From a virus (taxonomy: Duplodnaviria; Caudoviricetes): a stretch of DNA of 64,000 nucleotides. Below, piece after piece: positions 1 to 64,000 of the stretch (position 1 is the stretch's first letter; every line of letters starts with the position of its first letter). The position numbers and the translations under genes are program-made. The notes beneath the pieces were generated by a model that saw only the letters and a list, made by a program, of their open reading frames with translations, was not told where the DNA came from and ran no database searches. The stretch covers positions 2,073 to 66,072 of the IMG/VR virus record IMGVR_UViG_3300012158_000002. The stretch is one strand, 5' to 3'.

Positions 1-2
1 TA

Positions 3-176
3 AATGCTGAAGAACATGTAAGAGCCTTAGACAGGGCGTTTGAACGTTTTGACACGTCAATACAGTTTGACGATGATGGATACCGCAATAGATTATTTAC
101 GACTTTTCGATCTCATTATCAGGCGCTTTGTGAGATTTATCCTGATCAATATAAGATAGAAGATTATCCATTGTAA
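3..176 (+). CDS. 3' end of a hypothetical protein, truncated by the window edge
   Basis: Open frame NAEEHVRALDRAF...KIEDYPL ending in TAA at 174-176. Confidence 0.6.
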   Translation, partial: NAEEHVRALDRAFERFDTSIQFDDDGYRNRLFTTFRSHYQALCEIYPDQYKIEDYPL

Positions 177-182
177 TATCAA

Positions 183-254
183 TCTCATCTGATGATGGCT
201 GTCTGGGCGGCAGCCGAAACCTCTCCGGACAACCGGGGCGGTCATGGGAACCCA
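183..254 (+). ncRNA. Type I hammerhead ribozyme
   Basis: Stem I TCTCAT/ATGGGA, core CTGATGA(T), stem II GGCTGTC/GGCAGCC, GAAA, 10-bp stem III with one mismatch, GTC cleavage triplet (241-243). Loop II TGGG is complementary to CCCA at 251-254 (pseudoknot). Confidence 0.85.
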
Positions 255-336
255 TCGCCACAGCGGATATTATGGCGCCGCTTTTATATAGATTGTACTT
301 TGAAAATTTAAAAATAAAAGGAAAGATAAATAATCA

Positions 337-366
337 TTGACACGCCCATAATGGACGTGCTATAAT
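337..366 (+). promoter_or_regulatory. SigA-type promoter with an operator-like palindrome in the spacer
   Basis: TTGACA-18-TATAAT with extended -10 TG; imperfect inverted repeat CACGCCCAT-A-ATGGACGTG at 341-359. Confidence 0.75.
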
Positions 367-418
367 TAATTATAAATTACAAACCTATATTATTAAAATA
401 CAAATTGGAGGAATAAAA

Positions 419-1555
419 ATGGCATGGTATTATGGGACATATAAATGTGGACATGAAGGAAGAACAAATATCGTAGGACCTACAAAAAATAGAGATTGGA
501 TAAGCGAAAAAAGATTTTCCGGATTGTGTCCGGAATGCTATGAAAAAGAAAGACTTGAAAAAATCGAAAAAGAAAACGCTCAGGCTACTGAAAAAGCGTC
601 TTCTTATGAATTGCCCGAATTGATCGGAACCGAAAAACAAGTTGTCTGGGCTAATACTCTAAGAGTAAAAATGATTGATAAACTTACTGATATGATTGAA
701 CATTCAAAAAATGTTGAAAATATGAAAGATTCACAATTAATTGAGGATGTTCAAACATATTTGATTAGCGAGAAATTGAACGCTTCTTGGTATATTGATG
801 TAAGATATTGTTCAGATAATAAAATAATCTCAGATTTATTATCTGAATATAAGAATTCTAAAAAGAAAGATGATGCTGATTTAGGGACCAAAGATATTAA
901 GGTTGAATCAACCATATCACCTGTTGAAATTAAACATACTGGAATTGTGGAAATTACAGGGCATGATAATAACATAAATGTGAAATATGAAAAAAACGAG
1001 GATTTCCGTCAAATTGTCAAATCTTTAGGTTTTACATGGAATGGAACATGGAGCAGAAGATTAAGTGAAACTACTGGAAGTTTTACAGATAGAGCAGCAG
1101 AACTAGGAAATAAACTTCTGCAAGAAGGATTTAGAATTTGTATCTATGATGAAAATATTCAACAAAAGGCAATAAATGCAGATTTTGAGCCAGAATGTAA
1201 ACGATGGATATATCGTCGTAGAGATACAGATAAATTAGCCTTAAATTGGTCGAGAGAAGAACCTAACAGCGATACTATTTATGAAAATTCAAGAAAAATT
1301 CTTACTTCCAAGTGGGATAGTCCTTCAGTGGTAGTTGACATCTCGCATTATGAAGAAGTCCAAGATTTTGCGGAAATGTATAATTTCAAATTTACAAAAT
1401 CAGCAATGGAACTTATTAAAGACTATGAAAACAAGCTTGCAAGCATTAATGAGGTTGTGCCGGCAGAACCAGTCAAAATAGAGGAAGAAGATAAACTTGA
1501 AAAAATTTTAAATTCTTCCAGAGAAGTTTTAGGAGATTTAATAGATGAGGATTAA
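419..1555 (+). CDS. Hypothetical protein with N-terminal Cys/His motif; first gene of the helicase/modification operon
   Basis: 378-aa ORF with GGAGG RBS; CGH...CPEC and LPELIGTEKQVVWA motifs; overlaps the SNF2 gene. Confidence 0.7.
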   Translation: MAWYYGTYKCGHEGRTNIVGPTKNRDWISEKRFSGLCPECYEKERLEKIEKENAQATEKASSYELPELIGTEKQVVWANTLRVKMIDKLTDMIEHSKNVENMKDSQLIEDVQTYLISEKLNASWYIDVRYCSDNKIISDLLSEYKNSKKKDDADLGTKDIKVESTISPVEIKHTGIVEITGHDNNINVKYEKNEDFRQIVKSLGFTWNGTWSRRLSETTGSFTDRAAELGNKLLQEGFRICIYDENIQQKAINADFEPECKRWIYRRRDTDKLALNWSREEPNSDTIYENSRKILTSKWDSPSVVVDISHYEEVQDFAEMYNFKFTKSAMELIKDYENKLASINEVVPAEPVKIEEEDKLEKILNSSREVLGDLIDED

Positions 1556-2894
1556 GACAAGACTTAAATCTTACCAGGTAGACGCTTTCAATAAATTAAA
1601 AGGCATAAAAGCAAATGCTTTATATATGGAAATGGGGACCGGGAAAACAAGAGTTACCCTAGAGCTGATAAAATATAAACTCGAACGCAATAAAATAACT
1701 CAGGTCCTATGGATGTGTCCATGCTCTATTAAAATGGATTTAAGAGCCAATATATTAAAACATATAGATAATGATAGCATAATACGAATCGAGGGCATAG
1801 AGAGCCTGTCACAATCGGATAGGCTATATCTTGAACTACTTAATTATGTAACATCTGCGAAAACATATTTAATTGTAGATGAAAGCAATCTTGTGAAAAA
1901 TCATTATGCTAAACGCACCCAAAGAATGAGCGCATTGGCAAAGCATTGTGAATATCGTTCTATCCTAAACGGGACACCGATCAGCAAAAATGAAGCGGAT
2001 CTGTATTCACAATGGTATATACTTGACCCACGTATTTTTGGATATCGAAGTTTCTGGAGCTTCGCAGCGAATCACTTGGAATATGATGATTATGGAAATA
2101 TAAAAAGAATCTTAAATATAGATTATTTAACTGAAAAAATGGCACCATATGCCTATATGATAGAAAAAGAAGAGGCTTTAGAACTCCCTCCAAAGAAATA
2201 TTATACAGAATATTTTGATTTGACAAAGAGACAAGAAAGTGAATATTTTTGGATAAAAGACAAACTATTAGATGGTGTGGATAATTTTACTAATTCTTCT
2301 ATATACAAGCTATTTACAGCATTGCAGAGAGTAACGAGCGGGGAGGAAATTGTAAAAACAGATCCATTGGCTTCAAGGCCATTGTTTAAAAATCCTTATG
2401 ATAATCCAAGAATACAAATTCTTCTTGATAATATTATTCCAGATGAAAAAAATATCATATGGTGCAAATTTGAAAATGAAATACATGATATTCACAATGT
2501 ATTGGAGAAGGAATATGGTAATGATTCCATCGCATTATATTATGGGAAATTGAGTCAGCGAAATAGGCAAAGAGAACTTGACCGTTTCAAAAATGATGCA
2601 ATGTTTTTAATTGCCAATAAATCATGTGGTAGTTACGGCTTAAATTTGCAATATTGCCACAACATGATATATTATAATAATGATTTTAATTGGGCTACAC
2701 GAGCGCAATCTGAGGATAGAATACATAGAATCGGACAAGAACATACTGTATATATAACTGATATTTGCGCCGATTGTAAAATTGATGAACGGATACTTGA
2801 TAATCTAATGAATAAGGAAAATCTTGCTGATTCTTTCAAGGCAGAACTTAAAAATAAGCGAGATGTTTCAGCGTGGATTGATGGGAGGAGCTAA
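1545..2894 (+). CDS. SNF2-family (SF2) helicase/translocase
   Basis: Walker A MEMGTGKT, IVDES, LNGTP, GLNLQ, and QSEDRIHRIGQ motif VI. Confidence 0.92.
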   Translation: MRIKTRLKSYQVDAFNKLKGIKANALYMEMGTGKTRVTLELIKYKLERNKITQVLWMCPCSIKMDLRANILKHIDNDSIIRIEGIESLSQSDRLYLELLNYVTSAKTYLIVDESNLVKNHYAKRTQRMSALAKHCEYRSILNGTPISKNEADLYSQWYILDPRIFGYRSFWSFAANHLEYDDYGNIKRILNIDYLTEKMAPYAYMIEKEEALELPPKKYYTEYFDLTKRQESEYFWIKDKLLDGVDNFTNSSIYKLFTALQRVTSGEEIVKTDPLASRPLFKNPYDNPRIQILLDNIIPDEKNIIWCKFENEIHDIHNVLEKEYGNDSIALYYGKLSQRNRQRELDRFKNDAMFLIANKSCGSYGLNLQYCHNMIYYNNDFNWATRAQSEDRIHRIGQEHTVYITDICADCKIDERILDNLMNKENLADSFKAELKNKRDVSAWIDGRS

Positions 2895-2897
2895 ATC

Positions 2898-3773
2898 ATG
2901 ATAAGAATAGGACAAACGGACATAGGGAAAAAGAAAATAGTCAATGAATTTATAAAAAGTAATGAGCAAATAAATAAAATTTATTGTTTCTATTTTAAAA
3001 AATTTCCTATTAAATTCAATACAAAAATCGATATAGAATATATTGAATATTCGGAAACGGAGATGTACCGCACTTTTTATCCCTTATTGGAGAGAATAGA
3101 TCAGAATACTTTGCTGATATTTAATGAATGTATGAGAACGCAGAATAGATCAGAATTAAAATATAACTGTATGCATCATTATGTAAATCAATGCGGTTAT
3201 AAGATCGTGTTTGAATACTTTCCAATTATTGACAATAAAGAAGATTTTATGATTTTATTAGATCTCATAGATAAGCAAAAATATAAAGGTAAATCCTTTC
3301 AATATTCATTTTTAAAAGACGAAGACATTATTATGAAACCAAGAAAATTAAAGTTAATTACTGACATATTTCATACTTCCTATGGGCAAAAAGAAAAATA
3401 TGAAAGCGAAAAAGAAAAATTGTTTAAAAATCTAGGAATGAAGAATCCTGATACTGTGCCGCGAAATTTACAGATTTTAGCTGGTAATTTCAAATTAGCA
3501 AAAATCGACAATGAGCACATGTATATCGCACGGAATAAGCGTTTTAATAAAGAGAACGTAACTACTTATGATAATATAGAAAATCGCAAAGACTATATTA
3601 TTATAGATTTTCATTATAGGCGGATAGATTTTAATGATTTTGTTAGACGGACAGGAATTGAAAAAGTGAATTATATTTCTACAGACTTATCTATTGATGA
3701 AGTTTTGATCAAGGAATTTATACAATGGAATGCAAGATTGGAGGCTATCTATGGTCAGGCAAATTTATGTTAA
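2898..3773 (+). CDS. Hypothetical protein, possibly a degenerate SF2 helicase-like domain
   Basis: LLIFNEC at a Walker-B-like position and a PII..D segment; no Walker A. Confidence 0.45.
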   Translation: MIRIGQTDIGKKKIVNEFIKSNEQINKIYCFYFKKFPIKFNTKIDIEYIEYSETEMYRTFYPLLERIDQNTLLIFNECMRTQNRSELKYNCMHHYVNQCGYKIVFEYFPIIDNKEDFMILLDLIDKQKYKGKSFQYSFLKDEDIIMKPRKLKLITDIFHTSYGQKEKYESEKEKLFKNLGMKNPDTVPRNLQILAGNFKLAKIDNEHMYIARNKRFNKENVTTYDNIENRKDYIIIDFHYRRIDFNDFVRRTGIEKVNYISTDLSIDEVLIKEFIQWNARLEAIYGQANLC

Positions 3774-4872
3774 TGAGAATGTTCTAAGTGCTGCCAAGAA
3801 GCGAATATCATACATATTCGATGAATTTCAAAATGTATGCATATCAATCAGTGGCGGTAAAGATAGCACTGTGTTGGCTTATTTGGCCTTAACAGAAGCA
3901 CATAGGCGAAACAGGAAAGCATCTTTGTTTTTTCTTGATGAAGAAGTCGTATATGATAGCACGGTCAAGCAAATTAAATATTTGATGAATTTATATCCAG
4001 AAAATACAATCAAATTATGGTTTCAAATATCTTTTAATCTGACCAATGCTACATCATTTAAAGAAGGACAATTAATTTCCTGGGAGCAGGGCAAGCATAA
4101 GATATGGATGAGACATAAAGAATTAGATTCAATACAATACAAACCTTGGGATAAGGATCATGAGTCAATAAGAGACAAAAATAAGGGCTTTGGGTTTTAT
4201 GATGCGCTTGATAATTTTCAAAAATCAAGGAAAGACACTGCTTTTTTAATCGGATTGAGAGCAACGGAAAGCCCCCACAGGTGGCAATCTGTAGCAAAAA
4301 ATCCTGGATATAAAAATGTCTATTGGTGTACAAAACATAAGAAAAATAATAATTATAGCTTCTATCCACTTTATGATTGGAATTTTCATGATATATGGAA
4401 ATATATCTATGATGAGAAGCTTGAGTATAGTAAGATCTATGATTATCAGTGGAAAAAGGGAACTGGAATACAGGAAATAAGGGTATCTAGTTTAATACAT
4501 GAAAAATCATTTAAAGCCTTAGTTGATTTGCCAGAATTTGAGCCAAAAACATATGACCGTTTACTTAAGCGGATTAATGGAATAGAAGTAGGACATTTGT
4601 ACGGAAAAGATAGTAAAATGCTTAAAGTCAGGAAGCTTCCGAAAAATTATAAAAGTTGGATTGAATATCGTGATTTTCTTCTGAAAACATATCCTGATGA
4701 ATCTAAAAGATGGATATTTGAGAAACGATTCAGCAATCACTTAAACAATAATTATGTAGCGAGACAACAATGTAGGCAGCTTGTCTTGAATGATTATGAA
4801 AATAATCTTCCTGTGGATAATAAGCCTGATCCAAGAGAAAAAACGATTGAAAAATGGAGGAATTTATTGTGA
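3751..4872 (+). CDS. PP-loop PAPS-reductase-family protein (IbrA/DUF3440-like)
   Basis: ISISGGKDS PP-loop, FLDEE, IGLRATES..R and YPLYDWNFHDIWKYI motifs; GGAGG RBS before ATG 3751. Confidence 0.85.
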   Translation: MVRQIYVNENVLSAAKKRISYIFDEFQNVCISISGGKDSTVLAYLALTEAHRRNRKASLFFLDEEVVYDSTVKQIKYLMNLYPENTIKLWFQISFNLTNATSFKEGQLISWEQGKHKIWMRHKELDSIQYKPWDKDHESIRDKNKGFGFYDALDNFQKSRKDTAFLIGLRATESPHRWQSVAKNPGYKNVYWCTKHKKNNNYSFYPLYDWNFHDIWKYIYDEKLEYSKIYDYQWKKGTGIQEIRVSSLIHEKSFKALVDLPEFEPKTYDRLLKRINGIEVGHLYGKDSKMLKVRKLPKNYKSWIEYRDFLLKTYPDESKRWIFEKRFSNHLNNNYVARQQCRQLVLNDYENNLPVDNKPDPREKTIEKWRNLL

Positions 4873-5453
4873 GAAAATTTGAAACAGAATATGGAACATT
4901 TCAAGTACCAGATTTTCCGAAAATAAAAACAAAAAAGGGTGAATTATTATTACCTGTTATGTGTCCTATTTTAGTTCCTCGTGAATTAATCCAGGCGAAT
5001 AATTATAACCCGAATAATGTTGCAAAAAATAATATGGAATTATTGCAAACTTCTATTATGGATAATGGCTTTTGTTTTGCTATCATTACTGTTTGGGATA
5101 AAGACATCAGGAAATTCGTGATAGTTGATGGATTTCACCGAGATACTATACTTGATATTTGGCTGGAAGCAGAGGAAATACCCATAATCGTATTAGAACA
5201 AAGCACGTCTCAAAGAATGGCTGCTACTGTACAATTCAATAGAGCAAGAGGTGTTCATCAAGTGGAATTGATGGGTGATCTTGTACAGGCACTTATCAAT
5301 CAGGGCGCATCTGATGATGAAATAGCAAAACATTTAGGAATGGATTTAGAAGAAATATTCCGGTTAAAACAAATAACTGGCATAGCTGAAATATTTAAGA
5401 ATCAGACTTATTCTAAGGCTTGGGAAATGCAGGAGGTTGATGAAGTTGTCTAA
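4854..5453 (+). CDS. ParB/Srx-domain protein (IbrB-like) with C-terminal HTH
   Basis: ANNYNPN..., IVDGFHR, ATVQFNRARGVH and EIAKHLGMD motifs. Confidence 0.85.
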   Translation: MEEFIVRKFETEYGTFQVPDFPKIKTKKGELLLPVMCPILVPRELIQANNYNPNNVAKNNMELLQTSIMDNGFCFAIITVWDKDIRKFVIVDGFHRDTILDIWLEAEEIPIIVLEQSTSQRMAATVQFNRARGVHQVELMGDLVQALINQGASDDEIAKHLGMDLEEIFRLKQITGIAEIFKNQTYSKAWEMQEVDEVV

Positions 5454-6093
5454 TTGGGAATATGGAGGTATATATAAAAATTATGATATGATCGGCGAAA
5501 TATATATAGGTACCGGCATTGTGAAGGTTCATGATATTTTTGATCCGCTTCCAGATTTTATGTTACAAGCGGATTGCTTGTTTATTGACCCACCATGGAA
5601 TCTTGGTAATCTTAATAGCTTTTATACTAAAGCTGACCGTATAGATTATCAAAAAAGTTTTGAGGCATTTTATATCCGATTGTTTCAATGCATAGGTGAA
5701 ATAAGACCTCGAAATTTATATGTTGAAATTGGCAAACAATATTTAGCTGATTTTATTATTGAGACACGTAAAATATTTAAAAATGTGACTTTTTATAATA
5801 GCAATTATTATCACAAAAAAGATAACAAGTGCTATATTGTTTATGGGACTAATAAGCGAATCCAAAAATCTAATCTGGATTATATGGATGAAGAGGATAT
5901 AATTAAATGGATTTGCATAAATGAGGACTATGAATGCATTGGAGATTTATGTATGGGTAGAGGACTTGTGGGAATCCATGCATATAAAGTCGGAAAGCCA
6001 TTTGTCGGAACAGAATTAAATCCCAAGAGATTGGCTGTTCTTATAGAGAGAATATCAGAATTAGGAGGAAACTATGAAAATAGCAGAATATAG
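5437..6093 (+). CDS. Amino-type (N6A/N4C) methyltransferase-like protein, beta-type motif order
   Basis: FIDPPW catalytic motif precedes the SAM-binding motif GDLCMGRG...GTELN. Confidence 0.7.
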   Translation: MMKLSNWEYGGIYKNYDMIGEIYIGTGIVKVHDIFDPLPDFMLQADCLFIDPPWNLGNLNSFYTKADRIDYQKSFEAFYIRLFQCIGEIRPRNLYVEIGKQYLADFIIETRKIFKNVTFYNSNYYHKKDNKCYIVYGTNKRIQKSNLDYMDEEDIIKWICINEDYECIGDLCMGRGLVGIHAYKVGKPFVGTELNPKRLAVLIERISELGGNYENSRI

Positions 6094-6253
6094 GAAAAAA
6101 AAAGGATTAACTCAAAAGGAATTAGCAGCAATTATGAAAGTTACTGAACGAAGTGAACAACGGTGGGAATCTGGCGAAAGAACACCGGATATTCATACAT
6201 TAAAAAAGCTTTCTGAAATATTTGGATGCAGAGTCGATGATTTGTTAGAATAA
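6074..6253 (+). CDS. Xre/Cro-family HTH regulator (59 aa, not in ORF track)
   Basis: MKIAEYRKKKGLTQKELAAIMKVTERSEQRWESGERTPDIHTLKKLSEIFGCRVDDLLE; AGGAGG RBS. Confidence 0.9.
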   Translation: MKIAEYRKKKGLTQKELAAIMKVTERSEQRWESGERTPDIHTLKKLSEIFGCRVDDLLE

Positions 6254-6290
6254 ATACTTTTAATGCTAAAAGGAGAGATACTATGATTAT

Positions 6291-6323
6291 AAAAAAGATC
6301 AGCATTGATTCGCTGATCTTTTT
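6291..6323. terminator. Bidirectional intrinsic terminator
   Basis: AAAAGATCAGC-loop-GCTGATCTTTTT between convergent genes. Confidence 0.8.
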
Positions 6324-6327
6324 GGTT

Positions 6328-6684
6328 TTATTCTTCTTTATTTTTTGAAAGTATAGTTCCTAATATGAACACAATTCCAAATATTCCCGATACCGCTGCC
6401 CATATACCCAGATCAGCATATGTACCAACATTTGCCATTGCTACTATCGCACCAATAACATAAAATCCTCCTGCCGTAAATGCGCCGCCTTTTCCTTTAT
6501 TTCTGGTCGCGATACCAACGATTCCTGCTATCAACATGCAAATAGCCAACATAAAGCCTGCAGACCCGCTTACTTCTCCATTTTCCGATAATGCGTTTCC
6601 GATACCTGCTGCGCATGATTGGAATGTAATAATGGCGAATAAAACGATAGAAACTATACCTAATACTAATTTTGCTGTTTTCAT
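6328..6684 (-). CDS. Small four-TM membrane protein (moron)
   Basis: Four hydrophobic segments; start MKTAKLVLG with GGAGG RBS. Confidence 0.75.
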   Translation of the reverse strand: MKTAKLVLGIVSIVLFAIITFQSCAAGIGNALSENGEVSGSAGFMLAICMLIAGIVGIATRNKGKGGAFTAGGFYVIGAIVAMANVGTYADLGIWAAVSGIFGIVFILGTILSKNKEE

Positions 6685-6793
6685 TTTAACAACCCTTCCC
6701 TCCTGTGTATTTTTAGCATTGATGCTGTATAGATAAATAATACCATATTCTGACAATATTACAAGAAGAATTTATGATTTATCTTATGTTTGA

Positions 6794-6822
6794 TCGACAA
6801 ATCTAGCCAATTCTGGTATAAT
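6794..6822 (+). promoter_or_regulatory. SigA-type promoter of the Mrr-FtsK gene
   Basis: TCGACA-17-TATAAT. Confidence 0.6.
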
Positions 6823-6859
6823 GTGCCTATTAAAAAATAAATACAAAGGATAAAACAAT

Positions 6860-8296
6860 ATGGAAAATGCAATTAAATTTTATTTTGATGATTTAAGTGG
6901 AGAAGAATTTGAAAGTTATTTAAAAGCTTTATTTGAAAACTTAAAATATGAAGTTAAATTAACACCTAAATCTGGAGATTATGGCGCAGACTTGGTTATA
7001 ATTAAAGATAATATTAAAATTGTTGTGCAAGCAAAGCGCTATAGTGACTTAGTGGGTATTGCTGCCATACAAGAAGCAATAGGAGCAATATCTTATTATA
7101 ATGCGAATTCTGGGATGGTTATTACTAATAATTATTTTACTCCTAATGCAATAGAACTTGCAAAATCGGCAGATATAGAATTATGGGACAGAGATATTTT
7201 GATGAAAAATATAATTAATTCTATTGGAAATACTGACAATTTAAAAATAAATGATTTACCTCAAATAAAATTAGATAATGATATTATCAGATTCTTTAAC
7301 GATAAATTTAAAAACAGAGAATTATATTTGAATATTAATCATAAAAATCCACTATTATTAGGTTATAATTACGATTGTGAATTAATTATTGATGATATTA
7401 AAAATATTAATCATTTATTAGTTACGGGATCTATAAATTCAGGTAAATCAACATTCTTATATTGCATTATATTTAGCATAATGAACAATCCGAATAGTGA
7501 CATTAAGTTTTTATTAATAGATACAAAAGGATTAGATTTTAATGATTTTAGTGAAATAAAAAATTTAATAATTCCTGTAGTCGTGGAATATAAAAAATCT
7601 TTAGTAGCTTTTAATTGGCTATTATCTGAAATGATAAACAGATATAGAATACTTTCTGAATATCACATAAAAGATATTAATACATATAATGAATATGCCA
7701 TAATAAATAATTTGGAATTATTTGATAAAATTATATTTATAATTGATGAAATAAGTGAATTATATGAATTAAATAGGCAAGAACTATTGGAAAATATTTC
7801 AAAAATTACATTAAAAGGTGGTCAAGTAGGAATTTATTTAATTATTGCAACACGAGATTATGTTATATCAAAAACTTTAGAAAGATATTTTCCATCACAT
7901 GCGCAAATGAATAAAATTGAAAGCAAATATCATAGTACAATAAAAATTCCATATAAAGACGAATTAAATTTATATGTTCCTTATTTATCACAAAATGACA
8001 TTGAAAAAATTATATTTACGTTAAAAAAAAAATGGATCGCAGATTTTCAAATAAAACAATCAATTATTGATGAAAGATTAGATGAATATTTCGAAGAAGT
8101 TGGAATGTTTATTATTGAAAAAGATGAAGTATCTATTGGAATGTTGCAAAGAGCATTTAGAATTGGATTTAATAGAGCTGCAAATATTATGGATCAACTT
8201 GAAAATTATGGAATAGTTGAAAAAGGGACAAGTCCAAGAAAAATATTAATGTCTATAGATGAATTTGAAATATTATTAAATGAAATAAAATTCTAA
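6860..8296 (+). CDS. Mrr-like restriction endonuclease fused to an FtsK-type ATPase and FtsK gamma domain
   Basis: N-term EEFE...GDYGADL...VQAKRY...QE (Mrr_cat); HLLVTGSINSGKST Walker A; FIIDE Walker B; C-term SIGMLQRAFRIGFNRAANIMDQLE winged helix. Confidence 0.85.
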   Translation: MENAIKFYFDDLSGEEFESYLKALFENLKYEVKLTPKSGDYGADLVIIKDNIKIVVQAKRYSDLVGIAAIQEAIGAISYYNANSGMVITNNYFTPNAIELAKSADIELWDRDILMKNIINSIGNTDNLKINDLPQIKLDNDIIRFFNDKFKNRELYLNINHKNPLLLGYNYDCELIIDDIKNINHLLVTGSINSGKSTFLYCIIFSIMNNPNSDIKFLLIDTKGLDFNDFSEIKNLIIPVVVEYKKSLVAFNWLLSEMINRYRILSEYHIKDINTYNEYAIINNLELFDKIIFIIDEISELYELNRQELLENISKITLKGGQVGIYLIIATRDYVISKTLERYFPSHAQMNKIESKYHSTIKIPYKDELNLYVPYLSQNDIEKIIFTLKKKWIADFQIKQSIIDERLDEYFEEVGMFIIEKDEVSIGMLQRAFRIGFNRAANIMDQLENYGIVEKGTSPRKILMSIDEFEILLNEIKF

Positions 8297-8305
8297 AAAA
8301 TCTTC

Positions 8306-8334
8306 TTGACATTAAATGTGTTACCATTTATAAT
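8306..8334 (+). promoter_or_regulatory. Consensus SigA promoter
   Basis: TTGACA-17-TATAAT upstream of the RHH gene. Confidence 0.8.
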
Positions 8335-8368
8335 AAACGTGTATCCAATTATGAAAGGAGATTTTTAC

Positions 8369-8548
8369 TTGTCACCAGCACATGGCAGACCGCCATCTAA
8401 AGATCCTAAAATTCATAACACAAGAATCAGAATGTCAGATGAAGAACTTGATATGCTTGAATATTGTGTTAAACAAACAGGATTATCCAAAACCGATGTA
8501 ATAAGAAAAGGCATTAAAGAAATTTATGAGCAATTAAAAAAGAAATAG
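8369..8548 (+). CDS. CopG/RHH-family regulator
   Basis: GRPPSKDPK..RIRMSDEELDMLEYC..TGLSKTDVIRKGI; TTG start after AAGGAG. Confidence 0.75.
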   Translation: MSPAHGRPPSKDPKIHNTRIRMSDEELDMLEYCVKQTGLSKTDVIRKGIKEIYEQLKKK

Positions 8549-8668
8549 TCTGATACCCTCGAAAAGTAAGACAGACTATTTCATCTGATAAGGAATCCCT
8601 ATCTGCAAATATATTACCACGCAGATAGGCTTCTTGTCAAATGTCAAAATTTGAAAGGAGTTATTTTT

Positions 8669-9496
8669 ATGCAAGAAATTACGAATTACAAAGACACGTC
8701 AAAACAAACACCAATTGAAATCGCTTTACAAATGGATGATGATAGCACAGTATCAGCAAAAAAGGTTTATGAATTTTTAGGATTACGTAAGGCAGATTAT
8801 GCCAGATGGTGTAAAAGAAATATTCTTGATAATAAATTTGCGGAAGAAAACATTGATTATATTCCTCTCCGCCAATATGCGGAGCAAAGCAACTCCGTTA
8901 CAATTGAATATAAACTTTCAATTATATTCGCCAAAAAACTTTGCATGCAAACCAAAAATAAGAGAGGTGAACAAGCAAAGAATTATTTCATCAAAGTAGA
9001 AAAAGCCTTAAAATCCGTTATGATGAATTTACCAGAAATGACTCAGAATGAAAAATTTCTTCAACTTGCACAAAACGCCGTGGAATTGGAACGTCAGGTG
9101 AAAAAGCAGGATGAAAAAATTGATTCTATCGGCAAAGACTTCAATGACTTCAAACAGGACATGCAGGAATTCAAGATGGACTTACCTCTTCTGGGCGTTG
9201 ATATGGATAAAATAACCAGAGCGGTCAAAAAAAAGGGCGTACACTGCCTTGGCGGCAAAGAAAGCAATGCATATAAAGACAGATGCATCCGGCAGAAACT
9301 ATATAGTGATATTCATTGTGAAATTCGACGGCAGTTCGGCGTAAGTACCTACAAAGCAATCAAGCGCAATCAATGCGAGGCAGCCATTACAATTGTGGAT
9401 GCATATGAACCGCCGTTGATTTTGGAAAACCAGATAATCAACAGTAACATGCAGATAAAAATGGATATGGGAGGAATTAATCATGAAGGATTATGA
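8669..9496 (+). CDS. Phage antirepressor (AntA-like N-terminus, ORF6C-like C-terminus)
   Basis: VSAKKVYEFLG...ARWCKRNI...AKKLCM...AKNYFIKVE; C-term LYSDIHCEIRRQFGVSTYKAIKR. Confidence 0.8.
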   Translation: MQEITNYKDTSKQTPIEIALQMDDDSTVSAKKVYEFLGLRKADYARWCKRNILDNKFAEENIDYIPLRQYAEQSNSVTIEYKLSIIFAKKLCMQTKNKRGEQAKNYFIKVEKALKSVMMNLPEMTQNEKFLQLAQNAVELERQVKKQDEKIDSIGKDFNDFKQDMQEFKMDLPLLGVDMDKITRAVKKKGVHCLGGKESNAYKDRCIRQKLYSDIHCEIRRQFGVSTYKAIKRNQCEAAITIVDAYEPPLILENQIINSNMQIKMDMGGINHEGL

Positions 9497-9644
9497 AGCA
9501 GTAGAAAATGGTTTAAAGAGTCTTGGTTACAAGGATATCACAGACTTAAAATATGAACCATGCGGATACCTAAGGGATACTATCATATTAGATGGTGAGG
9601 TGTTAGGCATCTGGGATTATCAGAAGAATACTTTTGTGGATTAG
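9483..9644 (+). CDS. Small hypothetical phage protein (53 aa, not in ORF track)
   Basis: MKDYEAVENGLKSLGY...IWDYQKNTFVD with GGAGG RBS. Confidence 0.6.
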   Translation: MKDYEAVENGLKSLGYKDITDLKYEPCGYLRDTIILDGEVLGIWDYQKNTFVD

Positions 9645-9930
9645 TAATCAGGATCAAAAAAAACAGACAACCCATCAGCTTGATGGGAAAATAATTAAAC
9701 CAGGAGGATTAATCATGGAATTCACACAACAGCAGGTTAATTGGTTAAAAAATACATTAGGAAAAGAGGAAATAGCTGTCAGGGTAACATCTTATGATGA
9801 AGTCAGAAAGACATATAAAATACAATTTCTTAATGGATTCAGAGTTGCTGCCATGAATGGCTCATATACATCATTCGAGGTGACCAAGGGGAGGGCAGCC
9901 AAGCATATTGAGGACTTTATGAGATATTAA
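9634..9930 (+). CDS. Hypothetical phage protein (true start likely at MEFTQQ)
   Basis: ORF track; AGGAGG before the internal ATG. Confidence 0.55.
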   Translation: MWISNQDQKKQTTHQLDGKIIKPGGLIMEFTQQQVNWLKNTLGKEEIAVRVTSYDEVRKTYKIQFLNGFRVAAMNGSYTSFEVTKGRAAKHIEDFMRY

Positions 9931-10095
9931 ATAAATCAACCGGTCCCGGTGGCATCCGGGGAGAAAGCAGGATATTATGGAAAGAATAAATTTGGTAGAA
10001 GCAATAACCAAGCGGTTAGACAAGCTTAACATCAGGAAACTTAAGTGTATATTCGCCCTACTTAAAGGCATGACAGAAGAAACGGAGGACTTGAT

Positions 10096-10371
10096 ATGAA
10101 AAGCAAAATTACTATTGAGCAATCAGAGCAGCAAGAAATTGACATGGATACTTTACTGCGCTGCTATGAATACATTAAGTCAGCCGAAGCTGAGCCGGAG
10201 AAGCCGGTTATAAGTGAAGGTACTATACTGCGGATAGTTATAATATCCGTAGCCGTGGTACTCGGAATAGCTATTATGATTATTGGATATTTCTCAGGTG
10301 ATGGATTTATTATGCTATCAACAGTCTTTATAGCATTCCTTATGGTTGTAATGTGTATTTTATTTAGCTAA
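10096..10371 (+). CDS. Hypothetical membrane protein with two C-terminal TM helices
   Basis: ORF track; GGAGG RBS; hydrophobic C-terminus. Confidence 0.65.
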   Translation: MKSKITIEQSEQQEIDMDTLLRCYEYIKSAEAEPEKPVISEGTILRIVIISVAVVLGIAIMIIGYFSGDGFIMLSTVFIAFLMVVMCILFS

Positions 10372-10447
10372 TGAATCAGTGCGATAGATTACTCTTCCAT
10401 CTATGTTTAATATGATTTATAATATAGATGGAAGATAATTAAAATTA

Positions 10448-10699
10448 GTGGAGGTAAACAAGATGAATTCTGTATTTGTTAACATAGACATTAACGCCCA
10501 ATGTGATGGGGATTGTACAAAATGTAAATTTGATTTGCTCCCATCCGAATGTGAACCTTGGGATGAGGCAATAAATAAACTGATTAAAACTCTTGGATTT
10601 AAATATATCATTTTGCAAAAAATTAATGATTTTTTTAAATTAAAGTATGAAAAGGAGTACCGGCACGATGAATCGAAGACAATGGAAAAAGAAACATAG
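10448..10699 (+). CDS. Hypothetical protein with Cys motif
   Basis: CDGDCTKC; GGAGG RBS at an internal ATG. Confidence 0.55.
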   Translation: MEVNKMNSVFVNIDINAQCDGDCTKCKFDLLPSECEPWDEAINKLIKTLGFKYIILQKINDFFKLKYEKEYRHDESKTMEKET

Positions 10700-10818
10700 A
10701 AACCTGGGACTCAATGAAGAATATGGATTTACCACTGAAACATATAAGGAACGCAAAGAAATGGATAGAAATTATCAAGAATACTGCAATTATGTAAGGA
10801 AAGTAAACACCAACAAAA

Positions 10819-11244
10819 ATGATGATAGGAAGTTATTTAGTATGTTTGATTAAATATTTTACAATAAAAGAAAAAGGAGTTGAGAGTATGACTAGAATGA
10901 CATTTTATACAGATAAAGAAAAAGGCTTTGCATTGCCTGCATCATTGCCCGATAATGATATGGGCGATACATATTCTTTGGAGGATATATGCTGCAAACT
11001 TGCACCATTTGAGGATGCGGAAGAACAGGGACTTCTTGTGATATTTCCTTGTAAAGTTGGAGATATATTTTATTCCATTTTTAAATCTCATGGAATAGAA
11101 GATCTAGGAGAACGTAAATGCATTGGATTTACCGATAAGGCAATTCTTTCAGAATTTGGTGGTATTTATAATTTTGAACAAATCGGCAAAACCGTATTTC
11201 TTACCCAAGAAGAAGCCGAAGCCGCATTAAAATCTAATTTATGA
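10819..11244 (+). CDS. Conserved clostridial phage hypothetical protein
   Basis: LAPFEDAEEQGLLVIFPCKVGD and IGKTVFLTQEEAEAAL motifs; likely start MTRMTF. Confidence 0.7.
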   Translation: MMIGSYLVCLIKYFTIKEKGVESMTRMTFYTDKEKGFALPASLPDNDMGDTYSLEDICCKLAPFEDAEEQGLLVIFPCKVGDIFYSIFKSHGIEDLGERKCIGFTDKAILSEFGGIYNFEQIGKTVFLTQEEAEAALKSNL

Positions 11245-11352
11245 TTATTATTAAAGGATTAGGGCGGTTTTTCTGCCCTTTCCACTTTCATATTAACTTA
11301 TAATGGAGTATAATATTGATCAGGAAGCTTCATCTGATAAGAAAGGATAAAT

Positions 11353-11529
11353 ATGGAACCACGATATAAATTAGAAAAAGATTCAATATGTTATGGATGC
11401 CAGTCATATCTTCATTGGACGGAATCCAATGATCCAGAAGCCTTTCAGGAGGATGATATAGACGAATTTGGCGGAGTATGTGATACTTCAATTCCATGCG
11501 TTTGCGGAAGTCTTAATACATACAATTAA
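11353..11529 (+). CDS. Small acidic Cys-rich protein (58 aa, not in ORF track)
   Basis: MEPRYKLEKDSICYGC...GGVCDTSIPCVCGSLNTYN; AAAGGA RBS. Confidence 0.55.
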   Translation: MEPRYKLEKDSICYGCQSYLHWTESNDPEAFQEDDIDEFGGVCDTSIPCVCGSLNTYN

Positions 11530-11888
11530 AATTTACGGCAGGAGCTGAGGAAAGGAAATAAAATGAAAAAACAAGATGGTGTAAATGTAATTTTTAATGG
11601 ACATATTTATCATTTTGATAATGATGTGAATTTAGATGGTTATCTGGAACGGTGCTGTGAGAGCGTTGAAGAGACGGACAGAGAAAATGCAGTTCTTTAT
11701 GATGATGAACTTAATATTTAAAGACTATGTTGGGAAAGGAAAGATTATCTATGGAGGACATTTCTTATTAACAAAGAAAAAGCAGAAAAATTAAAATTAT
11801 GAAAGCTATGGTGTTGACAATGACAGAATCACCTTAAAATAAGTCCACGAAAATAAAGCGTGGCTAAACATTTAGAGCCAAGCGGATA

Positions 11889-12263
11889 ATGGCCACAACA
11901 AAAACGGGTTCGCCGGTACCAAAACCGGCAATATTTAATTTAGTGGAGGTAAAACAAATAATGGAATTATATGAATATGGATTTAATCATGTCGGACAGT
12001 TCAGAATAAAGGTACTCGAAGGATTTGAAGAAAAAGAAAAAGTATTTATGCGAAAACACGACTATCCAAGACAAATTAAGAAAAATGAAATAGGATGTCC
12101 TAAGAAAGATTTTGGTCCGATTCTCTGCTATTTGACAGAAAAGGACGATGAAAAAGCCAAGGATTTAATCCGGTCTTACATCAATACTATGCTTTCCAAA
12201 GAGAATGAGCGTCATAAAAAAGAATGTGAATATATTAATAAACTTATGAAATCAGTAATTTAA
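11889..12263 (+). CDS. Hypothetical phage protein
   Basis: ORF track; GGAGG RBS before the internal MELYEY start. Confidence 0.6.
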   Translation: MATTKTGSPVPKPAIFNLVEVKQIMELYEYGFNHVGQFRIKVLEGFEEKEKVFMRKHDYPRQIKKNEIGCPKKDFGPILCYLTEKDDEKAKDLIRSYINTMLSKENERHKKECEYINKLMKSVI

Positions 12264-12333
12264 CTTTTTGGGTTGGGATGTTGCAAGGATCAGGAAAGTA
12301 CGGGGTGGGTTGCGTGACTTTTATATTAAACAT

Positions 12334-12469
12334 GATGGTGTGTGGTGCTAATAAATGCGAATTTTGTGAGGGGGCGGTACCCGTTTCTATTGTTAGTAAT
12401 GCGCGCATGAAATCAATAGCAAAAGACAAGTGTCAGCAACGTTAGCCGGTTCGAGTCCGGATGCCATCA
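12334..12469 (+). ncRNA. tRNA-like element (136 nt) with acceptor and T arms
   Basis: GATGGTG (12334) pairs with TGCCATC-A (12462-69); T arm CCGG-TTCGAGT-CCGG; interior too long and lacks a canonical anticodon arm. Confidence 0.5.
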
Positions 12470-12502
12470 AAAACCCCAAGTACATAAATACTTGGGGTTT
12501 TT
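12469..12502. terminator. Bidirectional terminator between the convergent arms
   Basis: AAAACCCCAAGTA-loop-TACTTGGGGTTTTT. Confidence 0.8.
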
Positions 12503-12561
12503 CTGAAAAGTGTTTCCACAGATCAATTGGTATACTCTTTCTAGACAAGTGAAGTATAACA

Positions 12562-12891
12562 CTATGGAACCATTTTTACAAGCGTATTATAATTAAATTC
12601 CGCATTAACCGCTATCTCTAACCAAGAATGAGCCTGATCATATTTTTTCTGATCAAAGTAAATACTGGCTATTTTATAGCAGACTGTGGGGCGCGGTTCT
12701 GATAGCATAAAGGTATCATAAAGTGTTTTTAATGCCTTATTATCCTTACCCTGTAAAAGATAGCATTCTGCAAGCTGGATGTGGTTGTAAACCCGGCATT
12801 CTTTGTCTCGATCATTCTGTATCTTATTTTTAAAATGTTGTACAAGATCATTAATCACTTCATTTAATTCCCCTTTTGCTATCATTTCCAC
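12562..12891 (-). CDS. TPR-repeat protein, possibly truncated
   Basis: QLAECYLLQG...PRPTVCYKIASIYFDQKKYDQAHSWLEIA helical repeats. Confidence 0.6.
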   Translation of the reverse strand: MEMIAKGELNEVINDLVQHFKNKIQNDRDKECRVYNHIQLAECYLLQGKDNKALKTLYDTFMLSEPRPTVCYKIASIYFDQKKYDQAHSWLEIAVNAEFNYNTLVKMVP

Positions 12892-12896
12892 CTCTC

Positions 12897-13382
12897 TTAT
12901 TTTGAATCGATCTCTTTCAGTATCTGTTTATAGCTATTTTTGATTAGGTCTTTTTCTTGCTTGTCGGCAGACTTATAAAGCATTTCAGCTATTTGCTCGT
13001 CAATCTTAAGCATTTTCTTTATGGCTGATTCTGCAAGCTCACCATGGTATTCCGGGGCATCAGATGTTTGTTCTAATCCCTTTTGCTTCATGTATTCTAT
13101 AAATTGTATTAATGACTCCTGTTTGAGATTATCAATTCGGCTGTGGGGAATAAAATCAACAATCTCAAGCCGGTGGTCGATATCTTTTGTGTCCTGTGGC
13201 TCATATTTGACTGCATTGTCCGTCAGAGCAGATGAGTCAATGTTTTCCTCAGTCATATACGAGAACTGTCTCTTTAGCCCAAATAGAGCGTTAAGTAATA
13301 TAGCATTATCTCGATTTGGTTCGTTTTCGATTAATCCAGGTATTTCTTGTTCAATTGAATGTTTCCAAAGTTCAAGGCTCAT
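12897..13382 (-). CDS. Hypothetical helical protein of the post-lysis cluster
   Basis: 161-aa ORF with GAGGTGG RBS. Confidence 0.75.
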   Translation of the reverse strand: MSLELWKHSIEQEIPGLIENEPNRDNAILLNALFGLKRQFSYMTEENIDSSALTDNAVKYEPQDTKDIDHRLEIVDFIPHSRIDNLKQESLIQFIEYMKQKGLEQTSDAPEYHGELAESAIKKMLKIDEQIAEMLYKSADKQEKDLIKNSYKQILKEIDSK

Positions 13383-13394
13383 ATTGTCACCGCT

Positions 13395-13943
13395 TTAATA
13401 TTTATATCCCAGTTTTTTTTCTTCTTTTTCAGCTTCATCATGATTATTGTATTCTGTCGTTTCATAGATATATAGATCATGTAACGGCGTCCCAAGCTGC
13501 TTCATATCATTCCAGCGTTTGATTTTTCTGTTTAAATCAACGATTGCACATTTAATACAACCTGCTTTATCATACAATGGACATGCAATATCACGAAGAC
13601 AAAGCGGTGCAACAAATATATTAGCCGCTTCATGTAATTTCCAATACATTTCCCATAGTCCTTTTCGATATTCTATCAAAAAAGAATCTATTGAATTTAC
13701 AGTTGGAAATTGTGCATAAGATTCCATTGGATATACTTCTGTTTCAAACAAATCAAAGGCTTCTGACTGTAAATATTTTCTTATGTTTTCATCTTTTGTT
13801 CCTGATATTCTGCTTTCTCTTTTTTTACCCTGAACACCTAATGCCAGAGCCTTTACAAATGCGGTATTTTCAAATATTTCAAAACGGTATAACAAATCCA
13901 CAGTATTTTGGATATGCTTAATACATTCTTCTTTGTTTGGCAT
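13395..13943 (-). CDS. Hypothetical helical-bundle protein (ferritin-like fold possible)
   Basis: 182-aa ORF with GGAGGTG RBS; fold call is tentative. Confidence 0.6.
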   Translation of the reverse strand: MPNKEECIKHIQNTVDLLYRFEIFENTAFVKALALGVQGKKRESRISGTKDENIRKYLQSEAFDLFETEVYPMESYAQFPTVNSIDSFLIEYRKGLWEMYWKLHEAANIFVAPLCLRDIACPLYDKAGCIKCAIVDLNRKIKRWNDMKQLGTPLHDLYIYETTEYNNHDEAEKEEKKLGYKY

Positions 13944-13946
13944 TGT

Positions 13947-14159
13947 TTATTCACCTCCAAAGTATGATTTTTTGGGGTTGTCGGCCATTCTGTGTGTACT
14001 TTTTTCTTCCATGTATCTTTTGGCGTGTTTGCGATTTTCAAAAAGCACATGAAGCGTTTTTTCACCATCAGCAGTCATCTTTTGGGATTCAGATTTTACT
14101 AATTCCATAATCTTTTCATCTAAATCGTCTATGTATTTACTGAAATAATCAGCATGCAT
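13947..14159 (-). CDS. Hypothetical protein
   Basis: ORF track; GGAGG RBS; in operon. Confidence 0.7.
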   Translation of the reverse strand: MHADYFSKYIDDLDEKIMELVKSESQKMTADGEKTLHVLFENRKHAKRYMEEKSTHRMADNPKKSYFGGE

Positions 14160-14173
14160 AATTATACCTCCTC

Positions 14174-14608
14174 TTAACGAACTTTTTCTACAACTACTTC
14201 AACATTGCTGAAAACAGCTCCAACTCCGGTATCAACGAATGTCAAGGATACGGAAGTTCCGCAACTAAAGCAAGCAGGTGTAACACAAACGGTTGTCGCA
14301 AATGCCATATTGACTATATCCGTAATAGCTGTACTATCCTCTGTAGCTTCGGCGCCGGGCTGAAGCACTCCATTTACAAAAAGCTGAACAGTAATATCTC
14401 CGGCTGTGCCGCTTTCTGCTGCATCACCATTAAAATGTACCTTATAAAGACCAGGGCAGTTTAAACTGATAGAACTTGAGCCAGCAGAATGTTTTATTGC
14501 ACGGCCAACCCTTGCTCTATTAGTATTAAATGCAAGTGGAGAGCCGGTAATAATTGTTTGATCTGTATTTGTATAAGTATCCAAAATACTTGCATAATCG
14601 TTAGACAT
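14174..14608 (-). CDS. BclA C-terminal-like (C1q/TNF-like beta-sandwich) protein
   Basis: PLAFNTN...SISLNCPGLYKVHFN...VQLFVNGVLQPGA pattern; AGGAGG RBS. Confidence 0.7.
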   Translation of the reverse strand: MSNDYASILDTYTNTDQTIITGSPLAFNTNRARVGRAIKHSAGSSSISLNCPGLYKVHFNGDAAESGTAGDITVQLFVNGVLQPGAEATEDSTAITDIVNMAFATTVCVTPACFSCGTSVSLTFVDTGVGAVFSNVEVVVEKVR

Positions 14609-14625
14609 ATAAATTCCTCCTAAAT

Positions 14626-14880
14626 TTAACTAAGTTTATTATTAATTTCTTTTACAGTTTCCAATAATTGACGTCCGCTCCTTGCACTATCTTTATTGTT
14701 TTTAACATTCTGTGTATTGAGCATGACATTTTTTGCATTAAGCATTACATTTCGGCGATTTAGATATACTATTTCTACCGTTAATGCCAAAATCAAAACA
14801 TTTACGGTAAAATTAAGCCATCCGGATGTATCATTCGTTCGGTTCATCTGGTATTGATTGATTTGGTACATCTGCATCAC
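14626..14880 (-). CDS. Small hypothetical protein with TM segment and NVMLN repeat
   Basis: ORF track; NVMLNAK-NVMLNTQ duplication. Confidence 0.55.
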   Translation of the reverse strand: MMQMYQINQYQMNRTNDTSGWLNFTVNVLILALTVEIVYLNRRNVMLNAKNVMLNTQNVKNNKDSARSGRQLLETVKEINNKLS

Positions 14881-15016
14881 CGTCCATTTTATTTAAATAA
14901 TCAATTCCCTGGCCTAATATGCTTTGTATTCCGGTTTCTACTTGTGCCCGGAATTTAGGATTATTAAGATACGTTCCTGCAAATAATCCAACAATAAGGG
15001 GTATTGCATTTCCCAT
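14831..15016 (-). CDS. Small membrane-anchored hypothetical protein
   Basis: GAGGTG RBS; hydrophobic N-terminus. Confidence 0.6.
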   Translation of the reverse strand: MGNAIPLIVGLFAGTYLNNPKFRAQVETGIQSILGQGIDYLNKMDGDADVPNQSIPDEPNE

Positions 15017-15095
15017 ATAATCACCTCTTTCTATATAAATAGAGCGACTTTAGCCGCTCTATTAGACCATAACGACAGTCAGCGTTTATTAAATT

Positions 15096-15836
15096 TTATG
15101 CACAGCATCCATCAAATCCGAATCCATCACAACGTCCACGGCGAGGGAATTCACGTTCAAATCGTTCAAAACGATCTTCACAGCAATTATCCGGAACCCT
15201 TGTCAGACAAGGCACGTCGCAACGGCTAAATACAGGCGGACGCTTGGGGAGTTCGCAGGACAGTTTGGCAATTTCTGCATCGGTACGGCAGAACTGCTTG
15301 TCAACATCATTCCTGACAGAACCAATAGCACCAAGAACCTGATCAATCTTACGTTCTGTAAACATTTCACTTTTAAGGGTCTGTACTTCGCTGTTTTTCT
15401 CAGCAAGCTTATCTCTAAGGTCTTGGATATAGTTGGCTTCTATGAGACTTCTCGTTTTCTGCCCATCGCATAAAACTTCCTTTTGTGTCTCACAAGATGT
15501 CTTCCATACATCCATATCAACTTTTCCAATCTCTTTGCACAGATGATATTCCTGCTCCCAGTTTGATTCATCCTTAAAAGTAGGCTGTACACAAGGACCG
15601 CAACCGCAGCCACCACCAAATCCCGGATAAGGCATAGCATAACCTCCGTCTCTTCCGTCTCTGTGACCATCACGGAATAAAAGCCATGCAATTACGAAAA
15701 AAACAATAATAATACACCAGCTCCCACCGCCACCATAACCACCACCGACATTCATGATTTCACGATCTTCTCCAAAAATATTAGACATAGTTTTCTCCTT
15801 TCTAAAATATTTATTTATCAAAAAGCTTTCGCTCAA
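15096..15836 (-). CDS. Gly/Cys-rich protein with TM helix and coiled coil (spore coat/morphogenetic-like)
   Basis: GGGYGGGGSWCIIIVFFVIAWLLF, GFGGGCGCGPC, Cys-rich tail GFGFDGCCA; likely start MSNIFG after AAGGAG. Confidence 0.7.
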   Translation of the reverse strand: MSESFLINKYFRKEKTMSNIFGEDREIMNVGGGYGGGGSWCIIIVFFVIAWLLFRDGHRDGRDGGYAMPYPGFGGGCGCGPCVQPTFKDESNWEQEYHLCKEIGKVDMDVWKTSCETQKEVLCDGQKTRSLIEANYIQDLRDKLAEKNSEVQTLKSEMFTERKIDQVLGAIGSVRNDVDKQFCRTDAEIAKLSCELPKRPPVFSRCDVPCLTRVPDNCCEDRFERFEREFPRRGRCDGFGFDGCCA

Positions 15837-15839
15837 TGA

Positions 15840-16217
15840 TCATATTTTGGGATATTTAGAACTATCAAAGCCCGATTTTATATTTCTTGTTGGTGTAGAT
15901 ATATTTTTAGGGCTGTTAGTATTGATTGAATTACCAAGTTTATCTACCATTCCCTTGAGAGAATTTGGATTTAATCCAATTTTGCTTGCATAGGAACCGT
16001 ATTTCCCATAAATATCATGAATAAATTTTTTATCCACACCCATATCATTTAATATTTGTGCTCCGTTTTCCAAACTTGGATTATTCATTATTTGAGGTAT
16101 TATTTTTTTTCCTTGTGCTATTGCTCCTTTTACTTCCTGAGGTGATTTCCCCAGCATCTGAGCTATCTTGTCCGAATTGTTCATTGCGAGATTCATCGCC
16201 ATATCTACTAAACCCAT
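15840..16217 (-). CDS. Hypothetical protein of the post-lysis cluster
   Basis: 125-aa ORF with AAGGAG RBS. Confidence 0.75.
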   Translation of the reverse strand: MGLVDMAMNLAMNNSDKIAQMLGKSPQEVKGAIAQGKKIIPQIMNNPSLENGAQILNDMGVDKKFIHDIYGKYGSYASKIGLNPNSLKGMVDKLGNSINTNSPKNISTPTRNIKSGFDSSKYPKI

Positions 16218-16530
16218 TCGTCTGCATCTCCTTTATTTGGAATTGTAATCCTCCGATTGCTTCTAATAATTGTTTGTTTATTTCTGCCTGTTGTGCAGCT
16301 TGTTCTAATGCTATTTCTTCTGTTGTTTTTGGTATTTGTATCACTCCAAGCTCTACAAGTTTTGCATAATAGCTATCTAATCGTTCTTGCATTTCTGCTA
16401 TTGTTTGCTGATATTCCTGTTCTTTCTGTGCATCAATACCGACAGCCTGACGCTTACGTCCTGTAGATGCTTCATAGATCACACCATTTTCATCAATAAT
16501 TGCAGTAAATATGTTATCTCCGTAAGCCAT
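16081..16530 (-). CDS. Hypothetical coiled-coil protein
   Basis: 149-aa ORF with AGGAGG RBS. Confidence 0.75.
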   Translation of the reverse strand: MAYGDNIFTAIIDENGVIYEASTGRKRQAVGIDAQKEQEYQQTIAEMQERLDSYYAKLVELGVIQIPKTTEEIALEQAAQQAEINKQLLEAIGGLQFQIKEMQTNGFSRYGDESRNEQFGQDSSDAGEITSGSKRSNSTRKKNNTSNNE

Positions 16531-16582
16531 ATTTCCTCCTATTTATTAATCAATTTTATTTATCTTAAATATATTTTCGCAT

Positions 16583-16627
16583 AAAAAATGAGCGGCAACA
16601 CACGAGAAATCCTCGCGATTGCCGCTC
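16583..16627 (-). terminator. Intrinsic terminator-like hairpin between the HTH gene and the cluster
   Basis: GAGCGGCAA...TTGCCGCTC followed by ATTTTTT. Confidence 0.65.
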
Positions 16628-16636
16628 TAAATTCTT

Positions 16637-16864
16637 TTATAAAACTTTGATTATCTTTTTATTTACCTTGTTTGATAAGGTGGTTGCTTTCGATTCCTTT
16701 ATATGCATTATATCACATATTTCAATCATACTTTTGTTTTTTGCTCTTAAATTGAAAAACTGCAATTCTTCATCTGTAAAATTGCAGTTTTCAATAAAAA
16801 ATTCAAGTTCTTTTTTAACAAAATTACATAGCTTTGGGCGTTTTTCTGCCATTATCGCCTCCAA
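16637..16864 (-). CDS. Stand-alone LuxR/GerE-like HTH regulator
   Basis: FTDEELQFFNLRAKNKSMIEICDIMHIKESKATTLSNKVNKKI resembles a LuxR/sigma region-4 HTH. Confidence 0.65.
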   Translation of the reverse strand: MEAIMAEKRPKLCNFVKKELEFFIENCNFTDEELQFFNLRAKNKSMIEICDIMHIKESKATTLSNKVNKKIIKVL

Positions 16865-16887
16865 TAAAAAAGAACGCCTTAACGTTC

Positions 16888-16977
16888 TTAATTTTTTCTT
16901 ACTTTCGTTCCCCGGGAATTACTATTGGAATTATTTTTTTTCTTTTTTCTAGTTTTCGTCACTTTGACTGTTGCCAT
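16888..16977 (-). CDS. 29-aa Lys/Arg/Asn-rich basic peptide (not in ORF track)
   Basis: MATVKVTKTRKKKKNNSNSNSRGTKVRKN; GGAGTGG RBS. Confidence 0.5.
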   Translation of the reverse strand: MATVKVTKTRKKKKNNSNSNSRGTKVRKN

Positions 16978-17293
16978 CTAACCACTCCATATATTCTAAA
17001 AATAATTTCCATGTTTCTTCTGAAACATCTTGTGATGTTACCAGATTTGAATTTCCGGCTGCATAAACTCCTGTGGCTTCAATCGATGTAGTATATTCAT
17101 ATTGTAGGCGTTCATAAGTATAGAGACAGTATTGTCCAACGACAACAACAATCAATGCAATTATAATACTACAGAGCCATGTATTGATACGTTTTGTCAT
17201 CTGTAACATTTCCCATGCCCACGAATGATCAATATCGCGTTCTGCTTTTTCAACTTCATTTTCTACTTTGTCAATTTTTTGCTCAATGTTCAT
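16949..17293 (-). CDS. Single-TM hypothetical protein
   Basis: Central hydrophobic helix WLCSIIIALIVVVVG; ATGA-type overlap with the upstream gene. Confidence 0.75.
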   Translation of the reverse strand: MNIEQKIDKVENEVEKAERDIDHSWAWEMLQMTKRINTWLCSIIIALIVVVVGQYCLYTYERLQYEYTTSIEATGVYAAGNSNLVTSQDVSEETWKLFLEYMEWLDGNSQSDEN

Positions 17294-17601
17294 TTATTCT
17301 CCTTTTCTTCATCAGCTTTGGTTATTTTATAGCCGTGGTCTTCTCGAAGGTGCCGGTCTATTCGCTCATGCAAACGCCTTACAGAATCTTTGTTATCTTT
17401 CGTAGTTTGATTAACCATTTCTTTTATTTCCTCAAGATCCTCTTTTATGTTCTTTAACTTTTCATTAAGAGTACCTTTCCATTCACCATCTTTCGATGTA
17501 TCTTTATTTCCGTTTTTCGAAAATGTCAAAATGGTTAATCCACATAATGTAATAGATACTGCAAGAGAAATTATTTCTGATATACCCATTATTTTCACCA
17601 C
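17290..17601 (-). CDS. N-terminal TM plus coiled-coil protein (XhlA-like lysis accessory)
   Basis: IISLAVSITLCGLTILTF followed by a coiled coil; located next to the endolysin. Confidence 0.6.
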   Translation of the reverse strand: MVKIMGISEIISLAVSITLCGLTILTFSKNGNKDTSKDGEWKGTLNEKLKNIKEDLEEIKEMVNQTTKDNKDSVRRLHERIDRHLREDHGYKITKADEEKENK

Positions 17602-17683
17602 CTATCATAGCAAACATTTAATTCTTTGTCAAACAAGATTAAGCCCCAAATTTTACTCTGAGGCTTATCTGATTACTGCGAAA

Positions 17684-18427
17684 TCATGCTGCTATCAAAC
17701 ATTTTACGGTTATCGGACCACAGACATTATCTATTTTTATTTTACATGATGCCTGGAATTTACCCAACGCCGCTTTGGTTTTAACCCCAAATTTACCATC
17801 GATAGCAATGTCATAACCAGCTTCTACCAATTCCCATTGTAGCCATTTTACAGATTCTCTTATCTCTTTAACACGAGATGTATCATAATAAAGCAGTTCA
17901 GTTGGCACATTATAGGGATTTGCTGTTTTCCATGTACCATAAACTTTGTTTTCATAGGTATAATCAATATCAGAGAATGTCAATCCATGCGTCCACTTTG
18001 TTGCAGATACTTTGGTCATTTTTGTTCCGTGATCAATGCCTTTCGCTTCGTAACACATAGGTACACCGTCAATAATTCCTGCATAGATTCCTACATGACC
18101 AGACTTCCATAGCACAACGCCAACAGCAAAATCTTTTATGTTGGAAATCGGCAGTCTTGTATAAGCTTTCTGATACAATTGTGCGGAGCCTATGTTAATG
18201 CCGCGATAACCGGATATTAGACCGGAGCAATCGGTGTTTGTTTTTCCTACCTGTCCTTTGTTTCTTGCCTTTTTCATATATGCAGTGGTTACGGTTGATG
18301 GATACATGCTATGCATTACCTGCATTTTGTTTTCTGTAAGCAAGCCATCTGTAATTTTCGCTCCATAAAAATATGGAGTTCCTATCTTGCTTTTTCCATA
18401 ATCCGCTAATCCATTTCCTGTTAACAT
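17684..18427 (-). CDS. Endolysin: NlpC/P60-like catalytic domain plus peptidoglycan-binding domain
   Basis: TDCSGLI and GHVGIY catalytic Cys/His; C-term VKWLQWEL...IDGKFG..T..AL..FQ. Confidence 0.85.
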   Translation of the reverse strand: MLTGNGLADYGKSKIGTPYFYGAKITDGLLTENKMQVMHSMYPSTVTTAYMKKARNKGQVGKTNTDCSGLISGYRGINIGSAQLYQKAYTRLPISNIKDFAVGVVLWKSGHVGIYAGIIDGVPMCYEAKGIDHGTKMTKVSATKWTHGLTFSDIDYTYENKVYGTWKTANPYNVPTELLYYDTSRVKEIRESVKWLQWELVEAGYDIAIDGKFGVKTKAALGKFQASCKIKIDNVCGPITVKCLIAA

Positions 18428-18428
18428 A

Positions 18429-18638
18429 TTATTCCTCCTTTTTTGTTTGTACAGCCAATTCCGGCAGTCCTGCAGCTGACGTTAATAGAGATAATAGACC
18501 GGATAACAATGATGCAGACAATAACATTACCCAATTAACATCATTGAGTACAACCGATGTCCCAATTGCGGCAAGTGCCGTTTGCGCTACTGTTTTTATT
18601 GCCCTGATTCCGGCAGCCCTTAACCATTCTTTACTCAT
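18429..18638 (-). CDS. Holin (phage r1t holin-like)
   Basis: WLRAAGIRAIKTVAQTALAAIG...SLLTSAAGLPE. Confidence 0.88.
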   Translation of the reverse strand: MSKEWLRAAGIRAIKTVAQTALAAIGTSVVLNDVNWVMLLSASLLSGLLSLLTSAAGLPELAVQTKKEE

Positions 18639-18667
18639 TTTATTTTATTTCCTTTCTTTTTATATTC

Positions 18668-18701
18668 AAAAACCAGGTGACTGAAATGGGATTACCTGGT
18701 T
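18668..18701 (-). terminator. Hairpin downstream of the invertible tail segment
   Basis: AACCAGGT/ACCTGGTT stem followed by a T-run on the minus strand. Confidence 0.55.
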
Positions 18702-18763
18702 CTTGGCTCAATATTATATTTAATTCTCAAATACATTCACATTTTTCTCACCTTCTTTCCTTC

Positions 18764-18779
18764 AATAAACAGCAGTTTA
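18764..18779 (+). repeat. Left inverted repeat (putative crossover site) AATAAACAGCAGTTTA
   Basis: Exact reverse complement of 19307-19322; palindromic arms TAAAC/GTTTA around an asymmetric AGCA core. Confidence 0.9.
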
Positions 18780-19109
18780 AATTTACATTTACCCCGTTAT
18801 ATTATATCTAAAACAAATGTATCGGTTGGTTCAGCAGTAGGTGCTAACGTCAGAGGACTATGTGGATTACTAATTATAGGTGTAATAACCGGAGGAAGCA
18901 GCGTTTATAGAGTATTTTTTATATCAGGACAAAATCAATATGATACTCAGTTTAACATAATTAGCACTAACTCATATGGAGGTGGCGAGGGGATTCTTCC
19001 TGTTTACGCAAACCCTAACAATATGGACTTTTCTATTGTTAATAATGGTACCAGTCAAGCTACTGCATGGGCTTATTTCATGGGTTTAGATATATTTCAG
19101 CAAGATTAA
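18765..19109 (+). other. Silent alternative C-terminal cassette (114 codons, no start codon or RBS) of the small tail protein
   Basis: Open from the repeat: INSSLNLHLPRYIISKTNVSVGSAVGANVRGLCGLLIIG...WAYFMGLDIFQQD*; same frame relative to the repeat as the expressed cassette. Confidence 0.8.
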
Positions 19110-19117
19110 TAGCTATT

Positions 19118-19477
19118 TTACTTGATTTGAATATATATTTTACGACTACCATCATCAATAGTGATAAACAGTCCAGTTGCATCAATTCCGATCGTGTGTA
19201 TAGAATTAAGCGTTGATGGATCTACACTAAGTTTATTAGCGCTTAGTGATGAGACTGCATTATTGAGGTATGTAATAGCTACCCCAGTATTACTAATATT
19301 AGCATCTAAACTGCTGTTTATTTGCTTAATTTCCGCTGCGGTACCTAATGGGACTGGTAAATTATCTTTGTCTCCAAATGCTGGCACTCCATTGTTCGCT
19401 ACCGCTAAATCTCCATATTCTAATGTAGCAGGATATGTAGGTGTTGCAGTTGTACTTGTTTGTCTTTTTAATTTCAT
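19118..19477 (-). CDS. Small tail fibre/receptor-binding protein with invertible C-terminus
   Basis: N-term MKLKRQ...P..LEYGDLAV tail-fibre N-domain motif; the repeat encodes QINSSL from codon 52. Confidence 0.7.
   Translation of the reverse strand: MKLKRQTSTTATPTYPATLEYGDLAVANNGVPAFGDKDNLPVPLGTAAEIKQINSSLDANISNTGVAITYLNNAVSSLSANKLSVDPSTLNSIHTIGIDATGLFITIDDGSRKIYIQIK
19307..19322 (-). repeat. Right inverted repeat TAAACTGCTGTTTATT inside the tail gene
   Basis: Exact inverted copy of 18764-18779. Confidence 0.9.
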
Positions 19478-19479
19478 AG

Positions 19480-19695
19480 TTAATATGCCTCCATTTTCAA
19501 ATCTACTATTGGCGTGTTGTTTTCAATAATCAATAAACTGTTTACCTCTTTTGCACCAAAAGGAGTCCCATCTTGCAATATTTCATTTACTTGAACAAGA
19601 CGGATATTTGTTTCAACAATTGTTCCGTTTTCCCGTACAATATTATATCTAGGCTGTCCGTCACCGCCTAAGATTCTATCAAGATATTTAGCCAA
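19480..19695 (-). CDS. Small tail-associated protein
   Basis: RYNIV.ENG...QDGTPFGAKEVN motif seen in tail-tip proteins. Confidence 0.65.
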   Translation of the reverse strand: MAKYLDRILGGDGQPRYNIVRENGTIVETNIRLVQVNEILQDGTPFGAKEVNSLLIIENNTPIVDLKMEAY

Positions 19696-20086
19696 AAAAA
19701 TCTCCTCCTAACTCAAATGATAAAATTGATCTGTTTGAATACTGAGAATTTAGAATATAGTAATATAACAAGGTGGTCCTTTCTATTCGGTTTACATCCT
19801 CATTATTCCATGTCGTATTATTTTCAAAAAATTCCTTTGTGACTTCAAAATTATTTGCACGAAAAGTATTGTTTGCTAATAATTCCAAATTTTCTTCAAT
19901 TACATTAAAAACCTTAGCATAAAACAATGATCTTATATTTATTTCATCAATATTGGGATATTTCCATTTTTCATTTATTGAAAATGCTAACTCAATAAGA
20001 TATATGATATTGTTTTTTATTCTGTTGTACTCTGCATATTCAAAAAAATCTGTTGAATTCCAATCTGTTTTTGCATATGTCCACAT
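19688..20086 (-). CDS. Tail/baseplate-associated hypothetical protein
   Basis: KTDW..DFF..EYNRIKNNI and DVNRIE motifs; located in the tail operon. Confidence 0.7.
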   Translation of the reverse strand: MWTYAKTDWNSTDFFEYAEYNRIKNNIIYLIELAFSINEKWKYPNIDEINIRSLFYAKVFNVIEENLELLANNTFRANNFEVTKEFFENNTTWNNEDVNRIERTTLLYYYILNSQYSNRSILSFELGGDFFG

Positions 20087-20087
20087 T

Positions 20088-22016
20088 TTAATACCCCGTA
20101 TAATTTAGTTCATCGGCAGAAGCAGCTTTTCCGGTTGAATTTCCGGTTCCACCATTTGCAATAGGTAATATACCCGTAATACCAGGACGAGGACTTGCCG
20201 CTAAAGGACTTGCTGCTGTTGTTGAAGCTAAATTTATGAGCATGGATGGAGCAGTCGACAAACCGGTACCGCCATTTGCGATGGCGACTATTCCGGTTAC
20301 ATTTCCTGCTGTGCCTGATACATTTGTCGGTGTGGCCGGCAATATCATGTTTCGTGCAACTATAGCCGTCACTCTGCCTTTTACATCCACGGTTATGTAC
20401 GGAACTATAATAGTTCCACCAAATCCTAACGTTGCGGCTGCTGTCGGTCCATAACTGCCAGCCGTTGCGCCGGATGTCGCTAAAGTCAAAATAGCTGACA
20501 CATCCTTACTACCATCTACGGACAATGAAGCAGTACCATCCCCTGTAAGAGATAATTTCCGTTCGGAATACCATTTAGATGCACTTGTTACATTTCCTGC
20601 CACAGTTGCGTTAATTTGCGCTTGCAGTTTTCCTATTGCGATAAGCAAAGAATCAGCAGCAGTAACAGCATTATTTTCAGTAGCTGCTGTTGATAATCCA
20701 GTTAATAAGGCAGCTCTTACAGATGTCGCAAAATCAGTCCATGCTTTTAACCCATTCCAATATTGGCTTGATGTACCCTTTGATATGACTGGTTCTTTTC
20801 CTGATAATAATATAGCAATGTCGTCTTTTGTATAAATATTTGATAAATCGACTTTTTCAGTTTCGAGTATTTGCTTTTGTGTTCCGTCCCACCAGTAATC
20901 TGGTACGCCCAATTCTATGATAAATAAATTGTCGCCAGTTCGTAATTGTGCTGTATTGGATGAAATTGCCAACCAGACATTTAAGGCTATTAATGTATCA
21001 AAAACAAATGCCCGGCTTGCTCCTCTTGCAATTGCCTCCACTTCGGAAACTTTTTCATTTATAACTAATATTTTTCCATCAATTTGTATTGCGGTATATG
21101 AATCAGTGATACCCATCCCTGAAAGAGTACTTGGATTACTTCCGGAAGTTACCCTACCTTTTGTATCCACTGTTGTTTTGGTATATGTTCCGGCAGTCAC
21201 ACCACTGTTAGTCAATGTCAGATTTATATTTGTAATTTCAGAACCATCAAAACTCCCCGTTCCCGATGCATCTCCAATAAGATTAAGAAGCATTTTTGAA
21301 AGCCATTTGCTTGATGTTCCTGCATTTCCCGTGATCGATGTCTGTGCTGGATGAATATGACCTTCGTTTGCATATTTTCCATTATCCAACCCGGCGGCAC
21401 CTTCGCCAGAGACGATTGGTATCGCGGAGCTTGACATTGAATGTCCATAATCTGATCGGGAACTAATGCCATATCTATTGTCCGCACTGGCGTGTGATTT
21501 AGGAGCGGCTCCTGCTTGCTCTGCTGTGACAGAATGCGGATTTGATATATTTGCAATATGAGAATTTACATTTGCTCTAAGGGAGCGGATTGCATTTGTA
21601 ATTTTATTAATTATTGCCGTCAGAATTCCGGTATATGTCGCATTATCGGATTCCGGATCATTTATAGTTCTGTTTCCAATTTTGGAATCTGTAACCGCAT
21701 CATTTGCAATTTTTTCTGTTGTTACGCCCAAATTGGCTAATTTTCCAGTAGTAACTGCCAATTCCATGATTTTTGATGTAGTTATATTGGAATCTCTTAT
21801 TTTATCAGTTGTTACGCTTGCATCTGGATGATCTAATTCTAATGCGACTATATGCGACCGGATTAATGTTTCAAGCTCCGTATCTCTTAATAGCGAATTC
21901 TCGTCTATGGTGAATACAATACTATCAATATTATCCATATTTACGTTAACATCATTTATATCCGCAGCACCATCATATGATGGCTTGCGAAGCTGAAAAT
22001 GAAATGTATAATCCAT
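20088..22016 (-). CDS. Tail fibre protein
   Basis: Thr/Ala/Gly-rich; duplicated GNA.TS.KW...L.GD.SG...DGS....TL..SG.TAG.Y...VD.KGRVT repeats; IANGGTG motifs. Confidence 0.85.
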   Translation of the reverse strand: MDYTFHFQLRKPSYDGAADINDVNVNMDNIDSIVFTIDENSLLRDTELETLIRSHIVALELDHPDASVTTDKIRDSNITTSKIMELAVTTGKLANLGVTTEKIANDAVTDSKIGNRTINDPESDNATYTGILTAIINKITNAIRSLRANVNSHIANISNPHSVTAEQAGAAPKSHASADNRYGISSRSDYGHSMSSSAIPIVSGEGAAGLDNGKYANEGHIHPAQTSITGNAGTSSKWLSKMLLNLIGDASGTGSFDGSEITNINLTLTNSGVTAGTYTKTTVDTKGRVTSGSNPSTLSGMGITDSYTAIQIDGKILVINEKVSEVEAIARGASRAFVFDTLIALNVWLAISSNTAQLRTGDNLFIIELGVPDYWWDGTQKQILETEKVDLSNIYTKDDIAILLSGKEPVISKGTSSQYWNGLKAWTDFATSVRAALLTGLSTAATENNAVTAADSLLIAIGKLQAQINATVAGNVTSASKWYSERKLSLTGDGTASLSVDGSKDVSAILTLATSGATAGSYGPTAAATLGFGGTIIVPYITVDVKGRVTAIVARNMILPATPTNVSGTAGNVTGIVAIANGGTGLSTAPSMLINLASTTAASPLAASPRPGITGILPIANGGTGNSTGKAASADELNYTGY

Positions 22017-23696
22017 TTATATATCACCCTCCAATCTTTTTGTAATTAAGCTGCCTCTTATTCCACCAGTAAAAGAAATAACATGTTTTAGTGTAATTAC
22101 TTTCAAATCGTCCGAAAAATCAGATTGCATGGAAATTATATCATTGCTTTCCAATTCTGGATTTCCACGATAATCAAAATAATATGTATTTCGCATGTTC
22201 AGATAATGCGCATATTGACTTACAACACTTAACAAATGATCATAGGACGTAATGAGAGGATTCTCAATTTTCTCAGTGATTCCCGTTTCATTAAATTCAA
22301 AATTATAAACAGTCTCATTACTTGCTATTTCCTGTTTTTCTTCGTCAAAATAATATTCATAAACCTTTCCTTCAATGTTTTTTAACAAAGGAGATTTTTC
22401 AATTTTCGGGGAGTTCCACATATCATCAAGCGTTAACTTAAAATCATTTTTTGTATATGCGTTAGGTTCTATATGTATATTTCCTTCTAAGTCAGTAAAA
22501 AGTATACAAAATGCAGCCTGCGCTATTATTTTAAGACTATCTTTAAATGAATAATCCGTTAATGGCGCATTTGTTGAGATTTCTTTTAGAGTATCGCTTA
22601 TATAATATTGCTGTTCGGTTAACTTAGCATTTTTTAATACATTTTCTGCTAAAAAATATAATGATCTGGTATTAAGCTCATTATTCTCAAAATAAGTCTC
22701 TGTAAGCCCACCAATCAAGTCCGTGCAATTGAAAGTTACTTGTATTCCGTCTGCAATAGGTATAGCGTCTAAAATATAACTACCATTATCAATCCATTCT
22801 ATATAATCTCCGCGTACAAGATCACCCCATGTAACCAATTCCAGATCACCCCATTTTTGATCTTTTAAATCACCCCAGGAGATGGGTTCTGTAAGCTGCA
22901 ATCCATATGAAATTGTAATAGGACTCTTTTCCTCGACATAACTCCATATTCCGTTTGGATTATCAGGATTATAGCTTTTATCCAAATTCAAGATATTAAA
23001 GCTAAATGTGTTTATAGGTAAGCGTCTCATGATCGGGTCTATATCTTCTGTTTGAGTTGCATTAATAATGTTTCGGTTATCAAATATGATTCCAACGCCA
23101 AAAATAATATTGCTAAGCCTTGCGCGTTGAAACGGCTTAAACCAACGTATAAATTTTATCTGCATACTGTCAAAATATTCAAAGTCACCATATGCTATAT
23201 AATTAAAGCTATCGACTTCATATTTTTTTGTAAAAATAATATTATTTTGCCGATAAGCAGTAATCTCAATTTCCGAAGGATAGCGCTGCATTATATGATC
23301 AAATATAAAGCTGAGCCCTTTTGTTCTATGTGTTTTTGTAAAATTCATTGTAATATAGGGCTGAGGATTAAAATATCCATTCTGATCGCTTAAAATATTT
23401 GATACAAATCCCTGATATAATATTGTTCCTTGTTCCTCTGGTACAATTCTTTGTCGTCCATTTAATAAAAATCCATTGCTTTCTGCCATGGCGTAAGAAT
23501 ATTCTTGATTATATCTGGATATTTTACTGACTTCTGACAAAAATTCATGTCCATTATCAACAGCCGACATATCATCGGCCGCATCCACATCAACAAGGCC
23601 AAAGTTAATTCGCATATAACTTCGGCCTCTTATTCTATTTGCCATTTCTTTTTTCCATAGCTCAGATACTTTTTGCATATTATTCCCCTGTATCAA
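22017..23696 (-). CDS. Tail tip/baseplate hub protein (Tal-like)
   Basis: 559 aa after Dit; C-term YRGNPELESND. Confidence 0.7.
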   Translation of the reverse strand: MIQGNNMQKVSELWKKEMANRIRGRSYMRINFGLVDVDAADDMSAVDNGHEFLSEVSKISRYNQEYSYAMAESNGFLLNGRQRIVPEEQGTILYQGFVSNILSDQNGYFNPQPYITMNFTKTHRTKGLSFIFDHIMQRYPSEIEITAYRQNNIIFTKKYEVDSFNYIAYGDFEYFDSMQIKFIRWFKPFQRARLSNIIFGVGIIFDNRNIINATQTEDIDPIMRRLPINTFSFNILNLDKSYNPDNPNGIWSYVEEKSPITISYGLQLTEPISWGDLKDQKWGDLELVTWGDLVRGDYIEWIDNGSYILDAIPIADGIQVTFNCTDLIGGLTETYFENNELNTRSLYFLAENVLKNAKLTEQQYYISDTLKEISTNAPLTDYSFKDSLKIIAQAAFCILFTDLEGNIHIEPNAYTKNDFKLTLDDMWNSPKIEKSPLLKNIEGKVYEYYFDEEKQEIASNETVYNFEFNETGITEKIENPLITSYDHLLSVVSQYAHYLNMRNTYYFDYRGNPELESNDIISMQSDFSDDLKVITLKHVISFTGGIRGSLITKRLEGDI

Positions 23697-24090
23697 TAAT
23701 GTTTACCTGCGCATTTTCCAGATATTCTGGCCTTAATGAATTCTGATCAACATTAACTGGTTCGCATTGGGGATTGCTCGCATAAAATCTTTTTCTTTGC
23801 AAGCGTCCCAAATTATAGTTAAAATATTCAACGCTAAAAAACATTCCATGGGATTCAAGGAAATTATTAAATTCCCACCACTTCTCGGGTTCTATACGAG
23901 ACCATCCCATATTCTGCTTATCAAGGCTTCTTCCAACTTGTTGACCAACCACAACTCCATTAACATTTCTGGCAGCATCTACTAAGCGTTCTGTTTGAAA
24001 CATTGCCTTTCCCCTTGTCGGAAAAGGCAATGTATAAATCAGATTATCAAATGATGAACCATATCTTATAAATCCGTCATTAGTACGCAT
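23680..24090 (-). CDS. Distal tail protein (Dit-like)
   Basis: Size and position directly after the tape measure gene. Confidence 0.6.
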   Translation of the reverse strand: MRTNDGFIRYGSSFDNLIYTLPFPTRGKAMFQTERLVDAARNVNGVVVGQQVGRSLDKQNMGWSRIEPEKWWEFNNFLESHGMFFSVEYFNYNLGRLQRKRFYASNPQCEPVNVDQNSLRPEYLENAQVNIIDTGE

Positions 24091-27000
24091 TTATAAATCC
24101 ACCTCCTGTTGTCTGTATTCCCTTATTTTGTTGCCATGATTCTATACTACTTCCAACTTCACGACCATCAAGATATATTGCAGGACTTGAATTTCTTATT
24201 GCGTCAGCCAATGAAGCAATCAATTGATTTGTTTCTCTTATTAGGTTATTCGTTTCATCAGAATTAATCCTTTGTACTACTTTATCAGCCAACGCATCCT
24301 GCCATTGCGTATTTCTATCAAGAGGAAGAACAGCTTCCCTACCTCTTTCTCCGATCATTGCAATAGTTGCCTGATCTACAATGCCGCCGGTTGCAAGTTT
24401 CGGAATTGATATTTGTCCAAGCTCTGAAAGACTGAATCCAAACGATTTACCACCTAATCCCGGCACCCATTCTGGAATACTGAAATGTAATCTATTTAAT
24501 GCTCTTACCATTCCGTTGATTCCATTGATTACACCATTAACCATGCTTTCTATTCCACCAAGAATACTATTTATAACTTTTTTGATAACACTCCAAATAT
24601 TATTAAATACATTTTTTGTTGTATCGCTCAATCCATTCCAAATATTATTCCATACCGTTTTTATTCCATTTAATACCGCGGTAATACTAGATTTTATTGT
24701 ATTAATTGTTGTAGATATTAAATTCTTGATGTAATCCCATATATTCGTAACGGTTGTTTTTATGGCTGTCCAAATTGTGTTCCAAACAGTTTGAATAATT
24801 TCAATAGCCGTTGTTATTACTAATTTCACTCGTTCAATTTGTTCAGAAATAAATGCTTTAATGCTTTCCCATATTTCAAGTGCTTTCTCTTTGATGACAT
24901 CCCAGTTCTTATATAACAGGATTCCTATTGCTATCAATGCGGCTATAGCTGCTGTTATTAATACAAGCGGTAAGTTTATAGCATTTACAGCAATAGCTAA
25001 AATCCCACCGGCTGCAGCTGCTGCTAACTGAACAGTTTCCATTATCGCAGTCACTATATTATAGGCTTGAAGAGCAGTAGTAACTAAACCTATTGCTATT
25101 GCTATTCCTTCAATAATGGCCATTGCTATTTCATTATCGGCAATCCATCTAAGCGCATCACCAATAGCGCTTAATATATCGACAATCAACCCTCCTGTCC
25201 ATTCTGCAATTGGAACAAGAATTTTATTCCAAAACCATTGAAAAATAGGTTTTATGTCTTCAATTGTTGTATTTAGAAAATCAATGGCTCCCGATAATAT
25301 ATCAAGAAATGAAGGAATTACATCATTAATTGTCCATGTTCCCAATGGAACCAAGACATTGTTCCAAAACCATAGAAGTCCTTCGCCGATATTTATTGCA
25401 AAAGGCAAAAGTAATTTCCATAATCTGTCTAAAGATGTATTTAATTTATTCCAATCTATTCCTGATACTAATTTTGTAATTCCGTCTATAAAATTTGGGA
25501 ATCCTTTTCCAATAACCCATGTTCCGAGAGGAACCAATACGTTTTCCCATAATCTTAAAAGACCTTCTCCTACATTAATGGCGAAAGGTGCAAGCGCGTT
25601 CCATAATTCGTGTAGAGAATCATTTATTTTCTGCCAATCTATAGCAGCAAGACCTTTTGTGATAGCATCAATAAAACGTGGTAATCCTTCTCCCAGTGTC
25701 CATAAGCCAACAGGCTTTAAAAAAGAATTATAAAAATCTTTTAATGCATCCCATGCAAAACTCCCAACTATTTTTAATTGCTCCCATAATAATTTTAATG
25801 AATCAATTACAGGTTGTAATAATTGCTTTATTTTTTCTATCCATTCTGCGAATTGATCTAATATAGACATATCCAAATCACTTGTATCAATATCAAATGA
25901 TGGTGCGATTTCAGCACCTGCGGCAGCACCAGCAGTATTCTCTGAAATTACACTTAATTCATCTATGCTTGATGATGCATTTTCAGCAGCCTTACCAGCT
26001 GCACTAGTGGCCTTGGCTTGGTTATACATAGCCTTTGCGGCATCTTGGGATTGTTTAATGCTTTTTCCAAAAACAACATTAACAAATGATGCAACATATG
26101 CTGTAATTTTTGCTAATGCAGACATTAGCGCATTAATAGCAGGCAATACAGCATTATAGATTGGCTGAAATGCTGTAAGTAAATTCCCTTTTATCTGTGC
26201 TAATGAATTTACAAATTGATCATTTTGTTTTAGTGCTGACATTAACCCCTGTTGAAGCTGCCGTAACCCTCGTCTAATAATATTAAAAACAAAAACTGCA
26301 ACCACTAAATTTTTGATTCTATTTGCTAATTTTTCAAATCCAGAAGTAGAATTTTTTGTTTCTTTATTTAATAATTTCATTGAACCAATCATACTCAAAA
26401 CAGACACGCCTATTTTTTTAAATCCATCCTTAATCTTATTTAAAAATGTCGTTAAATTTATTGAGCTTTTTTCAATATTTATTAATTCAGCATCAACTTG
26501 ACTTATTTCCTCTGTTTTGAATGCTTCACTCATCTCTGCCGATAATGTTCTTGCACTTTTTGAAGTATCATCAAGCATGAAAGCAATACCACTAATTTGC
26601 GCTTGTAAATTATAAGCTTCATTTGTATTTTGAGGATTTAATGTTATATCTTCAAATGCAACTTTAAGTTTTTCAGATTCAAAATATAAATTTTTTATTT
26701 TAGAATCTATCTTTTCAATATCCTTTTCAGTTCTGTCCATAGTCGCCTGAGCTAAACTTTCGGCTAAAGCATCACCACTTTCTTTTGCTGAATTTAATTC
26801 AGTTTTGGTTTGTTCATAAAGTGTATTTAATGTCTGATATTCATTTTGCTGTTTCTGAATTTCAGATGTAATATTCTCTGTTTTAGTATATATATCCTGT
26901 ATTGTCTGACCAAAAGGAGTCGATAGTTTTAATAGTTCATTTTGTAATTCAATGGCTCTATCTTTGCTCATATCAAGCGCAAGACTTCCTTGTTCGATTT

Positions 27001-27517
27001 TATTAGTTAAATCAGAGAAGTCTTGACTCGTAGTTGGGTCAAGTTGTATTTCTTTTATTCTTTCTTTTATAACTTTAGCCGAATCATCTATCTTTTTTAA
27101 TTCATCATCAACTGGACGTAATTTCTCAGCTAGTCTATCTGCTTCCGCTACAGCAGGAGCAATTTGTTCCTCAGAAAGACCAATGCTTCTTTGTGATTCC
27201 GCAAGTTCAACAGCTTTTTCATATTGAATAATAAGATCTTTATTCGCAGCTTCAACGGCTCTTGTTTCTTTTTCAGCATTCTTAAGCTGTTTTTCAAGCT
27301 CTATAATTTCTTGTGGCTTTTCACCTTTTGCTATAGACTGTAATTTGCTTCGTAAATTTTCTAATTCTGCGTTTTGTTGCTTTATTTTTTCCGCTTGTTT
27401 TTCAAAATTCGTAGTAAGCCGGTCAATTTCTTTGGCGGTCTGAGATAAACCCTTATTAATGCCCTTATTGTCCACAAGGGTTTTTATATTAATCGCGCCA
27501 TCATATCTGTCAGCCAT
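24080..27517 (-). CDS. Tape measure protein
   Basis: 1145 aa; coiled-coil N-half; Trp-periodic repeats; C-term IPKLATGGIV and GERGREAVLPL motifs. Confidence 0.92.
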   Translation of the reverse strand: MADRYDGAINIKTLVDNKGINKGLSQTAKEIDRLTTNFEKQAEKIKQQNAELENLRSKLQSIAKGEKPQEIIELEKQLKNAEKETRAVEAANKDLIIQYEKAVELAESQRSIGLSEEQIAPAVAEADRLAEKLRPVDDELKKIDDSAKVIKERIKEIQLDPTTSQDFSDLTNKIEQGSLALDMSKDRAIELQNELLKLSTPFGQTIQDIYTKTENITSEIQKQQNEYQTLNTLYEQTKTELNSAKESGDALAESLAQATMDRTEKDIEKIDSKIKNLYFESEKLKVAFEDITLNPQNTNEAYNLQAQISGIAFMLDDTSKSARTLSAEMSEAFKTEEISQVDAELINIEKSSINLTTFLNKIKDGFKKIGVSVLSMIGSMKLLNKETKNSTSGFEKLANRIKNLVVAVFVFNIIRRGLRQLQQGLMSALKQNDQFVNSLAQIKGNLLTAFQPIYNAVLPAINALMSALAKITAYVASFVNVVFGKSIKQSQDAAKAMYNQAKATSAAGKAAENASSSIDELSVISENTAGAAAGAEIAPSFDIDTSDLDMSILDQFAEWIEKIKQLLQPVIDSLKLLWEQLKIVGSFAWDALKDFYNSFLKPVGLWTLGEGLPRFIDAITKGLAAIDWQKINDSLHELWNALAPFAINVGEGLLRLWENVLVPLGTWVIGKGFPNFIDGITKLVSGIDWNKLNTSLDRLWKLLLPFAINIGEGLLWFWNNVLVPLGTWTINDVIPSFLDILSGAIDFLNTTIEDIKPIFQWFWNKILVPIAEWTGGLIVDILSAIGDALRWIADNEIAMAIIEGIAIAIGLVTTALQAYNIVTAIMETVQLAAAAAGGILAIAVNAINLPLVLITAAIAALIAIGILLYKNWDVIKEKALEIWESIKAFISEQIERVKLVITTAIEIIQTVWNTIWTAIKTTVTNIWDYIKNLISTTINTIKSSITAVLNGIKTVWNNIWNGLSDTTKNVFNNIWSVIKKVINSILGGIESMVNGVINGINGMVRALNRLHFSIPEWVPGLGGKSFGFSLSELGQISIPKLATGGIVDQATIAMIGERGREAVLPLDRNTQWQDALADKVVQRINSDETNNLIRETNQLIASLADAIRNSSPAIYLDGREVGSSIESWQQNKGIQTTGGGFINAY

Positions 27518-27566
27518 TTAAAACCGCCTTTCTTCTATCTATCCAAACATTATTTTTTGTACAGAA

Positions 27567-27593
27567 AAAGAGAGGTGGATTATACCTCTCTTT
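27567..27593. terminator. Hairpin between the gp15-like gene and the tape measure gene
   Basis: AAAGAGAGGT-7-ACCTCTCTTT perfect stem. Confidence 0.6.
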
Positions 27594-27644
27594 ACGACAT
27601 GCATATCGTCTATACATATAAAAGACTAATGCTACTTACCATTT

Positions 27645-28190
27645 TTAATCTTCTCCTTGTAAATATGCCAGAATTTCTTTATCTTCTGAATTATTTCGCA
27701 TTTCGATAATATCCCATCCGATACGTCCACATTCTTCACGTTCTTCTTTTGTCAGTTTTCCTCGATGATTTTGCATACGAAGATACACTCTGCGGTTAAA
27801 TGCTGTATCTTTTGTTTCCGAAAGGCGAGAAATAAAATCCCACCAATGTAATGATTTTATATCATCATTGCTTAATCCTAGTGATAACAATGCATCATAT
27901 ATACAATCGCTATCCATTACAAAATCAACAAATTGAGGTTCATTTTTATTTAATGGTTCTCTGCATTGTGTCAAAAATTTTTGAAACATTTCAAAAGCTT
28001 TTTGTAAGTTTGTCGGATATGGTTCCTGATAAAAATTTTCAAGCAGAATTTCCCATTTCTCAATATCAAATAAATCATCATCTTTTAATGCTTCTAAAAT
28101 CAAAAAGCAGTTACGAGATGATGTATTTATCGGATACTCCAATCCGTCAATCATAACTGCTTTTGGAAGTTCTTGTGTCAGGCGATTCAT
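27645..28190 (-). CDS. A118 Gp15-like tail assembly protein
   Basis: IDGLEYPINT..R, FVDFVMDSDCIY and SLHWWDF motifs. Confidence 0.8.
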   Translation of the reverse strand: MNRLTQELPKAVMIDGLEYPINTSSRNCFLILEALKDDDLFDIEKWEILLENFYQEPYPTNLQKAFEMFQKFLTQCREPLNKNEPQFVDFVMDSDCIYDALLSLGLSNDDIKSLHWWDFISRLSETKDTAFNRRVYLRMQNHRGKLTKEEREECGRIGWDIIEMRNNSEDKEILAYLQGED

Positions 28191-28675
28191 TCAATCACTC
28201 CGTTTTGTTTCTTTGCTTTATACTTGTTTTTTATAACTTGTCTTGAATTTTTAACTTCTTTGAATGCGACTTCAAGTAATCCCGTCAAATATTCACCATC
28301 CTTGCCGTATTTTAAAAGAATTTCACAAATTCCTTCTCCGAACATAGCATTTACTCCATCTATCAACGCATCAATATCGTTTATTGTTGCCTGCAAGGAT
28401 CCGTTTAATTTTGAAAATGCCGAGCTGGCTGTATCAAAATCAGTTGTACTTTCAAGCGTTCTTTCAATTGCTTCCTGCTCTTCTTTGGTTAACTCGAAAT
28501 CTTTCGGATTTGTTTTTTTCCCATCAAGAATAGCAAATATTTTCATAATTTGCTTATAAGTGTTTGGATCATCTGGATTATAAATCGCTGTTGCAACCCA
28601 CTCACCATCAACTATTATTTTTCTACGTTTGCGTTTATCCTCAATGAGAAAATCGCTTTCAAAATTATGATCCAT
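28187..28675 (-). CDS. Tail assembly chaperone
   Basis: Position between major tail and gp15-like genes; IDALIDGVNAMFGEG. Confidence 0.65.
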   Translation of the reverse strand: MDHNFESDFLIEDKRKRRKIIVDGEWVATAIYNPDDPNTYKQIMKIFAILDGKKTNPKDFELTKEEQEAIERTLESTTDFDTASSAFSKLNGSLQATINDIDALIDGVNAMFGEGICEILLKYGKDGEYLTGLLEVAFKEVKNSRQVIKNKYKAKKQNGVIE

Positions 28676-28693
28676 TTAAACCTCCATATATTT

Positions 28694-28909
28694 TTATTTT
28701 GAATCTTTATCAAACTCCGGAAATGATTCTTCTGTTTTTGAATTTTTGCTTTTTGAATTAAAAAAAGATGAATTATTATCCATTTTTTCTGCCATTCCGT
28801 TTGCAATTAAAAGTTCTCCGCGCTTTTCGCTTACCGTAAATATTTCATCTTTTTTAACTACCCTGTTTTGTTCCATGTCAAAATAGGGTCTTATTATTTT
28901 GATATCCAT
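28694..28909 (-). CDS. Small virion-associated hypothetical protein
   Basis: IKIIRPYFD...IFTVSEKRGELLI motif; GGAGG RBS. Confidence 0.6.
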   Translation of the reverse strand: MDIKIIRPYFDMEQNRVVKKDEIFTVSEKRGELLIANGMAEKMDNNSSFFNSKSKNSKTEESFPEFDKDSK

Positions 28910-28918
28910 AAATACCTC

Positions 28919-29434
28919 CTATATTGCCGGTGTAAAGGTAAGTCCCCTTTTCAGCGTATCAATTGTACCTTTAGTAATCTCGCCGCCAAGATGAACTGTA
29001 AACGGAAAATTTGTCCGGGAACTTCCACCCATGCTTGTTGGGTATATTGTTGATTTTTCGTGTACATCAGCTTCATAAGCGCCTGGCGTCCCTAACATTC
29101 CAAACCCTTCTAATACCCTGAACTGAGAAAACTTTTCTAGCGTGCCCTCGCGTTTATATTTCAGCAGCAACGCGCTTAGCTTTCCACCCTTTGCAAATGG
29201 TCGGAATGTATTCGGCTCAAATGCAATTTGCTCCTCGAACTTATCAACATCAGTATAGGTATCTCCCAAAACATCTGTAACCGTTGTTACCTCAGGATTA
29301 AATTCCATCGATGTATCTTCGGTTTTGTATCCCTGTATTTCCCATTCCGGAGTTACCGCTCCTTCTGATACATCCACTGCAAAAATGTATAAATTTCTTA
29401 ATGCCTCGCCTGTTAAATTAAAATCTGTTACCAT
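28919..29434 (-). CDS. Major tail tube protein
   Basis: EFNPEVTTVTDVLG and NFPFTVHLGG; size and position. Confidence 0.75.
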   Translation of the reverse strand: MVTDFNLTGEALRNLYIFAVDVSEGAVTPEWEIQGYKTEDTSMEFNPEVTTVTDVLGDTYTDVDKFEEQIAFEPNTFRPFAKGGKLSALLLKYKREGTLEKFSQFRVLEGFGMLGTPGAYEADVHEKSTIYPTSMGGSSRTNFPFTVHLGGEITKGTIDTLKRGLTFTPAI

Positions 29435-29940
29435 TAATAATCATCCTCACTTTCTATCATTGTTTGATATCTAATATGTATGTTTGTTTGATATGCTGCA
29501 AATGGAATATTCGCATCCTGCACAACATTCCATAAAAAACCACCATCCGCCCATATTAATTCTTCCGGATAAAATGGTCTACTGAATAATGGTGCCTTTC
29601 CTATTAAACTTTGAGTTAAAACCCATTGTTCAAATCGTGATATAAATTCTGCTGTCTCCTTGTTAAAAATAGGATCAATAAACTGCCGCAAAATATTTAA
29701 TGTAAAATTTGCCTGGTTGGTTACAATGATACTTCTATCAATATATCTCTCTATTGTCGGCGAACTTAATCCATTATAGGAGATTCCGTTACCCTGTGTA
29801 ACATTAGGACTAAATGGTACCACCACTACTTGATTCACAGGGTCAAATTGAGCTGCCGATATGTTCCCTGTGGCATTTAAAAACGGACAGCTCTCAATAA
29901 ATTTTATAAGCCGGTCTAAAAATAAAATCTCTTCATCCAT
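29434..29940 (-). CDS. Tail terminator/completion protein
   Basis: Position before the tail tube gene; C-term AAYQTNIHIRY. Confidence 0.6.
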   Translation of the reverse strand: MDEEILFLDRLIKFIESCPFLNATGNISAAQFDPVNQVVVVPFSPNVTQGNGISYNGLSSPTIERYIDRSIIVTNQANFTLNILRQFIDPIFNKETAEFISRFEQWVLTQSLIGKAPLFSRPFYPEELIWADGGFLWNVVQDANIPFAAYQTNIHIRYQTMIESEDDY

Positions 29941-30413
29941 TAATATACCTCCAAATCTAACCCAAGTTCTCGTTTTAAATTTCCTGCAAATGATTTGAGG
30001 TTATCAGATTTCCATCTTTCAAACCAGAACGAACCACGTTTTCCGCCACCATGATAAACCAAATTAATATCAGTCACAATTTTTTTATTCCCAGCCAACG
30101 CCCATGCACTTCCTGTCTCAGGATCAATCATTAGTTTTCCATAGTATAAAAAACGTGCATAAGGAGTCAGCCATGTGACTGTACCACTGCCTATTATCGT
30201 GGCGATTTCTCCGCTTCTGATAAGTGTACTTGTTTTTAACGGTATATATGGTTCGCAACCACTTAAAACCGCAGCATCTATAAATTTTTGCAATGAACTC
30301 CCTTCACCGAAAGTATTATTCATGCGTTTTTCAAAACCGGGATACCATTCAATCATTGCCTCCAATGCTTTATCTTTTGAAATTGGTTTAGATTTTGGTG
30401 TTGTAATTTTCAT
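29940..30413 (-). CDS. Neck protein (A118 minor capsid/gp10-like)
   Basis: YIPLKTSTLIRS, TPYARFLYYG and GSFWFERWK motifs. Confidence 0.75.
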   Translation of the reverse strand: MKITTPKSKPISKDKALEAMIEWYPGFEKRMNNTFGEGSSLQKFIDAAVLSGCEPYIPLKTSTLIRSGEIATIIGSGTVTWLTPYARFLYYGKLMIDPETGSAWALAGNKKIVTDINLVYHGGGKRGSFWFERWKSDNLKSFAGNLKRELGLDLEVY

Positions 30414-30438
30414 GATTCATCTTCTTTCAAAAAACACA

Positions 30439-31014
30439 CTATACTCTTACAACCACATGCCACATATTCGCGCTTCCAAAAAAGTTATTATTAACATCCA
30501 CAGCACGCCTGACGCTTGGATTTGCGTTTAATAAAGCATTCTCCTGCATTATAATTCTATTTGCCGCATTAGGGTCCGCCCATTGAAATTCATGCTCATT
30601 TACCCCTTTAACCATTAAAGGCAATTGACGTGGATTTATCGTCCAATGGCTATCAAGTTCTAAAACTGCAAGATTATTCCATTCGTCTGGTGTTACATAA
30701 GTACGACCTGTTACCTCCGCGTTGTAGGGAATGTACAAAGTTACTGAATATCGCGTTTGTTGTCCAGTATTCTGAAACACAGAGATAGAATCATCATTCC
30801 AGAAAGAATTTTGGAGCACACACCGTATATTGATCTGATTTCCAGTCAGCAAATCGGTATACATGGGCCATATTGTTACTGGTCCTGTTACTTCCGGTGG
30901 AAATTGTATTTTTTTTTTCTGCCGTCTTTCGGCGAATTGTTTTAAGTACGATGTAGGCATGGCAACCCCCTTTTGGGAATAAGAAAACGCCCTACCGTTT
31001 GGTAAGACGCTCAT
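30439..31014 (-). CDS. Head closure/stopper-like protein
   Basis: VTLYIP and HVVVRV motifs; head-tail region. Confidence 0.6.
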   Translation of the reverse strand: MSVLPNGRAFSYSQKGVAMPTSYLKQFAERRQKKKIQFPPEVTGPVTIWPMYTDLLTGNQINIRCVLQNSFWNDDSISVFQNTGQQTRYSVTLYIPYNAEVTGRTYVTPDEWNNLAVLELDSHWTINPRQLPLMVKGVNEHEFQWADPNAANRIIMQENALLNANPSVRRAVDVNNNFFGSANMWHVVVRV

Positions 31015-31031
31015 AATATTAAGTTAACACT

Positions 31032-31307
31032 TTATGGGATTAATTTACTACAAGCTTTTATCGCTTCATCCTTTGTATCACTTCCGCTCAGCTCCCATTG
31101 TTCGATAAAATCTCCATCGATCTCATAAGCTTCTACTCTTATTCTATCGCCGCAAGAACCATTGTATTTTTCGTTTTGCATGTATTCATCAATCCAGCGG
31201 GACAGCACATCAACGCTTAATGTTATTTTTTCATCATCGACTTGATCGTAATATTCTGAATCATTTACAAAACAAATCATAAACGCTATTTTCATTTCTG
31301 CCACCAT
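31032..31307 (-). CDS. Acidic hypothetical protein inserted in the head-tail operon (moron)
   Basis: Own TTGATT-17-TATGAT promoter-like sequence upstream. Confidence 0.55.
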   Translation of the reverse strand: MVAEMKIAFMICFVNDSEYYDQVDDEKITLSVDVLSRWIDEYMQNEKYNGSCGDRIRVEAYEIDGDFIEQWELSGSDTKDEAIKACSKLIP

Positions 31308-31352
31308 CCTTTTGGATTAATCATACTATAATTACCGCATTAAATCAAGTAT

Positions 31353-31718
31353 TTAGCCGCGAAATACAAACAAATCATGCAATTTCGTCCCTGCCAAATG
31401 CCTCCTGATTATCCCATCTACACGGACATTAAAATCTGCTTGTTCCTGCTTGATATTCACCGCGCCTTTGCTGTATGCCCCTACGGATTGGGAGGGTTCC
31501 ATGCTCATAAATTCCTTTTCAGAATCCACATAGAATGCCTCCGCAACCTCACAGGTGCATAGTTTCAACACTTCTGGTATTTTATCTAATTCAATCTTGC
31601 GCCGGTTTATACGATCGGAAGCCTTCCGAGACCAGAACAGAAATTCTTCAAGCGGTATAATTTCTGTTCTACCAAGAAGATATTCATTTTTGTAAAAATC
31701 TGCGTCAGCAAAAATCAT
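31353..31718 (-). CDS. Head-tail connector/adaptor
   Basis: FADADFYKNEY...ASDRIN...VLKLCTCEVAE...SVGAYS pattern. Confidence 0.75.
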   Translation of the reverse strand: MIFADADFYKNEYLLGRTEIIPLEEFLFWSRKASDRINRRKIELDKIPEVLKLCTCEVAEAFYVDSEKEFMSMEPSQSVGAYSKGAVNIKQEQADFNVRVDGIIRRHLAGTKLHDLFVFRG

Positions 31719-31748
31719 ACTATTATACCGCCTTTCCTAATTTGGGTT

Positions 31749-31979
31749 TTAAATTGATGATTCCAATTCATGTATCCGGGCATCTCTGTCTCTGACCATT
31801 TGCTCAAATCTTGCGATTTCTTCATCTTTTTCTTTTGTAATCTTTTTAATCTCTGCGTCCTTTAACTTTATTTGCTTAGATAATTCGGAAATTTTCGATT
31901 CAAGGACACCAACAGAATCATCTGTTCTTTTTTTTGATTTGATTTCCTCGAACTTTCCCGTACTTGCTAATTTATACAT
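31749..31979 (-). CDS. Coiled-coil capsid-associated hypothetical protein
   Basis: GGGGGAG RBS before ATG 31979; heptad-rich. Confidence 0.6.
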   Translation of the reverse strand: MYKLASTGKFEEIKSKKRTDDSVGVLESKISELSKQIKLKDAEIKKITKEKDEEIARFEQMVRDRDARIHELESSI

Positions 31980-31990
31980 CCGGCTCCCCC

Positions 31991-32962
31991 TTATCTTCCA
32001 ATACCTGTCATTATAGAATGATGCCATTCCGCGCCATAATCAAAGCCAATTTCGCCATACAGCTGGCCTCTTTCACTTGCCCCTGTTTTTGCTAAAGGCT
32101 CATAAAATAAAACGCCAAGGTTTTCTCCCCTGTCGTTAATTGTTGGCTTTTCTGCGATTGCCAGTAAGCTAACATTGATAAATGAAATACAGGCAGTAGG
32201 TATCATAGTATCCCAAAAGATATTGATGTCTCCGTAGTTTGTGAGGATTGTCGAATATGCTACACCGCCCTCTGTTCTCGAAGATGGAAGAGCAGAGCCC
32301 GGTATCTGAATATATGTATCTGTTATAATATCCATCATATCGGGATTAACCCAGATTTCAATTCCTTCGGGCGAAAATCCGTTTTTGATTGAATTCATGA
32401 GTACATCATTCACCACATTTTTGCTTAAATATGCTCCCCCTATATCAAACCGATTGGTCTGTAGTGCTTCCATTAATCCTCTGGATTTAGGTGCCACCGT
32501 TGTGCTGCCTGGTATATACTGATATGTCCCATTGATTGTAGTCCAGTTTAAATCCTTTCGCATTTCATCGACTACTACACCAACCTGAAAGTCTAATTCA
32601 TTCGGTGTATTATTAGCGGCTCCTGCTACATTAACTCCGCCCAATGCGTTAAAATTGGACTGCTTCATATAAGAGACTGCAACGGATTCATGATAAATCT
32701 GAATTACATTAGACTCCTGATCTCTTTCTGTTGTTTTTGGATCAGGTGCAGTCAGGGATTGTTCTTCACTTATTTCCGGCTGCTTAGGGTCTCTTGTTTT
32801 ATACCCACCTGCCAAAATAAATTCAACAGAATTAGTAGTTCTTCTACCACCTTCTCTGCCTCTGGCGTATATAGCATCAATAAATTTTGTGGCTTTGTCT
32901 GTTCTTGCGTGTAACATTCCCGAATAGTTAATTGTATCTGTTAAAGTTGTTCCTGTTGGCAT
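31991..32962 (-). CDS. Major capsid protein (SU10/DUF5309-like)
   Basis: 323 aa after scaffold; NVIQIYHESVAVSY, LAKTGASERGQLYGEIG and HHSIMTG. Confidence 0.85.
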   Translation of the reverse strand: MPTGTTLTDTINYSGMLHARTDKATKFIDAIYARGREGGRRTTNSVEFILAGGYKTRDPKQPEISEEQSLTAPDPKTTERDQESNVIQIYHESVAVSYMKQSNFNALGGVNVAGAANNTPNELDFQVGVVVDEMRKDLNWTTINGTYQYIPGSTTVAPKSRGLMEALQTNRFDIGGAYLSKNVVNDVLMNSIKNGFSPEGIEIWVNPDMMDIITDTYIQIPGSALPSSRTEGGVAYSTILTNYGDINIFWDTMIPTACISFINVSLLAIAEKPTINDRGENLGVLFYEPLAKTGASERGQLYGEIGFDYGAEWHHSIMTGIGR

Positions 32963-32973
32963 TTAATTCACTC

Positions 32974-33807
32974 CTATTCTAATTCAATATTTTTTCTTTT
33001 TGCTTCTCTGATTAATCGTGACATTTCAGCCGATTTCCCCTGTTTGGCAGCCTGTTTATAACTTTCTCTTAAGGCTTCTTCTTCTGTTTTGGAAACCGGT
33101 TTTGTACCTGCTCCACCGGCCATTTCCGGCAGCTTGGCAATTGGTGGCTTTTCTTTTAGTACAGTCTCAACCGCCTCATCAAATGTTACAGCGTCAGAAA
33201 TCTTTTGATTTGCCAGGTATGTGACATAGTCTGTATCTACGCTTGACAAATCCAAGGCTTTATCTTTGCCATACAGTTTGAGAAGGGCAGCGTTTACAGT
33301 CTCTTTCTGCTCCAATGCGGCGAGTTTAGCAAGGCGTTTGGCAGTTTCTTCATCATTCTTTTTACGCTCCTCTAATTCGCCCTGTAGCTTCTCAAGAAGG
33401 GGCTTATCTGCTTCTTCTTTCTGCTTTCGTTCTCTTTCGGCTTGTAAAAGTGCCTGAATATTTTCAAATTCATCATCATCTTTTACACCTAACTTGGTAT
33501 ACAAAGATTTTTTTGTTTTAATTGACTCCTTTTTAAAGAGTTCGTTATCTTCTTCCTGAGTACGAGAAATAGTTTTTTGCTTCAATTCGGTTTCTTTGAT
33601 ATCCTCCGATTGGGATTGTTCGGTAATTTGCGCTTCGCTAGCTCCCGATTGACTATTTTGATCTTTCATATTTACCTCCATATTGACATCAGCCATACTT
33701 TTTATTTTTTTATTAAATTGTTCCAAATAATAGGAGTCCTGTAATATCTCATCAAGAGTCATAATTTCATTGTCCATATCATCACCCAATCTTTTTGATT
33801 TTAGCAA
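32974..33807 (-). CDS. Capsid scaffolding protein
   Basis: Highly charged coiled coil directly upstream of the capsid gene. Confidence 0.75.
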   Translation of the reverse strand: MLKSKRLGDDMDNEIMTLDEILQDSYYLEQFNKKIKSMADVNMEVNMKDQNSQSGASEAQITEQSQSEDIKETELKQKTISRTQEEDNELFKKESIKTKKSLYTKLGVKDDDEFENIQALLQAERERKQKEEADKPLLEKLQGELEERKKNDEETAKRLAKLAALEQKETVNAALLKLYGKDKALDLSSVDTDYVTYLANQKISDAVTFDEAVETVLKEKPPIAKLPEMAGGAGTKPVSKTEEEALRESYKQAAKQGKSAEMSRLIREAKRKNIELE

Positions 33808-34273
33808 TCAACTCTTGGCGGCTTTCAAATTCAATCCTTTGCGAACTTTTGCTAAAATCAGAAAGTCCTCCGCCCATACCTATTTTTTCATATTGCGAAA
33901 TGTCAATAAATCCCATAACTTTCCTGGGAGCAGTAACTGTAATTTTTATGTCGGTATATTGCCGTCTACCTCCACTTAATGTTTCCTCAATTCCCTCTCT
34001 TACAATGTTTTGTCTCTTCATCGGACCTGTACCATATTGAACCACTTCCCATTCTTCGCCGCCGATTTCTGCATTAATATCTTTTGCTATTTTCACAAGG
34101 GCCTTGTCTGGGGAGTCTGGTTTTTTTCCATATTCCTCATCTGGTTTATATTTCGGGGTTTTTTCAGCAGCAAATTTTCCGCTTTCTCTCATCGCATCGG
34201 AAAGAGATTGACCTTCTTTGATAAATACTCGTCTTCCGCTTATTGTACGCCATACACCATTCTCATCTGCCAT
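33782..34273 (-). CDS. Head-region protein with N-terminal WRTISGRRVFI motif
   Basis: MADENGVWRTISGRRVFIKEGQSLSDAMRESGKF; AAAGGAG RBS. Confidence 0.65.
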   Translation of the reverse strand: MADENGVWRTISGRRVFIKEGQSLSDAMRESGKFAAEKTPKYKPDEEYGKKPDSPDKALVKIAKDINAEIGGEEWEVVQYGTGPMKRQNIVREGIEETLSGGRRQYTDIKITVTAPRKVMGFIDISQYEKIGMGGGLSDFSKSSQRIEFESRQELIAKIKKIG

Positions 34274-34350
34274 TAATGTTCTCCTTTCATTCGGTTATTT
34301 AAAGTCCGATAACTTTTGTTCCGTTTTTGAAACGGATAAATTTATATAAT

Positions 34351-34403
34351 AAAAAAGAGCCGAAAGACACAGAATCAGCTGTATCCTCCGGCTCAATTGG
34401 CTC
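34351..34403 (-). promoter_or_regulatory. Terminator-like hairpin with duplicated GAGCC (alternative pairing)
   Basis: GAGCCAATTGAGCCGGAG...TTCGGCTCTTTTTT. Confidence 0.55.
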
Positions 34404-34413
34404 ACATAGAGTT

Positions 34414-34665
34414 TTAATCAATTTTTAAGTTATCAATTGTTATGATTTTATCTGAATCATCCAACGCTCTTAATGTTCTCTTAATAATCATGACTATCAT
34501 ATCTTCATAACTCGAATCATCAGTTATTCCGATTGATTCAAGAATGAAATTTTGTCCAGATTTTTTTAATTCATCTATTGCATCTTTCGTATTCTTTCTT
34601 GCATCTTCTTGTGATACTTCGTATTGCATTTCCGCATTAAAACTAATCTTCATTCCTTGACTCAT
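34414..34665 (-). CDS. Hypothetical protein
   Basis: ORF track; GGAGG RBS. Confidence 0.6.
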   Translation of the reverse strand: MSQGMKISFNAEMQYEVSQEDARKNTKDAIDELKKSGQNFILESIGITDDSSYEDMIVMIIKRTLRALDDSDKIITIDNLKID

Positions 34666-34816
34666 TGGTGCATCCTCCTATTTTGATTTCAATTTCTTTC
34701 CGGCATTTCTTGCATTTATCATAAACCCCCGTACAGACTGCATTATCATCTTTCTTTAATAATTTCTGTCCGCAATTAGGGCATAGATACCATTGCTTAT
34801 CATTATCCATAAACAT
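34643..34816 (-). CDS. Com-family-like zinc ribbon protein (57 aa, not in ORF track)
   Basis: WYLCPNCGQKLL...KCKKCRKEIEIKI; AGGAG RBS. Confidence 0.7.
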   Translation of the reverse strand: MFMDNDKQWYLCPNCGQKLLKKDDNAVCTGVYDKCKKCRKEIEIKIGGCTNESRNED

Positions 34817-34823
34817 ATAACTC

Positions 34824-35087
34824 CTATAATCTGGCTTCTAATGCGTCAATTCTTGCCATTAACGCATTGTTAATTTCTTCAATTCTGTATCCGGCCGTTG
34901 CCGCTTTGATTGCCGCATTATCAGCCACAGATCGCGCATTAGTTGCTTCTGTCTGTACTGCTTCGACATTTGCGGAAAGCACATCCATCTTTTCTTGTAT
35001 GGCAGATACTTTTGATTCATTCGAAAAAGCTGTATCTATTCCATTATCTATCTGCTTTCCGGTATGCCTTGAATTATATTCAGCCAT
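34824..35087 (-). CDS. Small coiled-coil virion-like protein
   Basis: YNSRHTGKQIDNGI motif followed by heptads. Confidence 0.6.
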   Translation of the reverse strand: MAEYNSRHTGKQIDNGIDTAFSNESKVSAIQEKMDVLSANVEAVQTEATNARSVADNAAIKAATAGYRIEEINNALMARIDALEARL

Positions 35088-35275
35088 CTTGTCACCTCAC
35101 TAAAAATTGATTTTCTTCAACAAAAAACCGTTCATTATCGGCGGTTTTTAATTCTTTATATTCGATTAGATTTTTATCAAGTTGCTGTTTTATAGCTATC
35201 CATTGCCGCCTGAGGTTCAATCTGGCAGAAGATGAAAGTGTGGGTCTTGGCATAATTATTTATTACCTCCTAAAA

Positions 35276-36529
35276 TCATATTCGGGAAAGTCCGTCAACA
35301 TATACTCTTTCCCATTGTGGCTGTAATGACATGGCTTCACTAAATTTTTTATATTCAGCTCTTTGCGCCTTATACTTTGATTTTGTTTCTGTATATGCGT
35401 CCATATTTCCACCGGATTTATATCCGACTGCCAGAGCGCGTGTTTTTCTCATAATACGTTCCATACGGCGTTGCTCTTGGGTTGCTTTATACCTTGTATA
35501 TTCAGTTACCACTTTATTTCCCTTTCTGTCTGTAGTTTCCCATTCGGTTTTTTCCTTGTCTTTTTCTTGCTGCTCAGTAATCTCTTCATCCGAATAGTTG
35601 GGATCCATTAACCCCGTCAGGAAACCAGAAAAATTATGCCGACAATTCCACCCTCCTATACCGTCTCCGGTTCCATAGCCGGTATATTTAATAAAATCTG
35701 GATAGTCTTTGTCTTTTTCTGTGGTTTCCCTTTCAAGAGTAGTTAAATTTACGCCATTCCTTGCAAATATCTTCCCTTGCCAGGCGGAATGGTCTTTTAT
35801 ATCCCCCCAGCCGTTTCCCGTTCTTGCTCCATCATGCATACTTACTTGTATGTGTTCTGCATTTATTTCATTAATGGTCCTTATTGCGACCTGATTAGCT
35901 AATTGACCAACGCCAGTAAGAACTGCCCGGCGTGTGGCTACTTCAACCCGATCAGTATGACCACTTTCGTAATCAACTACCCTTATCCCACTTTCAACCA
36001 AGCTTTTCACGGCTCTTTTAATAGCATCGTCATAACTGGAAGCACCAGAGGTAACTTGGAATGTCACTTCATCCAATTTATTGACAAATGTATCTCTTAC
36101 ATTGCGATATCTTCCGTCAGAATCCCTAAATCCAATTGTTTGCGTTAGATTTGTGAATTCGCTTTGAGTCTGATCTGAAATGGACTTTGTTAATTGCTGT
36201 AAAAAATCATTGTCTTTATATTCAACAAATTCTACTCCCCTTGCTTCATATAATGCCTTATCGTAGACGTATGCTGATTCAGCTGCTTGTTTGAATATCT
36301 CATCTATTTCAATCAGAGATAATTTTGTCATGTCTGAAAGTATATTTTTAAATTCTTTATCAATTTCCCGGATAGTAGATAGCCGTTGTATTTCATAATC
36401 TACGGAACCAGATATCTCATGCATAGATTTGATTTTTCTTGCGATTTCTTGAATCAATCTATTTTCGGCGGTGTTGATTATACGAGATACCGGCTGCGGA
36501 GCTTCATCATAAAATTGTGAATCAAGCAT
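35276..36529 (-). CDS. Minor capsid protein (Phage_min_cap2/A118 gp4-like)
   Basis: VEVATRRAVLTG, VSMHDGAR, HSAWQG, GIGGWNCRHNF and QRRMER motifs. Confidence 0.88.
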   Translation of the reverse strand: MLDSQFYDEAPQPVSRIINTAENRLIQEIARKIKSMHEISGSVDYEIQRLSTIREIDKEFKNILSDMTKLSLIEIDEIFKQAAESAYVYDKALYEARGVEFVEYKDNDFLQQLTKSISDQTQSEFTNLTQTIGFRDSDGRYRNVRDTFVNKLDEVTFQVTSGASSYDDAIKRAVKSLVESGIRVVDYESGHTDRVEVATRRAVLTGVGQLANQVAIRTINEINAEHIQVSMHDGARTGNGWGDIKDHSAWQGKIFARNGVNLTTLERETTEKDKDYPDFIKYTGYGTGDGIGGWNCRHNFSGFLTGLMDPNYSDEEITEQQEKDKEKTEWETTDRKGNKVVTEYTRYKATQEQRRMERIMRKTRALAVGYKSGGNMDAYTETKSKYKAQRAEYKKFSEAMSLQPQWERVYVDGLSRI

Positions 36530-36548
36530 ATCTATTCCCCTTTAGTTA

Positions 36549-37976
36549 TTATTCATCAAACTCTAAAACTTCTGGTAATCCTGCTTGGGCTTCCTTTATC
36601 ATTTCAGGTGTAATTTTTGAGAAGAAATCTGAATTTTCAATAACAAACGCTCTGATCTCTGCTTTATCAATAATATCACTACCCTTTAATGCTATAAGCC
36701 ACTTTAGTTCCTCGTAATATTCGGCGCGCTTTTCTTCGGTAGTTTTTAATATGCTATCATCCCAGAAGAACGATATATCATATTCTCCAAATGGTGCAAG
36801 ATTATAACGTGTAGCAATATCATCCATGACAACTACAAGAGTCTCTAATGATAATTGTGCTGCTCTCTGTATATCTGATACTGTTTGATAAAAGCGCTGT
36901 TTGGAATTCTTTATTTCCGTGGCTGTTTTATCTGTATCCTGTGGATTCGACAATATTCCATAAGCAAGCCCCAAGACAAATTCTATTCTCCGTAAAAACT
37001 CATTTAATCCATTGAAAATAGATACATCGCGAAATTCGGGGTTATACTCAGTTATTCCGATTTCACCCGGAACTGTTGATCCTTCCCATGCGCGAAATAG
37101 CCGGTTGCGTCCTTGCGGTATTATAAAATTACCATTGCTGTCTTTTTTCATCAGATCGGAGCCTACATCAATAGCTAATTCTCCGCCCTCGAATTCCCAG
37201 ATAGCCCTACCAAATTGCTTATCGCCTTCTCTTATTAAATCAATGCCCCGGGAAAATAACGCCTCACCTCTGCCAGGCATCTGCAATACAGCGAACCATG
37301 GATGTTCTACATCTGGCCATTGTACATACTCTGGAAGTTCCTTCCACTCGTCAGGTCCCTCTGCAAAGGATATTTGCTTGCCTAAGGCATTCATATTTTC
37401 ACTTTTCCAGATTGAATATTCAATTCGGTATGTGTTATTTTCAAATGTGCATTTTTCTAACAGAGTGTAATAATATGTCTTCTGGTCAATGTTTTCTGTG
37501 AGTGTATCGGCAAATATAACGCTAACGAGTTCGCCCAGCTCGTTATATTTCAAGGGATAAAAGCAATTATTTTCTGATACTGTTACCCTTATCTCACCGT
37601 TTCTGACAAAAGGCTTTAAAATAACAACACTTCCTGCACAGCATTTTTCTATAGTTTCCCTTAAGTCGCCGATCACTCGCTTGTATTGATCATCCAAGAA
37701 TTCTGATCGCGGATTATCCCCTGTTACTTCACTTTCAAGCTTCACGGTTACCGCTATTGCCGTTTCAGAACATGCACCGGCAGCAATATGTAAACTTGGA
37801 ACGCCATTTTCTGGATCCGTATTCCATATAGCCTCACCATTATATAACTGCCGCCATAATTCATATTTTCGTTGCTGCTCTGGGGTAATGGCTATTTTTA
37901 AATTTAATGCGGCTTCTATATCCTTTTTTGAAAACAATCCTCGCCACCACTTTCTAATTGCGGAAATAAATCCCAT
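36549..37976 (-). CDS. Portal protein (A118/SPP1-like)
   Basis: 475 aa; WEFEGG, PEFRD, TATEIK and FFWDDSI motifs. Confidence 0.88.
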   Translation of the reverse strand: MGFISAIRKWWRGLFSKKDIEAALNLKIAITPEQQRKYELWRQLYNGEAIWNTDPENGVPSLHIAAGACSETAIAVTVKLESEVTGDNPRSEFLDDQYKRVIGDLRETIEKCCAGSVVILKPFVRNGEIRVTVSENNCFYPLKYNELGELVSVIFADTLTENIDQKTYYYTLLEKCTFENNTYRIEYSIWKSENMNALGKQISFAEGPDEWKELPEYVQWPDVEHPWFAVLQMPGRGEALFSRGIDLIREGDKQFGRAIWEFEGGELAIDVGSDLMKKDSNGNFIIPQGRNRLFRAWEGSTVPGEIGITEYNPEFRDVSIFNGLNEFLRRIEFVLGLAYGILSNPQDTDKTATEIKNSKQRFYQTVSDIQRAAQLSLETLVVVMDDIATRYNLAPFGEYDISFFWDDSILKTTEEKRAEYYEELKWLIALKGSDIIDKAEIRAFVIENSDFFSKITPEMIKEAQAGLPEVLEFDE

Positions 37977-38011
37977 ATTTCACCGCCTAATTATTTATTG
38001 ATCACAGCAAG

Positions 38012-38368
38012 CTAACGCCATAACCTGCCCTGCCTATATGTTTTTAAAACTCCCCAATTGACAATCATCAGAAGCAGGCATTTCAGATTGAAAATAAGCG
38101 AATTCTCTTTTGTCCATTTAAAGGATATCTCGTATCCAATATTTCGCACACTCAGGTAATCACATATTTGCTTGAAAATATATAAAAACTGCCACGGCTC
38201 CCCATAATTCCCCAATTCTGCCATTTCATCTATTTTCCCAATAACATGCCGGATTTGGATATGGTCCTTAAGGGCAGTATTCAGTTTGATATTGAAGTTT
38301 CCGTATCCGATGCCATGGAGACCCTCGATATCTTCAAGTTGTTTTGAAAATGTCATTTCATTTACCAC
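38012..38368 (-). CDS. Hypothetical protein in the terL-portal insert
   Basis: ORF track; GAGGTGG RBS. Confidence 0.5.
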   Translation of the reverse strand: MVNEMTFSKQLEDIEGLHGIGYGNFNIKLNTALKDHIQIRHVIGKIDEMAELGNYGEPWQFLYIFKQICDYLSVRNIGYEISFKWTKENSLIFNLKCLLLMIVNWGVLKTYRQGRLWR

Positions 38369-38431
38369 CTCAGTATTTTTCAGGGCATGGAAAAGGCGCC
38401 TACCATTTGGAAGACGCCTGATTATTTGCTT

Positions 38432-38635
38432 TCAGGATGATTCTTGACTGCCCTTTTTAATTTTTGATATTATTTTTGATGTTATTTTCACCGATACAAT
38501 AGAAAAAATAATACAAAACATACCACCTATAATCCCGTTTGCGACAATGGCCGATACCCATGCCAACAATAAAATAACAATTAAAGATATATTGAGTGCC
38601 GTATAATCTTTTTCATTCATTACGCATCCCTCCAT
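38432..38635 (-). CDS. Small two-TM protein in the terL-portal insert
   Basis: Hydrophobic ORF with GGAGG RBS. Confidence 0.55.
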   Translation of the reverse strand: MEGCVMNEKDYTALNISLIVILLLAWVSAIVANGIIGGMFCIIFSIVSVKITSKIISKIKKGSQESS

Positions 38636-38667
38636 TACATGGAGTATATCATAAATACCACATTAAA

Positions 38668-38901
38668 TCAATGGTTTATGCCTCGCTTTTCCAATTCTTT
38701 TGTCATACACTCATAACAAATATCATCACGCCCATAGAATTGAATCCTTTGCGATACACACATTTCAGGATGAATTCTATATTCCTTTCCGCATATATGA
38801 CATGTTTCAATTATTAATCCATTTTCGTCATATTTCGGAAGCTTATCAACAAAAGCCTTTACGAGCCGGTATAGATAATCTATTTTTTCGTCTGTTGTCA
38901 T
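38668..38901 (-). CDS. Small Zn-finger-like protein in the terL-portal insert
   Basis: CHICG...CYEC. Confidence 0.6.
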   Translation of the reverse strand: MTTDEKIDYLYRLVKAFVDKLPKYDENGLIIETCHICGKEYRIHPEMCVSQRIQFYGRDDICYECMTKELEKRGINH

Positions 38902-38982
38902 TATTCCTCACCCTCACTCTCCAGTGCCAACCCACTATCAGTTACCTGGTTCTTAAAATCCTTTTTGTCTCCTCTATTTTAG

Positions 38983-39042
38983 AGCATGAAAAAAGGGCAG
39001 GAGAGGAGTTCTGCCCTAGCAGCTTGCAAGCTGCTTCATGCT
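38983..39042 (-). ncRNA. Three-way-junction RNA motif, copy 2
   Basis: AGCATGAA/TTCATGCT closes GCAGC/GCTGC and AGGGCAG-AACTCCTCTC-CTGCCCT hairpins. Confidence 0.45.
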
Positions 39043-39590
39043 ATATAAAAAGCCTTTTGGCTAATTATCAGTTTCTTGGTTTTTCCTTTTTTTCTGTTCT
39101 TGGAACTCTTGTCGCTTGCGTTCTTCTTCGCGCCTTTGTCTTGAATTATTCATATTAACAACATTTGCCGCCACCCAATTAATGGTAGGTATAAATCCCA
39201 TAACATAACCTCCTCTTTTCTATTTCTTCTCTTTTTATCAACAAAGAGCAGGGATTCAAACTATGCTAATCCCTCTATTAATACCTTGCAGTTATTCCAG
39301 TATCCCAAGATGTATTTATCAAGGATTTGTTTTGCCCCTGTGGGTAATACTGGAAAGGTTTTTCACTGACATTGTTTATTTTGCTCCTTGTTGGCAAGAC
39401 AGATATCTTGCGTGTGTTAGAAAGTGTCAAATAAGATAATTTTGTCAACTCTACGCGAAACATCTCTTTTGCGCATAGGTAAGTGCCTGATAACATGTGT
39501 TATTGGTAATTATTACTAATTAACCGCAAATTTCAAAAGTCTCACGGTCTGTTATCGTAATACCGACATGGCAAATTGCATATATTGTTT

Positions 39591-40940
39591 CTATTGGATA
39601 AATCTTTTGATTTGTCTGGTTACAGTATATTCTAGTCCATCTAGAGTATCAATATCCGATGTTCCATCATCCAGCCTTTCATCAATTCCAACCTCTGCCG
39701 GTTTTGGATTCCATATTGCTGTTTTTAATGCTTCTTTTAGCGTCTCGCAGTGCCTTGTGTATAGGAATCTATCTTCGCCTATTAGTTTCTGCATTAAATC
39801 AATTCTGTCATTGATTTCAGCCTTGTAGCAGCCTCTTACAGTTACTTGCGGATATGCCTTTTCCACTGCTCTTTTTACTCCGGTTCCAAGCGTGACAGCT
39901 TCATTGTCCCATTCGAGATAATCACACCGTCCAAATTCTTTAATAATAAATCCGACAAATTCCACGACAAACTTATCAACATCAGCCGGAGCAATACCCT
40001 CTTTATAATCCTTGTGAAAGATTCTTTTACTTGCCAATCCTATCAGTTTTTGATAGTTCGGTGTAATTCCGGTTGCTACGAGAGCGTGAGCGGATTTATT
40101 ACCGCCGAAGTCAAGACCTATATTTATCTCAATCATGCGAGGAAGTTGCTTTTTCTTTCCACTTCTTATTTCTTCTTCATTTTTACTATAATCAAGAAAA
40201 TAATTCTGCGGATTATTCGCAAATCGTTTATATATAAGTCCTTCAGCTTGCTTCCTTAATCCTAAAATATCACGTTCATAATGCACGGTGCCTTTGTCAT
40301 ATGTTTTTAATACAGATTTTAACTTTATATCTGATATACTTAAATTATCAAGTAACGTAAAATGTCCCCAATTATATCCATATTCTGGATCTTTGTTTTG
40401 CTGCTCCTCATGAAAGTCTAATATGTCTGTATAATATACATGGTTTGGTGATTTAGGGTTCAAGTCGTGAAAAATTTTGCGATTGTTGCTTGCTATCGTC
40501 CGGTCAAAAACCTCTTGGATAAATGTCGGATGGCATTCGTTGGCTTCTGTGATATAGGCAGTGCCGTATGTATAGCCTTTTATATTGGCATCATCACCAC
40601 TTTTTTTTCCACCGGCAAAGAAGATAATCTTCTGGCCCGTTTTTGTGTCAATGTATAAGCAATCCTTTTTTTCAAACTTTCCAATTCGGCAGCAACCATC
40701 AAAATAATTTTTTACTCCGAAACCATCACATTCTAATATATTTATCCTAGCTGATGATTGGTCTACTCCTGCCGCTAAATGAAAGCGATCAGGATGAATA
40801 TCTATCTCATTACACCACGCCAAGGTGTTAATTACGTTCTTCGCCCCTCTTTTCCCACCTTCGGCAACGTTGAACCATGAGTAATTTGTCTTTAAAAGAT
40901 ATTTAATTTGATTTTCCGTAAATGGCGCAGGTATATTCAT
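39591..40940 (-). CDS. terL: Terminase large subunit (PBSX-like)
   Basis: AEGGKRGAKN, YITEANECHP, DLNPKSP, GLDFGG and DIDTLDGLEY nuclease motifs. Confidence 0.92.
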   Translation of the reverse strand: MNIPAPFTENQIKYLLKTNYSWFNVAEGGKRGAKNVINTLAWCNEIDIHPDRFHLAAGVDQSSARINILECDGFGVKNYFDGCCRIGKFEKKDCLYIDTKTGQKIIFFAGGKKSGDDANIKGYTYGTAYITEANECHPTFIQEVFDRTIASNNRKIFHDLNPKSPNHVYYTDILDFHEEQQNKDPEYGYNWGHFTLLDNLSISDIKLKSVLKTYDKGTVHYERDILGLRKQAEGLIYKRFANNPQNYFLDYSKNEEEIRSGKKKQLPRMIEINIGLDFGGNKSAHALVATGITPNYQKLIGLASKRIFHKDYKEGIAPADVDKFVVEFVGFIIKEFGRCDYLEWDNEAVTLGTGVKRAVEKAYPQVTVRGCYKAEINDRIDLMQKLIGEDRFLYTRHCETLKEALKTAIWNPKPAEVGIDERLDDGTSDIDTLDGLEYTVTRQIKRFIQ

Positions 40941-41765
40941 TTATTCACCAGCTTCTGGAAGTTTCCTGTTCGGTCTTGGATTATTAATTAATTCTGCTAT
41001 GGCAATACGTCCCTCATTAACTTTATTTATATATTCTTCATTGTTATCCGAATTGATTTTTGATTTCATAAATAAAATTCTTGCTCTCTGTTCTTCATCA
41101 GCCAAATCTATGTGTTGTCCCAACCAATCCATGGCTTTTGATTTTTCATAAAGTTTAACGCTGATTCCGAATTGCCCTTCTTTAACTTCAGATACAAGAA
41201 CACCATCTATTTCTGATCCGTCTTTGATTTTGATTCTATTACTCTTAATTTCAACAAAATCATTGATATCAGCCCTTGCGATATCAAGATACCATTGAAA
41301 TAAATCCTTAATATCCAATCCAATTTCCGCTCTATATTCGGATAAGAGTCGTTCAATCTCTTTTTTCACTCCCTTATTTTCCCATAGTTTATATGCATTG
41401 GCATTGGCCGTTTCCCATGATGCTCCATAGGCTTTTTGATAAGCCTTAGTCTTATTTCTGTATTTAACATATAAAATACAAAAAAGTCTTTGCTTGTCAG
41501 TCAAATCAGGATTCTCAATCACCTGTTCAACTTCTGTTGCAACGACTTCTACTTTCTTCTTTGAAACGCTTTTCTTTTTTGCAACGTTGCATTTCTTATC
41601 GTCCGTTGCGTTGCAGTTCTCGTTGCGTTGCCATTTCCCCCTATTTTTCCATGAGCGGATTGTTCCTTCTGGGATGTTGAACTGATTGGCAATCTCAATT
41701 AGCGCGGTCCCAGTCTCATACATTTCCTTTGCTATTTTTATTCTATCATCTGGTGCTCTTGCCAA
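40941..41765 (-). CDS. terS: Terminase small subunit
   Basis: N-term HTH TIRSWKNR; LTDKQRLFC...TKAYQKAY; KLYEKSKAMDWL. Confidence 0.88.
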   Translation of the reverse strand: MARAPDDRIKIAKEMYETGTALIEIANQFNIPEGTIRSWKNRGKWQRNENCNATDDKKCNVAKKKSVSKKKVEVVATEVEQVIENPDLTDKQRLFCILYVKYRNKTKAYQKAYGASWETANANAYKLWENKGVKKEIERLLSEYRAEIGLDIKDLFQWYLDIARADINDFVEIKSNRIKIKDGSEIDGVLVSEVKEGQFGISVKLYEKSKAMDWLGQHIDLADEEQRARILFMKSKINSDNNEEYINKVNEGRIAIAELINNPRPNRKLPEAGE

Positions 41766-41795
41766 TTATCACCACCTCATTATCTAAATGATTAT

Positions 41796-42551
41796 TTAAC
41801 TTCCAATATATTTATTGATAAAATAAATCTGACCTTTTCCGGTGACTTTTGTTGTCCGCGTAATTCTGACACTTCCATCTGGATTATTAATAGTGCGTTC
41901 TTTTACTTCAAATAATCCTAAGTCCATGCTGCGCTGTGTTGGTGAATTATATTGATCTCCCTGTCTGCTGCATAAATATCCTTCTTCGCGCATCCTATTA
42001 AACAATCGGTTCTGACCGATATCCAGACCATTCTGATTTAGAAGCTTTGCAAGATTTCCGATCAAAATGGATGTATGGGATGTTTCTACTGCATCAGCAA
42101 ATAAAACTTTTGGTTTTTGCTGCTGTACCGTTTTTTCAAGCTCTCTGCGCTTTTGTTTTTCTTCTTTATAATTTGTTAGGAGCTGTATCGCAAAATCGGG
42201 ATCATCCATCATTTTTTCAATCATTATACTTGATGCATAAATACCGTGCTTGCGGATATCCGGAAGAATTTCATCAGTTACCCTATTTTGAAAATTCCGT
42301 GCTTTTTCATTGGAAGCTTTAAAGCATAACTTATAGAATATGTTTTCAGGGATAAATCCATCTTTCGCAACCTCCTGCGAAAATTCAAATTCGTTAAGAT
42401 ATGCTGAAATAGTGCGCCATCTAATATACTCTTTATGGTCTTTTGTCTCTGTAAATCCTAGTCCTCTGGCCACATCTTCAAGGTTCAAATGCGCTGTTCC
42501 ATTTTTGTCTAAATAACCTCTAACATCTTTAATAGTTATTAATTCATTCAT
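41796..42551 (-). CDS. BRO-N plus ANT/KilAC antirepressor
   Basis: FIPENIFYKL..KA....A..FQ..V..EILP.IRKHG; KPKVLFADAV...TTKVTGKGQIYFINK. Confidence 0.9.
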   Translation of the reverse strand: MNELITIKDVRGYLDKNGTAHLNLEDVARGLGFTETKDHKEYIRWRTISAYLNEFEFSQEVAKDGFIPENIFYKLCFKASNEKARNFQNRVTDEILPDIRKHGIYASSIMIEKMMDDPDFAIQLLTNYKEEKQKRRELEKTVQQQKPKVLFADAVETSHTSILIGNLAKLLNQNGLDIGQNRLFNRMREEGYLCSRQGDQYNSPTQRSMDLGLFEVKERTINNPDGSVRITRTTKVTGKGQIYFINKYIGS

Positions 42552-42595
42552 AATTTTTCCAATCCTTTCAATTTTTTAATTTCAATCCTATTTAT

Positions 42596-42659
42596 AAGCA
42601 TAAGAGAGGACAGGCGATTGAGTTTCCTGTCCTACGGATGTACATTCCGTCTTATGCTT
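42596..42659 (-). ncRNA. Three-way-junction RNA motif, copy 1, upstream of the antirepressor
   Basis: AAGCATAAGA/TCTTATGCTT closes CGGA/TCCG and AGGACAGG-AAACTCAATCG-CCTGTCCT hairpins. Confidence 0.5.
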
Positions 42660-42745
42660 TATTAAATTATATTGGACTCGAACCAATACCTACCAGTTCA
42701 TCAGATTCAAACCAGCTGTGCTCCCTATTACACCAATATTTAATA
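42660..42745 (-). ncRNA. Degenerate tRNA-like element in the late leader
   Basis: TATTAAAT/ATTTAATA closing stem; D-like GGTGTAATAGGGAGCAC; GTTTGAA; T arm TATTGG-TTCGAGT-CCAATA. Confidence 0.45.
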
Positions 42746-42929
42746 AGTCAACCCCAGGGGCAAAGGATTCTAAGTCTTGCAACCTACTCCCATTTCGGGA
42801 ACCCAGCCTTATCCTTCACAAGTTGGCTTAAATCGAAAAGGCAAGCACTGGATTAACCTAATGCCTGCCTCAACGGAAGGGGGGGGATACTGAAATATCA
42901 ATGCGTATTTTACACATTTCTACATTTTA

Positions 42930-42957
42930 ATTATAACACGCTGTTTTTTGATGTCAA
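42930..42957 (-). promoter_or_regulatory. Late-region SigA-type promoter
   Basis: TTGACA-16-TATAAT with extended -10 TG, pointing to the terminase genes. Confidence 0.7.
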
Positions 42958-42960
42958 TAC

Positions 42961-43015
42961 GGTACGGTGTGGTGCGGTGTGGTGCGGTGTGGTGTCGCGT
43001 GGTGTGATGCGGTGC
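42961..43015. repeat. Eleven tandem pentamers (GGTGY consensus) abutting the late -35 box
   Basis: GGTAC GGTGT GGTGC GGTGT GGTGC GGTGT GGTGT CGCGT GGTGT GATGC GGTGC. Confidence 0.85.
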
Positions 43016-43423
43016 TCATAAGTTCTGATTTTCTTTCGGGACGCATTCCCAAGTATACATCCATCCGTTTTTTTCTTTAATTCTTTTAAAATCATAATTT
43101 TGAAGAAATGCAAATATCTTATCAAGACAATAATAGCAATTCTCTGTCTTTTTGTTACAATCTGGACATATAAATGCTTTGCAAAACTCCATACAGCCCT
43201 CCTGAAAATCTTCTTCGGTCATTCCTTCATCTGGGTCAATATATGACCATAGCTGCTGTGCGATAAAGCCACATTCCTTGTGGTTTTTCCATTCATATAG
43301 CTCGCCGCCATCTTTTAGTTTTGCATATTCATAAGATGTCCCCTTTTCAATTATTCCATTGCAATAGGAGCATGTATGCTCTTTTCGTGCAACCCTTTCT
43401 TTTCGTTCTAATTCTTCGGGCAT
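43016..43423 (-). CDS. Cys-rich hypothetical phage protein
   Basis: ARKEHTCSYC..IEKG..Y...H..C motif. Confidence 0.7.
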   Translation of the reverse strand: MPEELERKERVARKEHTCSYCNGIIEKGTSYEYAKLKDGGELYEWKNHKECGFIAQQLWSYIDPDEGMTEEDFQEGCMEFCKAFICPDCNKKTENCYYCLDKIFAFLQNYDFKRIKEKNGWMYTWECVPKENQNL

Positions 43424-43447
43424 ATTTTTACCTTCTTTCTTTGCCGC

Positions 43448-43801
43448 TTATACCTCAGGCAATTCGATATAAACAATAATAGCTTTTATCCAGGGTAGTG
43501 CTTCATAGGCTAAAAGAATTTCATCGTCTGTCATTTGGTCAAATTCATCTGTAGATAACATTTCCTCCATGAGCTCTGCTGAATCGTCATTACCCTTAAA
43601 TGTTATTCTGTCAAAGACCACAAGATATTCTTCGATACTGGATTTACCCCAGCTGCCGCCCCAATATGTAGGACAGTCCTCCGCTGCAATCTCATATGAT
43701 ACCATTGGAAGTATCGGTAATTCTGGATTTTCCTTGATTAGTTGTATAAATGAAGTATCTTTCATGGATGAATCTCCTTTCTTTCTTTGATTAATTGGCA
43801 T
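43448..43801 (-). CDS. Hypothetical phage protein
   Basis: LIKENPELPILPMV and WIKAIIVYI motifs. Confidence 0.7.
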   Translation of the reverse strand: MPINQRKKGDSSMKDTSFIQLIKENPELPILPMVSYEIAAEDCPTYWGGSWGKSSIEEYLVVFDRITFKGNDDSAELMEEMLSTDEFDQMTDDEILLAYEALPWIKAIIVYIELPEV

Positions 43802-44133
43802 TATTTAATTATCTCACCACAGTAAGCACATTCTTTTCCAACAAAGTATTTCTTGCTAAAACTCCAAGTCTCACACTCATCTCTATCTTCTTCTGTCATT
43901 GGTATATAACCATCTCCTAAACATTTACCGTTAATATCATAGTAATTGTCTTTGTGTCTGATAATAATATGTTGCTTATCTAGTGAAATATAAAATTCAC
44001 TGAGAGGGTAATAGAGATTCACAAATTTTGCAAACTTGTAACAGGCTCCCTGTGTACATATTGTTTTTACTTCTGGATCAATATTACGAACACTTTCGAT
44101 AAATTTATCAATACTTACCATATTTCCCTCCAT
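43801..44133 (-). CDS. Hypothetical phage protein
   Basis: ORF track; GACYKFA...YYDING. Confidence 0.65.
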   Translation of the reverse strand: MEGNMVSIDKFIESVRNIDPEVKTICTQGACYKFAKFVNLYYPLSEFYISLDKQHIIIRHKDNYYDINGKCLGDGYIPMTEEDRDECETWSFSKKYFVGKECAYCGEIIK

Positions 44134-44138
44134 AGTAT

Positions 44139-44414
44139 TTAATTTAATTCACTGAAATCCTTCATATAATTGTCAAGTTTCTGATTTACACGCTCTAATT
44201 CCTGTCGAATTGCAAACCTCATTGATTCAGGATTTACTAAAATATCATATGTTTCTCCACCATCAAGAATAGTTAACATGAATTGTCTTCCCCTCACATC
44301 ACCAGTATTTCCCCAACACAATTTGTCTTGTTCTTCAAGCTCATTTTTTCTTTTCTGAGCCTTTTCTATTTCTTTTTTTATAAATATCGCCTTATTAAGT
44401 GTACTCTCTGTCAT
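44139..44414 (-). CDS. Hypothetical phage protein
   Basis: ORF track; GGAGG RBS. Confidence 0.65.
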   Translation of the reverse strand: MTESTLNKAIFIKKEIEKAQKRKNELEEQDKLCWGNTGDVRGRQFMLTILDGGETYDILVNPESMRFAIRQELERVNQKLDNYMKDFSELN

Positions 44415-44623
44415 TACGGTCCTCCAATTTTAATTAAGAATCAGTATATATTTACTGTTTCACCATCGCATTCAGCCATTTCTGCAGGTATTAGCATTTC
44501 ACTATCAAAACGGTAAACCGTAAGATAATCTAAATCTTCCCCGGCCATTTTTAGATTCTGCAAAAACACTAGTAATTCATTTGCTGTTAAATTCATATTA
44601 TTTAATTCCTCCTAACTTTTAAT

Positions 44624-45433
44624 TTATAATACAAGTTTTTCTTGCCCGATTATATAATTCATCCACAATGTTTCCACTCTTGATATCCCAGCTTCTGCCT
44701 GTGTTTTTTTGGATACTTTCTGCCATCCTTGAAGCATGTCATTGTATAACCCATTATCATATCCCGATAGAAGAACTTTCCCCGGATGTCTGCTTAATAT
44801 TTCCAACAATTCAACATGCTCCGCATCTTTCATTTCATACCGATATAAGTAGTTCTTACGAGTTCCATGGAGATATGGAGGATCTATGTACATAAAAACA
44901 TCTGATGTATTATATCGATTAATCACCTCTACAGCTGGAAGATTTTCAATCTGTGCATTCTTGAGCCGTTCGCTTGCTTCAATTAGTCTTTCCGGAAGAC
45001 TTCGCCATTCCTTGGTTGTGTGTGGGCTTTTGCTCTGTTGACTGCTCCTGAATCCATTCCGGTACAGATTGCTACATCCAAACCCCTGCCAACATCGGAC
45101 GGCAAACTTCCTTGCTTTTTCAATGTCTGAATCCTCTGGGATATATTCACATGCCTTGTAATATTCATCCCGTCCATATGGTGTCAATTCAAGTGCTGCT
45201 ACCAATTCTTCTGGTTTCTCCCTAATAACCTGGAAATAATTAACCACATTCCCGTCCAGATCATTCAGTGTTTCTATTCTGGCCGGAATTTTTGAGAAGA
45301 ACACGGCCAGACTTCCTGCATATGGCTCAAGATATACTTCATGTTCAGGTATATACTCACAAATCCACGGAGCAATCCGGTTCTTTGCTCCTGGATACTT
45401 TAAAACACTTTTCACTGCTTCACCTTCTTTCAC
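44624..45433 (-). CDS. Dam-like (D12 class) DNA adenine methyltransferase
   Basis: LKYPGAK, YLEPYAGS, ETLNDLDG, YIDPPY and LLSGY motifs. Confidence 0.92.
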   Translation of the reverse strand: MKEGEAVKSVLKYPGAKNRIAPWICEYIPEHEVYLEPYAGSLAVFFSKIPARIETLNDLDGNVVNYFQVIREKPEELVAALELTPYGRDEYYKACEYIPEDSDIEKARKFAVRCWQGFGCSNLYRNGFRSSQQSKSPHTTKEWRSLPERLIEASERLKNAQIENLPAVEVINRYNTSDVFMYIDPPYLHGTRKNYLYRYEMKDAEHVELLEILSRHPGKVLLSGYDNGLYNDMLQGWQKVSKKTQAEAGISRVETLWMNYIIGQEKLVL

Positions 45434-45717
45434 TAAATTATTATTATCTCTACATCTTCCAAATCTACAAAATCAGTAACATCTTTGTATACCGTTGATT
45501 CAGCCGTTGCACAATATACTTTGTTATCAGCTATCACAGCAAAACCTTTTGCCTTATCACCTTCTTTAAAAACTGCTACCATATCTCCATAACAACTTTC
45601 CCAAACCTGCTGTTTTAGAAATGTGATTTCTACCTGTTTGGTATGTGCTGTACAATCAAAATCACTTCCACGTTTTTCACAATTACCACACCCTTTATAA
45701 TCCATTAATATCAACAT
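45433..45717 (-). CDS. Hypothetical phage protein
   Basis: ORF track. Confidence 0.55.
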   Translation of the reverse strand: MLILMDYKGCGNCEKRGSDFDCTAHTKQVEITFLKQQVWESCYGDMVAVFKEGDKAKGFAVIADNKVYCATAESTVYKDVTDFVDLEDVEIIII

Positions 45718-45742
45718 TGTATATCTCTCCTAACTTATTATT

Positions 45743-45928
45743 TTACTTATATCCCATTCCTTCATATTGCAAAAATCTTTCTCCGTTTTGCTTACCGCAT
45801 TTAGTACATACTCTTATATTTGACTCACCAGAAATTACAACAAATTGAGAATATGAAGGCTTTTGGAACCATTGATAATTATGTTTGCATAACAACCGTT
45901 GTAACCAGTTTTTTCTTGTTATTATCAT
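45743..45928 (-). CDS. Small Cys/His protein (DUF1660-like)
   Basis: RLLCKHNY...RVCTKCGK. Confidence 0.6.
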   Translation of the reverse strand: MIITRKNWLQRLLCKHNYQWFQKPSYSQFVVISGESNIRVCTKCGKQNGERFLQYEGMGYK

Positions 45929-46290
45929 GATTCTTCTTTCACAAAATAAGATTCTTCTTTGTTTATAAACAGTTGTGTATCTTCATAATCTTTATCGCTT
46001 GGATTAAGCTTCCCTAAGATAAAACCGTCTGAAATACGTAATGATACGGATTCCTTGCTATATTTTTTACACCACGCATATAGCATTTCACCTATGTCAA
46101 TCAGTTCTTCTTTCATGGCATTTTTTGACTGACAATCAAGTACAGAGTCTAATACTTCTAAAAGCGTCAGATACCTTTGTCGGCACATCCTTGTTTTTTC
46201 ATCAAGTGTACCGTACCTAACTTCTGCACAATCTAACACAACTTTTGCAAACTCTGCCTTTGCCCGAATAGTATCAATTATTTCATCCAT
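45925..46290 (-). CDS. Hypothetical phage protein
   Basis: ORF track. Confidence 0.6.
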   Translation of the reverse strand: MDEIIDTIRAKAEFAKVVLDCAEVRYGTLDEKTRMCRQRYLTLLEVLDSVLDCQSKNAMKEELIDIGEMLYAWCKKYSKESVSLRISDGFILGKLNPSDKDYEDTQLFINKEESYFVKEES

Positions 46291-46333
46291 ATTTGTCTGC
46301 TTTCTCCCCGGATGCCGCTGGGGCCGGTTTAAT

Positions 46334-47293
46334 TTATAAAGAGCTCATTTCTATGTCCGCAATAGCCCTAAATACTGGGTAGAACTGTTGAGGTACTACG
46401 GCGTTACCTAAACACTTATTTCTGTCCATCGCTCCGGAAAACCCATCATCGCTTCTACAAATAAGGGGTTTAATAAGTTTTGTCCCTCCCATTGGTAGTA
46501 CTGTAATAATTCCTTCTCGTTGTTTAATCCACTTCCTATCATGGCTCCAGAATCCCGATGTTTTATTCCGTTCTGTTTCTTCTTCGCACTTCCGGGAGAA
46601 TATCCTTTCTCCAGATTTGCCGTTGGAGTTGGTAAGAGTTTCAAGGTTCTTGTCAATCCCAGGCTTCCATTCGTTCCTTGTTGATTGAATTTTCTCATTT
46701 TCCCACTCTTTGTCATTTTGAAAGTGTCGTTCTTCCCAATTACTGCTCCGACCGTTGCATCGCTCGCTAACGGCGTGGGCAATAATTGCAATACGCTCTC
46801 TGGCGTGAATTGCTCCGACATCGGCAGCTCTGTAACAACACCATCCAACATCATACCCCAGGTTGGAAAAATCTCTGAGTATTCCTCGAAAGAACCCTCC
46901 AGATTCGCTTGAAAGTAATCCCCGTACATTTTCAGCCACAACCCATTTTGGTCTAATTTCGCTAACGATTCGCCGGTACTCCGGCCATAGATCACGTTCA
47001 TCACAAGACGCTTTACGGCTTTCTGCAACGCTGTGAGGCTGGCAGGGGAAGCCCCCTAAAATGCATGTAAGTTCTCCTTGTCTGATTCCTGTTCGTCGAA
47101 TAAACTCATCTGCTGATAATCCATGTATGTCCCTCCATCTTGGAACGTCTGGCCAATGTTTTTCTAATATTCTAGTTGGATAGTCTGCAAATTCACACTG
47201 ACCAACTGTTCTGAATCCGGCCCACTCTGCTGCAACATCCAGTCCTCCAATACCTGTAAATATTGACAGGTGTGTTGATTCATTATTTGTCAT
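46334..47293 (-). CDS. C5-cytosine DNA methyltransferase, alpha polypeptide (motifs I-VIII and X)
   Basis: SIFTGIGG, GGFPCQP, AENVRG, HARERI and CLGNAVVPQ; no motif IX in this frame. Confidence 0.88.
   Translation of the reverse strand: MTNNESTHLSIFTGIGGLDVAAEWAGFRTVGQCEFADYPTRILEKHWPDVPRWRDIHGLSADEFIRRTGIRQGELTCILGGFPCQPHSVAESRKASCDERDLWPEYRRIVSEIRPKWVVAENVRGLLSSESGGFFRGILRDFSNLGYDVGWCCYRAADVGAIHARERIAIIAHAVSERCNGRSSNWEERHFQNDKEWENEKIQSTRNEWKPGIDKNLETLTNSNGKSGERIFSRKCEEETERNKTSGFWSHDRKWIKQREGIITVLPMGGTKLIKPLICRSDDGFSGAMDRNKCLGNAVVPQQFYPVFRAIADIEMSSL
46408..47028 (-). CDS. Overlapping out-of-frame ORF: putative methyltransferase beta polypeptide (variable region plus motif IX)
   Basis: Two LLPTP repeats and terminal LNPLFVEAMMGFPERWT; start position uncertain. 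Confidence 0.7.
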   Translation of the reverse strand: MQKAVKRLVMNVIYGRSTGESLAKLDQNGLWLKMYGDYFQANLEGSFEEYSEIFPTWGMMLDGVVTELPMSEQFTPESVLQLLPTPLASDATVGAVIGKNDTFKMTKSGKMRKFNQQGTNGSLGLTRTLKLLPTPTANLEKGYSPGSAKKKQNGIKHRDSGAMIGSGLNNEKELLQYYQWEGQNLLNPLFVEAMMGFPERWTEISV

Positions 47294-47558
47294 GGCCTTT
47301 GATTCCTTTCCTGTTTTCAGTTAATAATTCATCAATACACTCATTCCAACCATTTACATATGATTCTGCATTAAGTGGTATAATCTCTTTTCTTTCCGGC
47401 AACGCACGCAAAGGGCAATTAACAAGTTTGTTAAGTCTATCATTGATTTTTGATATCCTATAAGGTAATACACTGCATCTGCTCATTGGTTCATAGCTAA
47501 TAAATCTGCACAATTCGCAACAATCCGGAGTTTCAACCAATAGTACTGATATACTCAT
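47283..47558 (-). CDS. Small Cys-containing phage protein
   Basis: PDCCELC...CPL...YVNGWNECIDE. Confidence 0.7.
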   Translation of the reverse strand: MSISVLLVETPDCCELCRFISYEPMSRCSVLPYRISKINDRLNKLVNCPLRALPERKEIIPLNAESYVNGWNECIDELLTENRKGIKGHDK

Positions 47559-48283
47559 TCCTTTTCTCCTTTATTCAGCCAATCGCAATATTTTTGGCAT
47601 TCTTCTTTTGAAGTGAAAGCTATTTTCTCACCATACTTCTTGTCTTCGTGTAATATCTTTGTTTCTTCACAAAATATAGTTACTACATGGCCAATCGAAA
47701 ACTCACCATACGAATAATCATTACTGCTATCACTTGGTATAAAGGTTTTTGTCAAGAAGAAATTTCTGTCACTACGATAATATGAGTCCTTTTTTGCGAT
47801 TTTTATTTTCTTCACCTTTGATATTTCCGGTTCATATGAATACAGAGATTTAGAGCATGTACACTTCTTTGACACTTCCGTACCATCTGGATATTGAGAT
47901 GTTTGCATACGTGCATCATTGCATAATCCGCATTTTTCTCCTTGGTATTCTTTGCTTTCCGCATACCAAACAATGCATTCATCAACAATCCTGTCTATTA
48001 CCTCATTAATAGTAAGTGCCCAAAATTCGCTTTCAGCTTCTGATTTTAAATTCTTTTTTTTGCGCTCAATATTTATTAATTCTCGATCAAGCAAATCCGT
48101 TTTTTCCTTCATTTCACTTTCAATAGCGGATAGTCTTGTATTCTCATTATATAGACGTACAATTTCGTCTTGATGCTCTTTTTTTACCGCAATAAGAAGT
48201 GATGTTTTAAATTCTTCTATTTGATATTCAAATTCATTTAGTTCTTCAAAGTAATCATCTTGATACATGTATAAATCCTCCAT
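47555..48283 (-). CDS. Hypothetical clostridial phage protein
   Basis: KCGLC...KKCTC and FTSKEECQKYCDWLN. Confidence 0.7.
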   Translation of the reverse strand: MEDLYMYQDDYFEELNEFEYQIEEFKTSLLIAVKKEHQDEIVRLYNENTRLSAIESEMKEKTDLLDRELINIERKKKNLKSEAESEFWALTINEVIDRIVDECIVWYAESKEYQGEKCGLCNDARMQTSQYPDGTEVSKKCTCSKSLYSYEPEISKVKKIKIAKKDSYYRSDRNFFLTKTFIPSDSSNDYSYGEFSIGHVVTIFCEETKILHEDKKYGEKIAFTSKEECQKYCDWLNKGEKE

Positions 48284-48288
48284 ATTCT

Positions 48289-48708
48289 TTAATTATTCAT
48301 GTTTTTAATAATAATATTTTCTATTGCCGTCAACCTTCTTCTGGATATTCTATCGCGACACAAGCCAATTCTTTCCGATATTTCCTTGTCTTGTAATCCA
48401 TCTATATATTTCATTTCTAAGATTAAAATATCCGTCTGGTCTGTTAACGAGTGAATAGCATCTTTTATTTCTTCAAGTTTTTTAAAGCATTCTTCTCGAT
48501 CAGTTTCATATTCGTCAAGCTTTGCGGCATATAAGGATAAATCTTTTACATCACATCCTTTTCCGGTTCCTCCCGATGGAGACGATGGACTCATTTCTTT
48601 AGTTCGTAACTTTTCGATTTCCTCATCAAGCCTTTTAATCCTTTTGATGATTGATTTGTAATTATTTAAAAATTCTTTTTTACTTTCAAAATCCACATTA
48701 TCTGTCAT
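48289..48708 (-). CDS. Late transcriptional regulator (ArpU/DUF1492-like)
   Basis: KEFLNNY...ILEMKYIDG...EISERIG sigma region-4-like HTH. Confidence 0.75.
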   Translation of the reverse strand: MTDNVDFESKKEFLNNYKSIIKRIKRLDEEIEKLRTKEMSPSSPSGGTGKGCDVKDLSLYAAKLDEYETDREECFKKLEEIKDAIHSLTDQTDILILEMKYIDGLQDKEISERIGLCRDRISRRRLTAIENIIIKNMNN

Positions 48709-49718
48709 ATAGCGGCTACTCTCCTTCTGAAAATATCATATACATGTTCCTCGCCTTTGTACGCATAATGTCGTCCTGCGGTATTACTCTCTGCATGTCC
48801 TAAGTATTCTCCGGCCTCTTCCGTGCTGCCTCCGCGCTTGATTATATTTGTTGCTGTGGTCTTTCTGATTAAGTGGGGATATACATTAATATCCATACCT
48901 GCTCGGCGCGCAATGGCCTTAATCGCGCTGTATATGCCACATCGTTGTAATGGATTTATAGAGCCGTTGCTGATAAATAGAGGTTCCTTACTTGATTGTG
49001 TTATTCCTCTTTCTTGCAAGTATCTGTTAAGATAATCTCTGGCAACGCGGTCTATACATACTGTCCTATATCGATCAGATTTTTGACCAAATATTATGAT
49101 CTTTCCATCACTCCAATCAACATCACATACACGGACCGCCGGTACCTCGCCGTCTCTCATAGCTGTACAGCGTAAAAATTCTAACAACGCCCGGTCCTTG
49201 GTTTTATTGCAGCCTGTCTTGAGTTGCTCCCATTGCTCGGCTTCTAAGTGCTCGATCTGCTTAACCGACTCTTTGTAATTATCAATGTTTTCAACCGGAT
49301 TTTTGATTATTAAATCCTCCCTTCTCATCCATGTGAAAAATGCAGATAAGCACCGTTTGCAATTATTAACGCTCACATTACTATTTCCACGTTTTTTGTA
49401 TTGATAAAGATAACGCTCAACATCATCCTTTTTTATTAATATCAGAGGTTTCGAAATCATATCTATTAAATTATTAATATGTATAATGTATTGATCTACT
49501 GTATTCTCAGACAATTTTGGAGCCTTTTTAACCATAAACAGTTGGATAATATATTCATTTGTATTATCAATTGTTGCAAGGCTTGTTTTCTCCTCTATCA
49601 TGTCTATGCCATACATTACTTGTGCCATTATTCCCGATAAAATAGATATCGTCTGTGATGTTACATGTACTCTCATTGCAACTAATACATCATTAATTAC
49701 TCTGTCCTTAATCGTCAT
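48705..49718 (-). CDS. Second tyrosine recombinase (XerD-like with SAM-like N-domain)
   Basis: TAMRDGE (R), GQK, PHLIRK (HxxR), YLGH and HYA (Y). Confidence 0.9.
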   Translation of the reverse strand: MTIKDRVINDVLVAMRVHVTSQTISILSGIMAQVMYGIDMIEEKTSLATIDNTNEYIIQLFMVKKAPKLSENTVDQYIIHINNLIDMISKPLILIKKDDVERYLYQYKKRGNSNVSVNNCKRCLSAFFTWMRREDLIIKNPVENIDNYKESVKQIEHLEAEQWEQLKTGCNKTKDRALLEFLRCTAMRDGEVPAVRVCDVDWSDGKIIIFGQKSDRYRTVCIDRVARDYLNRYLQERGITQSSKEPLFISNGSINPLQRCGIYSAIKAIARRAGMDINVYPHLIRKTTATNIIKRGGSTEEAGEYLGHAESNTAGRHYAYKGEEHVYDIFRRRVAAI

Positions 49719-49742
49719 TTTATCAGATCCTCCGTATTTTTT

Positions 49743-50120
49743 TTAAAATAGCATTCCTGTTGTATCGCTTACGTCATCCTCAAGTCTTTTTTTTGCACAT
49801 GATGATTCCGTTTCTAAATATTTTCTTAATGCGTTATGTAAATTCAAGCTTGCTTCTGTCTGATCCACTATATTCTGTTCAGCAATTTTTATTAATTCCT
49901 CAATTGTGACCATCTCCACTGTTATGTATGGCCATTCTGAACAGCATGGCTCTTGTCCAGTAAAATACATATCGCTTTCTTCTGGATATTTGGTTCCTAC
50001 CATTCCTTGAGAATTCAAGTAATGAATTGCATTATCCTCAATGAATAAATTGTCATGGCTGTTGGCTCCAACAATATGTATATGATCGTCTCTTTTGATT
50101 TTTATAATTGGAAATAACAT
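49743..50120 (-). CDS. Hypothetical phage protein
   Basis: ORF track. Confidence 0.65.
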   Translation of the reverse strand: MLFPIIKIKRDDHIHIVGANSHDNLFIEDNAIHYLNSQGMVGTKYPEESDMYFTGQEPCCSEWPYITVEMVTIEELIKIAEQNIVDQTEASLNLHNALRKYLETESSCAKKRLEDDVSDTTGMLF

Positions 50121-50272
50121 AATTATCCTTCTTTCTTGTTTTATTTCTTATCTTTTTATTATAGCTGCCACAATTATCACTATTATCTCGACCAATATAG
50201 TTGCAACTACTCCGCACCAAAACGGGTTTATGTACATGTGCGTTCTCCTCCTCTGATTTATTATTTATCATA

Positions 50273-50656
50273 CTATTTAAATCCTTTTCTCTTGCAATAT
50301 TGATTCCAATTTTCGTGCCGGTATAGTCTTCCGTATACATACCTCTGCGCAAATTCCAATTGCAAATTGGGATAAATACTATAGTCAGGATACATGTCCT
50401 CAATCGCTGGCAGTAACTGCTTTTTCATATCATATCCAGTTCCTCCCCTTTCTGTAGTTTCTGGCAGATATGGGTTTTCCGGTGTGAAATCAAAAACCTT
50501 ACTACTATACACTTTGTCGTAATTATATAGGGGAAGCCACCAGCTTACCTGATCACCCTGCATCTTATGCCAAGCAGCTATTTTCATAAGGGCATAATTT
50601 GGAAATGTTTTATTTTTCAGGTGTTCTTTTTCCGCATCGTGTAATCCAATTAACAT
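50273..50656 (-). pseudogene. Internally deleted remnant of a phage radical-SAM-like protein
   Basis: FPNYALMKIAAWHK..GD.V, YSSKVF.FT, GGTGY and YPDYSIYP N-domain joined directly to a short tail; no CxxxCxxC. Confidence 0.5.
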
Positions 50657-50716
50657 TTTTTCACTTAGAAAGGGTACCCTTTATCGCTGGCCAGCAAAAG
50701 CTCCTTTCTTTTTTAA

Positions 50717-50971
50717 TTAATCCATTATTTTGGGAAATACTGCTTCAATATCCTCTTCGTAAAATGATTCTGTTAAATCTATAGCTACTGAATGTTCACA
50801 TATCCCACAATTCCCAAGGTGACCATATTCAGCATGATTTAATATCTTTGTATTGCTCAAAAAACAATGTAGCATCTCAAAAGGTACCCAAACTATAAAA
50901 CTGTTCAAGCGATACCCTCGCCATCCATATTCCAATCCATTTATTTCTATAAAGCTTTTTATATTTTCCAT
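50717..50971 (-). CDS. Hypothetical phage protein
   Basis: ORF track. Confidence 0.6.
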   Translation of the reverse strand: MENIKSFIEINGLEYGWRGYRLNSFIVWVPFEMLHCFLSNTKILNHAEYGHLGNCGICEHSVAIDLTESFYEEDIEAVFPKIMD

Positions 50972-50996
50972 TATTCTCCTTCATACGGCTTTAAAT

Positions 50997-51833
50997 TTAC
51001 CACGGAAATTCCTGTATCAATGATTCTCCCCATATCGGTGAAAGACTGTTCTTCATGAATACAGGTGTATTGGTATGACGGCATTGTTCAACGATATTTT
51101 CTATCCATTCTCGCTTAGGAACGACCTTATCTTTGCGGTTTCCGGTCTCGCTCCCTAATATAATCAAATCTGTATTGATTTCAATATCCCCAAAATCCGC
51201 TTGTATAGGTTCTATACTCACGAATGTGTTATATTTTTCATCTGCTAAATGAGAACAATAAAAATATTCTTTTTCTGGTACTTCTGTCGTTGTTCCATAC
51301 CAACATGATACATTGTTTTTGCTTTCATTTAACAAAATTCCCTTGTTCGCCAATTCAATATATCGGCTTGGATTCTTCGTCAAAAACAAATACCTATGCT
51401 GTGGAGCCGCCTCACAAGCCTTGAATACTTTTTGAATCCATTCATCTGGTATCCAATCTCCAAAGAGGTCAGCCATTGAACAGACAAAAATGTTTCTGCC
51501 TTTTTTATTTTTAAAATCATCGAGGCGATAACGGTGGAAAGTCGGTGTGAAGCCAAATGGAAATGGAGCTTTGTGGCATTTTGATGTTAAAAAATGGTCT
51601 TTTATATCGGCTATCGTTCCGTTATTTGTTTCTCTTGCTTCTCCGTAGTATGCTTTAATAGGTGCAATATAAGTTTTGTCGTCAGATATGTTTATCCGAG
51701 CCATTCCCGGTGTGTACTTCCATCCTCCGAACCTTTGCGTTATGTTCCGGGCATAGCAATATGTACATCCATGTAGGCATCCAGTTACCGGACTCCATGT
51801 TGAATCGCAATAGTCTATTTTAGTCTTATTCAT
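50997..51833 (-). CDS. DUF5131 (phage Gp37/Gp68-like) protein
   Basis: TKIDYCDSTWSPVTGC..GC.YCYA, FVCSMADLF, YLFLTKNP and FVSIEP motifs. Confidence 0.88.
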   Translation of the reverse strand: MNKTKIDYCDSTWSPVTGCLHGCTYCYARNITQRFGGWKYTPGMARINISDDKTYIAPIKAYYGEARETNNGTIADIKDHFLTSKCHKAPFPFGFTPTFHRYRLDDFKNKKGRNIFVCSMADLFGDWIPDEWIQKVFKACEAAPQHRYLFLTKNPSRYIELANKGILLNESKNNVSCWYGTTTEVPEKEYFYCSHLADEKYNTFVSIEPIQADFGDIEINTDLIILGSETGNRKDKVVPKREWIENIVEQCRHTNTPVFMKNSLSPIWGESLIQEFPW

Positions 51834-51866
51834 GATTTTTCCTTTCTCATCTAAATTTTAATTTAC

Positions 51867-52292
51867 TTATCCAAGTAATTCTGGATTATCAAAAATATTG
51901 CCGACAACCTCATAATTTTTTACATCATTATAATAACTATCCCAATAGCCAATTGGTGAAAATCTCGCTTTCTCTTCACTCCATTTTATAATTTCCTTAT
52001 TCGGTACATATTCACCACTTTGACCATAATCTTTATAACGTTTTCCTACTATAATATCTCCTTCCCAAATCAATTTTCCGTTCTTATCCGTAATATTCGT
52101 GCACTGAGATATGGTTTCTGGAGCCACTACCTCATAACAGGAACGGTATATTTCGCTATAATCATTTGCCGATAGAGGTTCAACACCAATACATGAGACA
52201 GATACGCAATCATCACTCATTAAAAAATAGAATCCTTCTACCCACTTGCCGTTGTCAATCCGTTTTCCACGGAATAATATTTTTCGTTCCAT
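51867..52292 (-). CDS. YopX-family protein
   Basis: ILFRGKR.DNG.WVEG, QCT...DKNGKLIWEGDI and EVVGNIFDNPELL. Confidence 0.9.
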   Translation of the reverse strand: MERKILFRGKRIDNGKWVEGFYFLMSDDCVSVSCIGVEPLSANDYSEIYRSCYEVVAPETISQCTNITDKNGKLIWEGDIIVGKRYKDYGQSGEYVPNKEIIKWSEEKARFSPIGYWDSYYNDVKNYEVVGNIFDNPELLG

Positions 52293-52472
52293 TCTTTCAC
52301 CTCATTTAATTTCTATTTGCCTGTCATATTTCCTCTTTTTCTTCCCAATTATCACAGGTTTCGTTATACATTGTGTATTCCCCACAAGCGTCCGAATCCT
52401 GGGAGATACACATAAATTCTGGTCCTCTATCCCATACATGATATTGGCAGGTACCGCAGCATTTTTTATCAC

Positions 52473-52688
52473 TCATACAATTTCCATCTCCTTTTTCTTC
52501 AAGTTTCGTTCACTAAAATACTTTGATCTGTCATGTGTCGCGGCATATTGTCTGTTATATTCCCGTTTTTTATCAGGATTTTGATTGTATTTTTCTCTCA
52601 TGGCAGCACATATTTTTTCCCTGTTGAGATCGTAATACTTCTTCCGGTACTTCCTTTCTGATTCAGATGTTATGTATTCCGTTTTCAA
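52473..52688 (-). CDS. Basic hypothetical protein
   Basis: ORF track; overlaps the initiator stop codon. Confidence 0.55.
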   Translation of the reverse strand: MKTEYITSESERKYRKKYYDLNREKICAAMREKYNQNPDKKREYNRQYAATHDRSKYFSERNLKKKEMEIV

Positions 52689-53443
52689 TTCTCTAACAGC
52701 TCCTTTTCTAATTGGTCAAAATCATATTGATTCTGACTAAATTGATTAAAATTGTTCTTTTTTAAACCCTTGTTGGTAGGCAATTTTGGTTTTACATATT
52801 TCCCTGGAAGAAAGGTTTCAAAAAAGCAATCCTTGAAAAAATTATCTGAACGCCTTACAAGCATTCCGGTGATATCACAAGATTCTGCATAGTTTTTAAC
52901 AGCTTCAATCAACTCCTCCTCTGTAACACTTCCCGTTAATAGCACATCCATATAAGCATGTTCTGTGCTGTTTCTAGGATTTCCGTATTGATTTTCTGGA
53001 TACAACAACAGGAAATCCTCAAACCGTTCCACGGGGGATATAGGGGGTATAATATTTTGTATTGTTTTGTTTATTAATGGGTTCATATTGTGGTACAGGT
53101 TGTGGTTCACATTGTGGTCGTTTTGTGGTTCAAATTGTGGTACATTATTGGCAGTGTTTTGTACCACAATGCTAATCATTTGATAAGCCGCCGAACTGCA
53201 TCCACCTCTGGAACGCCATTTTATATAACCGTCTTGTTCCAGTTTATTTCTAGCTCTCTTTATTGCTTGTGCATTTAATCCCGATTTCAGCACCAGGACT
53301 GATACAGCTACCGTAAACTCTTGTTGCCAACCTGTTTTATTTGCTATGGACATTAACGCATGCCATAAGGCAATGGCAGGTGAGGGCAACGGATTTAGTT
53401 CGAGCCGATCGTAAAATGCTTTTATCTCCAATAAATAATTCAT
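52685..53443 (-). CDS. Phage replication initiator protein
   Basis: N-term wHTH (ALWHALM...IKRARNKL.Q.GYI), low-complexity linker, C-term NNFNQFSQNQYDFDQLEKELL. Confidence 0.8.
   Translation of the reverse strand: MNYLLEIKAFYDRLELNPLPSPAIALWHALMSIANKTGWQQEFTVAVSVLVLKSGLNAQAIKRARNKLEQDGYIKWRSRGGCSSAAYQMISIVVQNTANNVPQFEPQNDHNVNHNLYHNMNPLINKTIQNIIPPISPVERFEDFLLLYPENQYGNPRNSTEHAYMDVLLTGSVTEEELIEAVKNYAESCDITGMLVRRSDNFFKDCFFETFLPGKYVKPKLPTNKGLKKNNFNQFSQNQYDFDQLEKELLEN
53088..53144. repeat. Five TTGTGGT iteron-like repeats inside the initiator gene (candidate origin)
   Basis: TTGTGGT at about 12-bp spacing next to an AT-rich stretch. Confidence 0.65.
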
Positions 53444-53579
53444 TTATCACCGCCCATTATCTAATCATTGTTACCTCGTATTTGCTCTATCGATTGCGGC
53501 ACCAACCGGTACCGCACCGACATGGCTTGTGTGATATATTATGTACATGAACGGTTTCTTTTTGTTTTACCAAGGTGTT

Positions 53580-53888
53580 TCAACCTAAATAATTTTTTCC
53601 ATACCGTTTCATAAAATCTTCCTTAGAACCGTATTTTTTTATCCAGATCATTTGAGCTATTCTTTTTAATTTGATTGATGTTATAGCATCATGATGAACT
53701 GACATTTTTCCATTTCGATGGCACTTATTACCGCATAAACGGACTTTCATTCCGTCTTTTTCGGATAGTTTTCGGTTTGCTCCACCAAATACATGATGCT
53801 CCTCTAAGTGGTCATATGAGCCATTAGCGCCGCACATGAAGCACTTAGTATAATCATCTTGAATAATACTTTTAGCCATCAGATTCAC
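53580..53888 (-). CDS. HNH-like/zinc-binding protein
   Basis: CFMCG...EEHHVFGG.NRK.SE...V.LC..CH. Confidence 0.7.
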   Translation of the reverse strand: MNLMAKSIIQDDYTKCFMCGANGSYDHLEEHHVFGGANRKLSEKDGMKVRLCGNKCHRNGKMSVHHDAITSIKLKRIAQMIWIKKYGSKEDFMKRYGKNYLG

Positions 53889-54309
53889 CTTCTTCCACTA
53901 TAATTACTTCAATTCGAGGATCGTGACTATCAACAAAAAAGTTATCAGAAAAACCAGTAATACAATTCCATCCGTCATTCTTTAAAATTCCACACATCAC
54001 TAAAGCATCTTGAATAAATTTGTGCGCTACACCTGCTATATTGTCCAGATCACGCTTTTTATTAGGTTCATGGTAACTATAGTGGATATGTACAGGTTTT
54101 TCGATTTTGAGTCTTTTAAGCTGCATTCTGGCAGCATTGGAAATAATCATTTGGTACTCCTGTTTCATTTCATTTCCACTACTGCATATTTGCTTTCCTC
54201 TCCGATGAAAATTCCGTTCCTGCTTAAGATAATCATTCAGTCCCGGAAGAGTACCTTTAATAATAAATTTATACTCCATCACACAGCCCCCAGCAACTCG
54301 CTTGACCAA
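53872..54309 (-). CDS. rusA: RusA-family Holliday junction resolvase
   Basis: RDLDN...KFIQDAL...I..ND.. and PRIEV motifs. Confidence 0.85.
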   Translation of the reverse strand: MVKRVAGGCVMEYKFIIKGTLPGLNDYLKQERNFHRRGKQICSSGNEMKQEYQMIISNAARMQLKRLKIEKPVHIHYSYHEPNKKRDLDNIAGVAHKFIQDALVMCGILKNDGWNCITGFSDNFFVDSHDPRIEVIIVEEGESDG

Positions 54310-55079
54310 ATAGATTGTGTTAATACTTTTGTATGTTTGCAGTAATCACACATTTCACAACGTAATGGATCAATTTCTCCATTTTTCAATGCAATAATTT
54401 TGGGAATATTTTTTTCTACTTCCGCAAGAGCCTCATCCATTAACTTTTGTTCGATCTGAATAACTTCAATATCTGGATATTCTTCTTTAGATGCTGCTGC
54501 AATTCTGAAAGGAAGCAAATGACCTGTATTTATTTCAACCACCTTCTGATATATTGCTGCCTGTATGTCATAACCCCAATAGCGAATAAATTCCATGTGA
54601 CCAAAATCCTTAGTATAATAAGTATCATGTAAGCTTTTCATGCATTTAAGATCAACTATCAGTTTTCCAGGAAAATAACTATCCATTTTTATTTTCCATA
54701 ATGTACCAAATAATTCGGCTGTCATGATTACTTGTTTTTTTCCTTCCAAATGCTGCATAAAATAGTCATCTCGTTCAATGCGGTTAATAACTTCCTCCGC
54801 TCTTTTGTACTCCGCTCTAAGAGCGCCACTGCTTTTAGTAAATATTTCGGGGTTTTTTGCTTTAAATAAATCCAGCGTTCCCTCAAAATGTGCGTCCACA
54901 TACGAGCCGACAAGAAGAGGAGTTGTCTTTTTCTGCTCCCAGTTATTATTTAATTTTGCAATTGCCTCTGCCTCGCATCCTAATCGACCAAGACAACCAA
55001 TAAAGTTTTTATATTGAGAAACCGAAAGATATTTTTTGTTAGCTTCTTCTAAGAAATAATTTTCTTGTGTTAATATCAT
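54279..55079 (-). CDS. PD-(D/E)XK exonuclease (DUF3799/RecE-like)
   Basis: YLSVSQYK, WKIKMD, IVDLK and GYDIQAAIY motifs. Confidence 0.85.
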   Translation of the reverse strand: MILTQENYFLEEANKKYLSVSQYKNFIGCLGRLGCEAEAIAKLNNNWEQKKTTPLLVGSYVDAHFEGTLDLFKAKNPEIFTKSSGALRAEYKRAEEVINRIERDDYFMQHLEGKKQVIMTAELFGTLWKIKMDSYFPGKLIVDLKCMKSLHDTYYTKDFGHMEFIRYWGYDIQAAIYQKVVEINTGHLLPFRIAAASKEEYPDIEVIQIEQKLMDEALAEVEKNIPKIIALKNGEIDPLRCEMCDYCKHTKVLTQSIWSSELLGAV

Positions 55080-55747
55080 TTAAAAACCTCCTCTGCTTCC
55101 TGCATGATTGTATCTTGACTTGTTAATTTAAATGGATCAGCTGGTGCTATGCGTTCTGGTCTTGAAATATCCTCAACCTCACCCTCAACATGTATACCCA
55201 TGAGTGCATTCGGAATATGCACACGGGCAAAGAATGCAGAGGCCCTATATGCAAGCATTTGTTCCGGCATTGTTTTCCATTTAGAGCCAGATTTTCCATA
55301 CCAGCCTTCTTCTTTTGCCATCTTTATTGTTATTTCCGTGCCATTTACAGTTTCGCCATCCTCTATTCTGATGGCTTGTACATAGCATCCCCATGTGTCA
55401 GTTCCTTTTTCGCCTGTATATACATGCTTTACATTACGATATTTTCCGCTGCCATTAATCAATGACATACAGGCTTGTCCGCTCCATGATGGTTTCCCTT
55501 GTACAACGTACAGGTTTTGCATCACCATCATTGGGCTTACGCCCATCCGGTTAGCCATTTCCACGGCAATGGCACAATCCATTGGTTTTCCCTGATAATC
55601 CTTAGGAACCAATGTGGATATAGCAAACATTTTACCCATATCATATAGTTCCTTAAAGTTTGCCATGCTGGAAAAGTCTGCATTCAGTCCTTGTAGTGGG
55701 GTACTCTGTAATAGTTCTTGGTCCTGTCTAATAATTTCAGTTTCCAT
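55076..55747 (-). CDS. RecT-like single-strand annealing protein
   Basis: LVPKDYQGKP, MQNLYVVQGKPSW and SKWKTMPEQML.YRA motifs. Confidence 0.8.
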   Translation of the reverse strand: METEIIRQDQELLQSTPLQGLNADFSSMANFKELYDMGKMFAISTLVPKDYQGKPMDCAIAVEMANRMGVSPMMVMQNLYVVQGKPSWSGQACMSLINGSGKYRNVKHVYTGEKGTDTWGCYVQAIRIEDGETVNGTEITIKMAKEEGWYGKSGSKWKTMPEQMLAYRASAFFARVHIPNALMGIHVEGEVEDISRPERIAPADPFKLTSQDTIMQEAEEVFK

Positions 55748-55756
55748 TTTTTCCTC

Positions 55757-57187
55757 CTATAATTCAACAACGGTCAAATCTTCCGAATCATCTGTTCTGG
55801 TTGCGATAAACTGCAGTCCGTTATCCTTGCATTTTTCGTATATCCGATTCCGTAATTTTGTAGATAATTTTTCTACCCCGTCTATGAGGATAATCTGTAA
55901 TCCCTTTGAATTTTGAATAGATACATCAATACATAAGTCAAGCTTTTGACCATCCGAAAGGTTTGACACCGGAAGTCCTTTTATGAGAGGAACGCCATCT
56001 TTAATGCTAAGGTCCTTAATTGGTATCGTTGCGGTTTCCAAAATTTCTCCCGGAAGAGTCCTAGCCTTTTCTATTTTGATTGTTAATTCCTTTGATTCTT
56101 TTTGCAATTCAGAGACCGCATCTTGCAGATTAAGCATCCGGTTATATTCATTTACATAACCCTTCATTTCTTCTACGAGTTCTGCCTTTGCGGTTAGTTC
56201 AGAAAGATCTTTTATTTCCTGATCGATATAATTTTTGTATGATTCAATTTCTGCTTCAAATGTCGCAATATCAGCCTTATATTTCTGCTCAATTACTTCC
56301 AATTTATCAGCTTTTTTGTCGCAAAGACCATCACGTTCTACTTCTAATGCCTTAATTTGTTCGGTTAATTTTATAACTTCTTTTGCAATTTGATTGGTCC
56401 TAACATCCATTTCTTTATCCAGGGCGGCTATGGCAATTTCTTTATCAGCTTCAAACTTTCTGATTTTATTATTGCGATTATCAGCCAATTGATTAGCCCG
56501 TTCTATCATTTCATTTTCTTTTCTGATAGTTTCAATTTCCTTGTATAATGTAGATAAGTTTTCGCTTTCCCATTTATTTACATCATATCCGGCTGGAATA
56601 CCTTCGGCTATTTCTTCGATAAAAGCCGTTCTATTTCTAATATCCCTGTTAATATCCTGTCTTTTCCTGAAATAATAACCATTGTCAGACTGGATATCAT
56701 TGAGGACCGATAGAATATTTTGATCATATGAGACATCAGGAGGTATTTCCCCAAACTGCTCCTTAATCCATCCCATATCCCAGTCAAATTCAATCATGTT
56801 CAATATAATGCGATTCTGCTGTTTCTTATCCATCTGCATAAATTCGATTGGATTCAATTGCAATTCGGTAAATATATCTTTTAAAAATGTTTCTGGACTA
56901 CTTACTTCAACACCATTTCGTTTAATGCTTTTGTAGTCAGCCTGGTTAATACGAGATTTTCTGTTAATCCTGAGACCTGTATCAGTCTCAATTATAATTT
57001 CGCCTTCGGTTTCTCCATTACGAACTATATAATCTCTACTTGATTTGTTGGTAAGAGCGAATCTAATTGCATCAATGACAGATGTTTTTCCAACTCCATT
57101 TTCACCAGCCAACTCAACGCTATTTCCATCTGATTCATATTCCGTGATCCCAAAAAGGTTCTTGATTTTAAGCTTTACTATTTTCAA
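55757..57187 (-). CDS. SMC/SbcC-like AAA ATPase with long coiled coil
   Basis: GENGVGKTS, LSDGQ signature and ILIDGVE. Confidence 0.85.
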   Translation of the reverse strand: MKIVKLKIKNLFGITEYESDGNSVELAGENGVGKTSVIDAIRFALTNKSSRDYIVRNGETEGEIIIETDTGLRINRKSRINQADYKSIKRNGVEVSSPETFLKDIFTELQLNPIEFMQMDKKQQNRIILNMIEFDWDMGWIKEQFGEIPPDVSYDQNILSVLNDIQSDNGYYFRKRQDINRDIRNRTAFIEEIAEGIPAGYDVNKWESENLSTLYKEIETIRKENEMIERANQLADNRNNKIRKFEADKEIAIAALDKEMDVRTNQIAKEVIKLTEQIKALEVERDGLCDKKADKLEVIEQKYKADIATFEAEIESYKNYIDQEIKDLSELTAKAELVEEMKGYVNEYNRMLNLQDAVSELQKESKELTIKIEKARTLPGEILETATIPIKDLSIKDGVPLIKGLPVSNLSDGQKLDLCIDVSIQNSKGLQIILIDGVEKLSTKLRNRIYEKCKDNGLQFIATRTDDSEDLTVVEL

Positions 57188-57375
57188 TATGCCGTCCCTC
57201 CTAATATATATTGTCCGTCTGCCCGTTCAACAACATTTCGGGCAAGCATCTTCTGATTCCATTCTTTTCTAATTTCCAATGATCTTTCTTTTTCATGACA
57301 AGTATCGCAAATTCCGCCATGTAGCTCTCCTGCATCAACCCGGCTGTCACATACCTTACAAATATAACGATGCAT
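57184..57375 (-). CDS. Small Zn-finger protein
   Basis: CKVC..RVDAGE...CDTC. Confidence 0.7.
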   Translation of the reverse strand: MHRYICKVCDSRVDAGELHGGICDTCHEKERSLEIRKEWNQKMLARNVVERADGQYILGGTAY

Positions 57376-57408
57376 TGATTAATCTCCCTTCCTATATTTA
57401 CCTTTTTG

Positions 57409-57663
57409 TCAGACTACGCCATAAGTTCTCCGCCTACTCTTTTTTTCAATTTCCATTTGCTTTTCCCTGTGTTGTTCAAGCTTTGCGGTGTCGAACAAAA
57501 TGGGACTTTTTTGCTTTGTCGGATCCATTTTCCATGCACAACTCAGAGTTGGATCACGATAAATATTCATTAGATATGTCATCGGAAATCCCATTTCATC
57601 TCTTAATTCTGATAATCGCATTACTGGCTTTGGATATTCCATATAATTTCTCCTTTCTGTCAA
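57409..57663 (-). CDS. Excisionase-like wHTH protein
   Basis: YPKPVMRLSEL..MGFP...PILFDT; early-operon position. Confidence 0.55.
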   Translation of the reverse strand: MTERRNYMEYPKPVMRLSELRDEMGFPMTYLMNIYRDPTLSCAWKMDPTKQKSPILFDTAKLEQHREKQMEIEKKSRRRTYGVV

Positions 57664-57700
57664 TTCATTTAAATTTTAAAGACTTTTGATATTTACTAGT

Positions 57701-58036
57701 TTATACGGTGTTTGTTAGTATCTGCGCCACCTTACCGGCTCCGCTTATGGCTATCATACAGGGGCGTATACTCATAATCACGTAACCATCTTTACAGAAT
57801 GTTTCATCATTCAGTACATAAACCACTTTGTATAATGCGGAATTACCTGTATATGTGTACATATATGTTTCCTCTCTGTCCAAAGAATAATCAATCTCGT
57901 TCAGTGCCAAGTAATCGCCTACTGCATAATTCCTGTCATTTAAACGTACTTCATATGTTTTTATGCCTGCCACTATATCTTGAAAAAACTTAGATTCACA
58001 CTTTAGTTGATGTATCATCTTTTCTCCTTTCAACAT
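57701..58036 (-). CDS. ASCH/DUF3850-domain protein
   Basis: HQLKC...F..I..G.KTYEVRLNDRNY.VGD.L.L.E. Confidence 0.85.
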   Translation of the reverse strand: MLKGEKMIHQLKCESKFFQDIVAGIKTYEVRLNDRNYAVGDYLALNEIDYSLDREETYMYTYTGNSALYKVVYVLNDETFCKDGYVIMSIRPCMIAISGAGKVAQILTNTV

Positions 58037-58037
58037 T

Positions 58038-58469
58038 TTAAATAAAAATTACATTACCCCTTTGATGGTGTACAAAATCATTTGATAGCATTTTTTTCCA
58101 CTCATCCTTAGTGGCTTTGTAATCTGCAAATGTATTTGCATTATCCTCACACCATTCACATAAATCATCTAAGGTTTCAAATACTGGACTTACCGGACTA
58201 CCTTCTGTAGTAGTTTCCCAAAGTTGGTATCCTTCACCTTCTGGCGGTTCTACTTTACTTGAAATATCAATACCATAATATTTATCAAAGTCTGGACATC
58301 CACCATCCAACAATTGTATCCCTTTTATTTCCGCATATTTCCGGCATCCTTCACAGCCTGCACTATATTCACTATGACAATAGCAAATATATTTATTATA
58401 GTATCCATACCATACCTTGTTTAGTGGATAGTCAAAATCCATCGGAACTCTTTTTAATTCTTTTCCCAT
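58038..58469 (-). CDS. Hypothetical phage protein
   Basis: GEGYQLWETTTEGSPVSPVF motif. Confidence 0.75.
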   Translation of the reverse strand: MGKELKRVPMDFDYPLNKVWYGYYNKYICYCHSEYSAGCEGCRKYAEIKGIQLLDGGCPDFDKYYGIDISSKVEPPEGEGYQLWETTTEGSPVSPVFETLDDLCEWCEDNANTFADYKATKDEWKKMLSNDFVHHQRGNVIFI

Positions 58470-58765
58470 AATAATTCCTTTCTACTGTCGCCATCTGTTT
58501 CGTCAGGTCTATGATAATCGCAAAATGTACCATCCTCCGTACTTTCGCCCTCATCATCTGAATCGTATAAACGACTGCATTCATTGCAACGCTCATAGTG
58601 ATCTGGTATTATGCCAACAATTTCCTGAAGGTAATAAATGACTCCAAACGCCATTTTTTCAGACAATTGTGGCGGTTCTTGTAATGATATTTCTTCCGGT
58701 ACATCTCCTTGCAAAAAAGTATACAGGTTTTCCGTTTCTTTAAAACTCATTGCTTTTTTATTCAC
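58454..58765 (-). CDS. Hypothetical phage protein
   Basis: ORF track; Cys motif. Confidence 0.65.
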   Translation of the reverse strand: MNKKAMSFKETENLYTFLQGDVPEEISLQEPPQLSEKMAFGVIYYLQEIVGIIPDHYERCNECSRLYDSDDEGESTEDGTFCDYHRPDETDGDSRKELLWEKN

Positions 58766-58794
58766 TATTTTATCTCCTTTCGGTAAATTTTAAT

Positions 58795-59178
58795 TTAATA
58801 CTCCTGAACAATCTCAAAAGGAACAAACATTTCAGGTAAGATATTAACCTCATAATGATAACTACTTACATTTGCTCCGCTGATATCTTCTATGGACCAG
58901 AATATCCATTCACCTTTTGATATATAATGTTTTTTGTATTCGTTGACTCCGGTTTGGCAGGTTATTACTAATCTGTTGCTTTCATCTGAAAGCGAGAATA
59001 CTCCTATCAATTCAAAAACAGGTGTATCTGATCTCAGGTTAATAACTGATAATCTACGAGTCACCTGGAAATTGTCTGCTGAGGTGGATATATTAGAAGA
59101 TACCCTATCAGCCTGATCACATCCAATACATAATGTTGCTAAAATTAATACTAAAATTAATGCAATTTTCTTTCTCAT
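58795..59178 (-). CDS. Lipoprotein-like phage protein
   Basis: Signal peptide with LCIGC lipobox-like sequence. Confidence 0.7.
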   Translation of the reverse strand: MRKKIALILVLILATLCIGCDQADRVSSNISTSADNFQVTRRLSVINLRSDTPVFELIGVFSLSDESNRLVITCQTGVNEYKKHYISKGEWIFWSIEDISGANVSSYHYEVNILPEMFVPFEIVQEY

Positions 59179-59254
59179 GTTTTTCTCTCCTTATAATTTT
59201 ATTTTCCTCCGCACCGCTTATAATGCCGATGCGGAGTACTTGACGGTTACGCTG

Positions 59255-60043
59255 TCAACTGGCACTATAATCTTCTTCCGCAATGTCAAGCCTTTTAACA
59301 GAGACTTCAAAAGCCACCCTGCGCTCTGTATTTTCATCATCAAGCTTCTTTATATACTCACGGCTCTGAATACGTCCCTGGATGATGCAATGCTCGCCTA
59401 TTGACAACGTAGCAGCGAATACGGCAGTTCTTCCCCAACATATACATGGTATGTAATCTGTTTTGCCATAGGGTCTGTTTACAGCAATAAACAGATCGGT
59501 AATTTCTCTGCCCAGTGGTGTTTTTCTATACAGAGGTTCCTTACAAATAAAGCCATCCAAGTAAATCTGATTAGCAAGATGCATGTCCTCTGTGTCCTCC
59601 ACAAAACAATCAGCTGTTCTTGCAAAAACATACAGCATCAATTTGTTTTTGCCGGTTTCCTGCCGATTATAAGACCGGAATTGTCCGCATACACTGATGA
59701 TGGTCCCCTTATAATTCTCACCTACATTAATAAGGCGATCAGATATCATAACCGGAATAATATCGTAATTGTCGCTAAGCCTTGGAACGCTTACGTCTAC
59801 TATGTAAAATCCCTCTCCACAAACCTCATGACTATAAGTGAAATCACTTACTATTTCCCCCTTTATTGCAGCCCGATTGTTTTCAATAATGTTATCATTC
59901 ATATTTTCTTCTCCATTCTCATGTATTTCATATCCACTTATTTTTCCGTCTTCCAAAATCCATCTGAGACCAGTTTCATTAAATAACTGCATTGTCTGAT
60001 CTACTGTTAAATCTTCTGTAATTTTACTTAAACTTCTGTCCAT
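59255..60043 (-). CDS. ssb: Single-stranded DNA-binding protein, clostridial double-OB type (likely start at MNDNII, 59902)
   Basis: V.VPRLS..YD.IPV, GQFRSYN, YRKTPLGREITD and DYIPCICWGR...QSREY motifs. Confidence 0.88.
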   Translation of the reverse strand: MDRSLSKITEDLTVDQTMQLFNETGLRWILEDGKISGYEIHENGEENMNDNIIENNRAAIKGEIVSDFTYSHEVCGEGFYIVDVSVPRLSDNYDIIPVMISDRLINVGENYKGTIISVCGQFRSYNRQETGKNKLMLYVFARTADCFVEDTEDMHLANQIYLDGFICKEPLYRKTPLGREITDLFIAVNRPYGKTDYIPCICWGRTAVFAATLSIGEHCIIQGRIQSREYIKKLDDENTERRVAFEVSVKRLDIAEEDYSAS

Positions 60044-60184
60044 TCAAAATCCCCTTTCCTGGTTTTTCCATTCTTTCAATACTTTGATAAAATCTGGATT
60101 TGTAAGTATATAGCTAGCAGTATAGGCTATAATCCCCACAATTCCGACAATAGTAATACATACGATAATAACTACAAAAAACAT
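60044..60184 (-). CDS. 46-aa single-TM peptide (not in ORF track)
   Basis: MFFVVIIVCITIVGIVGIIAYTASYILTNPDFIKVLKEWKNQERGF; AAAGGAG RBS. Confidence 0.65.
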   Translation of the reverse strand: MFFVVIIVCITIVGIVGIIAYTASYILTNPDFIKVLKEWKNQERGF

Positions 60185-60198
60185 TTGTTACTCCTTTC

Positions 60199-60301
60199 TT
60201 GACAGGGAGTAAGCGCCTTTGTTATAATAAAAACGGACGCCTACATCGCGATTGTATGTGTCCTTGGGTGCTTCCGCTTGTCCGAGCGGGGCATCCTTTT
60301 T
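60199..60301 (+). ncRNA. Promoter plus two-hairpin small RNA antisense to the early operon
   Basis: TTGACA-18-TATAAT (60199-60228); hairpin GGACGCCTACA/TGTATGTGTCC; terminator GGGTGCTTCCGC/GCGGGGCATCC-TTTT; no RBS-led ORF. Confidence 0.55.
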
Positions 60302-60309
60302 AATAAGAT

Positions 60310-60948
60310 TTATTGCCTAAAACATTTCTCGTAAATTTCTGTAAATGTCATTTCTACTGAATTTTCTTTTTCCGAAATACTTTTACTATGCGATTCACGC
60401 ACCATATCAAATAAGATATTGATAACAGTAATAACTAATTCTATTTCTGTTTCGTTAAAAATCACAGATTCTTCATGATTAACAGCAGCTGCTAATCTAC
60501 CTTGCAAAGTTTTTATGATTCCTTCCACAATTCCTTCCTCTTCTTTATCGGAATCGTCAATTACTTCATAATCCATGCCATATATAGATATATTATCCGA
60601 TGATAGATTTTCTAGCGTTAAGGGAAATGAACATCCCGATGCAAGCACATCAAATCTTCCAAGATAATCATCCCATACAACACGGCACCGATAAAATGCC
60701 GAACCTCTTTTTTCACATTTTACAATGTCGTTTTCCCATATCTTTTTACTGTTCTTATCATAGAGGCCTGTAAATTGGCAAAGGGTTTCAGGATTAACAA
60801 AATAAACTTTGTTCGTAATAGTACTTGTGTTCCGTATGACATGAATTGAATCATTGGTATCATCCATTCCATTAGGATAATATGTATAATAACCCTCCAC
60901 CCATTCCCCTGTGTCCTCGCGTTTTGCTTTAAAAAATATGTTTCTCAT
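60310..60948 (-). CDS. YopX-domain protein with C-terminal extension
   Basis: IFFKAKR.DTGEWVEG and QFTGLYDKN...IWENDIV. Confidence 0.85.
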   Translation of the reverse strand: MRNIFFKAKREDTGEWVEGYYTYYPNGMDDTNDSIHVIRNTSTITNKVYFVNPETLCQFTGLYDKNSKKIWENDIVKCEKRGSAFYRCRVVWDDYLGRFDVLASGCSFPLTLENLSSDNISIYGMDYEVIDDSDKEEEGIVEGIIKTLQGRLAAAVNHEESVIFNETEIELVITVINILFDMVRESHSKSISEKENSVEMTFTEIYEKCFRQ

Positions 60949-60960
60949 ATATCTCCCTTC

Positions 60961-61542
60961 TTAATTAGTAATTTTACTTTTTGCATCTTTTAGCAGTCTT
61001 GATATGTAAGTCTGTGAAAGTCCCATTTCCATAGCGATTTCAGATTGTGTATAGCCAGAATATCGCATTTTTATAATATTTCGCTGTTGTGTTGGCAGTT
61101 CATTAATTAATTCTGTTAAAATTACCACCTCTTCAACTTGATCATGGCTCGGGAAAAGTTCATCTACTGTATATTCTTCTCCATCATTATCGTTTATAAA
61201 AATATTATCTGTTGAATATACAAGTTTTTGTTTCTTCTGCCTGCGAATCTCTAGTAATATTTCATTTTTAATCACATGACCTGCGAATGTATTAAACTCA
61301 AACCCTAATTCCGGTCGAAATGCTTTAGCTGCTTTTATCATCCCCAGAAAAGCAAGTGACAATAACTCTTCTTGGTCAATCCCTGTTTGGTTCCATTTAT
61401 TTGCGAAATATATTGCCAGCCGAATGTTTCTCTCGACTAAAACTTTCCAGGAATCTTTTGACCAATTATTATATAGCTCTTTTTCTTCTTCTTTTGTCAT
61501 TTGAACTGGCAGTTCCATATTAAATACATGCCTTTTGATCAT
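60961..61542 (-). CDS. Sigma-70-family sigma factor resembling sporulation sigE/sigK/sigG
   Basis: LVERNIRLAIYFANKW..TGID.EEL.S...GMIKAAKAF...NEIL..IRR; region 4 TQSEIA..MGLSQTYISRL. Confidence 0.85.
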   Translation of the reverse strand: MIKRHVFNMELPVQMTKEEEKELYNNWSKDSWKVLVERNIRLAIYFANKWNQTGIDQEELLSLAFLGMIKAAKAFRPELGFEFNTFAGHVIKNEILLEIRRQKKQKLVYSTDNIFINDNDGEEYTVDELFPSHDQVEEVVILTELINELPTQQRNIIKMRYSGYTQSEIAMEMGLSQTYISRLLKDAKSKITN

Positions 61543-61572
61543 TTGATAATCCGCATCCTTTCTTATGTATTT

Positions 61573-61731
61573 TTATCCCACTTTTCCATTGGTTCTAATA
61601 AAGTGCAAATCCAGAACAGTGGAAATTTGTGTTCGTATCATCATTTTTTCTTCTGCCGGAAGATCATCAATCCCGTTTAGAATTTCTTCTATCTGATCAA
61701 CACGTTCTTCTAATTCTTTACTCATTGCCAT
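61573..61731 (-). CDS. First early gene, 52-aa protein (not in ORF track)
   Basis: MAMSKELEERVDQIEEILNGIDDLPAEEKMMIRTQISTVLDLHFIRTNGKVG; GTGAGG RBS. Confidence 0.65.
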   Translation of the reverse strand: MAMSKELEERVDQIEEILNGIDDLPAEEKMMIRTQISTVLDLHFIRTNGKVG

Positions 61732-61784
61732 ATTAATTCGCCTCACTTTCTTGCTATATTATTTATTAAAATGTAAATCATTGT

Positions 61785-61868
61785 GTTGCTCATGAAACTA
61801 TTGTACGTTTCGGTGCGACATTTGTCAAGAACTTTTTTGTTGACAATGAAACTTTTTTTTGATATAGT
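61785..61868. promoter_or_regulatory. Lysis/lysogeny switch: divergent promoters and operators
   Basis: Leftward TTGACA-17-TACAAT (61828-61800); rightward TTGACA-17-TATAGT (61840-61868); repeats GTTGCTCATGAAAC (61785) and GTTGACAATGAAAC (61839). Confidence 0.8.
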
Positions 61869-61893
61869 TAATTTGTGAAAGAGAGGTGACGTT

Positions 61894-62289
61894 TTGAATA
61901 GAATAAAAGAATTACGTGAATCACTTGGAATAACTCAAGATGTATTTTCAAAAAGATTAGGATTGGCCAGAAATACTATTGCAAATTATGAATGTGGAAG
62001 ACGTGATCCGACCAATCAAGTAATTACTGCTATTTGCAAAGAATATAATATAAATGAAGAATGGTTTCGTACTGGTAATGGTGAAATGAAAAAGGATATG
62101 TCTGTTGAAGAAGAAATTTACGGACGATTCGGAAAAATAATGGAAAAAAGCAGCCCAGTCAAAAAAGAAATAGCTTCTATGTTAATACAAATAGTAGATA
62201 TTCTTCCGGACGAAGAATGGGAATATATATATGGTGAATTTAAGAAATGTATTCAAAGAATTGAAGAAGCAAAAAGGGAAGAGGATTAA
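61894..62289 (+). CDS. CI-like Xre HTH repressor
   Basis: RIKELRESLGITQDVFSKRLGLARNTIANYECGRRDP...WFRTGNGEM. Confidence 0.9.
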   Translation: MNRIKELRESLGITQDVFSKRLGLARNTIANYECGRRDPTNQVITAICKEYNINEEWFRTGNGEMKKDMSVEEEIYGRFGKIMEKSSPVKKEIASMLIQIVDILPDEEWEYIYGEFKKCIQRIEEAKREED

Positions 62290-62396
62290 TCCCCTTCACC
62301 CAGAACAGCTTTTATTAAACTTATGAGACGTTTTATAAAATTAATATCATTAATAGAATCAATAAGTTTATGTAATTCATTTTTTTTCTTTTTCAT
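62286..62396 (-). CDS. 36-aa peptide between repressor and integrase (not in ORF track)
   Basis: MKKKKNELHKLIDSINDINFIKRLISLIKAVLGEGD; GGAGGGA RBS. Confidence 0.5.
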   Translation of the reverse strand: MKKKKNELHKLIDSINDINFIKRLISLIKAVLGEGD

Positions 62397-62652
62397 GGTA
62401 TCCCTCCTTTCGTACTGTAATATATTATATTTATAACCAATAAAATAAAATGTCAAATATAGTCGGCGAAAAATAGCAATTATCTTAATTTATTCTAAAA
62501 TAAAAACCGCCCCTGTAGGCGCAGGAACGGATTTTTATAGAACTATACCGGGAAGCCGATATAATCCAAAGCACAAAAGAATTATATCATTTACCCGGTA
62601 AAATTACAAGTTTATCGGGCATTTTTATGCCTTTTTAGGAGGAATTACATCT

Positions 62653-63747
62653 ATGGCAACAACAAAATACAAAAAAGGAAAAGACGGATATTTTCAAGCC
62701 AAAGTTTGGGACGGGACTTATGTCAATGACGAAAAACACCGCATAACCCTGAGAACAAAAAAAAGCAGCAGAGAACTGGAAAACATGGTCAATGAGCATA
62801 ATCGGAAGATTGCGGACCGGGAATATATCCGGATGATTGACATTACATTTCTTGATTATGCACGTAAGTGGAAAGATGTTTATAAAGCAAATAAATCTAA
62901 AAACACGCAAGCCATGTATTATAATGTAATTGAAAAACATTTATATGTCGTAACTTGTCAGATGAACGCGATTAATCGGATGGATTATCAGATGCTGCTT
63001 AATTCGATCCCTGGGGACCGGACCAGGCAGCAAGTGAGCATGACATTTAAGCAGATTATAAAAAGCGCGATAAAAGATAAGTTGCTGCCTGCAAATGTTT
63101 ATAATGAGATTTTTGACGATACCGAAACAATTCATTATCGGGCGCCTGAAAAGAGAGCATTGACAGAAACAGAAAAAAAGGCTACCTTTGACGCTGATCT
63201 GGATCCCCCGGATAAAGTTTTTCTATATATACTGTATGGCTGCGGCCTACGCCGGGGAGAAGCATTGGCCCTATCGCGGTTTAACATATCAATAGACCGC
63301 CGAGAATTGACCGTAGGCGGCTCTGTCGCATTTGATGGTAACAATCCCTACCTCAAAGGCACAAAGACGAGAAATGGAGAGCGTACGGTCCCAATACCAG
63401 AGATGATCTTGCCTGCCCTGGAAAGCTATCTTGCTACATTAAAGGGTACCTTGTTATTTCCGTCAAGAAGCAATGATTATCTCAGCAAATCATCCTATGA
63501 CAAGAAATGGGCCAGAATTATCAAAGGGATGGAAAAGGCATCCGGTGAAACATTTGACACCCTGACGGCTCACATATACCGACACAACTATTGCGCAAAC
63601 CTCTGTTACAAGATTCCAGAGATCAGTATTAATATGATTGCGCAGCTTCTTGGAGACAATGAAAGGATGGTAATTGATGTATATAATCACTGCATAGCGC
63701 ACAAAGAAAAGCCACATGATGTTGTTGCCGATGCCCTGGCGTTATGA
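62653..63747 (+). CDS. int: Prophage integrase (tyrosine recombinase)
   Basis: GLRRGE, KT, HIYRH and VYNH catalytic residues; N-term arm-binding-like region; adjacent to the tRNA. Confidence 0.93.
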   Translation: MATTKYKKGKDGYFQAKVWDGTYVNDEKHRITLRTKKSSRELENMVNEHNRKIADREYIRMIDITFLDYARKWKDVYKANKSKNTQAMYYNVIEKHLYVVTCQMNAINRMDYQMLLNSIPGDRTRQQVSMTFKQIIKSAIKDKLLPANVYNEIFDDTETIHYRAPEKRALTETEKKATFDADLDPPDKVFLYILYGCGLRRGEALALSRFNISIDRRELTVGGSVAFDGNNPYLKGTKTRNGERTVPIPEMILPALESYLATLKGTLLFPSRSNDYLSKSSYDKKWARIIKGMEKASGETFDTLTAHIYRHNYCANLCYKIPEISINMIAQLLGDNERMVIDVYNHCIAHKEKPHDVVADALAL

Positions 63748-63781
63748 GACAAATTTGAGACATTGAGACATTTTTGAGACA
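63745..63781 (+). repeat. Four TGAGACA direct repeats (arm-type-like sites) at attR
   Basis: TGAGACA at 63745, 63756, 63764 and 63775; the same heptamer forms the tRNA 3' end at 63880. Confidence 0.7.
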
Positions 63782-63879
63782 TACAGAAATGGATAGAATT
63801 GGAAATATATGGCATATAGCAAAGCAATAAAAAAGGCGCAAACCCTGATAAATACTGAGTTTAACACCTTTTTCATAAA

Positions 63880-63952
63880 TGAGACATCGGGGGCTCGAAC
63901 CCCGGACAACTTGATTAAAAGTCAAGTGCTCTACCACCTGAGCTAATGTCCC
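63880..63952 (-). tRNA. trnK: tRNA-Lys(UUU)
   Basis: GGGACATTAGCTCAGGTGGTAGAGCACTTGACTTTTAATCAAGTTGTCCGGGGTTCGAGCCCCCGATGTCTCA forms a full cloverleaf. Confidence 0.97.
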
Positions 63953-63973
63953 GTTATCATAATACAGCGTAAA

Positions 63974-64000
63974 TGCCCAGAGCCGGAATCGAACCAGCGA
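63974..64000 (-). tRNA. 3' part of a second tRNA (Phe-like), truncated by the window edge
   Basis: TCGCTGGTTCGATTCCGGCTCTGGGCA T arm and acceptor strand; anticodon lies outside the window. Confidence 0.75.

What the first reader, a model, noticed from the sequence alone, without database searches (positions are those of the whole stretch)
18764..19322. Hidden two-state invertible segment switching the C-terminus of a tail protein
Seen: a perfect 16-bp inverted repeat (AATAAACAGCAGTTTA at 18764; reverse complement at 19307) with palindromic arms TAAAC/GTTTA around an asymmetric 4-nt core. One copy lies inside the 119-aa tail gene, encoding QINSSL from codon 52. The other opens a start-less 114-codon, beta-strand-rich frame on the opposite strand in exactly the same register. 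The two cassettes end tail-to-tail, 8 bp apart (19109/19118). Inversion would give a 166-aa protein with a different tip. Established: invertible tail-fibre segments (Mu G, P1 C) switch host range. Inference: this is a receptor-switching system. No invertase lies next to it; only an RBS followed by ATG-TGA remains beyond the left repeat, so it is either driven in trans or locked.
Basis: partly seen in the sequence, partly recalled or inferred. Interest (0 to 1): 0.85.

Follow-up and report, generated by a model that had tools for sequence, protein, structure and literature searches.

The report
Invertible phage tail-tip switch, no adjacent invertase
A temperate phage from an anaerobic gut-type enrichment keeps a spare, backwards-facing end-piece for a small tail protein and can swap it in by flipping 559 bp of DNA between two short sites; this kind of host-recognition switch is already known, and its main oddity is that no flipping enzyme is encoded beside it.

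Summary
There is a perfect 16-bp inverted repeat (18764-18779 / 19307-19322). One copy lies in the 119-aa gene at codons 52-57. The other opens a start-less 114-codon frame in the same register. The two stops lie 8 bp apart, and flipping would give a 166-aa product.

Seven different cassette pairs sit between the same two sites in near-identical phages from sister metagenomes. One pair occurs in both orientations: L016 against L017, 99.7% identical over 650 bp, reverse-complemented exactly between the sites. A homologue of the window's silent cassette is fused to the constant N-domain in L018, with dN/dS 0.27.

No serine recombinase is in the 66-kb phage record. Two tyrosine recombinases are present. 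The Xer-like one (48705-49718) is the full-length homologue of a recombinase that sits beside a four-cassette tail-fibre shufflon in another prophage (L031). That shufflon shares the site arms (TAAA-6 bp-TTTA), the flank and a cassette family with this switch.

Flipping of this very copy was not seen, because only contigs were available. Receptor binding is inferred.

This is a new member of a known kind (Mu G; the Rin shufflon and the recombinase-less inversion of Bifidobacterium prophages). This scan has noted similar switches on other DNA.

The parts
18764..19322 (.). Invertible segment (559 bp), both sites included
   Evidence: Homology to relatives with other cassettes stops exactly at 18779-18782 and resumes at 19307.
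18764..18779 (+). Left recombination site, heading the silent cassette; shared core is positions 1-12 (AATAAACAGCAG)
19307..19322 (-). Right recombination site, inside the expressed gene (codons 52-57, QINSSL)
19323..19477 (-). Constant N-terminal part of the tail protein (about 51 codons), with its own RBS and ATG
   Evidence: 98-100% identical in proteins with unrelated C-termini. Distant homologues of this N-domain open small proteins in tail modules next to XkdX, Mtd_N and endolysin genes.
19118..19306 (-). Cassette A, the variable C-terminus expressed in this orientation (62 codons after the site, plus stop)
18765..19109 (+). Cassette B, the silent start-less alternative C-terminus (114 codons plus stop), in register with the site
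   Evidence: 58% identical to the expressed cassette of L018, dN/dS 0.27.
18640..18763 (-). Conserved flank between the switch and the holin gene, holding the relic RBS-ATG-TGA (18737-18755)
   Evidence: 89-92% conserved even where the lysis genes differ. The same CACCTTCTTTC flank precedes a site of the L031 shufflon.
48705..49718 (-). Xer-like tyrosine recombinase, 337 aa; best candidate for the invertase acting in trans
   Evidence: Full-length homologue (26% identity, E 2e-38, catalytic R-K-HxxR-H-Y aligned) of the recombinase beside the L031 shufflon.
62653..63747 (+). Second tyrosine recombinase, 364 aa, the likely integrase; a weaker candidate
   Evidence: No significant similarity to the L031 shufflon recombinase.
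19480..22016 (-). Upstream tail genes (642-aa tail fibre, then 132-aa and 71-aa proteins); context
17684..18638 (-). Holin (r1t type) and endolysin just downstream; context

Best explanation
This is a two-state, site-specific DNA inversion switch in the last small tail (receptor-binding-type) gene of a temperate siphovirus-like phage.

The gene has a constant 5' part (about 51 codons, with the only RBS and start), followed by a 16-bp site. A second copy of the site lies inverted 527 bp downstream. It opens a start-less alternative C-terminal cassette on the other strand, in the same reading register. Recombination between the two sites flips 18764-19322. The constant part is then joined to cassette B (166-aa protein) instead of cassette A (119 aa), and A becomes the silent copy.

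Strand exchange lies within the first 12 bp (AATAAACAGCAG). The site has the look of a tyrosine-recombinase core: 5-bp imperfect inverted arms xTAAA / TTTAx around a 6-bp spacer.

The enzyme is not encoded beside the switch. It is most likely a Xer-like tyrosine recombinase acting in trans. The phage's own 337-aa protein at 48705-49718 is the first candidate, with about even odds. The other candidates are a recombinase of a co-resident shufflon-bearing prophage or of the host.

The same two sites also mark the boundaries at which whole cassette pairs differ between otherwise near-identical phages. They probably serve cassette exchange between genomes as well.

Shown: the anatomy, the conservation, both orientations in relatives, and purifying selection on the silent cassette. 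Inferred: flipping of this very copy, the identity of the enzyme, and that the variable domain binds the host receptor.
For: (1) Anatomy as described.

(2) All eight independent relatives have the same layout: constant N-part, site, variable C-terminus, then an inverted start-less frame of 96-120 codons that opens with the site in register, just before the lysis genes. In all there are 14 cassettes in 7 pairs. They show no mutual similarity except between the window's B and the L018 cassette.

(3) L016 and L017 carry the same pair in opposite orientation. L016 2656-3305 matches L017 930-281 at 99.7%, between collinear flanks, and the breakpoints overlap by exactly the 16-bp sites. The contigs come from different samples and from assemblers whose k exceeds 16.

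(4) A T/G difference at site position 13 travels with the cassette in that pair, and the flanks stay put. Exchange therefore lies within positions 1-12.

(5) Partner sites differ only at positions 1, 13 and 14. The G/A change at position 12 is present in both arms in L002 and in L004.

(6) Silent cassette B against the expressed L018 homologue: 58% aa identity, dN/dS 0.27.

(7) The 66-kb record has no Resolvase-family match and two Phage_integrase matches.

(8) L031, a PBSX-like prophage from a sister assembly, has four copies of a site TAAAC-ACCGA-TTTA. It also has one expressed and three silent tail-fibre cassettes and a Xer-like recombinase directly beside them. Its cassette P0018 is 55% identical to cassette D' of this family, and its silent-site flank shares CACCTTCTTTC with the window's. 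Its recombinase aligns end to end with the window's 337-aa protein (E 2e-38) but not with the window's integrase (E 3).
Against: The window's own segment was seen in one orientation only. The one source run and a short relative (L001) both show A expressed and B silent. Only contigs could be laid, and contigs drop minority forms.

L016 and L017 are not the same phage flipped. Their downstream lysis modules differ. The opposite orientation could therefore have arisen when the segment moved between genomes, rather than by flipping in place.

The 337-aa recombinase is only 26% identical to the shufflon enzyme. Its homologues sit in the same early-gene position in phages where I saw no clear switch: phiCs5676-1, L032 and L033. 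It may therefore have another main task.

No family, PDB-sequence or fold evidence ties any cassette to a known receptor-binding domain.
Confidence: 0.85

Rival explanations
1. Locked relic. The family once switched, but in this phage the segment no longer flips, for instance because the enzyme is absent from this phage and host. Cassette B would then be a fossil.
For: Only one orientation was seen for the A/B pair, in the window and in L001. No recombinase is adjacent. The neighbouring gene has decayed to RBS-ATG-TGA.
Against: The sites are perfect 16/16. Cassette B is fully open (chance 1e-4) and has evolved under purifying selection relative to an expressed homologue. Two intact tyrosine recombinases are in the record.
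Confidence: 0.12
2. Exchange module rather than phase switch. The two sites serve mainly to swap whole cassette pairs between co-infecting phages, by recombinase-mediated or homology-driven cassette exchange that can insert in either orientation. Programmed flipping within one genome would then be rare or absent.
For: Seven different pairs sit in backbones that are 94-99% identical, with homology breaking exactly at the sites. The one pair seen in both orientations sits in two backbones with different lysis modules. Cassette, site-arm and flank homology extends to an unrelated myovirus-like prophage.
Against: Exchange alone does not explain why every phage keeps a second, start-less, in-frame cassette under selection. 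A silent cassette is useful only if it is expressed at times, which needs inversion. An enzyme that can exchange between two genomes at inverted sites will also invert within one.
Confidence: 0.1
3. A serine (Hin/Gin-type) invertase supplied by the host or another element flips the segment, as in Mu, P1 and e14.
For: The site contains TAAAC-N4-GTTT, which recalls the inner part of gix/hix sites (from my own knowledge, not tested). The central GC lies within the mapped exchange region.
Against: No Resolvase-family gene is in the 66-kb record, which is 86% complete. The outer half-site motif of Hin-family sites is absent, and the cassette-side flank varies freely. The related system with an adjacent enzyme (L031) uses a tyrosine recombinase.
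Confidence: 0.07
4. Chance inverted repeat beside a spurious open frame.
For: The DNA is AT-rich and the repeats are short.
Against: Searches give chance levels of 1e-2 to 1e-4 for each feature alone. The layout recurs in eight relatives with unrelated cassette sequences.
Confidence: 0.01

Closest known systems
Second inversion locus of the tRNA-Met-integrated Bifidobacterium prophages 689b-1 / Bb423phi2 (Mavrich et al. 2018, PMC6109161)
   Same: [quoted passage not shown] The two segments are dissimilar, no recombinase flanks the locus, and a trans-acting invertase is proposed.
   Different: Different host phylum (Actinobacteria there; here a phage with Firmicutes-type genes). The site sequence differs. 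Homology of the proteins could not be tested. Here many cassette pairs, a candidate enzyme and a sister system with an adjacent enzyme are known.
Rin shufflon of Bifidobacterium breve/longum prophages (PMC6109161)
   Same: A constant RBP N-terminus is joined to alternative start-less C-terminal cassettes at short in-frame sites (11 bp rix there). The enzyme is a tyrosine recombinase without an arm-binding domain. The cassettes are very dissimilar to each other. The L031 relative found here is of this type.
   Different: In the window there are only two cassettes and one site pair, and the recombinase gene is not beside them. The candidate lies 30 kb away.
G segment of phage Mu and its relatives (P1 C/Cin, e14 P/Pin, p15B Min)
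   Same: Inversion between sites, one of which lies inside the tail-fibre gene, exchanges the C-terminal receptor-binding part. This is a two-state host-range switch (established knowledge).
   Different: Those use an adjacent serine invertase, 26-bp sites, an enhancer and Fis, and they carry fibre-assembly chaperone genes inside the segment. None of these is present here.
R64 shufflon (Rci / sfx), which switches the PilV C-terminus
   Same: Tyrosine-recombinase logic. The sites are asymmetric: one arm plus the spacer is conserved and the other arm is tolerant. In-frame C-terminal swapping (my own knowledge of sfx; asymmetry here).
   Different: That system is a plasmid pilus adhesin, not a phage tail protein. 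It has seven sites and an adjacent rci gene, and there is no sequence relation.

Membership tests
Gene-altering programmed inversion of a phage tail-fibre/RBP gene (general kind) | Inverted repeats bracket a segment, with one repeat inside the coding sequence | tested here: met
Gene-altering programmed inversion of a phage tail-fibre/RBP gene (general kind) | Alternative C-terminal coding cassette on the opposite strand, start-less and in frame at the crossover | tested here: met
   The same holds in eight relatives.
Gene-altering programmed inversion of a phage tail-fibre/RBP gene (general kind) | Both orientations occur in nature | tested here: met
   Met for the family: L016 against L017, 99.7% identical, inverted exactly between the sites. 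Not seen for the window's own A/B pair, where only contigs could be laid.
Gene-altering programmed inversion of a phage tail-fibre/RBP gene (general kind) | The target is a tail fibre or receptor-binding protein | tested here: inconclusive
   Position: last gene of the tail module, after the tape measure and a 642-aa tail fibre and before the holin. N-domain homologues lie in tail modules. No family, PDB or fold match for the cassettes.
Gin/Cin/Pin/Min serine-invertase systems | Adjacent serine (Resolvase-family) invertase gene | tested here: not met
   None among the neighbours. No PF00239 match in the 66-kb record.
Gin/Cin/Pin/Min serine-invertase systems | 26-bp gix/hix-type sites and a tail-fibre assembly gene inside the segment | tested here: not met
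   Only 12-16 bp are shared, and the cassette-side flank varies freely. The segment holds the two cassettes only.
Rin-type tyrosine-recombinase tail shufflon | Constant N-part joined to variable cassettes at a short in-frame site | tested here: met
Rin-type tyrosine-recombinase tail shufflon | Tyrosine invertase gene beside the cassettes | tested here: not met
   Not in the window: the nearest tyrosine recombinase is 29 kb away. Met in the related system L031.
Rin-type tyrosine-recombinase tail shufflon | Three or more cassettes with multiple sites | tested here: not met
   Two sites and two cassettes only.
Recombinase-less two-cassette inversion (bifidophage 689b-1 / Bb423phi2 type) | About 0.5-kb segment with one reverse cassette plus the 3' end of the neighbouring gene, a short site, and no flanking recombinase | tested here: met
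   compared with the description in PMC6109161.
Recombinase-less two-cassette inversion (bifidophage 689b-1 / Bb423phi2 type) | Sequence homology of proteins or sites to the bifidophage locus | not tested
The site sequences differ (CAGGGTTA there).

The most novel reading that the evidence does not exclude
The short xTAAA-6 bp-TTTAx sites, with their conserved flank, may be portable docking points recognised by one clade of phage Xer-like recombinases. Unrelated phages in one gut community (a siphovirus-like phage here, a PBSX/myovirus-like prophage in L031) would then flip their own tail tips and also trade whole tip cassettes with each other. A phage without an adjacent enzyme would be switched in trans by its own early-region recombinase or by that of a co-resident prophage. 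The result would be a communal, recombinase-serviced pool of receptor-binding domains.
Probability: 0.3. Interest if true: 0.65.

Novelty: new member of a known kind. Interest (0 to 1): 0.45.

Why it matters
Tail-tip switches set which bacteria a phage can attack. Most textbook cases are serine-invertase systems of enterobacterial phages. This locus adds a clean case from an uncultured phage with Firmicutes-type genes, in which the enzyme is unlinked. The same tiny sites also bound a striking diversity of tips: 14 cassettes in near-identical phages from one set of enrichment cultures. It gives a defined substrate (a 12-bp core) and a short list of candidate enzymes for testing trans-acting inversion, which has only been conjectured for phages (PMC6109161). 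For annotation, it shows that start-less reverse frames between the last tail gene and the holin should not be dismissed or mis-called. One database entry, P0001, is such a mis-call.

Tried and rejected
- **Laying public runs.** Only Logan contigs were served. The source run shows one orientation in a single contig. Other runs show flanks with different cassettes, and contigs that end near the sites. I considered reading those contig ends as a sign of mixed orientations under k=31, but the end positions do not fit the prediction and depth is low, so I draw nothing from them.
- **Structure prediction.** The L018 fused protein as a single sequence gave pLDDT 33.7. The 119-aa protein with a 5-row alignment gave pLDDT 50.5. 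Both are too poor for a fold search, so none was run.
- **Family and similarity searches on the cassettes and N-domain.** Pfam, PHROGs and PDB-sequence searches found nothing. The ESM Atlas gave only unnamed viral clusters at scores of 0.91 or less.
- **Cultured phages.** There is no DNA match. The best protein match of the recombinase is 37.5% (phiCs5676-1), too distant to test site co-occurrence.
- **L019.** This was a spurious tblastn hit with no gene.
- **Nucleotide conservation of the site against its surroundings (window against L004).** The site is among the best-conserved 16-mers but not uniquely so, which is not decisive.
- **Promoter and terminator scan.** It stayed at background.
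- **Relatives of the L031 recombinase in IMG/VR (L032, L033).** They showed no convincing repeats or cassettes nearby.

Full report
**What is there.** The window is most of a 66-kb IMG/VR phage record. Its tail and lysis genes lie on the minus strand. In order they are a tape measure (24080-27517), a 559-aa protein, a 642-aa tail fibre, 132-aa and 71-aa proteins, the 119-aa gene in question (19118-19477), then an r1t-type holin and an endolysin.

It has no other copy in the window at up to 2 mismatches. Its 12-nt core has no other exact copy in the whole record. No perfect inverted repeat of this length arose in 300 Markov resamples of the surrounding 3 kb.

One copy encodes I-N-S-S-L at residues 53-57 of the 119-aa protein. 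The other opens, in the same register on the other strand, a 114-codon frame with no usable start. That frame is open by chance about once in 10,000 composition shuffles, while the other five frames of the stretch carry 8-14 stops. The two stops are 8 bp apart. A simulated inversion gives a 166-aa protein and leaves cassette A as the new silent copy.

**Relatives.** Searching with the 119-aa protein returned proteins of 164-248 aa. Their first 57 residues are 98-100% identical to the window's, and their remainders are unrelated to it and to each other. The divergence begins exactly at the site.

Their contigs, plus six metagenome loci, all show the same design: constant part, site, expressed cassette, then an inverted start-less cassette of 96-120 codons that opens with the site in register, and then a conserved 140-bp flank before the lysis genes. 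I count 14 cassettes in 7 pairs. BLASTP finds no similarity between families apart from the window's B and the L018 cassette.

Homology between the window and relatives with other pairs stops at 18779-18782 and resumes at 19307. One public contig replaces the 527 bp between the sites with 618 other bases.

**Proof that the segment inverts.** L016 (Ga0153950) expresses cassette D and keeps D' silent. L017 (Ga0153942) expresses D' and keeps D silent. At the DNA level L016 2656-3305 equals the reverse complement of L017 281-930 at 99.7%. The flanks are collinear, and the matches overlap by exactly the two 16-bp sites.

A 16-bp repeat is shorter than the assemblers' k-mers, and the two contigs come from different samples, so misassembly is unlikely. 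In this pair the sites differ at position 13 (T or G). That base stays with its cassette while the outer flanks stay in place, so exchange occurs within positions 1-12.

Across all loci, partner sites differ only at positions 1, 13 and 14. The G-to-A change at position 12 is found in both arms in L002 and in the diverged L004. This is the pattern expected if positions up to 12 include a spacer that must match between partners.

One caveat applies. L016 and L017 have different lysis modules downstream. The flip may therefore have happened during transfer of the segment between phages rather than in place.

**The silent cassette is a maintained gene part.** L018 expresses, fused to the constant N-domain, a cassette 58% identical to the window's silent B. 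Between the two, dN/dS is 0.27 with dS about 1.1. A database protein, P0001, is a mis-called ORF that runs from the flank into silent B, on a short contig with the same orientation as the window.

**Is it a tail or receptor-binding protein?** The support is position, together with the N-domain. A profile of the N-domain finds small and large proteins whose genes lie in tail modules beside XkdX, Mtd_N-like and endolysin genes. One of them, of 441 aa, has a near-threshold endosialidase-chaperone match. The cassettes themselves match no Pfam, PHROG or PDB sequence, and two AlphaFold runs were of low confidence. Receptor binding is therefore an inference from analogy.

**The enzyme.** None of the twenty neighbouring products is a recombinase. 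The record has no Resolvase-family match and two Phage_integrase matches. One is a 364-aa integrase at the right end. The other is a 337-aa Xer-like protein at 48705-49718, beside a late regulator and a methyltransferase.

A lead came from cassette D'. Its 55%-identical homologue P0018 lies in L031, a PBSX/myovirus-like prophage from a sister assembly. L031 has four copies of a 20-30-bp repeat:
- one inside the XkdV_N tail-fibre gene;
- one inverted 0.5 kb downstream, opening a start-less cassette;
- two more, also in opposite orientations, around a cassette pair that directly abuts a 331-aa Xer-like recombinase gene, downstream of the lysis genes.

Its site core, TAAAC-ACCGA-TTTA (peptide L-N-T-D-L), aligns with the window's TAAAC-AGCAG-TTTA (I-N-S-S-L). 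The arms are the same and the spacer differs. The flank before its silent site shares CACCTTCTTTC with the window's.

The L031 recombinase aligns over its whole length with the window's 337-aa protein (26% identity, E 2e-38), with the catalytic Arg, Lys, His-x-x-Arg, His and Tyr in register. It shows no significant similarity to the window's integrase. This makes a tyrosine recombinase of this clade the likely enzyme and the 337-aa protein the first candidate.

Two points count against that assignment. The identity is modest. Homologues of the 337-aa protein also occupy the same early-region position in phiCs5676-1, L032 and L033, where I saw no clear switch. A recombinase from a co-resident L031-type prophage or from the host remains possible.

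The RBS-ATG-TGA relic beyond the left site corresponds to the start of a 101-aa phrog_1233 gene in L004, not to an invertase.

**Comparison with what is known.** The logic is that of Mu G and P1 C. The serine invertase, long sites and chaperone genes of those systems are absent.

Mavrich et al. 2018 (PMC6109161) described the Rin shufflon of Bifidobacterium prophages, which has a tyrosine invertase beside several RBP C-terminal cassettes and 11-bp sites. They also described a second, simpler locus: a 500-bp inversion at an 8-bp site with no flanking recombinase, for which they proposed a trans-acting invertase. The window's switch matches that second description, and L031 matches the first.

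Milman et al. 2023 (PMC9881135) list tail-fibre genes among the families enriched for predicted programmed inversions, and confirmed several prophage tail-fibre inversions with long reads.

This scan has itself noted many tyrosine-recombinase tail-tip shufflons in gut phages. It has also noted a few recombinase-less two-cassette switches on other DNA. I did not check those notes, and they are not evidence here.

**Verdict.** This is a new member of a known kind of host-range switch. Three features make it interesting: the unlinked enzyme, the very short defined core, and the evidence that the same sites bound cassette exchange between unrelated phages. Still open are direct proof that this copy flips, the identity of the enzyme, and what the tips bind.

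Noticed in passing
L031:6233-10708: Four-cassette tail-fibre shufflon in a PBSX/myovirus-like prophage. The crossover peptide is S-L-N-T-D-L. The sites lie at 6787, 7320 (inverted), 10024 and 10654 (inverted). Two cassettes and a 331-aa Xer-like recombinase sit beyond the lysis genes, at the prophage end next to host sugar-metabolism genes.
   Followed up: partly
L014:786-1376 (internal site-like sequence at 1062-1077): An unusually long expressed cassette (196 codons) contains a degenerate direct copy of the site (2 mismatches, peptide E-I-S-S-L). It looks like two cassettes fused.
   Followed up: no
window 18737-18755, and L004:1355-1660: The conserved RBS-ATG-TGA just beyond the left site is the decayed start of a gene that is intact (101 aa, phrog_1233, unknown function) in the diverged relative L004.
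   Followed up: partly
L017:1026-2170, and likewise L014 and L018, against window 17684-18638: Phages with near-identical tail genes and the same switch flank carry a different lysis module (another holin plus a 286-aa amidase-type endolysin). The mosaic joint lies right after the conserved flank.
   Followed up: no
L020 / L023 (Clostridium phage phiCs5676-1, OR574845.1): This cultured C. scindens phage has a 37.5% homologue of the 337-aa recombinase in the same early-region context, plus a separate integrase. It also has a reverse 104-aa ORF and an IS200-like transposase directly after its last tail gene. Only a weak 16-nt (88%) inverted repeat was seen there.
   Followed up: partly
window 19101-19124: Imperfect palindrome spanning the 8-bp gap between the two convergent stop codons. 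Its role is unknown.
   Followed up: no
window 14174-14608: A stand-alone 144-aa protein has a sub-threshold BclA C-terminal (C1q-like) match. It lies in a cluster of unknown genes behind the lysis genes.
   Followed up: no
L001:135-602 (protein P0001): A public gene call that starts in the non-coding flank and reads into the silent cassette. It shows how such cassettes get mis-annotated as stand-alone genes.
   Followed up: yes
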